Shown here: positions 1 through 60,000 of the stretch, one piece after another
Numbering within the stretch: the first letter of the stretch is position 1
Layout: every line of letters begins with the position of its first letter
Program-made: the position numbers and the translations under genes
Source of the DNA: Amphiscolops sp. MND2022
Lineage: Eukaryota
Reading direction: 5' to 3'
DNA length: 60,000 nucleotides
Assembly: GCA_964187785.1 (NCBI GenBank)
Contig: OZ076409.1
Span: forward strand, 50,222,001 to 50,282,000
The notes under the pieces: model-generated
Seen by the model: the letters and a program-made list of their open reading frames with translations, nothing else
Told to the model about the DNA's origin: nothing
The model's database searches: none

Positions 1-187
1 TATTTTCGGATATTGCATCAATTTGTATTATAGTCTCGTCGACTTTATGCCCTTCTTTGGACAATCGGTTGCGCTCCCAAGTTTGTTCTTCTGTCTCATC
101 TCCTTCTTCAGTGAAGAATACTTGTTCTTCCTCGGACTCACCGGCCGATTGAACATTAACTTCAATAGGTCTGTATTCAACGTCCTC

Positions 188-2600
188 TCATATTTTCAGG
201 ATGAATTTCTCATTTGGATCCATTTTCATACGAGACAAGTAGTCCGCCGCTGTGTTGTTTTTCCCTGCAGTGTGAGCTATGATAAACTTGAACTGAATCA
301 CATAGCCACATGCATTCCAGAGTGGCGGTGGTATAACTTTTGTCTGGAAGAACCGCGTAACTGATTTGTTATCTGTGAGGATGATTATCGGTTTCGGAGA
401 TCCCCATCTTGAGTTGTCATCTTGAGTTGTGAAGGAGATAAGTCTTTGATCCATTAGCTATGGGAGCATTGGACTTTTTGGCGGAAGTAAACTTTTGGTT
501 TGGGTCGTCTTCGGTTAGAATGGCGTAACCGGCTGCCGTAAAGCTGGCATCTGACATCAGGACCAGTTGTTTGTTCGGCAATGGTTGCTTCAAGGCTAGT
601 TGGCTACACCTGTCGAGATCCCGTTAGTTTCGTTGAATTGTTGTACTAATTCCGTGGTCACTAGGAAATTATCGTCCTTTTTAAGGAGTTGAAAAAACGG
701 TACTTGTTTTTCGGATAAACTTGGGCTATAATTTCTGAAGTAATTGAGAAAACCAAGATAACGTTACAAGGCCTTCTTGGACTTCGGGAATTTTGTCTTT
801 TCCAAGAAAATAGTAATTCTTTTTTGAGGCTTAACACCTTCTGGGGTGATGGTTCGTCCCAAAAAATCAATTTCGGTAGCGCCGAAGTGGCACTTGTGCA
901 TCGTTAGTTTCAATCCAGCTTCTCTGATTCTTTCGAAGGTCGCCCTCAAGTTTTTAATAAGTTGGTCGGCGTCGCTGACTGCAATGCTGATTTCGTCGAC
1001 GTATTGGGCGCATTGATCCGCTTTGATGATTCGGTCAAGGTATTCCCTCATGAAACTGGAAAAGGCCGATAAGTCTCTAATAAGTCCCTGAGCCAATCGT
1101 CTATAGGCGAACGTCCTGCTTGCAAAGTTAAATGCTAGCATTTCTTTGGACCTCTGGTCCGCCATCCGAAGACAGTGATAGGCCTGGGAACAGTCTAGAT
1201 AGCAGAAGAGTTTCTTCCCTGCCATGTGTTGTGCGGCATCTGTCAGAGTACTGACTGGGTGGTTATTATTAATATAATCATCTGAGATGAAATTATTAGG
1301 TTTCCTCAGGTCGGTCAGTAGTCTGAGTTTGCCATTGGGTGTTTTCTGCGCGAATATGGGGCTGGCGTGTTTAAAAAATGGCAGGGTTGTAATAATGCCA
1401 TATTTGTGGAGTGATGCCAGCTCAACCAATATGTCCTCTTCTAAGTTCACTGGTGCTGGTAAACTTTGGCTGTAGGCTGGGGAATCATCCTTAGGGTTAA
1501 TTTGACTGTAAACTCTTCATTTATGCCAATGTTGAATCTGTGGCGTGCGAATATATCATGGAACTCTACCAAAAGTGATTCAATCCTTTTGCTCTCATGC
1601 TGTTGTAGCATCGAGTCCTTGCAGTCAAAGTTGCTGAAGATCTTGCGGCGAGATTCTTCGTCATCATTCGGGTTCAGTTTTTCCGCTTCTTGCAAGTTGC
1701 GTAATTCTCTGAGTATTCATTGCTGTATGGGTGTACGAGACGTTTCGTCTCCTGGTATTTCGGGTGTTGGGAACCAGTATTGTTCGTATTGGTCATTGTT
1801 CCGATTCGCTTTCAGGAGGCTGCTAATGTTTTGGATAGCATCCTCTTCATTCTCTTTTATTAAATGCCATGTAGACACTGGGTCTATTGGTCTGACATGT
1901 TTCATTTGTTCGAGAGTCAACACTGAGAAGTTTGCTATATGCAATCATTTTTTGAGCTTGTAAGGTTGATCAGTGAAATTGTTGACGCGTATTCCTATGG
2001 ACCCTTCATTTAGTGTGACTATTGCGGCGCAGAAAATTACGTCGCCTTCCTTAAGCAGAAGGTCACTAGAGTGTAGTATCCCTGTGACTGCGTTTTTCAC
2101 ATAAATTTGAGAGTGTATTGTAATGACTGCATGATCACTTGGTGGAATCGTCACATCCTCGGGGCTACGCAAAAGTTCCATGACGTTTGAGTACTTGTGG
2201 TCCGCCGTTTTTAGTTGTAGAGAAAAATTGGGAAAGTTGAGAATACCTCGGCGCATGTCCATGACTGTGTGGTTCCTTTGCAGGAACGTAAGGTGAATTT
2301 TGGGGATAGACAGTTTCTCCATTACTAAAAATATCTCATGGAATTCGATGTCTCTCACTTCGAAATTCAACTCAACGGTAGTCTTTGGGGTTTCTAAGTC
2401 TCCGTTTCCGACCATTATTTGAAATGAAGTAGCAGAGCCCTCTTTTATTATGGATTGAGGCGCTAGAAGACGTATTTTCCTGAGGTCTGCTTCAGGTATT
2501 GCACTGGAGTGGGCCCCAGTGTCTGAGGTTAGTTCTCCAAAATCCATGGGAAAATATAGCATCCGTCGTTTGAATTTAAGGCCTAGGTTTGTTGAGAGGG
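188..2600 (-). pseudogene. Gypsy pol pseudogene (aspartic protease, dUTPase-like, RT, RNase H)
   Basis: ORFs 1945-2562, 1717-1944, 1447-1695, 764-1450 and 188-454 are consecutive pieces of one pol. The catalytic YxDD is mutated to YVDE. Confidence 0.88.
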
Positions 2601-3172
2601 GGATATATGCAGGTTCTCCCTCTTTGTGACCAGAACATGCAAAAAAGTTTTTTCGTCCAAGAGATTGTTTGTGGCCTTGTGTATTTGCTGCTCTTGGTAT
2701 TCCTCTATCTTATGTTGCTAAAACGCCTCTAAATTCGTTCGCCAGTTCCATGAGGGCCCTGGACAATTTGGTATCAAGGATCGCAGGGTCCTCCTCATCA
2801 TCTGATCATCTGTTGGGAGGTAATCGTCATGTCAAAATTGCAACGTTTGTATATCGTATAGTTCATCGTTCCAACGCGTATCCTTTCCGTACTCGGGGTC
2901 GATAAACTGAGGGTTATAATCTTCGATCACTTGCAAGGGGTCAAATTGAAACTCAAAGTCTTCAGTATAATCCATGTCATAGTAGCGGTCTGGGCGGTCG
3001 TTATGTACTACTTTGTAAGTTTTGATATAAGCTTTTTCCATCTGTTGCTGCCAGACAACCGACAGGGTCCCATTAGTGTCTTTAGTATATTGGCGAAAGT
3101 CTATCATTGAAGGGTCTGATATGACATATTGTCGAACCGACATATAGTCAGGTACTTGGAGTCGTGACGAAA

Positions 3173-4566
3173 TCAGTTTTTTGGCTCAGGCTTTATAAAA
3201 GAGGATTGGTCTGAGGATGAAGCTTCGTTGCTATTAGACTTCTTGGATTTTCCTTCATCATTTGATTCATCATTAACTTTTTTGTCATTTCGGGTCCTCT
3301 TGGGCCGTAGATATGCACCAGCGCCTTGCCAACATTCTTCCGTTAGATGATTCTTTTTCCCACATGTGTCACATGATGGGTAGGTTGGGCGCTGTGGTTT
3401 CTTGCCATTTTTGTCCTTCATTTCTTTTTTCTTTTGAAATTTCAGACAATTTTGTAAAAATGGCCAGTTACCTTGCAAGAGGCGCATTAGGCTTCCTTGT
3501 TGGTGTCAATACTAGTGGACTGCAAGTTGCGGCTACTAGTAGACGCTGAGGTCATAGTAGCAACTGGTCGGTCATCTGATTCCTCAAATGCGTTAAGTTC
3601 GAGCTCTCGTTCAAGATGAGCCACAGTTTCTTCATACGTCCCATTCTCCAAACGGGCCATGTTGACAGATCGTTTCATCTTTGGCGTTAGTTTGGCGTAG
3701 AGCAAGCTGTCAACCATGCCTTTTTGCATTTTCCTCAAAAGCTTTCACGGCGCCTTGGTTCAATTCTTCTAGGAAATCAGGCAGTTTCATGGTAGTAGGG
3801 TCGAAAATGAGCCTATGCCATTTGTGCTTCGCAGTCGCTTGTGATTCCAGTTTGACATATTTTCTTCGAAATATGACCAGTACATCCACAAGAGTTTGGC
3901 GGTTGATAGAGTTTATGTTCTGGAATGTCTGCAGCGCTCCCTTTCGCAGCACAGAAAAAAAGTGGTTAATTTTCATTTGCTCGGTCACAATGGGTTGAAT
4001 TTTGATCATTGTATGAAACAGGTCCTCCAAGGGCTCAATTTTTTCGCTCTTGTTGTCAAGTGTTATGGGAGTAGTTGTAACTGGTCTAATCGTCATTGAC
4101 TGTGGTTTGTTCTGGAGATTGGCCAGAACATCAGCCAATATGTTTAATGGGTCCTGGAGTGTTGATAGCACCTCAGGCTCCGGGGCTGGCAGAGTCGTGT
4201 CCAGAGAAACTTTATGGGTCGATTCCTGTCTCTGAAGATTCGGGTGTGAGTGGACTCGTCCAGTCAGGAATTCAGGAATTTGCCGTTGGGTGTCGGTAGC
4301 TCCTGTCACCGTGTAAGGACTACTGTCCCTGGGGACTCTCAAGTCACAAGCAGACCTTGGGTCCTTCTTCGTACTTTTAGTTTTGAACCCACGGTTCCTT
4401 TCAGTATTCTCCTGACTATTAGGGGACAAACATGCCTCCGTGTCTCGATTTCTATGGATGACATTGAACTGACCATGTTCTGAATTTCTGGAATTACTCT
4501 TTTGGCTATGCCAGTGTTAATTGCCCTGTTTATTTGGCTGTGCATCATGGACATCATTGAGTTCAT
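3173..4566 (-). pseudogene. Gypsy gag pseudogene with CCHC zinc knuckle
   Basis: ORFs 4339-4566, 3710-4429, 3487-3738 and 3173-3487 are frameshifted pieces ending in Cx2Cx4Hx4C. Confidence 0.8.
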
Positions 4567-7500
4567 TCTTGTGAAACTCTGATGTTGAACGCACTAGTAA
4601 AAGTTTCCATTGTCTACTGGAGCCTATACTGACTAGGGATCATGTTCTCATGGACAAAGTGTCTGAAATCATTTTCATGAGAGTCATTTTCTCTAGACTG
4701 TCAGTTACACACAGCGTTACCACGATATTCCGAGTTTCCAATCGCATTTGGAAGTTCCCGCTCAATAGCATTGGCATTATCATTTCGAAGCATTTCGTCC
4801 AAATTTTCGAAATCGGAGATCATGTCCATTTCCCTTGACTTTCTAGCTGTCGCTTTCTGTTTTCTTGTGGAATGCATAAGAGGCTATTGCAAGAGGTAAG
4901 ACTTGAATTGTTTTAGGCTTGCAAACAAACAGTAACGAGTATTTGATAGGCTGCAACAAAAGAGTATTACAATTGTGTCCCCCTGTCCACGAGTTCCGGG
5001 TATGTATAGTATATGAGATGCATGCCTATCGAAAAATTGGTGGTCATCATTCCAAAAATAGATTATCCAAGCTAAAAATAGCTCCGTCTATTTTTAGATT
5101 AGGTTACGTCAGAACTTCAAAGATTATGCTCGCCGGCAATGGCTGGTAACATAACAAAATGACGAGCAGAGAGAGTATTACATGTATGGAAAGTATTAGC
5201 AACATTACATGTATGTCAATTATACAAGTCATGTATATGTAAAACTGGGTGCATTGGAAGTGATACTAAGGGGGAAAGGACAGTAAGTCCAGTCAGGAGT
5301 TAAAAGGGTACGTTCCTGTAATGTCTACATTTATCATGGGTAACGATTTACAACAGGTCATAAGGGCCCTATTAAATTATTAGCACAACGCTTTTCATGT
5401 TATTCATCTGATTTGGACCGGCGGTCCCATAGCCGTGATGCATCGCTTCAATTAGTTGAATGGCCGAGTACGGCCTTTTTTGTAAATGCACAAGCAGCAC
5501 AATAATAAAGATGCTCAACTCTCAATGGTTGAAATTCACTTTGGATTCGCTGTCCAAGGCGACAGGCAAATAAACATTTGAACACGTTTCCTTTGCCTGA
5601 ACGCCTTGGTGTCCAATTACAAATAATGCGTCGTATAATTACATGTGAAATTATATTGGGTGATTGCATGTTTTTACCGTACAAATTGAATAAATTACAT
5701 GAAGTTTAATCCTTCATAGGTCCGAATATTAATACTAAACTAATAGCAACAGTAAAATAATAATAAAATAGAAAATGAGTTTTAGTTTTTTATTGTCTTT
5801 TGGACAGCGTGTCCGCTTTCCTTAATCGAGGGGGATCGTACCAGGGAGAGTGTTGTAATGATTGTAGGCAATTGAATACCAGTTGCCATCGCAGGCGGCC
5901 GCCTGCGACAGGAAGTTTTCTGGCTTGTTTTGGAAACCTTTACTAATCTTAACTGGCTGTCTCAGCCACTAGGGATTATATCAATTGGGCGTTCTTTATT
6001 GAGAATTTAAAAGTATAATCGGAGCTCGAGTCGAAGTGCAATGTGAGTAACGCCAATGTTTTTTAATTTCACATTTTAATTATTGGTTGACGTATTATAG
6101 ATAGATGAAATATAATAAGACTTGATATGAATATATCATGAAAATGATGAATAATTACACGTTCCATTTGGATACAGAAAAAAAGGCAGTCAGTTTACGT
6201 TGACATGTTATGATGGTCGCGCTTAAGTATTCCCAAGTGGCTTTTACAATCAAGACGAGGAATATGAACTTCGGGCCTATGCCGGAAATCCGACAACTGT
6301 CGAAAACAGCAAAAATCGAAAATTAGCCTCAAGTTAACACAGAGGCACCCCCACCCCCCTTACACTGTGAATTGATTGCGTCGGATTATCAAACTCACAC
6401 ACTGATGTGCTGTCATTCGGCTAAGTAAAATAGAATGATGCGTTTTCATTGGCTTATATCAAGCAAGAGAGTGTTTTGTCACGCTCACGTGCATGCGTTA
6501 AAAACCTACCGCTCGTGCGTACCTAAGCAAAAATGCATTACGATTAACATTGAGATGTCGTCTCTAGAATTGCACGCCGAAACCGTAAGACAAAAATTGT
6601 CTTCTGTAACTTATCTTCTGGATCCAGGTGGGGTACTCTTTCTTCAGTCACTTCCCAAAGATTGACTTGCCACGGTCACTTCACCTAACAATAGGTAATA
6701 TTTAACAATACTGTCGAAGGTAAACCTAAAGAAGATCCTCGTTTTTACGCACTTCTTTCTCACACGCTAACATCAAATTCAGACATATCCGATGAACGTC
6801 GTGGAAAAACGTCGGGAAAAAATCGTAGTAGACTAATAATCACTAATCACCTTACCTCGAAATCGAAACACTAATTTTATAAAATCTACACCTGTATTCA
6901 TATCTTTCACTCACTAGATTTCAAATCACTCCCTCGCCCCTTCATCATTACAAGTTTTAACGTTCTGGTTCCGATTTTCGTCCGTTCCGCCTCATAAAAG
7001 GTTCTATATTCGTCGTCAACACTATTACATGTCTTGAACACGCCGCCCAATCCAAAAAACATCTTTTATGAAGGTTTTAATGCTTTCACTGCATATTAAA
7101 TCAACTCATTTTTTTATAACCCTACGTCTTCCATATATGAACTCTCTGCTCCAATAAAGATGTAAAACCAATCTATTAATCTTGTTATGACTGTTGTAAA
7201 CAATACAATTTTCGTCAATTTAGCCTGACTCAAGTTCAATTCTGTGCGCTAGCCCTTTCTTTTTCAGTTTTTGTGTTATTCCTGATGTATACATTCATGC
7301 AAAAACAAAAATTCCAAAATCTTCGACATGCGATGCTGATGTGAAAGAGAAAAATATGATTGTGCACAATCTGGATATAAATATCGCCGCTACGTCAGAG
7401 ATTGAACCTCTTCGTGATTTTAACCCAATTGATAGTAGACACGCAATTCGTCATGTTAGTGGTAGATTTCTGTTGGAACCGCTCCGAAAATAAATGAAAA

Positions 7501-10340
7501 ATATTTCGGTTCTCTTATTGTCAAAAAACTTGATTTCAACTATGACGAGAAAAGTATGCTCATAAACAAGGTTCATTCTTGATCCTGTGGCCATGATGTA
7601 AACCAACATTGACACCTTACACCATAGTTTGGTTTCCGGAAGACATATGTCTTATTGTTTCAATAATGCGAAATGTCGAAATAGCAGAATGTCGAAAAGC
7701 CATATTGTAATCTCTCTTGAAACTGATCCCTTTAAATCATAAATCATATTTTCGAAACTTCTCGCAATTCACTAATTTTCAAATTCACAACAGTTCGCAA
7801 CCTTTTCTTCATTGCCATTTCTTTATGAGTTTGGGTGATATACATTAATTTCAACTCTCTTGGGTTGGTATCGAGAGTTAGCGAATGATTTACTAGAGAA
7901 TTGGATATACTAAGAGAGCCAATTGGATACATTAATCAATTATTTCGATGGACAATGGTTAAACTTTTGATGATTACACAGAATCAGTTACTATTATGAA
8001 AGATGTTTTAATAGCCAAACGGGCACATACTATATTTTTGGTATCTCCAATAGCAATTCAAAATTTCTTCAAAAATCAGGGTTTCTCTAGTTGAATATTC
8101 TACTAAAACCATGCAAACATCTATTACTGAACATGTTTAAGTTTTTGCCTTCCAATCTCTTTTCTATAAATCACCTTGCTATAAAAATGCATGCTTTTTA
8201 GCCTTGGATTATGACGCAGTTATTAAAAACATTTTCAATATTCAAGCAGGTTTGTTATCAAAAGAGGTCTACTGTACCACCATTTATCTCTTGATTTTTG
8301 TTCAAATTTTCAATCTAGCTCAAGATCTCTTTGCAGATAGAACTATCAAACCCAACCTTTCAACTCTCGTAACAATTCACGTTATTCTGATCGCCCAATA
8401 CGGTCAACATTACCCTGCAACAATCGTTTTCTGGACTCATATTACAAATAAACGGCTTCATATAGATCTCTATATCACAGCCCTTACAGACGTTATCTTA
8501 CAGGCAAATCTTACTGATCACTCTAATAGTTGCAATTATCACGGAAGTTAACTGATTGGAAACAAATGTATCCCATACGATCACTCGTATTGGCTTTCCT
8601 CTCAAGCTCGATATAATCGAAACAAACTAAATTGAAACTCCAGCACTCATTTCAATCGAACGGAAAACTCATCCAACCTAAGCGAATCTCAAAATAAACC
8701 TCCCACGTTCGAAAATGAAACAAATCATCTCACTTCTCACACAAACCTTTCAACTCCTTTTTGCTTTTCAGTCTTCAAAAGCTCCGTAGACAAATCAGCT
8801 TGAGAAACATGTGCAATTTTCCCCAAGGGACTTGATTTTGGCCTCATTTGCAAATAGTAAGCATGCGTCTGGTTCGCAAGTAAAACTACCGGCAGGTCTT
8901 ACGCAAAATGACATCGGCCATTTGGGGGCAAGTTGCAAAGATTTTGCAAATTAATTTCTGATTTCTGAAATGAGCATTTTTATTTTTTTGGGCTAGTTTG
9001 CCATCGGTGTTTCTCCAGTGTATGCATAATGTGCACAGAATAAAAATGGCACCTTTATCTAATTGCCAATGTCATGTTAATTTACGCTAACTTGACAATA
9101 ACGTCAAAAAGCCGAAAGAAATTATTTCAAGGAATTAGGAAATCCTAAATTACATAATTAACAGTTTTTTTCTGCGAGTCTCAGTGATTCATGCCTTATT
9201 TGCCTGTTCAATATATATAGCTAAAAACAACGATTTGAGACACTAGTTGAAACTTTGAGACTGCAACGAAGTTGTCCATCCTGTTTTCACGCAAACAAGG
9301 CTGTTTTTACAGAGGACATGAAAATTTCCGAGAGCCTGCTTGAAAAAATATCGTAGCAGCGTCTACTACTTTAATCAAAATTTCTACTTCATCTCAATCA
9401 TTGTTTTCACACGTAAATTTCTCAAGTTTGCAACTTGAGTAATCACTGATAGTCAAATTGCAAGCTGAATAATACGCAACTCTAGGAATAATAACAATTG
9501 CACCGTGACTGACGTTGATTTGACTGAAACTGGCGGCAAAATTGATAACGTTTCAACTGCAATTGAAAAAGAACTGCCTCCTATCTTGTGCAAAGTTTCA
9601 ACAATCCGAACTGATGCCAAATTTGGATAGCACGTTTTAGGCAGCTTGACAAACGTCAATTGAAACGTTCACTCCTTGGACGTTTCAGTGTGAGACATTT
9701 GCATGCACTTTGAAGTTGCCATCATCTTTCATCATGATTTTCTGAACCTATTACGGAATCTTTCTGGTGAAAGATGCTCCCTGTTCCATTCGAATTTCAT
9801 AAAACCACTTAGAATACGATCCTAAATTTATGTTTTTCAATTTACATAAGGCAGCAGAATGAATTGACCTAATTCGCAAAATAATATGCAAACTTTTTCT
9901 GGGTCTCTTCAATCTTCAGCGTGCAATTTGAAAAACGGTAATTACATCAATGGAGTACTTCAGAGAGCAAAGCCTGAAACGAACGTGTTTGTGTCGGTAA
10001 CGAAGTTGGAAACTTTTTCGGTTTTAATTTGAATATTGGAAAATGCAGTGTAAATGTAATATTTTCTCCTTAAGAACATTTTGCTTGTTTGTAGACCAGC
10101 AACACGTATGAAATTTAGGCAGTTTCAACCAAGAGACAAATAAAATATTAGGTACCGTTGAGGCAACAAAACAAAATGCTTTTTATAGTGTTAATGACAG
10201 CAAGATTACTCCACAACTACAAGAAACTCCAAAAAACCTAGCCGATTTTGAAATGAGACAACTTCGTCGAAGAGAACGGGTCAATTTTTCAAAAATTGCC
10301 AGTTACGGTCGCGATAAGGGTCTTGCGGAAGCTTAAGCAC

Positions 10341-10385
<45 letters not shown>

Positions 10386-10394
10386 TGAGAGAGA
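10341..10394. repeat. (AG)n microsatellite
   Basis: Nearly pure AG dinucleotide run seen directly. Confidence 0.95.
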
Positions 10395-11178
10395 TCTGTG
10401 CAAGCCCTTTGTTGAACCTGTTTGAACTTCCAAAACAATTTTGTAGATCCCCTACGGAAAAGTTCAGATGAAACTACATCGATTTTAAAATGGAATTTTA
10501 TCAAGCTTCTTGAAAGATTCATCAAAGTTTTGGCGACAATTACAAGCTGTAAAGTTATGTAAGTTCCATTGTTCATTTCAGTTCTAATTTTAAACGCAGC
10601 TGAGAAACCAAATTTGCCGCCTTTATAATGCCCAATAAGTTCAGTCACGTTATAAACTGCAAACTAGCCTTATTTTCTGCGTGTCATTTGAGAAGCGGTG
10701 ATTACATCACATGAGTAGTTGCGAAAATAAAGTATGAAACCAAGGTGATCGTGTCGGCATGGAATCAGGAAATTTCCTCGACTAGGGAGATGACAGACAC
10801 AACGAATCAAGAGAAACGTTTGTGTGGTTACAGACTATCATTTTTTGAAAGTAAAAAGTAGTGTTATAATCCAAAGGGATCATATTGAGAACTTCTCTCA
10901 CCCAATATTTACCGAAGTTTACCTAGTTATCATTCGGAATTCCTGGTAGAGTAGATCTTTAACACGCCCACTTCAAAACTTAGAAAACTGTCACTGCAAT
11001 TCAAATTTCATTTATTCTTTTTCAACAAATACAGTTAAGTCCCATGTAAACCAAAGAATCTTTCGTTTGCATTGTAAGCTCAGTCACCAATGCATTACAT
11101 TATATCAGCTACCAATTCTCGATTGACATTCAAAGGTCAGCATGCAGTTACTTGTCATTTTTCAGCTTCCTCAGAGCT

Positions 11179-14100
11179 TCAATTCGTTTCACAGAACTTC
11201 AATCCGCCATATTTCGCATTCTCGGGCCATTCATCCAGTCGTTTGGCAACCCATTTGCTGAATGCTTGAGTTCCCACGAGAATAGCTGAAACAAAAACAA
11301 AGTTTTGATCCCTATTCAGTTACCATCTTTCAGACAATCCGCTGTAATACTGACCATAAATAACATCATGAACAATATGGTATTTTCACAGGGATACCTC
11401 AGTTTCCAATTTCGTAACCAATGGTTCACAAGTGCTTCAAGTTTTCTGGAAGTTTACTCATTCTACTCAAATTCTCAAGTGTTTTCTGAACAAATTAATT
11501 TCTATGTAAAATTGGTACAAACTACTACTCGTTTATCCTTATTTTGAATGAAGGGTTTTCTATGAGATTATCTCGATTATCAAATTCCCGATAAGTAAGC
11601 AATGTCTTCTAAACAAATTTACATGATGTTCACTAACGAGTGTCGTAATAACAGTTGACAATGATCTTGGGCCAGGGAATGACATATTCATAGACTTCAT
11701 CTGTTTTCTCAAAACAACTGGCGTAGCTGCAACCAATTTGACGGCCTTTCTGCCACATCATCTGAATGAAGTGGACGTATTTGGGAAAGTCTTCACGGGG
11801 CAGGCAATCACGAAGAACCGCTCCTTCTGTTAATGGGTTCAGGAATAACCAGCGAGTATTGAATGACGAATTTCAAAATTCTTTCAGTGCTTCACTTTGG
11901 GAATGGTTTTAAGCACTTTCATAGCAAAAAATAATTTCGAACACTTCAAGACTGAAAAAAAACAATTCAAACTAAACAGCAAGTAATAACACTAGTTAAT
12001 AAAAAGTATTATATTTGCTGATCTTTGAACTTGTTCAAAAAACTTTTTGAAATTAGTTTTCAAAAACATTGTTTTGAAATTGGACTGTAAATTTTAAAAT
12101 AGGTTTTTATCTTCCCAAGTTCATTGGTGATACCTGTCAGTGGGTAGGTGTAATATCGGATCTCTCTGTACCATTCGTCAACTGCATTTTTGGCGTGATA
12201 GCGTATGTCCTTTTCCTCATCGTAAAATGAGAAGATTCTTGTCATGTGATAGAGGTTCTCGCCAACCCAGTGCTTTTGGTTGAATTCATATCGGTGTTTG
12301 TCTTGGCAGTCGTCCTCTCCTGAGACAGAATTTGTATAGTTTAACTTCAGTTAGGCTTCTCTGAGTAGTTACCATATATACATGGTAAGTATGTATGCAT
12401 GCACACAATGATCATGTTCAATCAAAGTCTCAGAAATGCTTTCTCTGTGATTTGTTTTTGTTTGGAATGCTTTTCATTTTCGTAAGTTGACATTCGAGAA
12501 AAAAAACCTTTCGATTCACAAAAACTTTCATATGGCAGCCCAAAATCTGTCAAGAAGACGGTTCACGAAAAAGGCACCGAAGGAACACCTGGGAAAGCTA
12601 TAAGAGACACAGTCATCCTCGAAAATACCGTGTTGTGCCTTCCCGAGGCGGAAAATCTCCTGTTTGACAACAGAATCTGAAGAATTGCCCCGGAGATTCG
12701 AAAACTCTACAAAAGAAACCTGCAAATTTTGCATTTGCTAACTAGTCAAACATTGACTGAGACTGTACTTTGATGTTTCATCGGCATAGTGTAGTCTATT
12801 TGTACGAATTTTTAGGTAGCTGGCAATGTACGGTCTGCTACAGCCACTATTTTCATCGCCTTTTAGACCCAATAAAATGTATTTCAGATAAATGCCCTTT
12901 TGGACCCCGGGAGTATGTAGGAAGTACCTGGAGCGCTAGGAACCCTTTCAATATGATTGTGGGGCGTGTCTGGATTTTGAGTGTGTCAGCACGTCGCCTT
13001 GGAGCTCCGAATGGGGAGTCTTCTCAACGCTAGAAACGGTCCGCTAGAAGGCCACTTTTTGGAGAAAAGCTTAATTCTATCCTTGTAGTAAGACTATAGT
13101 CTCCAGTCAAGGCAATTTAGGCATTGTCCCAGCTCTGGTACGTTACGTTTTTTCAAGGACGTTTCATTGGTTTCAGTGTTTCATTTTATTGCAAAATAAT
13201 TTCAGTCACGTATTTAGCTGCAAACTAGCTTAATGTTATGTTGCGAATGTAATTTGAGAAGCGGGGATCATATTAGATGACTAGTTGAGAGAATGAAGTT
13301 GAATGAAACGTGATCGTGTCTGTAATGAAGTTGAATTTATATTCAATTTCAATTGCAGTAGAGGAAAATGTAGTGAAATTCTACACCATTCATCCCCGGA
13401 CCTTACTAATTTTTTCTAATTTTTCAAAGTTATTACCCTGCATGTAGGCCTGCAACATGTGAAACGTTCCAGCAGTGTTTACAAGAAATCCGAAAAGGTA
13501 CAAAAAAGCTTTTCTTTTCAGCTCTTTGAATTGTGACCTAAAGAACTAATAGTAGAGGGATCGGAAAACTAGATCACTGACTTAGAAAGTGCTAAGTTTA
13601 TTCAGTAAAACTTTTCAAACATACTTTTATTGTCGACGATGTAAAGATACGTGATACGTTTTGTGATAAGAGAGATGATAGACCGTCAAGGTTATGTGGT
13701 ATTAAATTCATATTTTGAGCCAGGTATAAACCACTATTAGTGCACTTTTTATAGACTTTTGTATCCTTTTGGTTGTCCTATGCAAAGAAACAAGTATTTT
13801 GTGGACTTTCCTGCGGGTAATAAAAGTATATCTATCCTCATTCAGGTCCATTTTACGAATCTTGTAATCCATGATTGATTTTGCGGAAGCGTTGTAGAAC
13901 ATCAGTAGGCACTTGCAAGTATACATGCGTCGCACTTTGTATATCAATCCACGAGACTTGTTAGAATTCTTTGTTACGTTTTGGATGTGGTCTTCGATTG
14001 ATATTCGTGCCTACGTACTCCAAAGATATTTGCACGAAGTTTTAATCCTATTGTCGTTTTGATAAAATTCGTTTGGAATAGGTTCGTATTTTTCTATGCA

Positions 14101-15625
14101 TATTCATTCACAATTTTGACTTTGTAGAGTGGGTTTGTTTTCTTTCAGCCAATTCTTGACGTTATCGATGTCCATATTAATTTTTTGCATTGGTTTTTCC
14201 TCAATTTTTACAAAGAGGTATCATCAGCAAAAGTGTCAACTTTGTACTCTCGCAAGTGTCGTACAGATCAATGATGTATATTCTTTGATCATTGAACTTA
14301 TCAAAAACAAGAGCCAATAACAGATTGGGCCAATAACAGAGCCTTTTGAATGCTTGTGATTATTTTCAGGGTTTTTTCCTGTTCAGGGGAGCATATTGCT
14401 TACTGTTTGCCAAATATTCTTAAAACAGTGAACGTATGTTTCCGCTAAAACCATATCTTTCAAGTTTACACAAAAGAATTTTGTGGTCTCTTGTATTAAA
14501 AGAGTTTTTGAAGATCAAGAAAGATCATGGTAAAATTAATTCGCCAATAAGTCGAGCTCTTCCGCTTTTTGTCTAAGTAGGAGCTATGTCAGATCGGGAG
14601 CTTGCAAGTGACATGTACAAAACATGTGCAAGGGTGACTCGTACTGGGGTACCTAGAATCAACTATTGGGGGACAGACGTTTTCTTCTACCCTAGCTAAA
14701 AATGTAGGGACTTGACTGGTTTTCCAAGATTGCCAACAAGTTTCATCAAAACATACTAGCATTACTACTGACAATTTTGTCCATTAGTGTTGTTCTTTTG
14801 TTGAAGTCAGCTTCTTCTAGGCTGCTGGCAAGATTCTTCAATAAAATAGTGCCAGTTCAACGCCGTTAAATTGTGAAGGCTTTCTTGTGCGTCCGTTTTA
14901 CATACAGTAGAGGCAATGTTCCACTACCGAGAGCTCGTATCATTTTTTGGGTATAATAAGAAATACCCTGCATACAGGTTTGGAGAATGTAAAAAAGTCT
15001 AGCAGTCTTGACATAAGATGAATAACATGAAAGACCCTTACAATGGAGTTGAATTGAAACTAAGTTCGTTTCCATTTGAACGTTCTACCTGTTGACTGGT
15101 ATTTTGCTCCAATTCTTTGCTGAATACCAGTTATTAGAATTGAACATGGACCAGGTAAATTTTGATGCCAAGTGATGCAATTTTATATCCGGCGCCAGTT
15201 GCAATATGTGTTTGGTTTACTTCTGGATGGGCAACCAGGGGTCAAATGAAGACAAAAAATACTTTCAAGAGCAATGAACGGCTGAGGTTTTTGATAGAGT
15301 AATCAAAAGTAAAGAAAGAGGGAAATATTTTCTTACTGAAATACTTAGATGTCATATAAGCCAGTTTGGCCAAAGTGCTGTTCCACTTGAGAGGTTGGAG
15401 TTTCACGGCTTCTCTATAGTAGTTGTGTCGGTCTAGGATAACTTTGGAGAAATCCATTCCTTTGCCCAACTTTCCATCAGGATTGGGAATGTCTGGGTTA
15501 TCTGACGGAAACGACTCTACTGGGATCTTGCCCAGCGATGTCGCCTTTGATACAACAGCAAAAATTGCAACAGTTAGGGCCGATGAAATCAACAGCCTCG
15601 ATTTGGCTGCATTCGCAAACATCAT
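11179..15625 (-). CDS. Secreted CAP/SCP (PR-1/CRISP/antigen 5 superfamily) protein, 4 exons, about 256 aa
   Basis: Exons 15625-15337, 12319-12134, 11826-11638 and 11285-11179 join through GT-AG introns, all phase 1, into a 771-nt ORF. It has a hydrophobic signal peptide and the motifs ILDRHNYYR...PLKWNSTLA, VGENL, AVDEWYRE, HFIQMMW...IGCS and IVNCYY. Confidence 0.92.
13560..15150 (-). mobile_element. Highly decayed LINE (RT) fragment in CAP intron 1
   Basis: Minus-strand remnants of RT motifs: DLQK (about 14510), GSVIGP (about 14330-14345), FADDT (about 14218-14232) and a KYLG-like motif (about 14020). No open frame; boundaries approximate. Confidence 0.65.
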
Positions 15626-16697
15626 TTTTGAGTCCCGGTCAGTCTAAACAAAAGAAGAAAACTATATTGGGTTGTTTCCCTTTGAATGAATTATTGTATC
15701 AAACTTAGCACTCTTAAGAACGCAAAGATACACAATTTAGTTAGCGTGATGAAACTGATTTTTTCCCGAATATGTTAAATTTATTTATTATAGAGAAGTT
15801 GAGTTTAGCAAAATCATCGCAATCATAAAAGTTTTTCATTTTTTTCGCCGCTGGAAATTGTCAAATGGGTTCAGCTTGAGGTCCAATTGAACATCTGAAA
15901 TACTTAGGTCATTCAAAATCAGTTTCAAAGATTCATTTGATTTGAACTTCTGATCTCTTTTTGTTTTTCGAAGATATAATCAATAAGTATTTGTACTGCT
16001 GTCAGAATTTGCTAAAAGAAGTAATTTTCAAAGATGGCTTTTGGAAAAAAACCTTCTCCTCTCAGATGTTCCCAATTAGTTCCAAAACCTTTATGAACTT
16101 GCCTATTCCTTCAAATAGAAACGTTAAACAAATTTTATCAAATTTTCTGACGAGTACTGAATCTTGACCTGAATAAAATTGTTTTGAATTCATCTGGCAA
16201 CCTTAATTAAATAAACTGATAATATAAACTTGAATGTGATACCACGGTAAACTACAAAAATTGGTTTTTATAATTTTCAGTTACTACCTCAGATTAGAGT
16301 TCTCGGTTCTCAGTTTGCAATCAAAGGATGATTTCCAGTTGCGTTAATTTTCTCTCTCAAGACTGAGGAATATTCAAAAACATGGATTTCATAGATAGAA
16401 GATAGATTGAATAGATTGATGATGAAGATAGATGATATAATGGCCAAGTGATGTAAAGTAAAGTTTTGTTACGAATGGAATTTAATGAGTGAATTTTTTG
16501 TTGCGAACCAGAGACCTAGATGAGCATCTAGAATGAAAGATCAGATAAAGTCAGATAAATTATTGACTCTAAACGCAGCTGTTTCTCATTGCTATAATGA
16601 TTCCTTCAATTTATTTTTTCCTAAATACATCATTTGAACAAAATCATTGATTTTCCATTTATCACACAGTGGTTGCTAAATGCCAAAATGCTAAAGG

Positions 16698-19600
16698 TTG
16701 CTAAAGGCCAAAGAAAGCTCGTGTTTAGCTTCCGTGACCAATGTTAAAGGTCTTCTTCAAATTACAGAAGTTGAGTTGCATTCTGCTGGGGAGTCGAAGA
16801 AAGTTTTAGCTCTTTGCGACTCAGCCTGTAGCCATACTTGGATTTCCGCAAGTTTGGCTAGCAAACTGAAAGTCCAAGGAACACCGATAAAACTGACCGT
16901 TCATGGGATCAACTCCCAGCAAATAGTTGATACACAAATGGTAGAACTCAAGTTGACACCGGTTCATTCGGGTGGCTCTTGTTCTCCCTTTACAATCAAA
17001 CCTTACGTGAGAGACAACCTCAGTGTAGGCACCGATACTATTGACGTGGACCGCATGAAAATCAAGTACTCTCACTTAGAATCCTCACTTAGAATCAGTA
17101 CCTTTACACAAGTACAGCTACGCCGACGTTGACATGATCCTGGGTCAGGACGTGTTTCACTTTATCCGCCCGCTGGAGTATTTTGATTCCGACTGCAAAA
17201 AAGCTCCAGTTGCCGTCCGTCTTCCGATGGGCTGGGTATTAAGTGGACCTCTTCCAGCGATTTCAGGAATGTTCTCAACGTGCTTGAAAGCTGTTACGAG
17301 TAACAAAGACTCTGATTCCGAGCTCGTCGACCAACTCCGCAGCTGGTATGATATGGAATCATACGGAGCGATGATACAAGTGGACTCCCGTTCCGCAGCC
17401 GACGCGAGAGCGGAGAAGATCCTTGAGGAAACGACTTACCACGATGGAACTCGGTATCAAGTGGGTATGCTATGGGCTGACATTGAAAGTAGTTTACCGA
17501 ACAACTATTTTTCGGCTCTCGTTCAGCTGAAATCTTTAGAACGTCGTCTAGGGAAAGACGATGAGTTGAGAGAGCGATACTCACAAAACATCCAAGACGA
17601 CTTTTTGAAAGGTTATGTAGTGCGCGTTGACAAAACTGACTGCTTCAAAGTTAGTAACCCCCGTGAATGGTATCTCTCGCACCACCCGGTCATCCATCCG
17701 AACAAACCAGGTAAAGTTCGACGAGTGTTGAATGGCGCGGCCAAATTTCAAGGCTCCTCCTTGAACAATGCACTTTTAACGGGACCAGATCATCTACAAA
17801 GCCTCATCCATATCCTGATTCGATTTCGACAATACCCGTTCGCTGTGTCTCCGGACATTGAAGGAATGTTTCTCCAAGTTGGGGTAATTCCAGACGACAG
17901 GCCGTCACTCCGTTTCTTGTGGCGCGATGACCCAGCTGCAGAAGTTGCTGTGTTCCAGTACGTTCGCCATATCTTTGGATCCAAAGACTCTCCCACCTGT
18001 GCGAACTATGCCTTGAGACGAACAGCAACAGACAATGCATCCCAGTTACCCGAAGCCGCTCAAAGCGTCATCAACAACTTCTCCATGGATGACTACTTAG
18101 AATCCAGCCCAACCATCGAAGAAGCTGCCCGAAAAGCTAAAGGTCTGGTGAACTTGCTTTTACTAGGTGGTTTCAAACTGACAAAGTTCGTCTCAAATGT
18201 GCGTTCTATTCCGCCACAAGTAGAAACCGACTTCACAACACCAACTGAGACAAAAGAAATCCCCAGCACCGAAGAATCGTCACATGTGTTGGGATTAAAG
18301 TGGAACCACAGCAGCGACACCCTTGTAGTCAGTCGTGGTACGAACCCTGAAGTCAAGGCGAAAGTAACTCATTGAATCGTTTTGAGTTTAGTATCTTCAG
18401 TGTACGATCCGATCGGACTTGTTGCGCCGTATACCGTCAAAGCACGACTACTGCTAAAAGACATCTGGAGGTTAAGTGGACAACATTGGGATGACGATTT
18501 ACCTCCGGAAGTTGTATCCAAGTTCCCTGATTGGAGTGAAGAACTACCAGGACTAGCGAGATAGTCATTCCACGAGCGTATTTCCAGGGAAAAGTCAAAA
18601 CTTTGGAACTTCACCTATTTGGCGATAGTTCACAAGATGTGTTCAGCGCTGTCGCTTTCCTACGGGCCAAGGTTGTCAACAAAGAAAATCAAGAACAAAC
18701 ACAACTCGCCATCGTATTCGGAAAGGCCAGCGTAGCACCCATGAAAGCCCTCACAATTCCAAAACTTGAACTAAAGGCCTCGTTACTAGCAGCAAGGCTT
18801 CGGAAAGAAGTTGAGGAAGCATTGACACTGGAGATTAGCAAGACTTTCATGTGGTCCGACAGCATAACTGTCTCACAGTGGATACATTCTCTGGACAAAC
18901 AGCCAGTCTTCGTTGCGAACCGCGTGGCAGAGATTTTGGATTTTACCACGACCGACGAGTGGAATTATGTTAAATCCAGTGAAAACCCCGCCGATGCAGG
19001 CACGCGAGGCCTGTCAGCAAAAACATTGTTAGACAGCAGTTGGCTCAAATGACCGTAGTTTCTAAAAACGTCCGACTGGCCATTCAAGCCACTAGAACCT
19101 GCAAAAATTAAACTGAAACCTGACATTAACGACAAGAGCACAGAAAAGCTTTCTCCAAAAGATGAGACTTCTCTCAGTTCCAATGCGGACATCAACACAT
19201 CAACTTTCGAGTGGCATAAGTAAATCTCTTTCCAGAAACTTTTGCGTATTGTCGCCTACCTGATGCGTCTCATACCAAAAAATGAGGCCTACCGATCCGA
19301 GACGGGTACCATCACGGACCCAAGTGAACTTGAGAATGCACAAACGAAGCTTTTCTATCTGGTACAATTAGAATCATTCCCCATAGAAAAGAAGCTACTG
19401 CTGAAGAACTCCCCGCTGAGTGGTTCCTCTAAAATACTACACTTCTCCCCTTTCATTGGTCCCAAAGGTTTACTTCGAGCAACTGGCAGAACAAAACAAC
19501 TCGACGTATCTAGTTTTGACGCGAAACATCCCGTCTTACTGGACAGTCGCCATCCAGTTACACGTTTATTCCTCGAACAATTACACCGATTTCATTGTCA

Positions 19601-21043
19601 TCAAGGTGTGGACTACTTGAGGGCGTTGGTGCAGCAACAGTTCGCCATCGTCAAGCTTAGAACCACCTTGAGATCAATAGTTCAGAGATGTGTAACTTGT
19701 CGCAAACGTCGAGCTGAGACTATCAGTCCGATGATGGCTGACCTTCCACGAGAAAGACGTGCCTTCAAGGAGCCCTTGTTTACCAACACTGGCGTAGACT
19801 ACTTTGGTCCATTCTACGTTTTTGTGAAAAGATCGACTGAGAAAAGATGGGGATTCCTATTTACTTGTTTGACTACACGAGCTGTACACTTCGAAGTTGT
19901 GCCCTCCATGGACACTAGCAGCTGCGTTATGGGAATCGAGAGGTTTACTGCCCGCCGGGGTATCCCATCAGTTTTATGGTCGGACAACGGAACCAACTTT
20001 ATAGCCAGTGAAAAAGAACTCCTACAGAACATTTCCAGTTGGAACCAACAAGTCTTGTCTGAAACTCTCGTAAAGAAAAGAATTCTCTGGAAGTTCAACC
20101 CACCAAGTGCTCCTCACCATGGAGGAATCTGGAAACGACTGGTCAGAAGTTTCAAACACGTTTTCTACGCTGTTCTTGGGAAGAGACGCCTAACTGACGA
20201 GATCTTGACAACAACGTTTTGCCTTGTTGAGCAAAGTCTGATTGCATGACCGTTAGTACCAGCTAGCCCCGATGCCACGGATTTGGACGCTTTGACTCCA
20301 AACTACTTTTTGCTAGGAACTGCGGGTTCCGATCTACCATCGGGGTGACTGTAAATAGGTCGAATTTTTCTGGTCGAAAGGACAGAGGTCGAACCTTTTG
20401 ATCGAATTGCAGGAATCGAAAAGAATGCGGTCGAATTTTATCGTATGTGTTGTATGGCTCGGTCGCTTCGCTCCCTTCGCCAAGTAGCAACATTGAGGCA
20501 TGGCCATATGGCACGTCGCTCCGCTTCGCTTCGCTCCTGCATTCAGGGCACTTGGGGTATGTGAACATATCTGACTACGTTATAAAAATTTCGATCCGAG
20601 TTTTTCCGATCCCATTCAAGAAACTTGGTATGTCGACCTGAGGACTAACTCTGATTTTCGATCCCGTTCCTTCGACCTACTTCCGCCCACCCCTACCATC
20701 GCATCAGCGTGCTGAAATTGACGATCGAAAGCGCTATGTGCGTGCACAAGCCTATTCCGACGCCATATGGAATCGATGGTTGAAAGAATATGTGCCTCCG
20801 CTCAATAGACGTTCGAAATGGTCCAGCCAGCCGGAGAGACAGCTTAAGACCAGAGACCTAGTTTGGATCATCGAGCCAACGAGTCCAAGAGGACACTATC
20901 CACTAGCCCGAGTTGTGAAGTTAAACTTTGGCAGCGATGCCATTGCACGTTCCGCTGAAGTAAAAACCAGGACAGGTCGTCTTCTTCGTCCCGTTGTGAA
21001 GTTATGCCCCGTCCTACCTGTGTCTGCTTCCGAATCATATTAA
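16698..21043 (+). pseudogene. BEL/Pao pol pseudogene
   Basis: ORFs 16698-17132, 17134-18375, 18382-18564, 18603-19052, 19242-20249 and 20738-21043 are collinear pieces of one pol. Confidence 0.9.
20342..20693. mobile_element. 352-bp MITE inserted in the BEL integrase region
   Basis: Imperfect 23-bp TIRs (GGGGTG...TAGGTCGAA and TTCGACCTA...CACCCC) with TACCATC duplicated at 20335-20341 and 20694-20700. Excising it restores the BEL frame (GSDLPSHQRAE). Confidence 0.88.
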
Positions 21044-21254
21044 TTTTGTCATCCGCTCCCGAGAATTTGATAGCATTTATTTAGCATGTATCACTGAAAC
21101 AATATAACATTAAACATATATTCTGAAAACCTATGTAAATCGTTTTCTGCATTTGAAAAAAAAATCCTTTTTTGTGTTGAAAAAAATACTCATCATCCTG
21201 GGCCCGGAGGATGTTGCGTTCGCAATAAGATTACATTAATTTACCGAATAACAA

Positions 21255-21325
21255 GGCCCTTTGGCCAAATAGGATGCGCGTTAGTCTTTCAACCATTAGA
21301 GTGTAGGTTCGAGTCCCGGCAACCG
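21255..21325 (+). other. tRNA-derived (Glu-like) SINE head or pseudo-tRNA
   Basis: A-box-like TGGCCAAATAGG, loop CTTTCAA and B-box GGTTCGAGTCC. The acceptor stem does not close. Confidence 0.55.
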
Positions 21326-22412
21326 AAAATTGTTTCGTAAAAGTATATTTTGCAAAATACATAGTAAAAATAATGCTTTTGACATTTGCTATCTCGAAAT
21401 CTTATGTCATAGTTTGATCATTTATGTTCATGAGTTTTTGGTTTCTTTGTTGCGGGATTCTTCAGATGAATCATTGTACCCACATATTGTTTCGTTTTTC
21501 GTTAACTTTCATTGTTAATCCTCATTACATATGTTGGCGCCAGTCAATTGCGAGATCAAAAACTCAAATTCGAACGTAACTGATGAAACTTACAACTCAA
21601 AACACTTAGAAACTTTATCAAGGTTTTAGTTGGAAAATTTACAAGTTTCACTAGAAATATGGCGCCACCAAAAAACACCACCCCCCCTTCCCGGTAAACC
21701 ACTCATTCAATCACCTTGAAACTTGGCACACGTATAGTAGTGGTGCTACCCTAACTTTTCACTCTGTACACCCAACCTCGTATCTCCCCTGGGTTCCGAG
21801 CAATTAACACCCAAAGTGACCTAAGTCGGACCCCATGAATTACCCAATTTTGATGTATTAATTATTATGTGATTTTCTCATATGATCTTGAAGGAAATGT
21901 AACGCTGATGAAATTAACGATATTCACATTGTGTAAACATACTTTCTAACCCACCTGACCAACATGCCAAAACCACCACATAGTTTGTTTACTTTGCCAA
22001 TAACTTCATTTTATGCTTTAAATGTCATTTATTCATACCGCATATTCCAACTGATATTTGCTTATATTTACTGTAGAATTGTAAACCACATTTATACCAT
22101 TATTTGGTAGAGATTTTCTCTAACCTGACCAAAAGATAGTCCTTTAAAACAAGAAAACCAGGAATTGTTTAGTGACGTTCCACAGCACTAAGCAACGGAT
22201 CAGGGCGGCGTAAAGCTTGTCAAGCCTCAGCGCAGGATAGAAAGAAAGAAAGAATTAAATTTTCTCTGATGCTATGTTTAAAAAATTGAACAATAGTACC
22301 AGTACAGAAGTTAAGTACAATGCAGTCAGTTCAATTAAAAATATAGCACCAGAGGGGACCCTCCAAAGGTTATTATTCCTAAACGGGGGAGGACCCTCCA
22401 AACACAAGGGCA

Positions 22413-25400
22413 TCAACAAAAAACTATGTCTGCCAGACGTTCGCTACTTATTTTGTTTTTAATTTTTAATATCAATCTTTTAGTCTCATTTTCACCGATA
22501 GATTCATAATTGCGAGGTAATAGCTTCGTTTTTAGTAGATGATTCAGTAAGACAGTTCCACGATATTTTAGTGATTGTCGGCTTACTTGCGTTCGTGCTT
22601 CAGGTACAAAAAACATATTGGAAGAAACACTCCGAGTAAAAACAAGTGAATTTTTGTGGATAAATACGCTCCTGATATTATGCAGTTGACTTTCTCTACT
22701 AGAACGCACGGCGAATTTTAATAGTTCAAATACGTATAGATCAAAAACATTCATAATTTCGCTTCTTTCGAACAATTCATCCGATGGATATCGTCTGTTT
22801 TTGAAATATGTAATACGGAGGATTTTTTCTGAACAAGAAATATATCATTCAGTACACTCTTCCTCGTGCACCCATATATCAAGAGTCCGTATTGGATAAT
22901 TGGTTTCATGTATGTTTTATAATATCGTATCACTACCGAACTACTGGTGAAATGCCTTAGACGGTTAATAATGGATACATGTTTAGCTAATTTATTCAGT
23001 ACTCGTTTGACGTGGAAACCATAAGTTATATTTTTATCAAGTAAGACACCCAGATATTTAACGTATTCAGTACATGTTATTTCAGTATTTTTCAATACTA
23101 TGCTTTCATCTTTGCAGTTTAAAAACTGGACCAATTCAGTTTTAGGAATATTTTGACTGAGTTTATTCATAGCCATCCATCTAGGAATGTGTTCAACTTC
23201 ATCTTGTAATGTAGATGTTTCATTTTTGGGTCTCGCGTAAACGCAATTAGCATCATCCGCAAAGAGAAAAGGAATAATGTTTTTACACGAGTTCGGGAAA
23301 TCATTTACATAAATTATAAAGAGCAGTGGGCCAAGAATAGATCCTTGAGGAACGCCGCAGTCAATAAGTAATGGTTTTGAGACTTTACCGTTAATTGAAA
23401 CACATTGACTTCGTTTACTTAGATATGATGTGAACCAATCCAAGCAAACCCCTCTGACACCGTATGCTTCGAGTTTAGACAAGAGAAATTCATGGTTTAT
23501 TGTATCGAAGGCTTTTTGTAAATCAAGCAAAATACAAGAAATATCGAGGTTAGAATTATCCCTAATCATTTCTGTAATATCGGAAAGAGCGTGGATGGGG
23601 CTCAGTTTTGACCTGAATCCAAATTGTCTTGGGTATAATAGCTTATTTTTATCCATGAAATTATATAATCGTTCATGCACAACACGTTCAAATATTTTGC
23701 TCAATACTGATAAAACAGATATGGGTCTGTAATTTTCACGTATAGATTTTTTGCCGGATTTGTATATCGGTACCACTCTCGCAGCTTTCAAAACCTGAGG
23801 AAATGTTCCACTTTTTAGCGATTCATTCACGAGATCAGTTAATTTTTCAACTATTACATCGTGACTCACTTTTAGTATTTCTGCAGTCAGTCCATCTAGA
23901 CCAGGTGATTTATGGTTTTTAAGATTTTTTATAATCCTCGAAATCTCAGTGCCATCAGCTGGATAAAAAAACAGTGATTTTTCATTAGTTTTTATACCAT
24001 AAGTCGTGAATGGGACATTATCAATTGAAGCAGCTAAGGTTTTACTGATGGAAACAAATTTTTCATTGAACGATTCGGCCACATCAATATCATCCATAAT
24101 CAATTCATTTTTATCATTCTTGATAACAAAGTTGGAATTTTTTGTTGCTTTACCAGTGATTTTGTTTAGTTCTTTGTAGAAACATTTAGGATTATTGATA
24201 AGCCCATTCAGACGTGAATCGTAGTATTCGCGCTTGCTTTTACGAAGCTGCTGGTGCACATTATTTCTAGCTCTTGTGTAGCGTAGCTTGTTCTGATAGG
24301 TTTTACAGCGCTTGTATCTGTGGAAACTACAATTTCTTCGAATTAAGGCCTTTTTTACTTCCTTTGTGAACCAAGGTCTTACGGCATCTTGGTGTTCTGA
24401 TTGTTTTTCAACTGTGAAAGCATTAACTGCTTCCGATATTGCATTGGCAAACGATTCAGTAGATGCATTGATGTCCTGTCCTAAGTCTACAAGTTCCAGG
24501 CAATGTTTTAAGTAATTTAGATAGAGATTTGTTGCATTACCGTCCCGGAGAAACGGTCTATCCTTAAAAAAATGTTGAGAACGAATGGATTTAGATTTAC
24601 TTATATTCAAATCAACGTAGGTTGCAAAATGGTCTGTAATATACGTCTTGATAACTCCAAATTCCAGAGGTCTTTGGTAGTCATTATGGATTATATGATC
24701 GATTAACGATTCTGAGTCAAGCGTTACACGGGTTGGTTCTTCGATTCCTTGGGCGCAACCATGAATTTCCAACAATTTCAGATACCTATCTGCAACAGGG
24801 TTGCATTCCAAGAGGTCAAAATTAATATCGCCTATTAGATAGTAGTTCTTAATTTGACTAAGAGACTCAAGAAGTAACTCAAACTGATCCAAGAAATCAT
24901 GTTTATTTACGGAAGGCGAATTGTATAAGCATACAACGGTAAATTTTTCCTTATTCCTAGCGGTACATTTGACTCCAGTATAGTTTAGATCAGGAATAGA
25001 ATCTTTCTGTATGTTAAGCTCCAAAAGTTCAAATGCCAGCGATTCATGGACATATATTGCAACACCTTCATTTCTTGTTGAACCAGGATCAAATTCCATA
25101 GGTGCATAGGATTCTAGTGCGTAGGCATTTTTGTCAGAGGATTCAGTCATCCATGTTTCGGACAAGCAAATAATACACGGTTTGTTTTCACGTTTGTTTT
25201 TCACATCGATCACAGCCTGATACACGTCCTCATTTGGTGCCTCCTCCACCCCAAATATGCGGACATTGTCCCGCCTTCCATATTGCTGGTTTGAATCGGC
25301 ATTGAAAAGACTGGACAGCTCTCCGCTGATTTGAGGCTTTTCTGTAATTTTCGCAAGTTTGGACTGCAAGTCGGCCACCTCAGCTGCTGCACAGAAGCCA

Positions 25401-25563
25401 CATAGGAAGGGGCGGTCCATGAAACCCTTGTGGATCTTTTCGGGAGCCATGTGGGGACCCAGGATTGGCATCCCTTTCCCTTGTCGGGACCCTTGCCAGT
25501 ACATTCGATTAGGTGGGTGGACCCCTCTTCGTCTGATTGAGAGCCAGTTCTAGTAGTCGGCAT
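22413..25563 (-). CDS. LINE ORF1-ORF2 fusion polyprotein (PHD-like/coiled-coil ORF1 N-terminus, APE endonuclease, RT); two single frameshifts in homopolymers
   Basis: The 917-aa ORF 22751-25504 contains QQYGRRDNVRIFG (ORF1), CLSETW, GDIN and TDH (APE), and YRPIS, DLQKAFD, GVPQGSILGP, FADD and KYLG (RT). The N-terminus continues in ORF 25210-25563 (shift at about 25455) and the C-terminus in ORF 22413-22775 (shift at about 22825). Confidence 0.88.
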
Positions 25564-25574
25564 CGCGTCTGAAA

Positions 25575-25609
25575 CTATTTAATAAGTTTATCACAACAAT
25601 TAGGCTAAC
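25575..25609 (-). other. Putative spliced-leader (SL) exon sequence at the LINE 5' end
   Basis: The minus strand reads GTTAGCCTAATTGTTGTGATAAACTTATTAAATAG directly after the TSD, ends in AG and lies 11 nt before the ORF1 ATG. It matches my recollection of the acoel SL, which I have not verified. Confidence 0.65.
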
Positions 25610-25976
25610 GGATAAAGGCAAGCAGCCGTTACAGAATACAAACTTTAGCCATCTAAAGATTTTATAGTTCCAAAGTTAAAGTTCCTCTTAATATTGTTTT
25701 TCCGAGTCCGTATGGGTACGTATTAGGTGGCGTCTAGGTCCTAATTTGGTCCCTATTGTAATCAAAACTTCAGGTCCGTATTGGTCTGCTCAAAAGTTTG
25801 GCCACCCTGCCATATTGGCATCTTGCCCACAGAATGAATCCTTCTCAGGGCAACACTAATTCAAGAGGTCCCAATCGAGCCCACACTACTGGAGTACCCA
25901 CATAATTTATCTTATCTACGTGTCTTTTTATTACTCGCAGTTTAAAATGTTTCAGGTCTGTTTTTGCCATCATTGA

Positions 25977-28900
25977 ATGGTCAGTCTGCCGTTCAACGGG
26001 CGCATTAGCTTTTTAGACAACGAAAACGATGTAACACTGCTCCGCAATAAATGCTACTCAGCTGCTGTTCCCGCGGAAATAGACGATTTGACTGATATAG
26101 CGAAGTTCAAAATGCAGTTCGAGACTGTAGTGAATAGCGTTAAACGGCAGGACGGTGCTGCAGTTCTCTTCAATATCTCAACTAAAATTGTTAGTGAAAT
26201 AATTCGTGTGACTGCATAAAGGATCAAAAGGGGCTGGCTATACAAGGATAATTGTAAATGAACACTGAATGCGGGAAATGAATGAACCCATAATCCTCAG
26301 TAGCATAAAATATTCTACATTCAAATGAAAATACTTTTTTAAAGTGCGAAACTTGACTAATTATAGTGGAAACTGAATAAAGACAGTGATTTTCATTGCT
26401 ATAAAAATTAAGTAGATGCCCTGAAAATGTAATCGCATAGGAATTGGAAATTTTAATAGAAAACAAACCATGGTGAAAAACGGTCTCTTTTTCCTTTCCC
26501 CACACTTTTTAAAGAAAACAAACTCAACATAAAGGATTATTTATTCGACTATATCATTTGAGAGAGCTCTTCGGTGCTTCATCTGACAATCCTTTTTTGG
26601 TGCTTCATTTTCTTATCCCCCCGTGATCATCCAATAAGCATGCAGTTAGTTTTTTTATTCAATGGTTTTTTTATTATTATCAATAATTGATAGCGTACTT
26701 TTAATAATTGTAATAGTTTTTTATAATGTGACGTGGTATGTGTATGTATTATCATACTGATTCTTAATTTACTTGTTTTTTTACTAAATCATTCAATCTT
26801 TCTTCGAATAAGTCTTTTCCTTTGTTTTGTTGCCTCTACACTATTTGAGTAGTTTTCCGCTTGAACAAAACATTGTTCACACAATTTGACTAATTATGTT
26901 CGTATTGAGTGTTTATTGATGACTCAAAACAGGAAGCTGTTGATTTCTTCATCAAAAATGCGTAACTACATAGGGTACATAAGTGTGAACAAAGTTTGTA
27001 TCTGAATCCTAAACTATCACCCTGAGAATAAATTTAAAACTGAACTGTTTCATTGGAAACGCAATTGAGATATAATTAATTGCAAAAACATCATCTTGAG
27101 AAGTGTGGGGGAAAAGGAAAAAGTTCCGAATAACGTTTTCGACAATTAATGTCATCATCAGGAATTGGAAATTGTTGATCTTAATTCAGAGTCAACGTCA
27201 CCAGAGCGACACATAGTTTTTCAAACCTTTCAGCTTGAAGCAGACTCTTGTTGACTTCTGCTACACTGGCTGTTGCCCTTTGTTAACGCTATAATAATAA
27301 ATCAGAATTTATGGACGAAATCCATAGCTAGATGAATAGCAAACTCTTGGGAAGAATTAATATTTTTGATCAAATTGAATCAAAGTATTACGCGCCAAAA
27401 GTAAAATCTTATTCGCGGTAAAGTCATGCAATAACCATGAAAGTTTTCATCATTAGTCATTATAAAGTGTTCATAAATCAAATGACATGTGATATTCCAA
27501 TTAATGGGCTAAATTGGATATTGTTTGCTAATACGGATTTATTGACCCCCCAAAAAATATTTCGTATTTTCAGTGTAAAAATTGATGGGTAGTTATTGTT
27601 TCGGTAATCATTTCGGACCGAACTATTTTACGAGGTGACCAGTTTTTCAGAAGTGACGAAAAGTTTTCGAGGCTCAGGTTGTTCATGCAGCGTAAGTAAA
27701 AAAACTTCTTTTTCGAATCAATGATCGCTTTGTCTTGTTCGCACAAGTGTGAAACGAAGCTGACTCATGCTTTCTGACATGACTACTATTTTTTGTTCAC
27801 AACATCGTGCAAACATGCGAGCCATACGTTTTATTATGGGAAATTTATTTCTGCGTAGGTGGGTATTCTGTGGTGAAATTTTGGGGGACAGATAAATTTT
27901 CTGGCAGTAGGCTGGGGGGCATTAGCAAACAAGATCCCTAAATTTTGTCTGCTGTCGCGAAATTTGTTCGGGAGCATTATTCCCCTGTCACATATACAGC
28001 GCCTCCGTAAAAAAATTTTATTGCAATTATTTTCGATGAATTTTTTGGCATTTCTGTAGGGCAATAATTGATTTTCAACGGAGCTTTAGGGAAATAATTG
28101 AGGGACTCAAATACACTTATTTAAAGTTTTGACAATTAAGGTCAGCTCGATTTCAATAGTGTCATGCAGCGACCGCCACAAAGTTAGCGCGCTCGTCTGT
28201 GATTAGGTGAGGTGCTCGCTCGCGGTTATTGCGTCAGCCATCGCTGCTTGCATCAGTTGCAAAACTCGTCCGTATCAATAAATAAAGACGTTGTTCAGTT
28301 TTATTTCAAGTACAAGGGGGGCGATAAATGGCAGTGCAAGTGTGGGTGCGAGCGTAAGCAGAAAAAAAGATAGAGGTATTCAAACTTATCGAGCCATATT
28401 ATGGTTGAGCACCCGCAGTGGCAGGCAGAATTCGCGAGCCACAGGAAGCAATCAACCATAGATTCCGCGACGGTAAGTCGTTCTGGCGGCAACTTGCATG
28501 GCTGGCTCCAAATGATTATTATCAGTCATCAGCGCTTTTTTTACGAAAACGAATTTATACGGAAGAATCTACAGCCTATTTCTGTTGATACATTAACAAA
28601 ATACGTAGATTTAGTTGTGAAAGAAGTCGAGAAAGTCATTTCTAATTCGTTACCCGATAGTTTCGCAATTATTTGCGATGGATGGACGGCTAATTCCGTG
28701 CAATATTTTGCTGTTTTTGCTTCCTATTTTGATGATGCTTCAAAAAGCGTTTGCAGTCCTTTACTTGCTATTGCGCCGCTTCATGAAGAGGAGGAACTTG
28801 ATGCTGCTAGCCACGCCGAGTTTATATCGTCGACACTCACACTTTTTGGTAATTCTGTAGCTGCAATTTCAGCGCTTATAGCAGACAATGAACCCTTGAA

Positions 28901-31900
28901 CCGGGCTCTTTCACGTCTACTCAAATCGCCAATGACCGGATGTGCCAGTCACCGCCTAAACCTTGCTGTGGTACGTTGCCTACGTATCAGAAATCGAGAC
29001 GGTGACAAAGACGCTGCAGCAAGAACGCTGTGTGTCGCTTTCTGATATTCGTGCATTGTTTGATGAACTGATCGTGAAATTTCCGTGAATGGCATTATCT
29101 CAAAATGCAGACATTGTTCACAGCAGAGATTTTGAAAACGGCGTGGTGAAAATTAGAGATGGAAAAGCGTCTGATTTAACTGATCGAGAGAAACAAGCGC
29201 TGGAAAATTTCTAGATTTCAGAAGTTCTGGATCCCAACGAAAATATCAGTTTTGCAGAGTGTGTTTTGAGGGCGAAAAAGATGAAGAGTGCTTCAAATGG
29301 CTATGAGCGCTTAGACTGGTTACCAAGAACTTCCAATCAGTGTGAACGACTTTTTAGTCGGGCGAAACTCACTCTCGGCCATCTTCGCCAAGGGCTGTCA
29401 CCAATGCATCTCGAAGCGCAGTTATTTTTGTTTCTAAATAGAAATTACTGGGATGCTCAATTGGTGTCGAGAGTTGTAAATCGTAAAAACAATCCTAAAT
29501 AATTGTTTAAATAATTTAATTGCAATTATTCATTTTTCATACCAAGTTAGGAAAATTATTGATTGATGAGAGAGGGAGAAAAATAATTGAGGGGAAGTCT
29601 TCAATATTATTGCAATTATCTTTACAGAGGCCCTGCACATATCCAAAGTATGTGATAGTAATGATAAAGTATTGACTCAAACTCTATGATGTTTGTCAAA
29701 AAATGTTCCGCTTTGTTTTGGTATTTCTGATTTAAGGCGTCAAATTCGCAGTGGGTGGTAAAAAAGCAAAGGTTCTCGCCTTTTCAGTTCACCTTCAACT
29801 ACATCAATTTTCCAACCTTGAAACATTTTAACTGTTTTTAGCTTGACAGAAGAAAGGCCAACAGCTGAAAAAGTTTTTTTGTATTTAATGGATACTAACA
29901 GAAATCATACAAAAACTATTAACAAATGAAATGCACCATGCGCATCGAACCAAAAAGAGCGAGAACGTTCAAATATGTAGCCCGTGTTAGAGGCTCTGAG
30001 GTTGTTTCGCTGACTCGGAGTTTGAGCGCAAGTCTTGTCTTGATTTTCGACGCGGCAACTCCAGCTCACCCTGTAGTCACAAAGTCCAGCGGGCTGAACA
30101 GGATTTGCTTTGGACAGGAGATAGCGAAAGGAATGAAGATTTTCACTTCGAAAATCCTTCGACATAGTCTCGAGGCAGAGTCCGTTTATGTCTACCCTGG
30201 CCTCAACATCGGTGCTCGTTGATTTTTTATCAAAGGTCTCGTCTTCTATCGGCTGAAGTTTCCGTTCGATTTCGACATTGTTGCAGACGTCTGCTAGGAA
30301 CTTCGCGGATTTCGTTGTGTAGCAGATGGGGCAATCCACCTTCTGCGCAGTGTACAAATATTCAATTATTGGAACTTTTAGAATTTTCAACATTGTAATC
30401 CGAATATTTCGATGGCGGTTCGGAATAATGGCATTGTGGCTCGAAGTATGTAATGACTCAAACACTGTATGGCCGCTAGTACGGCGCGACAGATTTATTA
30501 CTGACGTTATTCTTATTTCTGCGATAGCAGGAATATTATTGAAACCTCAAGATGTCTTCTTTTTTTTTCAGTAAAATTCTTGGTATGATACTGAATAATT
30601 CAGATATTTTTCTGTTCGGCAGATACTTTAAGCGTGAGAATTAAATTTCGCAAACTGCCGACGACAGTTTGATTCTCGTGCGATGGAACGAGAGTGTGGT
30701 AATTATGCATTCGTACGCTGACGTCATTGAGATGAAGCGAGCGAATGTTGGTAATTATGCTTTCGTACGCCGAGGTATTGAGATGAAGCCAATGAGTGTT
30801 AATTATTCGTTCGCCGAGAGCGCCTGCATTAAAATCCGAATGCGAAACTTCGTCTACTCTTAGTAGTTAGTTATATTTGCTTTAGTCCGATATGTAAATG
30901 CGGTATAAACTGGTGCAGTGATTAATTGTGCGCTGAATAATGATTTAACAGGAGTGTATTAGTATTCCAGATATGATTCTATTATCAATGAAAGATTAAA
31001 GCAGAAATAGTCGTGTGCCCCGGAGTGGCCTATTTTAAACAGCTTGACTCAATAACCTGTGACGCTATAACCGTCTTAGTATCATAGCAGTCATTTTTCA
31101 CTGAATTTCATATTTCTGGCTCAAATGTACGTATTCAAATATCCCTTTTTTGTTTCAGCTGGAAAACAATGAAACTATCGATGTGTCAAGGTCTTTCAAA
31201 GATTTTATTTGGCTGGACTACCAACTTCGAACATATCATCAGAATGAACACCATATTGTTAGTTTTTTTGAGATAGAAAATGCTAAAGTCGTTAATGTTG
31301 ATCGTTCGGCTCACGGTTCTCTTTCTAGAGCTTTTTGTAGTCAGCAATCTGAACTGTCAGTTTAGCCGAAAACGAATGTCAGTTTTTTTGTGTACAATAG
31401 TTTGTCGGAAAAGGTACTTTCTCGGTCGCACACAAGAGCCTTTTGTCTGTAGTTATGTCTCTATACCATGCTTTCAATTGCTAAGTGTGCAAAGCCTCGT
31501 GTATTCGTTTCAATTGGGGTTTTAGTTGGAAAAAAGGGTTAATTAAACCAACAAATAGTTTTGACTGGGAGGATCGATGTTAATGTAAAACAATTTGAAA
31601 AACTTATGTTGTTTCCCGCACTGGTACATCCCGGCTATTAATATTTTTGCGTAAGCTGAAATGTTACAAAAACCGTAATTAAAACTTCTATTGTTCCAAT
31701 TCGTCCCAATGTTGTGCTTATATTGAGATGAAGCGAACGAGTGTTGTTAAAATTTGATTTTATGCAATTATAACATGGAAAGTTGTGATCTATTTTTAGT
31801 TGTTCTGAGCAATTTGAAAGTACATTTTTTTTCATGGCTTTGTAGAAAATGATGGAATTAGTTAACAAAAACACTGTACCAGAGCAGAATATTCATTTCT

Positions 31901-34900
31901 TAAGTACACTTCAAATCCCTGGGAGATTGAAAACACTCCCACTTAGGAAGAATTGAAATTGATGACTGGGGTCCCTGAAACGAGAATCACAACCATTTAT
32001 CACGAGTGTAATTGAATGCCATTGCTTCGTCTTATTCGCTACATTTCAAGCTCATACTTTTCTCACGAGCAAGTTACAAGAGTAGCTGTTAGGGAAATGC
32101 TCGAAATTTTTGAAAAGTTACCGTTCTTTACGAAAAACTGCAACACAACATTTTCATTCAACCCTAATAAATCTAGTGGTACTTTAAAGCAGCCTATCGT
32201 TTTTCAATTTCTGATTCCTTTTGCCTCTAGCCCATATTCTCTAGCACAGTGTTTTTTCAACAATTCATTGGACCTATATTGATTTGAATGGCACAAGCAT
32301 TAGAAAATATAGAAAATGAATGTCTCCAAAGCTGAAAAGGTTTTTTTGCACAAGAAATGGTTATCTTTTTCCAAAATTCAGTTCTTGGCTAAATCCAGTT
32401 ATCTCAAAAGTTTTTTCTCAATAGAAAAAAGCAACCACACGCTTCCACAAGTGCTTGTGCAGCAAACCCCAATAATACCCTGTTGTTACTACAAGCCTCG
32501 CGCAGCGGGCCGCAGGAAGCGGCGAAACCGGAAAACTAAAATTCTGAAGAATGGGGCGCGCGGCGACAGGGTCTCACCTAACCAAAATGAAAGCTCAATA
32601 CCAGACTTTTCCAACGCGGTATAATTTGTTTCTCTGGTACGCGTAGTTGTGGAGATATTAATGATTAAAAAAATTTATTCAGAACACCCAGAATAAATTT
32701 GTAAAACCACCCAGACCAATTAGGGTAAAGGAAAAATCAATGGATTCAATAAATATTTTTTCAACAGATCGTATTTATTGGCCATCACTGGAAATGGCCT
32801 TACCTGTGACTGTATATGACATTCACCTGATATCATTGAGAACTTGATTAACCTTCATTTAAAACGTGAAAATAAAAAAAATACTGACCTGTTTTCTCGT
32901 TATGAAAATTGGAATGTCTGCTTTTTTGAAAATAACTCAGTTACATCTGCAGGATAGACAACTCAATTAGCTATCTGGAGACAGATGACCATAACGTGAA
33001 ATTCTATTATAGAAAAACTATAATGACAGCTATAATAATCATATCATAGCAACTATAATAACGCCTATTATATATACATATATTATATATCGAAATTCTG
33101 TGATAAAATTTTTTAATGCCGCAATTATCGACTATATTTTTTTCATATGAACTAACTTTATATGAACAATACATTTTATCGACATATTTCGCAACAAGAC
33201 ATGGATACCTCTCAATGCGATTTTTCCTCGATATGTTAAAACTACTTATTTTTGATTGCTACAACAACTAAATCATGTTCAATCATTTTCAATAAAATGT
33301 TTTCAATTCAGTTTCCCCAGAAATGACATCGATTTTTATGGAGTGCTATGATAGATTTCTATTCCATCATTGTTTATAGTAAAAGCTATATTAAATTCAA
33401 CAATCGATGGTTATAGGGCCATCTCTGTCTAATAATGTAATATACTTTCCTAGTATAAATTTTCTCTGTCTAGTATCTATACATTTAAAAATTAATACAA
33501 CCAATAAACCAAGTTCTTAGGAAATGCCTTCAAACAGTTGTCAGTTCTCTTGGAAAGAGCGCTTATTGTTGTTTAACCTCCGATTGAACCTCTGAAACTT
33601 TGGAATTTTTTAAGACACGCTTCAAATGACAGGAAGTTTCTATCTAGTGTTACTTTTATCTTTGAGAAGTTCTCTTCAACTCAGTTAAACTAGCTTAATT
33701 CTGATGGAATAATGACCTAGTTTAGTTGTTTGGCACAGATTCACTCAAAATGAATCCGGAAAAGGTATGGTCTAGAGCTTTTTCTAGTCAGCCATCTGTG
33801 TGGAAAACAGTTTATTGTTTTTGGTGAACGATAATTTGTCTAGTTAAGCTGAAATGTTACTGAAATCGTAGCTGCTAGTTGTCAGACTTTTATTGTTCCA
33901 TTTCCTCGCAACGAGGTGGTACTTTTTTGAGATGAAGCGAATGAGTGTTATTAAATTTTGATTTTATGCAATTATAACAGAAAGTTATCTATTTTCTGTT
34001 TTTCTGACCAATTTGTATTGAAAGTTCACCTGAATATTATCGTATCATTTCTTTTCCATAGCTTTGTAGAAAATGATGAACACTGACAAAGCCAATTGTT
34101 CATTTCTTAAGTAGCCTTTTAATCTCAAGGAGCAACAGGAAAACACTTCTACTCAGAAAGAATCGAAATTAATGATTGGGATGCCTGAAACAATACTAGT
34201 GAGCGGAAGTGACATAAAACAGGGGAACGGTAATAGTCGGTTGGCCAATCCAATCTCGAATATATCAACATGAACGCGTTCTGGTGTTTACTAAAGCGGA
34301 AAATTGGTACCGTCCTGGAAATCCCACTACTTAGGGATTTGAAAGAACTGCCGGAAAGCCAGTGTACATTCATGTAGTCCTCAGTCTTATATTTCAAAGG
34401 AGCGCCGACTAAACTTTGCCTCTGCCGGAATGTTTACATTATAGTCCTTTTTTCAACTTATGTCAAGTCGCTGTGTTAGGAACTGTGAGTCCATAACCAT
34501 ATTTATATCATTTTTCTTTTCAGTTTCCACCCCTGCCTTCAAGTGGTGGTAAGCAATCAAAGAACAATTCGTTGGTTGCCACCAAAATCATCGACGAGTA
34601 TTCAATCGATTGCACGGTACTCACGCAGTAAGTTATCATTCTTCGTTACTGTGACCAAGTGAACGGAAATCTTTTCTCGAAGAAAAATTCATGAGCTATT
34701 TTCTGTTCGAAACCATCTGGTTCTTATTTTATAAATCAAAACGGTGAGAACTAATTTTATTCTGGTAAGTTAGATGAGAATCTCAGGAATTTACCCTAAA
34801 ATAATTTGAAGACGAGATCTGACCTGTGATGACCAATTGAGTTTTTTGATGGATTTGAAATATATCGATCGATATCTATGTTTAACGAATCCAATCAACG

Positions 34901-37900
34901 TAATTAGCGCCGGGACCCTTTCCCATTTTTAACATCCATTCTGTCGCAAAACATCCAAAAATAGAAGGGGGACCCTTTGGTGAGAAATAAATTCCGAAAA
35001 AAAGTCACAATGCCGAAAAAAACTGAAAGGGGGCCCTTTAGTCTCTCCCGGTATTGTATGTTACGCGGAACACAAGGAAAAACCTTTTTGGTTCGCTGGG
35101 CCAAATGATTCAATTTGTGATCATAAAATTTCGTAGAACTTTTAAGAACTATTTTGGTCAGTTCGTGTGGATTGAAAAAAAATCACTTCATGAAGCGCCG
35201 ACTAAAAATTACCAATCTTTACCAGAAACTGCAACTCAAAACATTTTCATTTGCCGAAAATCGATATGAGGAAATCTTTTATGGGGTTCCATTACATTGA
35301 TTTATTAATTTATGGAAACTTTCAACGGATTCATTGAATAATTATTCAATGGATCCTATATATTGATCATCACTGTATATCACACTCACGTAATATGATT
35401 AGTGAACTTGATTAACCTTCATTTTAAAATGTGAAAATGAAAATATATTCCAACCTGTTTGTCTTTCTATTCTCTTGCTATGATGGAAATTTAGTGGCAG
35501 CTTTTCTGAAAAAAAACAGTTACATCTGGAGGACAACTTAGCTAGAGGACATCTGGAGAATAATTTATTGACTTTCGAAGTATAAATTGCCTATCTATTC
35601 ATAACCATCATCTACATTTTAAAACTAATACAACTTCAAAAACCTCTAGTTTTCACTGAGTGCTTTCAAACACACTTTCCATTTCTCCTGAAAAGAGCGT
35701 TTATTGTCCTTTAACCTCCGAGTGAACCTTTGGAGTTCAAATGGCAAGAAGTTTGTTATGTAGCGTCTCTGTTATCTTTTTAATGAGGAGTTATATTTTC
35801 AATCCAGTGGAACTAGTTTACAATTTAAGAAAGTGATGGAATTATAACCTCGTTTAGTTTTTTGTCACACAGTGAATCCCAAGAATGAAACAGTTTTTAT
35901 GCTTGTGTTTTCATTCCTCAGATATATGACGGGCATTTCTCTACAAAAATTTTCTGCGTTTGGAAATTTTGATAAGCTAACTTTTTGGAATGGAATCGTC
36001 TTAACTTCGGATTCTGCATTTGAAAATCAATGTTATCTCCAGATTTTTGATGTTTTAGGTATCTTGGAGTTCTGTGTCGGCATCCGAAGTTCGCGAACTC
36101 GCTTTTTCTGAGAAATTTTTTGACCCAGGAGAATGTTGAAACGATGAAAGATTTGACTAATTGTCTGCCAACATCCTACAGTTTCAAAATACCCTCCACT
36201 TTTGTAAGTTTTCTATCCATCAAGCTCATGCGATATCTGTTCTCTCAAGATCCAGTTGACTGGTGTCAGGACATTTCGTCCTATGCAATTTCAACCGTTG
36301 CCATTTCAACCGCTCACAATTTCAACCTATTGCATTTTCAATCGTTTGCAATTTCGACCTAAACTAATTTTGGCTATTTAGTCTTAATTCGGTTGAGCTG
36401 TTCTTCCGGTGTAATAATTACTAATGAATCAAACAGCCTTAATTATTTGTAATAATTCATGAAGAAGCCGAAACGTACCGAAACTGGCGTAAAAATTAGC
36501 ACATTTGAATTTAGAAATGTATAAAAGTTAAAACCACCAAAATAATTATGTAACTAATTAGGATCCATTAGCTAAAATTAGTTTAGGTCGAAATTGCAAA
36601 CGGTTGAAAATGCAATAGGTTGAAATTGTGAGCGGTTGAAATGGCAACGGTTGAAAGTGCATAGGTTGAAAGTGTATAGGACGAAATGTCATGTAACCCA
36701 GTTGACTAATTGTTAATGTTCAGTAGATATCAAAAAGCTCAATTGTTGGTGCACGTTTTTTCGTCTCGAAATATCAAATGTATGCGCAATGGAAATCACT
36801 ATAGACCAAATTTGCTTTCAATGTATTCAATATAATGTTTTCCGTGAAACTAAGCTGATGTCACTTTCCGAAAAGTGTTTTTGGCTAAACTTACATTCTT
36901 CGAATCTAGAGGAGCACTACACTTTTTGCACAATCTGGGCGGATGAATATCTTGTATGCTTTCAATATAATTTCACCGTTTTGGAGCAACAGCCTACCTA
37001 ATTTTTAGTCGACGCTTTATTGTAAATAAAGAGAGCGACTCTTATAGTGGCTTTTCGTTGTTTTTTTTTCCAATCCACACGAAGTGACTAAAACGTGTTC
37101 TACAAAAATTCTTCAAAATCGTGAAATGTACCATTTGGCCCCAGCACGCTACATCAGAATTTTTGACGTTATATCCAAATAAAGTTGCGTTTTACTACGG
37201 GGGAAAGTGGGTGTTCGAAAATAGTGCGCTATAACAGAATTTTTTACGTTATATCCGAAATAAATTGAAGTTTAGTCAGGAGGAAAAGGGTCGAATCTTG
37301 TGTGTTTCGACTGTTCGTTTCCTTCCAAAGTAAAAAAGCACGCTATATTCGTTTTTTGCATTATACGAAGTAAATTGCGCTTTACTAGGGAGGAGGCGGT
37401 GGTTTGAATCTTACTTTGAGACTGAGAATTTTCCCCGGTTTGTTTCCCATGCACATTGCTCTGTTCTTTCATCATTTATAGTCGAATCATACTGTCCTCT
37501 CCGGCCAGTATCCGACTTGACTCAATCCTCCTCGGTCCGATGGAAATGTTATTGTCCGATGTTCGTCTATGGGACAGCATCACTAATAAAATGTTTTCTC
37601 TGGTACTGCACTCGGCAATGGGGTTATTTTCAACGTTACCGAGGGATGTTTTGCCTTTTCAGAACGTTCAAGACGACTACTTTATCAAAGAATGCACATT
37701 TCTGTCCAAATATGACGTAGCTTTGAATAATTGCAATTCCGTGAGTACCTTGTTTTCCATTGAATTTGCAGCTTGTAAAAATCAAGTTATGATTTGAACA
37801 ACTATCTCTTGAGCACATTGCTTGCAGATAGTGAGATAATTTTCGAAAGGGAGCTGACATAGAAAAGCAGAATAAAAGGGGCCAGAAACTTTCATTTTTA

Positions 37901-39190
37901 AACAATTTAGTTTCCCGTTTGTCGCATATTTGAATACTTGATGTGATCTTCGGAAGCTGTGCCCCACATTAGGGATTGAGAATTGATCAAAGAATATCTT
38001 TGACTAAAACTACTAAAAATGAAAGCGGCTCCCTTTCTTGTTGCGTTGCTTGAGTTGAAAACACGTATTGTTTTCAGGTAGTGAAGAATATAGTTTTCAA
38101 GACAACAGACTTAGCTGAGATCTGGGCTGCCAACTCAATTTTGCTGCAGAGCAGTGCGGACAGCAGTCGCTTCAACAAATATCTCACTCTATTCGCCGAA
38201 GTGGCCCATGATCTGCAGTACCATTTCATAGCCACTCGAGACAGTGATGAGAAAAGTCTCGGGGTCACCCTTAGCCTTAATAGCATACTATTGAACGAAG
38301 AAAAGGTAAGTTTCATTACCTCCGCTAACTTAATTCGAAATCGGTTCATTTGTGTCTAATTTGATGGAAGTTTTGATATGATAGAAGATTCTTATGAATG
38401 GAAGATTTTTATGAAAGCGATTCTTTAGTCTCGCAACCCAAAAGCTCATAAATGATGGTGAACGGGACAAATATTTTTGTTCAGAAATTATTGGGCGAAT
38501 GGTACAACTCCATATGCAAATGTAACAGCCTGAAAGCACAGCTGAAGAAGCAGGGAGACACGCGTGCACCTAAACACAGACAGGTCTGTACTTGATTTTC
38601 TCAGTTTTGCTAGGAAATAACGTCCAAAGAAAAGTATCGTGATCTGTCATGGTTACATATACTCTAGTGCCCTAAATGCAGAAGCGGTGTGACGTGCCAT
38701 TGCATGTCTAGTTGCTGGTTTTGACGAATGCCGGCCTGAAGGGGCGCAAAGCGCCTCGGAAGGAGGAATGCGGAGTTTACAAACAAATTTTTCAATCGGT
38801 TTTTACTTTTCAGATCAATTTTTGCAAAACCTTTTTCAATCTTTAATTCCAAAAAACGTCTTGGACGTTATTTCCAACTTGCTCTGGAAATTATTTCCAC
38901 CAGCTGATCGTGTTTGGAAGTCACGCGAATTCAATGTTTGGGAAAGTAATTGACTAACATTTCCGCTCATAATATAATATTGTTTCCAGCTTCAAGATTC
39001 TCTGATCAAAGAGGAATCCACTTTAACAACGGTTGCCGAACAATGCAAAGCCGAAATTGAGCACTACAAAAAAGAAAGAACCCACACTTTGAGCCAGTCT
39101 GTTGCAGCCTATGCAGAGAACCAGCTGGCCGTAGCCAAACAAATAGAACAGTCGCTCCGAATCAGTCTCATGAAACTGAAGGAATCTTGA
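25977..39190 (+). CDS. PX-BAR sorting nexin, SNX5/6/32-like, about 379 aa, 9 exons
   Basis: Phase-compatible GT-AG exons: 25977-26126 (or 26129), 31159-31257 (VSRSFKDFIWL), 34524-34627 (FPPLP), 35922-35957, 36059-36203 (YLGVLCRHP..S.FLRNFL), 37663-37740 (DDYFIKECTFLSKY), 38078-38305, 38485-38583 and 38990-39190 (KAEIEHYKKER...AENQL). Exons 1 and 4 are the least certain. Confidence 0.85.
26847..27045. repeat. Dispersed repeat of about 200 bp, second copy at about 42605-42802
   Basis: GAGTAGTTTTCCGCTTGAACAAAACATTG...TTTAAAACTGAA is present at both loci with high identity. Confidence 0.85.
27997..29635 (+). mobile_element. hAT DNA transposon, internally deleted, in SNX intron 1
   Basis: 15-bp TIRs CAGCGCCTCCGTAAA and TTTACAGAGGCCCTG (13/15 match), with an 8-bp TSD CACATATA/CACATATC. 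Transposase remnants: BED-like WQCKC, DGWT, GCASHRLNLAV and TSNQCERLFS (hATC). Confidence 0.9.
28250..29502 (+). pseudogene. hAT transposase pseudogene
   Basis: ORFs 28401-29045 and 29266-29502 plus upstream CxC codons; stops and a central deletion. Confidence 0.85.
29935..30350 (-). mobile_element. 3' fragment of a CRE-like non-LTR retrotransposon (zinc knuckle and restriction-like endonuclease)
   Basis: Across minus frames: CAEGGLPHLLHNEIR, DVCNNVEIERKLQP...EARVDI, FEVKIF and FSPL..TTG*AG. These resemble RLE C-termini of CRE-type elements. Confidence 0.65.
30510..31035. repeat. Dispersed repeat of about 500 bp (copies at about 54035-54820, 57350-57860, partial 46340-46530)
   Basis: Shared TTTCTGCGATAGCAGGAATATTATTGAAACCTCAAGATG and CATTCGTACGCTGACGTCATTGAGATGAAGCG blocks. 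Confidence 0.85.
36262..36698. mobile_element. Mutator-like foldback MITE in SNX intron 5
   Basis: TIRs of about 110 bp built of TTCAACC/GGTTGAA units, with a 9-bp TSD CAGTTGACT (36253-36261 and 36699-36707). Confidence 0.9.
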
Positions 39191-40697
39191 TATCACGATG
39201 CTTTAATGTCCTGAATGGAAGTAGGTCTCGCAGATTGCTCGAAAGGACTTCAATTTAGTGCATTAACGGATTCTATAATGATTTGTTTCTTACGTTTTTC
39301 CTGATACCCTATTTGTCGGGAAATTCTGGCAGTATTTATTTCTGATACGCGAAATGGCTGATAATTTGAAAATACTTCTGAAGTGTATATATTGCTCTGA
39401 ATTAATGTAATCTTTTTGAATTTACTAAACTTTTCGTTGAACATCCAACATTAATGAGTTTCTTTCATTTTAAATTGTTTCATCCTTGAATGCCGAATAT
39501 GCATCGACTGAAAAATTGTTTTTAATTCAATTCCCACTTGTGATAATTTTATTCGAGGCACTTAAAGTTTGTTAGCGCCTTGAACGAACACTGCTGTTTT
39601 CTTTAAAAAAAGCTTTCAATTTTTTTCGGCGTTAGCAATCAATCTAGGAAAATTCGTCAAAAATAACTCACCGAAAACAACTGGTCAAAAATAGAAGGCG
39701 CGAGGAAAAGCAACTCACAATTTTCCGCCCTTTACTTTCTACGAGTTTTCCGCATATTGTAAGCAATGAAAGTGCTTGGAAATAGTTTTTGAAGTATTAA
39801 GCCCAGTTGGAACTATAACGACTATTATTCTCTGATTTCAAAAAATGCTTCATACTGAGCCCGCTTAAAGCCCATGCGTTTTGGGTGTTTCTTGTTCCGA
39901 AGCAAAATATTTTGAGCTCAAAAATTGACCATTCGGGATACATTTTTTGCAGGCGAAGTTATTCAATTGAAATAAGTGTAACAGTGTTCGTTTCTCCTGC
40001 TTCGCCTGGCACCAGTTTCTATGAATGATGAAAGGATGTCGTGCTGTTTCTTACTACCCTTTTTAAAGCATTAATTGAACCTTTGTTGCCGCGCTCCGTT
40101 CCCTATAAAGTTTCATATCACTTTTGTTCATCTTTCTTTTTATCAATTCAATTATCTCATGCTGAAATAGTTTTTCAAACAATTCACTAGCTGGTGATAG
40201 AAAGACCGATGAGTCACTTTCGTTGTTGGTATGAGGGACGTTGTTTGAAGTCAATAGGGATAGTTGTTTCCAGCCTTCAGCACTTCCGATATTGCTCTTG
40301 TACTTTACGAGTATTGCCTTTGCAGCGATGGTTTTTCGTTTCACCGACTTGGAGAGTGAAAACATTGGTTTAAAAAAATTGTGGAAATTGTCCTTATCGA
40401 ATATTCAAGCTGTACTGTTTCAAAAGTGAAAAACAAATGAAATAGTGTTCACAATGCAATGTCTTAGTCATTAAAAAAAACTACCACCAAAAAATTATTT
40501 TCCTCAAAAACAATTCAATTTTTGGACCTTAACCAAATTTTTCTCTGCCATGCTATGATACTATGCTATTGAATTATTTGTCTAAAGTCAATTTCCACTT
40601 TATACTTCTAATGTCAAGAAATGATTGTTCCAGAAGTCGGGAACAGTCCAAGGCGGCGCCCCAAAGATGCCAAAAATACCCAGAGATACGCAGACTC

Positions 40698-41302
40698 AAC
40701 AAGACCGGAACGTCTAAAGTCGGCGCTATATCTAAGGCTCAAAAAGCGCAGAGTTTTCTAAATATGCCCAGGATGTATTCATGAAAAGCTTTAAAAACAC
40801 TTTCGAGACACCCAAAGTGTGCCTTTCATGCTCGATATGACTGGAAAATCACTTTACCCGACTGGAAACAAAAAAATTGAAAATTTTTTTGAAATTTTTT
40901 TTGAAAAACTTCGAAAACGTCGCATAGTGCCAAAAAATGAAAAGGGGGGACCCTTTGGGATTCATTAACATACTGTCTGTTGCAAAATATCAAAAAATCC
41001 GAAGGGGGGACTCTTTTGAGACATTAAAAATTTTTGAAAAAAAAATCGCACAGTGCCGAAAAAAAAATGAAAGGGGGGACCCTTTGGAGTCTTCCGGTTT
41101 TGTAGGTTACGTAAAAAAGGTAAAAAACGAAAGGGGGGACCCTTTGCAGTAAGTTTGCATTGGTGGAACTTGGCCTGAGTGAACTTATCAGTTTCTGTAA
41201 AAAGTGGTACATACGCGATGAGCTCTGTGGTCTGACGAAAAAAAAACTAGCCACTGTAATAGTCGGGCTTTTTTCCTTAAAGGAAAATGCGCCGACTAAA
41301 AA
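40698..41302 (-). mobile_element. Helentron-associated non-autonomous element (HINE/DINE-1-like)
   Basis: Ends AACAAG...GTCGGCGC and GCGCCGACTAAAAA (subterminal inverted repeats, terminal hairpin, T-rich ends), with internal GGGGGACCCTTTG repeats. Near-identical to 43974-44596. Confidence 0.7.
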
Positions 41303-41619
41303 CAACTTTTCCCCAACTGGAAACAACAAAAAACCCAAACTTATTTTCTTTCGGAAAAAGTAGCATAGTGCCGAAAACCTTAAGAGTCCTCTGCTCGCAA
41401 AACATTCCGTTCAAACATTCAGATATTGTGCAATTTTCTTGAACCTCGACCACCACTTCGATGAAACATTTTTTGAAAAAAGTCGCACTGTTCCGAAAAA
41501 AACGATGTCTTCTCCAGTTAATTAGAAAACTCTCATCTGTTTGATAGGACCTGAAATAATCAAAAAGGCCACCCTTAAGGCTCGGAAAACAGCTTTCTTT
41601 TACAGAAAGCTCAAAAATT

Positions 41620-41990
41620 ATGGTCTTCTATGCTCACAAAACGTTTTGGGCTAAAATTGAGGCAGGGGTGTCGGTAAAAAATCAGAAAAAAATCACATAG
41701 TGCCGAAAAAACTTAAGGTTGTCTTCTATGCTCGCAAAACGCTTTGTTTGCTAAAATTGAGGTAGGGTGTCGGTAAAAAATTGCATAGCGCCGAAAAAAA
41801 CCTCAGGTGGTTCTCTATGCTCGCAAAACGCTTTGTTTGCGCTAAAATTGAGGGAGGGTGTCGGTAAAAAACCGCATAGCGCCGAAAAAACCTAAGGTGG
41901 TTCTCTTATGCTCGGAAAACGCTTTGTTTGTGCTATAAATTGAGGGAGGGGTTGTCGATTTAAAAAATCAAATAAGTTGCATAGTGCCGA
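41620..41990. repeat. Tandem array of about 4 units of 90-97 bp within a HINE-like element
   Basis: CTATGCTCGCAAAACG...GCTAAAATTGAGG...TGTCGGTAAAAAA...CATAGYGCCGAAAAA is repeated about four times. Confidence 0.8.
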
Positions 41991-42044
41991 AAAAAATCTC
42001 CAAAAAGGACCTTTGTCGTTTTCTTTACCTTTGCAAGCGTAAAA

Positions 42045-42122
42045 AAGTTTGGTTTAGTGCTGGACTCGAACCCTCGTGCTTCTGCTCCTCAAGGAAATCC
42101 GCGTTAACTGCTAGGCCAAAAG
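42045..42122 (-). other. tRNA-derived module (pseudo-tRNA) inside a HINE-like element
   Basis: Minus strand TGGCCTAGCAGTTAA (A box) ... GGTTCGAGTCC (B box). Related to 54945-55030 and 59396-59481. Confidence 0.6.
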
Positions 42123-42711
42123 GTGGGACAATCGGCGGCGTTGTTACATAAAATTTATGGAAATTTATAAAGTTGGACGTGACAGTGACCCTGACAAAAA
42201 ACTTGCCACTTTAGGAGACTTGCCGCTCATTAAAAAGCGCCGACCAAAAATGGATATACTAAGTTAAATTTTGACAATTTCTGAAGTACATTTTAAAATT
42301 TTCTTGTGAATTATTGATCGCTATAGGTCTCAATCGAAAGATCGCCGAGAAGTCTTTGTTCAAACTCAGCGATGGATGTCCACAGTACTGATATTAACAA
42401 AAGCAAGGTAGCACAGGGAATGAGCAAATCCAATGTGCCAAATAAGGTCCCACGTGCTTTCATTTGTCGAGGGCTGAGTTCGAAAAATATTTGGCTCTTT
42501 TCAGTTTTCCCCACCAAAATTTTTGAAAAATAATTTTCCTTAAGAACTTTAGACTAGCCTAATTAAAAGTAAAACCTTTCATAACAGGAGGTTAACTTCT
42601 ATTAGAGTAGTTTTCCGCTTGAACAAAACATTGTTCACACATTTTGATTATAATTATGTCCGTACTAAGTGTTTATTGATGACTCAAATCAGGAAGCTGT
42701 TGATTTCTTCA

Positions 42712-42892
42712 TCAAAAATGCGTAACTACATAGGGAAAAAGTGTGAACAAAGTTTGTATCTGAATCCTAAACTATCACGCTGATTATAAATTTAAAACTG
42801 AATTCAGTTTTAAATTTATAATCAGCGTGATAGTTTAGGATCCAGATACAAACTTTGTTCACACTTTTCCCTATGTAGTTACTCATTTTTGA
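42712..42892. repeat. Near-perfect spacerless palindrome of about 180 bp centred on GAATTC
   Basis: Arms of about 90 bp are reverse-complementary around 42802/42803 with only a few mismatches. Confidence 0.95.
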
Positions 42893-43519
42893 GCTTAAGC
42901 TTTGAGGTTTGTATTCAAGTCTATTTGTTATAAGATTTTCACTAATTTTCCAAAAACAATTCTAGTGGTGGGGTCGAATGTTTTTACCCATTCGCTTTCA
43001 CCTGACTCCCAAATAATTTTGAATAAAGAATGCTCCTGAACATTTTGAATCTGACTTTTTCTCGGAAATTTTGTACTTTGCATTAGTTAGAGCTTGCTTT
43101 TAATTTTATGAATATCAAAATCGTATTTTGATTCATGTAATTTCGAATACGCATGTTTCAAGTTTTTTTCACACTTTCAATGATTTGAAAACTCAGGGGG
43201 TAGAGTGAACATAAACTTTCTCTATTTTTTGCCAAACATGAGGAAGACGTTAATTTCGAATTAAATTTGGCCTAAAATGGTCATTGGTACCTTCTACAAT
43301 TTTTTTTCGCATTATTTTGAAACAAACATGCTAGTAAACTAAATAAAATATAAGAAACATTTACTGCCATTTTTCTCTGCGATGCTCTGCTCAATTCCAT
43401 TCGAATATAAAGCCTTATTGAAATGAGCCATTTTTGTGCGGTTTTGTTTAGTTATTTTCATGGCTGGAAAGCTGAAGAAATAGCATGTGGTTCGTTTTCA
43501 ATTTTTCTGCGAAAGCTGG

Positions 43520-43994
43520 AATACATAGTTTACACGCTGAAAGATATCTTTTGTTTTTTTTTCATCAGTTATTGACATTGGACAGTCACAAAATTCCAGC
43601 AAACTTCAAAAGATCAGAATTACAAGGGGTAGTTTTTGAAATGAAACAAGTTATTGTACTTATCTTTGTTTTTGTTTTTGGCGTTTTCCGGGTTCCATCG
43701 TGCATGTCTCGAAAACCGCTGTTCGTTACAACAAGACGGGAACGTCTAAAACTATCTAAACTAAATACATAGTTTACACGCTGAAAGATATCTTTTGTTT
43801 TTTTTTCATCAGTTATTGACATTGGACAGTCACAAAATTCCAGCAAACTTCAAAAGATCAGAATTACAAGGGGTAGTTTTTGAAATGAAACAAGTTATTG
43901 TACTTATCTTTGTTTTTGTTTTTGGCGTTTTCCGGGTTCCATCGTGCATGTCTCGAAAACCGCTGTTCGTTACAACAAGACGGGAACGTCTAAA
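43520..43994. repeat. Direct tandem duplication of 231 bp (period 244) with a 13-nt filler
   Basis: 43520-43750 matches 43764-43994, separated by ACTATCTAAACTA. Confidence 0.95.
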
Positions 43995-44596
43995 GTCGGC
44001 GCTATATCTAAGGCTCAAAAAGCTCAGTTTTCTAAATATGCCCAGGATGTATTCATGAAAAGCTTTGAAAACTTTCGAGACACCCAAAGTGTGCCTTTCA
44101 TGCTCGATATGACTGGAAAATCACTTTTCTCTACTGGAAACAAAAAAATTTTTGAAAATTTTTTTGAAATTTTTTTTTGAAAAATTTTTTTTGAAAAAAA
44201 CTTCGAAAACGTCGCATAGTGCCGAAAAATGAAAAGGGGGGACCCTTTGGGATTCATTAACATACTTTCTGTTCCAAAATATCAAAAAATCCGAAGGGGG
44301 GGACTCTTTTGAGACATTAAAAATTTTCGAAAAAAAATTCGCACAGTGCCGAAAAAAAATTGAAAGGGGGGACCCTTTGGAATCTTCCGGTTTTGTAGGT
44401 TACGTAAAAAAGGTAAAAAACGAAAGGGGGGACCCTTTGCAGTAAGTTTGCATTGGTGGAACTTGGCCTGAGTGAACTTATCAGTTTCTGTAAAAAGTGG
44501 TACATACGCGATGAGCTCTGTGGTCTGACGAAAAAAAAAACTAGCCACTGTAATAGTCGGGCTTTTTTCCTTAAAGGAAAATGCGCCGACTAAAAA
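43974..44596 (-). mobile_element. HINE/Helentron-like non-autonomous element
   Basis: Same termini and body as 40698-41302. Confidence 0.7.
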
Positions 44597-45000
44597 TGCC
44601 AGAGACAAGATTTGTAACTTCGATTCATATCTCTTTTGACTTAAACATTTTTCCTGAAATCGGGTTCTTCTGAATTTACAACGCACAATGATAAAATGCG
44701 AGTTTTTTAATTCTTTAATCTAAATACAGAAGATGAGTGTCGAGGCAACTATTGTGACCAAGGCAAGTTTTTCTTCTGACCAGTAGTTTTTGAGGTACTG
44801 CGTAATAAAGTTCCAAATTCTTCAAAATGCTATGTGAAATAACATTATTCTTTCATTTGATTTCAAAATAAAAAATTTAGGTCTGATCAAAATCGGATAA
44901 ATTTTTGCTGCAGAGATATTAGCTGTCATAAGCTTAGTATCATTGTGTATTATTGATACCAAGCCAGTGAGTGTTGATTATTTGTTAGTTGTTGCTATTA

Positions 45001-45202
45001 CCCTGGTTGAAAAAAAATGCGTTCCTTGCAAGGATCTTGCCAGATTTTCTTTCAAGGTCTTGCAAGATAATGCATTTTTCTGCAAGACATCTTGCAAGAA
45101 TCTTGGAAGGAAAAAATTGCCTTGCAAGATCTTACAAGTAATTGCATTTTTACAAGGATCTTGCAAGATACTTGCAAGGAACGCATTTTTTCTCAACCAG
45201 GG
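45001..45202. mobile_element. 202-bp MITE with TA-flanked TIRs
   Basis: TIRs CCCTGGTTGAAAAAAAATGCGTTCCTTGCAAG and CTTGCAAGGAACGCATTTTTTCTCAACCAGGG, flanked by TA, with internal TCTTGCAAGA palindromic units. Confidence 0.88.
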
Positions 45203-45262
45203 TAGCCATTCTCACCTACTAGTAGTTTCCACTTTTCAAGTGCAGGTATTTGTTCTCTCTTC

Positions 45263-45589
45263 TCAAAGTAAGAAAGCACATAGTCCAAGATTTGGGTGCT
45301 TTCGGTGAAATCTATCAGGTTTTGCATTTCTGTGGCAGAATTCATCAATCAGAATCGCGTCAAGAAATATTTCTGGAATTGAAGGATTTGCTTCTGTGAA
45401 TTTTATGAAATGAAAGTTATTACCCAAAACTTTGTCGAATTGATGCATGTAGTGTTTGAAACTTCTTAGGAAATATTCTGCAGTTGCAGAAATTACATAT
45501 TTCTGCGTAATCCTAAATCCTATAGAAACCGGCCATGCTATTTTTTCCAGACGTCTATCGTCCATTTCGTCATCGGATTTCGTTGCCAA
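45263..45589 (-). CDS. Candidate first exon(s) of an uncharacterised gene divergent from TERT
   Basis: Non-repetitive 108-codon frame (MDDRRLEKIAW...) with a possible in-frame 30-nt GT-AG intron. Further candidate minus exons lie at about 43.3-43.6 kb, 42311-42480 and 40063-40400. No recognised domain. Confidence 0.4.
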   Translation of the reverse strand: MATKSDDEMDDRRLEKIAWPVSIGFRITQKYVISATAEYFLRSFKHYMHQFDKVLGNNFHFIKFTEANPSIPEIFLDAILIDEFCHRNAKPDRFHRKHPNLGLCAFLL

Positions 45590-46774
45590 TTCTGGTAGCA
45601 GTGAGGCAGTGTTACATAAGTCTTTAGCTGGTTTAATTCTCGAAGAAGTGCGATAGCGCTTTTATTGAGATAATTCAAACGAGTGTTAATTTAAGCTTAA
45701 TTGTTGTATTTTTTGTTCATGTAACAAAGCTTATAGTCAAGATTTGTCAAACATCTGTTCATAATTGTTCAATCAACCCTAACTTGGCCACTGTGACGAA
45801 TTCGGCACATTTAGTTTCTACAAATTCTAAACGCACCAGCTGATTGTATGGTAAAGAAAACCCTAGAATAAGATTTTCAGACGATATTGCATAGCATTCG
45901 GCGCCTTTTCACTGAATAGTAGACGTGATGTCTCCCAAATCCAGAAATGGGGGCCACAAAATCAAAAAAAAATGAGTGCAGATTTTCCGTTTTTCCCGTT
46001 TTCGTTTGTGGCCCTTTTATCCCACTGGTATCAACATTGGGTCAAAGCGGCCCCAGCATGTTTTGAAACATGCTGAAAAGCAATTAGAGACACGACGCGT
46101 GCAAAGTTTTGGCGCAAAGTCCGAAGCCAGCCCAGCAGTTTAAAAATTGATTTGAAAGCCCTGATGCACCTCTTTCGAACGCTGTATAAATCGTTTGTCG
46201 AACTTGAATAGTTTAGGAGATATTGCGGTTTAAAGTACCCGATTTTTGGATTGATCCAGAATTTTCCTGGTCAACTTAAGGTTAATGTTTCTGAATTGAG
46301 AAAGAAAGACTGATTACTCGTTTTAGTGTTAATGTTTGCAATCGAAGACGGTGTAAACTGTAATAAAAATGAAGAATCAACGGCGGAGTGAACTGGCATA
46401 GTGATTAATTATGCGCTACATGATCAATTGACAGGAGTGTACAGTTATTTCGGATGTGATTATTGAACTTTGAAGTCAATGGTGATTGTAGCCTAATCAA
46501 GAAATATTACTGAGCCTACAGGGCCTACTTTTTAGCTCAGCATTCTTTCCAAGAGCCAATGTTTAGTGAAAATATTTTGTGGATACCCCGTAAGCATTGC
46601 ACTTTCAATACTGACCAGCCGCTTGTAAGCGATAACAATGTCTTTTGAATGCCTAGATTTTAGTTGAAAGCTTATTTTTAGAGGCAAAAGTACCAAATAG
46701 CTGAAATCTAAAGCCTCACGTGTTAGAAAAAGCTACCTGGTAAAAAAAGCTATTCAATTTTTTTATATACCGGG

Positions 46775-47248
46775 ATGTCAGAAAGGACTACCCCCGACAG
46801 TAAGAGACATCACGATATAACCGATATTCAGAATGTTTTGATCAGGTCCGGAGTATATGATCAAGTATTTAGTCTGCGGCACCTCTTGAAAAATATTCGC
46901 CAGAATGAAAGTTATTCAACTGGAAGTAATCAAAATTTCATTCCAATCAGAGATTCCGAGCATAACCAGCCATTCAAAACTGACGGAGAACACTGGCCTA
47001 TCAAAGGCTTTGAACACGGACAGTCAATCCAAGCTTACGAAAGTCAAGAACCAATGGCAATTGAATTGGACAGTCATAATCAATTGCTTCAACAGGCGGG
47101 TAATAGACTAGTTTGTGCCTCTGGCTGTAAGCAGACGCTGTTTGACGTGAAAGAAGCAGCAGTGTGCAGCTCAAGTTTTTCTTCTCTTCTCAGTCAAACC
47201 GTCATAGAACTGTATGCTTCCACCTCAACAAATGTTCTTTTCAATTTT
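46775..47248 (+). CDS. TERT: TERT exon 1 (TEN domain N-terminal half)
   Basis: SSLLSQTVIELYASTSTNVLFNF resembles the TEN L.ELV..V...L....NVL.FG motif. Ends at a phase-0 GTTAGT donor. Confidence 0.78.
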
Positions 47249-50200
47249 GTTAGTCCTAGTCTGATGAAGACTATTTGCTGATTTTATCAGCTTAGGATCT
47301 CAACAATAGTCGAAGTTTTTGCTCGAGTACCTCGCAGCGTCGCCCTGACAATGTTGCTTGGAAATATTCGCCTTATGAACTTCATCCTTGAAAGTTATTC
47401 TTGGAATTTTTTAAAATGTAGTTTTAATTCATTATGAAGGTCCCTCCTTTGAGTATTTTGAATTATGTTACAATATGGAAGTAAACCGAACCAATAGATT
47501 TCCCGGAACATGTTTACAATCCCCCAGGTACACCTTGCTGCGCATTTACAAATCCCCAACACGAAAACACCTTTCATTCCTGAAAAATTCTTGGTTCAGT
47601 TCCCTGGGCCAACGGGTACATTTTTGTAGTACCTTAAAATTTTGTATAACTTTTGGTAGAACTATTTTGGTCACTTCAGGTGTATCGAAAAAAACACTGA
47701 CGAAAAGCCACGACTATAGTCGACTCTTTTCTTAAGAAAAGCGCCGACTAAAAATGAGAATTTTGAACAGTCTCATAATGCCGCAACTTTTAAAGGGAGG
47801 GGACCATTTGGGATTTTTTAAAATTCATTCTGTTGCAAAATATCAGAAAAAATGAAGGGGACCCTTTGGAGACATTAAACATTTTCGGAAAAAAAGTCGA
47901 AAATCGAAAGGGCACTTTAGTCTCGTCCCGTTTTTGCACATGACGAAGTCAATGTGCATTGCAGTCCAGCTAAGAAAGTTTTTTTTCCACTATAGTCAAC
48001 TTCATAATGAGCGCCTTTTAGAAAAGAGCCAAAACCCCAGAGAGATTCGAACCTGCAGCCTCCCGATCGCACGGCATAAGTGTTGACCACTGTGCCATAG
48101 GGACGTTATTGAACAAAGTTGAACTGTTTAATATATACGCATGCGATTAAAATAATATATATACGCATACTAGAATAATCGATGTCTTCGTCATGTGTTG
48201 CGAAGCACCGCTTCGCCTCTGTGTGTATGTTACCTTGAAAGGGAATAAATGGACCCTTTGCACTAAGTTAGGTGCGTTTTCGCTGGCCGGTCCACTAGTT
48301 TAGTAGTTTCTGTTAAAAGTGTCCACTACGCATACGTTCTGTTATCTGACACAAAAAACTAGTCACTGTAATAGTCAGGCTTTTTTTCCTTAGGGGAAAA
48401 TGCGCCGACTAAAAACAGGGTCCGATTTATTTCCCTCTCCAATTCTTTGCCACTTCGAGACTCTTGAGCTAATTTCAAGATATTTTGAGATTTAACCTAG
48501 GCGCCAAATATAATAATTGCGCTGTTTGTTCAGATGAAATACAGCGATACTTTGGATCTGCAAAATCCCAAACTTCACTCGAACTTGTTTTACTTCCTGA
48601 GTCTTCCTCTGGAAAGCATTTGGAAAGTCTTGGGAGATTTCAATTTCAGAAGACTAGTGAAACACTGCTCGTGGTTTTATTACTGCAAGAAAGAACACAT
48701 GCTCTTGCAGCTGTCTGGGGCTTCTTTCTGTGACAGGATTTTCAATCTGAAAAAGCAGCAGGGTCGGGGTGTTGCTTTTGCAACTGCAATATCTTCTAAT
48801 GGTAAGTTAGTTAAGATGACGTTGATGAAGAGCAATTTTAGTACTCCAAAACATAAACTGGTGCAGATTTAATTTGTTTCAAGAGTACTTTTCAAATCTA
48901 ATCACAAATGGGATTTTTAACAAGCCGGGACCGGCCCAAGTCGGCGCCATATCCAAGGCTCAAAAATAGCAAAAGGACTTCCAAGAGTCAATTTACAGTA
49001 CTCGAAAATCGAAAAAGCAAAAAAAAATGGACCGAGTGGCGCGCCGGGGCCCGCTAGCGCGAGCCCCTGGCGAGCTAAAAGGGGGACACTTCCGAAATTG
49101 TCAACATTGTTGTCGCAGTTGAAGGGGGACCCTTTGGAGAAAAAACAAATTTTCGAAAAAAAGTCTCACAATGCCGAAAAACTGAAAGGGGGGACCCTTT
49201 AGGATTTTTAAACACTCTATTTGTTGTAAAATATCAAAGAAATTGAAGGGGGACCCTTTGGAGAGAAAAAAAATAGAAAAAAAGTCTCACAATGCCGAAA
49301 AACTGAAAGGGTGGACCCTTTGGGATTTTTAAACACCCTATCTGTTGTAAAGTATCAAAGAAATTGAAGGGGGACCCTTTGGAGAGAAAAAAATTTTATG
49401 AAAAAAGTCTCACAATGCCGAAAAACTGAAAGGGCGGACCCTTTGGGATTTTCCAACATCTATTCTGACGCAAAACAGCAAAAAAAATTTGAGGGGGGGC
49501 CTTTGGGGAAAAAATTTTTCCGAAAAAAAAGTCTCGCAGTGCCGGAAAAAAATTGTAAAGGGGGACCCTTTGGTCTCGCCCGGTATGGTATGTTACGCGG
49601 AAAAACAGGAAAAACCTTTTTGTTTCAGTTCGCAAGGCCAAATAGTGCATTTTGGTGCAATAATATTTTGTAGAACTTAAGAACTATTTTGGTCAGTTCG
49701 TGTGGATAGAAAAAAAAGAGTCACTATAATAGTCGCGTTTCACTCCATGAAGCGCCGACTAAAAACAAATTGAATATATGTACTCAATATCTTTTCATCT
49801 GGTTTATAATGTTTCATGTTCCAGTGCCACAAAAGCTAACGTCAGTAACAAAAAGCAGAAAAGATGGATCTCCTCAGAACACTATTTATCCGCATCCTCT
49901 CTTGCTCTGTAAACAACCTTCGCACGGTGACAAAAAAGAGTCTTTCAACGTATGGGATCAGAGCTTCTGTGTTACTAACAGATCAATGCAAGTCCTTGCC
50001 TCTCACATCTTCAAAACTGAAACAAAAACATCCAAAAGTGGCAATGTTTTCTTGGCAAAACGCTTGAAAAAATTGCCAATATTTCTCAAAAAGTTGGTTT
50101 CAGCCATTCGGCTATTCAAGTGTCCCAAAACACAGAAATGTAACGAATCCGATTTTGTGACTTATTTGTTAAAGTTTTTGCCAATGGAGACTTTCGGATG

Positions 50201-53200
50201 TGTACAGAATCGAGAGAAGGTGATTCAAGCGTATATGAAGTATTTCACCATGACCCGATATGATAAAGTTGATATTGATTGTTTACTGGGAAATCTTTCA
50301 GCTAGAAGAATCAAGTGGTTATCTTTCACGCAGACACATGAAAAAAGTTCGTTAATAGCGTCTCAAAGATTAGTTCACGCTTTCTTCCGCTGGCTGCTTT
50401 TCGAAGTGGTGTCCAGAAAAGTATTTTCTGTTTTCCGAACTGAAATTGACCCTTCGAAAAGTTATAAAATTGTTTATAGTCAGAAAAATCAAGTTATGAA
50501 GTTTCAACAGAAAGCCTTATCGTTTTATTTAAAACCGCCCATGCAGCTTTATAAGCTAATAAAGAAAAAAGATACAGAAATGCTGCTGAAAGAGAAGAAA
50601 ATTCTCGGAGTTTCTAAACTGAAATTCTCAAGAAAAGGAGATGGATCGTTCAGACCTATTGTAAAACACGGCGAAGTCTGCTTCACAAAAGAATTGGACA
50701 TAAAACTGAGTGTCAATGCCAATCTTGAAAAATTGAAGCAGTTTTTCTCATTTTTGCGGCATTCCTCGGATCCTGCAGTTTCGAATGGATGCAGTATTTG
50801 TAAGGGATCTAGAGAGGACATTTTGGCTCGCAAACTGATCAGTTATTTCGAAACTGTCAAAGAACCAGTCATTTATTACGTGAAAGCAGATATTCAGAAA
50901 TGCTACGATTCCGTAGACCAGGAAAGAATGTGTAATATCGTGAATGGATTATTTGACAAAATGGATCGAGAGAAATTTGTTTATCAAAAACTTTTGCTTC
51001 TACAGGGGAAAAAGTTCAGTTTTCATGGAAAAAAAGGAAGTCAGAAGCCTAAAGTTGATGACTATTTTGTGAGATTCTCCAAAGTGATTCGGAAGCTAAG
51101 TTCGGGTGTAAATATTAAAGGTGCCAAGTGGTATGAAGATTTGGATAGGGTGTGTTCGTTGGGCAAGCACTGTGGAAAAGACGCGAAGGTTCTAGAGCTG
51201 CGACAATTTGAGAAGGAAACGATTTGCATGTCTGATTTGCGAAGATTGTGCCTGATTTTGGTAAAAAGAAATGTTGTTAAATTGGTCGGAAGTGATGTGT
51301 ACTTGTGGCAAAAGAAAGGTCTTTCACAGGGTTAGATCTGACGAAAAAAATGATAGAAAAATTAACAGCGAAAGATCCCAAAAAACGAATGATATTAGAT
51401 ACATACGCAAAAATTAAGCTGAAAATTGGTCCTGCGAAAAGTATTTATTATTTGCTATTATATTATTATTTTTAGTTAGTTATTATTAGTTTGTTATTAG
51501 TTATTGTTATTAGCTATTAGTTTGTTATTATTTGCTATTATTATTATTGCTATTGTCAATATAAAATAATTTTTTTCTGGAGAATGCAATTTTTTTCTAT
51601 AGAAGCTTCAAAGTTTTTTCATATATTTGATCTTTTCTCAGTTACTATGGCTGCTATTCTAAATGAAATTACTTATGTTGATCTAACCGTGTAATTCCCG
51701 TGAAAGGAGCCAATATTTCCTCTTTTTTGAACATGTTGTATTTGAACGAATTAGACTCCCGGTTTTTGATTCCAAAATTCCAAGCCCAAGGACTTCTGTT
51801 ACGTCATGTGGACGATTACATCTTCGTGTCAGAAAACAAAGAAATGGCCGAGAAGTTCTCCCGGATGTTTTTGGAAGGGTTCCCCTCCTTGAATTTGAAA
51901 GCCAATCCTGACAAAGTTCATATTTTTGCATCCAATGGAAGAGACACGTGCTTCATATGGTCAGGATTGAGAATCAATGTTGCCAATGGTGACATTAGTC
52001 CTGATTACAGCTCGCTTTATTCTAAAGGTAATGCATCTTCATGACGTAAATGGGTGTACTCGTTCTGGAATCCCTTGTCAGTTTAGCATTCATGTTCTAT
52101 CATTCAGTTATTGAGATTATTTAGCTTCGCGTAGCTCTTGAATTTTGATTTTCTTTCATTGCCTGAACTAATTATTTGAACTAATTTCCATTTGATTCGC
52201 GTAATCGAAAAAAAATGGTGTTGCGATGTTTTGTCACTAAATACTTGACTGTTGAGCGAAGTTTACTGTTATAGTAGCTATTTGGCATAGTATACTGAAG
52301 TTCAATTTCCCAACTTTGTGACCTCAAAGTCTTGAAGATCTAAATTTGTTTTTTAAATGGAATTAATCTCAATACCTATTGTAATACTCAGAACATTTTT
52401 TTCTATGCAGTTCTTCATTAATCTGGAAAGACCCTGAGTTGTAAGTATTTTCTTTTGTAGGTATAAAATTTGAATTGAACCAGTATAGAATGACAGTGCG
52501 CGGACGATTTAATGGAACTTCGGTTCAACAGCACAAAAGAACTTCGTGAGTCCTCAGCATGTTACTCATTGAAAAAATCCTTGAAGCTTCGTTTTTGACG
52601 CTATGACATTTTCTCCGACAAAAATTGGGGTTTCGAGCCTTATGGGTATCCCTTCGAGTATTTTTTGGCACTGTGAACTTGATGAAATTTTTCACAATAG
52701 TGTCCCTTAGCATATTTTGAAGAAGAAAAATGTTTTTTTAAGCTTGAGCGGGGCGCCGACTTGGGCCGTTCCCGGCTTGTTCTTACTTAGTTGGGACCCA
52801 CCAGCCAAAAGATACAGTCCTTTCCAAACAAGAGAACCAAGTAACGGTCCGCAGTACTAAAAAACGGATCAAAGCGGCGTAAAGCTTGTCAAGCTTCAGC
52901 GCAAGATGAGGGCAAGCAGCCGTTACGACAATGACATATAACTTCGTATTTTGATTTGATTTCATAACAAAAAATGCCCTTTAATTACTGATCAAAATTT
53001 GAGTTACCCTTCTCCTGAGACTTTTTTGTTGAATGAACATAAAAGATTTCTCGCTATGAAAGTTTTCGTGAGACAAATCGACTGTCTTTAGCTTTTTGGT
53101 AGCGACTGTCTAGCAGATAATGTGCTCAAATATGGTGACAGAGACCAAACAATACCATTTAATGACAAATTGTTTTTACGATTGATTTATCTAGATTCTG

Positions 53201-53699
53201 AAAATAAATGCCCTGGTTTTGGAAACTTCGAGTGCAAATATCCACGTGAGTTCATGTCGCTCATTAAATGTTAAATTTTACAAGCAAAATATTGAATGGT
53301 ACCAGTGCTTCAATTGCACTAATCCAGGCTGGAAATAGTTCTGACTTGCCTCAAGAATGCGAGTGTTTCGTCAAACCGTTTAATGATGATATACCATGCT
53401 TTGTTAGATAATGGGCTCCGTGAGCTTGGTTATAAGTTCACGAATATAAGTTCCGTAGCACGGAATTTGAGATTGAAAAAAAAAGATCCATTCCAAAAAA
53501 TTCATCGATTTTGGTTATTTCAGTGCCATCCGTTCTCCATGGTAGAATCGGCAAACGATTGATCCAATCACGTCTGGATTTGCTGCTGCGAAACTGCGTG
53601 AAAAGAAGCTACTTTAGAAGTGGGTTCACAAGTGATGCAACCTGGCAAGACAACTGTGTTCAAGTATTGTATAAACTGGCCGACCGATCATTGACCTAG
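46775..53699 (+). CDS. TERT: Telomerase reverse transcriptase (multi-exon; 3' end uncertain)
   Basis: Exons 46775-47248, 48534-48801, 49825-51330 and 51707-52027 splice in phase via GT-AG introns (about 856 aa). TEN: NVLFNF, WKVLGD...LQLSG. TRBD/T: WLL...FRTE. Motifs 1/2: KLKFSRK..FRPIV; A: KADIQKCYDSV; B': GLSQGANISSFL; C: LRHVDDYIF; D: NPDK; E: WSGLRI. CTE-like exons at 52461-52545 and 53524-53699. Confidence 0.93.
48035..48105 (-). other. tRNA-derived module (pseudo-tRNA) in TERT intron 1
   Basis: Minus strand TGGCACAGTGGT (A box) ... GGTTCGAATC (B box), embedded in HINE-like sequence. Confidence 0.55.
48534..48801 (+). CDS. TERT: TERT exon 2 (TEN/GQ motif)
   Basis: TTCAG acceptor, IWKVLGD...CSWF...LQLSG, and a phase-1 GTAAGT donor. 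Confidence 0.85.
48919..49765 (-). mobile_element. HINE/Helentron-like element filling TERT intron 2
   Basis: Ends AACAAGCCGGGACCGGCCCAAGTCGGCGC and GCGCCGACTAAAAA, with tandem units of about 120 bp containing GAAGGGGGACCCTTTGG. Confidence 0.75.
49825..51330 (+). CDS. TERT: TERT exon 3 (TRBD, motifs T, 1, 2, A, IFD, start of B')
   Basis: 1506-nt exon inside ORF 49770-51335, with a TTCCAG acceptor and a GTTAGA donor after QG. Confidence 0.93.
51443..51556. repeat. Degenerate (TTA/TTAG)n low-complexity tract in TERT intron 3
   Basis: Seen directly. Confidence 0.8.
51707..52027 (+). CDS. TERT: TERT exon 4 (motifs B', C, D, E)
   Basis: ANISSFLNMLYL, LLLRHVDDYIFVS, NPDKV, FIWSGLRIN and DYSS. 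Confidence 0.93.
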
Positions 53700-54395
53700 A
53701 ATGAAACAAAAGTTTTTTGTCCCAATATCAGCTACCTAATATCAAAGATATCAATCAGGTTGATAAAAATGTGCAGTTCTTGTTTCCGAATAAGATTGAT
53801 GAAAGTTGCTTTCTATCATTTTCATTTTCCATGTGACCTCATTGGCTGTCTTAAGCCGGCGCCTTTTTGTAACAAAAGATGTCCGACTCTTACCGTGGCC
53901 AGTTTTTTAGTCGGCACTTTTCTTTAGAGGAGAGTCGCCTATAGTCATGGTTTTTCCTCATTTTTTTTTTGATACGTATCCGAACTTTGAGTTTATATCC
54001 ACCGGAGTAATATTCGGCGAAGTAAATTGCCGTTTTTATTATTTCTGCGATAGCAGGAATATTATTGAAACCTCAAGATGTCCACTTTTTTTCAGTAAAA
54101 TTCTTGGTATGATACTGAATAATTCAGATATTTTGTTCGGCAGTGACTGTAAGCGTGAGAATTAAATTTCTCAAGCTGCCGACGACAATTCAATTCTCGT
54201 GCGATAGAACGAGCGAGTGGTAATTGTGCATTCGTACGCTGACGTCATTGAGATGAAGCGAATGAGTGTTAATTATTCGTTCTCGGAGAGCTTCGCCTGC
54301 ATTCAAATGCGAATACGAAACTTCGTCTACGCTTAGTAGTTATATTTGCTTTAGTCAGAGATTTAAAGGCGGTATAAACTGGTTCCGTGATTAAT

Positions 54396-54708
54396 GATTA
54401 CGTACCAAATAACATAAGAGCAAATAACTTGAAAACAAAACTTCTTTCAAATAACAAAATAGAAATTAGTTTCAAATAACAAAAATAAAACCGAATAACC
54501 GGTTAAACAATCGAACTCAGAAAATTTTATATGTAATTTGCACACTTTTTTCAGTGAATCTTTTGAATTGTGAGTGCTTTTGACCACTAAAATTTTCTCG
54601 TAAACAATTTTATTTTTATGTTAAGTGAAACTCATTTCATTTTTATGTTATTTGAAACTAATTTCTGTTTTATGTTATTTGCTCTTATGTTATGTGGGAA
54701 TTCACCTC
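54396..54708. mobile_element. 313-bp MITE nested in the 500-bp repeat
   Basis: Subterminal IRs ATAACATAAGAGCAAATAAC and GTTATTTGCTCTTATGTTAT. ATTAAT is duplicated on both sides, whereas the empty copy at about 30921 has a single ATTAAT. Confidence 0.8.
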
Positions 54709-54800
54709 ATTAATTAAGCGCTAAATAATGATTAAACAGGAGTGTATTGGTATTCCAGGTATGATTCTATTATTAATGAAAGATTGAAGCAGAAATAATA

Positions 54801-55549
54801 GTGTGCCCCGGAGGGGCCTATTGTACTAAGGAGGAGACAGGAGTTCGAAAATAATGCTCTATTACCGAATTTGCTTTTTTAAGGCAAGCGAACCGGCAGG
54901 TTTCTTTGAGCATTTCTATAAGATAGGGTCTTCTCACTGCCACTTGGCCTAGTGGTTAACGCAGATTTCCTGTCTCGGTGGCGAGGTCTGAGAATCAGGA
55001 GTACGTGTGTTCGAGTCTCCCACTAAACCAAAAAAGTTTTGTTTGCAGAAGTAGGGGAAGACCAAAGGGTCCTCGTTAGGTTTTTTTGGTACTATGCGAC
55101 TTTTTTTCTAAAATTACTTCAATCGAAATGATTTAGTTTTAGCCCCCTTCTGATGCTCAGAAGGAACAAAGTGTTTTGCGAGCATTTAGAACCACCTTAA
55201 GTTTTTTCGACACAATGCGATTTTCAAAAGATTTTTACACTTCCGATAAGCAAGTATCATGAAAAAGTACGGGTGTTTTTTTTCCGCGCGACAACTAGTT
55301 TCAGCCGGCAATGGCACAGTTCAAGCGTTCGTGCTCTAGTGGTAAGATGCTTGCTTTTCAACCCAGAGGTTGCGTCTTCGAACCTGTGCGTAGGCGCTAA
55401 TTGTTTGACAAGCATTCCGGAGCAGAAGTGTCCCTCTTTCCACTTTTTTCGGCACAAAAGACACCCCTTTTTGGCTTTGTGAGACTTTGTTTCGTGAAAT
55501 TTTTAAATGTCTCCATAGGGTCCTCTTCAATTTTTTGACATTTTGCAAC
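54801..55549. repeat. Repeat of about 750 bp near-identical to 59252-60000 (offset 4451), carrying two tRNA-like modules
   Basis: Identical translated ORFs at 55257-55457 and 59708-59908. A/B-box-like motifs at about 54945-55020 and 55330-55385. Confidence 0.92.
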
Positions 55550-56818
55550 AGAATGGATGTTTAAAAATCTCAAAGGGTACCCCTTTTACAGTTTTCGGCT
55601 TTATGAGATTTTTCAAAATGAAAATTTTGCGTCTTAAAATTTGGTTTTCTCAGACCCAGCACGCTATATCCGAATGTTTTCTTTCGAAAGACCGGCGTTT
55701 TTTTTCTATGCGACTTTTTCTAATTTGTTTCCATCGAAGCCCCCCTTAGTTTTTACTAGAAACGAAACTTTTTGCGAGCACGAAGGACTCCTTAGGGTTT
55801 ACGGCACTATGCGACTTACCGGAAACCTTCATAAAAAAAATTGAAAAAAATGCGAAAACATTTCGATACATATGCCGCAACGAACTATCAAGATCCTGCT
55901 AGTTCGATTGATAGCCAATAAAAACGCGTTATATCAGCTACGCGTTCATTACAGTGCACAGGCAAGCTATTTTGCTGCTTTTCGTGGAATCCGGGACACG
56001 AAAATTGAGAAAAGTCGTGGAATCCAGGACAAAATATCTCTTTGATGTGCTTTGAGCAAATTTAGCTTGCCTGTGCACTGTAATGTTACGAGTAGAAGTA
56101 GAAACCAGTAGCTTGTTACACTGTGTGATTTGGCGTTACGCGTAGTGATCGAAATACAGCAAATGACAACTTTACACTTTCTACAATTACGTACCGTGAC
56201 TGGTTTCTACTTTACACACGAATGGAAGCATCGTTTGGAGATGTTTTTACTCACGTTGTGTACCGAAATTCTTTACTGGTTTCCATTTTTCTCTAATTAC
56301 ACTCAATGATCACAATCCACACTTTCTGATTACACTGTGCATCACAATCCGCATTGAACACGACGCACTGTTTGACTAGAATACGGTTCGCTCTCGTTTA
56401 ACGGAAAATACACTTTACACTTGATGATAAATTCCACTTTTACGGCGTATGTATCGTAATGAACTTTTTTCAGTTTGTTTTTTTCAAAGGTTTTCGGTGG
56501 AGGAGAAAGATGGGTTTTTTGCTGTTTCCAGTTGGGGAAAATGGTTTTCGAGTCTTACGCGTATCCCTTCTGGTATTATTTGGCATCTTTAGGGCACCGA
56601 CTTGAACTGTTTCCGACTTTTGGAACAATCATTTCTTGACATTAGAAGCAGAAAGTGGAAATTGACTTTAGTCAAAGAATTCAATGGCATAGTATCATAG
56701 CATGGCAGAGAAAAATTTGGTTAAGGTCCGAAAATTGAATTGTTTTTGGAAATATTTTTTTAGGAATTGAAATAAAGTAAAATTTTAACAATAGTGTCCT
56801 GCATATATTAAAAACTAC

Positions 56819-57350
56819 TTTTTAGTCGGCGCATTTTAGTAGAAAATGTGCCCGACTATTACAGTGGGTAGTTTTTTTTAGACACGAAAGGTCCTCTTTT
56901 TGGTTCATTTGTTCAACAACCTCAAACTTCAACCACTTCAAACCTCAACAACTCCAACCTCAGAAGCGCGTCCAAAACGAAACGAAAAAACAAAACAGAC
57001 GTCCACAACCTCGAAAACACACCTTAGCCCCACTTTTTTTCAGCACTTTTTTTTGAAGTTTTTTGGATTGCACCAGAGGGTCCCCCTTCATTTGTTTCGA
57101 TATTTTGCAACACAATGGATGTCAAAAAATCGCAAAGGGTCCCCCTTTTACATTTTTTGGCACTGTGACACTGTTCAAAAATCTCAGTAAAAAATTTTTT
57201 TGGGAAATTTTTTCATGTCTCCAAAGGGTCCCCCCTTCAATTTTTTTCAAATTTTTTGCAACCAGCTGGAGTTTCACGAAGCCCGAAGGGTCCCCCTTTT
57301 AAATTTTGAGCCTTAGATATGGCGCCGACTTTGGCCGTTCTCGGCTTGTT
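56819..57350 (+). mobile_element. HINE/Helentron-like element
   Basis: TTTTTAGTCGGCGC ... GCGCCGACTTTGGCCGTTCTCGGCTTGTT. Confidence 0.7.
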
Positions 57351-57863
57351 TATTATTTCTGCGATAGCATGAATAATATAGGAATCTGAAAAATGCACTT
57401 TTTTCATATTTCATCCGACTTTTGTTGGCGATCCGAGTACATACTGAAAAAAAAATAATCAGCAGGGAGTGTAAGCGTGAGATTTTAATTTCTCAAGCTG
57501 CCGACGACAAGTCGTTTTAGTGCGATGAAACGAGCGAGCTTTATTTATGCATTCGTACGCCGAATTCATTGAGATGAAGCGTGCGAATGTTGGTAATTAC
57601 TTTCCTACGCCGGGTTATTGAGACGAAGCAAACGAGTGTTTTTTGTTCGTTCGCCGAAAACTTCGCCTGCTTTCAAATGCGGATGCGAAACTTCATACAC
57701 GCTCAGTGATTAAATATTCTTTAGTCAGAGAAGAATCAAAGGCGGTGTAAACTGGATCAATTGCGCGCTATATAATAGTTAAACAGGAATGTTTAAATTC
57801 TCCAGATATGCTTCTTTCATTGAACATGAAAGCCTAAAATCAGAAATAATGCTGGGCCTTATG

Positions 57864-58349
57864 TTAGTCGGCACTTTTATAAAGAAAAGAGCCCGACTAT
57901 TACAGTCACTTGTTTTTTTATTATTTTTTTTTATTTAAGACAGACTCGAAGCGACGAACGTTAACGTTCAACTAAAGAAAACGAAATACCAGGGAAACGC
58001 ATGTAAATTATTCCAAAGGATCCCCCCTTTGGTTTTTTACTTTTTAAACGTTACCTACAAGCCCGGACGGGACTAAAGGGTCCCCTTTCGATTTTTTTCG
58101 GCACTGTGCGACTTTTTTCCGAAATTTTTTTAATGTCCCCAAAGGGTCCCCCCTTTGAGTTTTTTGTTATTTTGCTACAGAATGCGTGTTTATAAATCAA
58201 AAAGGGTCCCCCCTTTTACATTTTTCGGCACTGTGCGACATTTTCCGAAAGAAAAAACTTTTTGAAAATTTCAAGTTTTTTCCCAAAAAAATATATTGCG
58301 CTTTTTGAGCCTTAGATATAGCGCCGTCTTGAGACGTTCCCGTCTTGTT
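57864..58349 (+). mobile_element. HINE/Helentron-like element
   Basis: TTAGTCGGCAC ... GCGCCGTCTTGAGACGTTCCCGTCTTGTT, with AAAGGGTCCCCC repeats. Confidence 0.68.
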
Positions 58350-60000
58350 GAACCTTGCGAGGGGCGCCGACTTTTGCTGTTCATGGTTTGTTTTAAATTG
58401 ATCAAAGAGTAGAAAATTTGTCCGACTCCTTAAGCCCTATTTCTCCATATGGTATTGCTTATTTGATTTTCTGTTCAAAAGTTCGCAACTTTCTTTTCGT
58501 TTTGCGAGCTTAAATTTTCCGATCCTTTTCTGACACTATGAGACTTATTCCCGACAAAAACGTTTGAAAAAAATAATTTTTATAAAATCGTTTTTTTTGC
58601 GTGTGTTTCCAGTTGGCAAAAAGTGGTTTCCGAGTTTTCTGCGTATCCCTTCGGGTATTTTTGGCATTGAGAAATCGATAAAAGTATAAAAAACAGTGTC
58701 TTTTGTATATTTAAAAAATTTGAAACTTGAGCGGGGGCTGACTTGGGTCAGCTCCGGCTTGTTCCTTTTTCGTCAGACCAATTATCAAACAGAGTAGTCA
58801 ATTTTTTTAACAGACTTTGTTCACGCAATTTGGCCTTTTGGTTAGGACGTGTGCGATTTGAATCACGAACAGGAATAAAAATGTTTTGTTAGCAAATCTT
58901 GGCGGAATCAAGGTGTATCCATTTGGGTTCTTTTTGGGCACTGAGACGTTTTTCGGAAAGTTGGAATTTTTCACCAACTTTGGTTTTTCTGATGCTTTCG
59001 GTTAAAGAAAAGCGTTTTGCGAGCCCAAAGGGTTCCTTTTTGGATTTTTTCGACCAAACTTTTATTTGATGTTTCCAGAGAAGCGTTCCCTGAGGCCACA
59101 TTACACTTTTGGGTTTCGGAACTCAAATTACGAGAGTTTCTTAGAATCCACCCTGAGCACATTTATAAGACTCTGCGCTTTTTGAGCCTTAAGCGAGCGC
59201 AGGCTTGAGACGTTCTCGTCTTGTTTCCCATCTAAAATAGCTTTTTTAATGGTGTGTCCCGGGGGGGCCTATTGTACTAAGGAGGAGACAGGGTTTCGAA
59301 AATAATGCTCTATTACCGAATTTGGTTTTTTAAGGCAAGCGAACTGGCAGGTTTCTTTGAGCATTTCTATAAGATAGGGTCTTCTCACTGCCACTTGGCC
59401 TAGTGGTTAACGCAGATTTCCTGTCTCGGTGGCGAGGTCTGAGAATCAGGAGTACGTGTGTTCGAGTCTCCCACTAAACCAAAAAAGTTTTGTTTGCAGA
59501 AGTAGGGGAAGACCAAAGGGTCCTCGTTAGGTTTTTTTGGCACTATGCGACTTTTTTTCTGAAATTACTTCAATCGAAATGATTTAGTTTTAGCCCCCTT
59601 CTGATGCTCAGAAAGAACAAAGTGTTTTGCGAGCATTAAGAACCACCTTAAGTTTTTTCGACACAATGCGATTTTCAAAAGATTTTTACACTTCCGATAA
59701 GCAAGTATCATGAAAAAGTACGGGTGTTTTTTTTCCGCGCGACAACTAGTTTCAGCCGGCAATGGCACAGTTCAAGCGTTCGTGCTCTAGTGGTAAGATG
59801 CTTGCTTTTCAACCCAGAGGTTGCGTCTTCGAACCTGTGCGTAGGCGCTAATTGTTTGACAAGCATTCCGGAGCAGAAGTGTCCCTCTTTCCACTTTTTT
59901 CGGCACAAAAGACACCCCTTTTTGGCTTTGTGAGACTTTGTTTCGTGAAATTTTTAAATGTCTCCATAGGGTCCTCTTCAATTTTTTGACATTTTGCAAC

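Follow-up and report, generated by a model that had tools for sequence, protein, structure and literature searches.

Spliced leaders at the 5' ends of LINE families in an acoel genome and their possible renewal by trans-splicing

In the genome of the acoel Amphiscolops sp. MND2022, entire families of LINE retrotransposons begin with the spliced leader (SL) of the host, and this head almost certainly originated by trans-splicing. For its maintenance, the reading favoured here, with fair confidence, is a self-renewing 5' end, in which a read-through RNA would be trans-spliced onto the SL-derived AG of the copy itself. A wider claim is held at slightly better than even: non-LTR retrotransposons of two endonuclease groups may have abandoned their own promoters for a spliceosome-based cycle, acquired an acceptor cassette stepwise (a TTTCAG helper, a TTTCCGG lock and a fold-back onto the SL) and, through A-to-I editing of the leader, left a one-generation stamp fossilised in hundreds of genomic copies. 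Here the SL is the standard head of entire LINE families; SL-bearing retrotransposon loci are already in print for flatworms and Hydra, in the accessible parts of the papers concerned.

The window, i.e. the whole stretch of 60,000 nucleotides that was analysed, contains an internally deleted, two-ORF APE-type LINE at 22240-25609 on the minus strand. A 5-bp target site duplication (TSD), GGATA on the plus strand, borders it at 22235-22239 (3' end of the element) and 25610-25614 (5' end). The initial annotation had fixed the ends by this TSD and by an uninterrupted paralogue of the target at about 52.9 kb; the TSD was upheld, and the paralogue (about 52860-52935; feature at 52861-52935) indeed lacks the insertion but is diverged and differs at two of the five TSD bases. 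On the minus strand, the element comprises a (TTCT)n 3' tail common to the family by copy comparison (22240-22254), the remainder of ORF2 with APE endonuclease and reverse transcriptase (RT; 22751-25191) and the 5' part of ORF1, frameshifted and cut by the deletion (25203-25563). The domains of ORF2 were assigned from profile matches on the full copy L095 (RVT_1, E 5.7e-34; Exo_endo_phos, E 0.003, which is below the Pfam cut-off). Full family copies of about 3.9 kb carry a separate ORF1 of 250 amino acids with PHD-like and FP-like look-alikes and an ORF2 with an N-terminal APE followed by the RT, which together with the simple-repeat tail and the TSD is the layout of an APE-type LINE. By its motifs and the PHD/FP-like ORF1, the element presumably belongs to the CR1 group (L2/Crack/Daphne-like).

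In the window copy, the region between the middle of ORF1 and the beginning of ORF2 (about 547 nt) is missing, and a short filler templated from nearby sequence takes its place near 25192-25202 (minus strand). An intron was considered for this deletion and rejected, as GT-AG ends are missing and the filler is templated; the junction is not a splice junction. The window copy is not intact; it is best explained as a long-form retrocopy that was internally deleted afterwards or concurrently.

At the other end, the 35-mer described at the start of the element was confirmed at 25575-25609 on the minus strand. It occurs once in the 60,000-nt window, with 0 occurrences expected by chance, and ends in AG 11 nt upstream of the ORF1 ATG. 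It consists of a 32-nt SL exon (25575-25606, assigned by its match to the SL), which forms the 5' end of the LINE, and three additional bases, GTT (25607-25609), between SL and TSD. Towards ORF1, the SL is followed by TTTCAG (25569-25574), a consensus-like motif for which the role of a distal acceptor is proposed.

The identification as a spliced leader was correct, as 31 bases of the head agree with the published SL of Symsagittifera roscoffensis (available text of PMC9911081), in which 30.2% of genes are trans-spliced with the SL according to the same text. The annotated length of 35 nt was not: the leader has 32 nt and starts with the A at 25606. Among 56 full-length dispersed copies, 49 begin at this A, and a G precedes it in only four of these 49; GTT is therefore junction filler rather than leader sequence or copy of a cap, and the cap-derived G suggested earlier was rejected on the same count. 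A separate SL RNA gene, as had been predicted, is present in tandem units of 904 bp, each comprising the exon, GTAAGT as donor, two stem-loops, an Sm-like site AATTTTTGA and then a 5S rRNA gene. The junction of the LINE head coincides exactly with the donor boundary of this gene. In the genome, 1709 exact copies of the 30-nt SL core were counted, of which 427 are followed by a base other than G. At G000:C11:965358-965443, two SL copies lie on the same strand 60 bp apart.

Transcript evidence came from assembled contigs, with the window stretch present in two of seven runs. In contigs from two studies the SL is fused to unrelated sequences (few contigs, with loose ends at 25575), in line with the expectation that the SL occurs on unrelated mRNAs and is a true spliced-leader exon. 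Other contigs, about 98% identical and of low depth, span most of the LINE body and do not permit transcript starts or levels to be read; contigs joining the flank to the SL exist that could be DNA. The SL itself contains a branch-point-like CTAAT about 26 nt upstream of its own final AG, and this motif might act as a branch point.

Across the whole genome, SL-derived bases were found upstream in 70 of 70 matches to the ORF1-start pattern of the window family, a pattern that overlooks copies with C at its first place or a change in the 18-mer. The initial annotation had regarded an SL as normal 5' end of all family members as an argument against trans-splicing; this is the situation encountered, yet trans-splicing is not refuted by it, and renewal by trans-splicing is favoured. 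The master copies with a longer 5' UTR that had been anticipated were found neither in the window family nor in two other families, and a genome-wide pattern search for a non-SL acceptor before TTTCAG in the window family gave no match. The window family does not target a fixed position in SL RNA genes; its copies have unrelated flanks and lie on all large contigs.

The spacer between SL and the following exon measured 6 nt in 59 of 69 matches and 0 nt in the other 10, with no case of 1-5 nt, and exactly TTTCAG is absent in 11 of the 70 family copies. These short copies appear to have originated repeatedly, as trans-splicing at a second acceptor would predict. A tree was built from 62 of 69 element entries, after omission of seven with short cover or tandem duplicates. 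The 10 short copies among these 62 required nine changes (mean of shuffled assignments, 9.4) and were spread over old (five), middle (four) and young (one) age classes. The tree is ladder-like and poorly resolved (one of 59 branches starred), and starred branches force just two origins of the short form; a ladder would also be obtained from a slowly changing master. Divergence of 1.4% in the SL and 1.3% in the body is compatible with any model. The 5' end of the window family folds no better than shuffled sequences (z 0.86), i.e. a fold-back was not detected, and heads with A-to-G changes were absent among 56 matches. SL mutations tied to a subfamily were not seen in the copies compared, in what is a weak test.

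The SL head is not limited to this family. A sample of 76 distinct loci, chosen by SL matches and picked by the base after the SL and thus non-random, formed 42 clusters that include APE-type as well as RLE-type elements, and the junction lay exactly at the donor boundary in all 76. Of 17 loci for which 7.5 kb were read, 15 contain an RT oriented like the SL, with 23-50% identity to the RT of the window element, and an RLE-type single-ORF family carries the identical SL head. Nine of the 42 clusters matched none of the LINE loci used for comparison. Directly after the SL, TTTCAG stands in five clusters, TTTCCG in five, sequence complementary to the SL 3' end in 11 and other sequence in 21; many of these 21 begin with A, as splice products would. 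The complementary (anti-SL) arm in the 5' UTR thus occurs in 11/42 clusters compared with 1/798 control windows, and is mostly followed by an acceptor-like motif. A further family shows a loss of 27 nt that ends at an AG. Five SL-headed clusters without acceptor motif (L133, L139, L144, L153, L160) share repeated TTGATTG words just 3' of the SL. Upstream of the SL, many 5' junctions (among them those of L084, L189, L194, L265 and L284) contain additional bases that duplicate parts of the SL itself and may be templated insertions made at integration. For L127, an SL spliced onto a flanking repeat by 5' transduction was considered and not upheld; the locus is a decayed LINE with nested insertions.

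Two of these families differ in their acceptor region. Family B (the L042 family, with TTTCCGG) is a very young LINE burst, in which 40 scored copies are identical across the first 300 bp and one copy, L117, retains intact ORF1 and ORF2. All 27 heads read are SL-derived, the short form was found in none of these 27, and non-SL sequence upstream was sought in this family and not found. In family C, with six matches, three are long, two lack 4 nt, against the AG rule, and in one (L285, G000:C12:39022714-39022833) the exon is immediately preceded by non-SL sequence that is rich in T and resembles an acceptor. L285 is either a truncated copy or a candidate for an outron-bearing source. Because of the 40 identical copies in family B and an inverted whole SL that forms part of the 5' UTR in another family, SL-headed copies are regarded as the propagating line. 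The earlier proposal that SL addition limits LINE amplification by creating dead ends is consequently not supported, SL-headed copies being the norm.

The inverted SL belongs to family A, a single-ORF PHD-RT element of RLE-type layout, the homologues of which end in CCHC and PD-D nuclease motifs (read in homologue P0010). The 5' UTR of family A contains an inverted copy of the whole SL and of the spacer that follows it, giving a fold-back of about -50 kcal/mol. Because this arm is complementary to the SL over its full length, base 1 included, the source line of the family descends from an SL-headed copy. In this inherited arm, 11 of 12 As have been lost (seven to G), and none of the 20 other bases has changed. 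The SL heads show a different picture. Counted by hand, with tandem duplicates included, in 100 listed of 148 long copies, G was found at SL position 16 in 0, at 18 in 60, at 19 in 97, at 20 in 43, at 24 in 99, at 27 in 92, at 28 in 10, at 29 in three and at 31 in one. Bases 1-17 are unchanged. At position 27, A was kept in eight of the 100 listed, an SL with a single change occurred in one long copy, and an unchanged SL in none of the 100 listed. For positions 18 and 20 combined, all four states are common (27/13/30/30 in the same 100 of 148); both positions have A in about half of the copies, whether old or young, and the states did not cluster on a tree of the body (21 copies, 300 nt only). 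The junction of the short copies follows CTTCAG, at a weaker part of the helix, and most of these copies have a perfect SL. Non-SL sequence upstream was sought in family A and gave five matches, all of which were mutated SLs. Of 28 family A cut-outs, one (L292) was mis-placed and left out.

This pattern suggests that a new leader undergoes A-to-I editing in every cycle, probably by an adenosine deaminase; A-deaminase domains, of ADAR or ADAT1 type, are present in the genome. The leader would have to be fresh in each cycle, because changes so frequent and irreversible would have become fixed in an inherited SL, as they have in the arm. An earlier use of family A as proof of vertical SL inheritance was dropped in view of the mixed states at 18 and 20 and the per-copy G spectrum. 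A variant class of SL genes as origin of the diverged heads was also rejected, as the SL intron follows none of 100 listed of 189 matches and 0/11 in another set; only four SL genes with a single such change were found. A second, uncharacterised family has its own partial A-to-G profile at positions 24, 27 and 28 (about 30 of 56 matches). As a control, T-to-C at position 26 gave 13 scattered matches compared with 56 for A-to-G at position 27.

Taken as a cycle, renewal would proceed as follows. A genomic copy begins with the SL exon, and the LINEs probably keep no promoter of their own, so that an upstream host promoter would read through the copy. The last AG of the SL, the first AG after the CTAAT within it, would act as proximal trans-splice acceptor, assisted by CTAAT and the downstream TTTCAG-type motif. 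A fresh SL would then replace the flank together with the old SL, thereby restoring the 5' end on a capped RNA, which would be reverse transcribed to its first base, as the full-length heads indicate. Use of the downstream AG instead would generate the observed short copies without TTTCAG; in families with TTTCCGG this second AG has been lost, and short forms were not seen. Where the 5' UTR of a family can pair with the SL, the newly added leader would be partly A-to-I edited before copying, as the pattern in the heads of such families suggests. The evidence for renewal comes from family A and the second, uncharacterised family, and would extend to the window family by analogy. A possible precedent for the acceptor choice comes from Caenorhabditis elegans, the germline of which shifts to non-consensus AGs just upstream of the consensus UUUCAG (accessible part of PMC10946429). 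Counting against the model, the hairpins bury the proposed proximal AG, and family C contributes the two of six copies that lack 4 nt and the non-SL sequence upstream of L285.

Three other explanations were weighed. Each family could depend on one or a few hidden source loci with their own promoter, an outron and an AG before TTTCAG, with all dispersed SL-headed copies as dead-end retrocopies of trans-spliced mRNA; this comes closest to the initial annotation. Such masters would account for a fresh SL and per-copy editing equally well and would fit the ladder-like subfamilies and the pyrimidine-rich, non-SL sequence upstream of L285, and a single haploid assembly may miss a source allele. However, none was found in the window family, family A or the very young family B, the frequency of anti-SL arms inside 5' UTRs relative to controls speaks for SL-headed ancestry, and the model requires dozens of families to possess one master each, a locus that spliced RNA could not restore; it is considered unlikely. 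Judged somewhat less probable again is a single capture of the SL exon by trans-splicing, followed by its inheritance as internal Pol II promoter, with only short forms freshly spliced. Hannon reportedly described internal promoter elements in the nematode SL RNA gene in 1990, which would suit this possibility, as would copies beginning at SL +1, the unchanged bases 1-17 in family A, the perfect SL of most short copies of that family (but of none of the 100 listed long copies) and the elements in the SL gene array that begin with the first 18 SL bases (see below). An inherited promoter would nevertheless require strong selection for just those As that persist at positions 18 and 20, half A in old and young copies, and at 27 in eight of 100 listed. 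One modern SL moreover heads families with 23-50% RT identity and of two endonuclease groups, and the conserved acceptor motif would be a pure cost.

A template switch by the reverse transcriptase, onto SL RNA or an SL-bearing mRNA, with unspliced LINE RNA and short forms as microhomology deletions, was considered very improbable. Repeated 5' addition did give rise to the snRNA heads of Tx1-Mar LINEs and SINEU (available text of PMC4494074), a deletion from AG to AG has 2 nt of microhomology, and the two family C copies break the AG rule. Against this, junctions lie at the donor boundary without SL intron bases in the loci read, whereas those of SINEU vary by up to 22 nt in that text; this contrast is weakened by sampling via SL matches, which would under-sample junctions elsewhere in the SL RNA. 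Deletions of 1-5 nt (0/69) and the 27-nt loss ending at AG in another family also disagree with template switching.

Several known systems resemble parts of the favoured renewal of the 5' end by trans-splicing. In dinoflagellates, DNA copies of trans-spliced RNAs keep the SL and are trans-spliced again, so that SL relics pile up and decay in retrogenes. Both systems keep the SL in DNA copies, but there host genes are recycled, whereas here LINEs are concerned (15/17 loci with RT), with one current SL and no nested relic; no host-gene retrocopies with nested decaying SL relics were identified among these loci. R2 and L1Tc have 5' self-cleaving ribozymes that free a defined 5' end from a longer co-transcript. 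Co-transcription of R2 is described in PMC3636483 (accessible part). A defined 5' end would likewise be freed from a co-transcript in the acoel elements, but by the host spliceosome and SL RNP, which would supply the cap as well.

The RLE elements CRE, SLACS, CZAR and NeSL insert specifically into SL genes (available parts of PMC3636483 and PMC4640811). They too are non-LTR elements with a link to the SL, probably transcribed together with host sequence from a host promoter, and family A shares their single-ORF RLE layout as described there; in contrast, the window family is APE-type and dispersed, has two ORFs and includes the SL in the element itself, at the 5' end. SINEU and the U1/U2-headed Tx1-Mar LINEs acquired their heads by template switch with variable junctions (PMC4494074, available text). 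They share a head derived from a Pol II small RNA, but show neither a splice-donor boundary nor renewal by splicing, whereas the acoel junction is fixed at the donor boundary. In parasitic flatworms, 597 discarded loci were tied to LTR or LINE elements with partial leaders (accessible part of PMC12582326), and in Hydra the SL was present on about 30% of transposable element Iso-Seq reads (accessible part of PMC12220107). Both cases share with the acoel the addition of the host SL to retrotransposon RNA and the presence of leader sequence at genomic loci. These remarks, made in passing in the parts available, concern partial leaders without family analysis, whereas the acoel families start with the whole SL and show alternative acceptors, fold-backs and signs of renewal. 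Literature searches that covered mainly the text of open-access papers yielded no account of complete LINE families with a renewed SL at their head, nor of genomic copies with an edited leader; the supplements of PMC9911081 and PMC12582326 might contain relevant material.

The SL/5S array itself (G000 C1 16.23-16.36 Mb; L128:1777-3777, L128:4684-7579, L129:1383-3004, L129:6819-9712) contains inserts from several families of 1.4-2 kb elements. Each lies within an SL exon, and its 18-bp TSD is identical to SL bases 1-18. The inserts have one ORF1-like frame of 400-540 amino acids (28% identity between two families) and no RT; the frame had no Pfam match and showed weak CCHC/ZCCHC3-like look-alikes. 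The protein gave 106 matches, mostly clustered at a few places on C1, C12 and C13. These inserts look like non-autonomous SL-gene-specific elements. Elsewhere in the window, a 508-aa frame at 49809-51335 has motifs that presumably recall telomerase reverse transcriptase, and decayed pol fragments at 764-2562 and 17134-20249 are taken, by motifs, to be from Gypsy-like and BEL/Pao-like LTR retrotransposons. A perfect-looking 138-bp palindrome without spacer (42734-42871) and an exact 231-bp tandem duplication (43520-43994) are also present.

For annotation in acoels, the several hundred non-gene SL copies confound the identification of SL genes and trans-splice sites. The edited heads offer a rare means to separate inherited from newly made parts of an RNA using DNA alone. 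Known solutions for the upkeep of a LINE 5' end are internal promoters or self-cleaving ribozymes, and renewal, if true, would be a third, in which the SL machinery of the host is borrowed for start site, cap and translation. LINE heads should then follow the current SL of each species, and germline splicing should favour the proximal AG. It would also add a selfish-element angle to the persistence or loss of SL trans-splicing.
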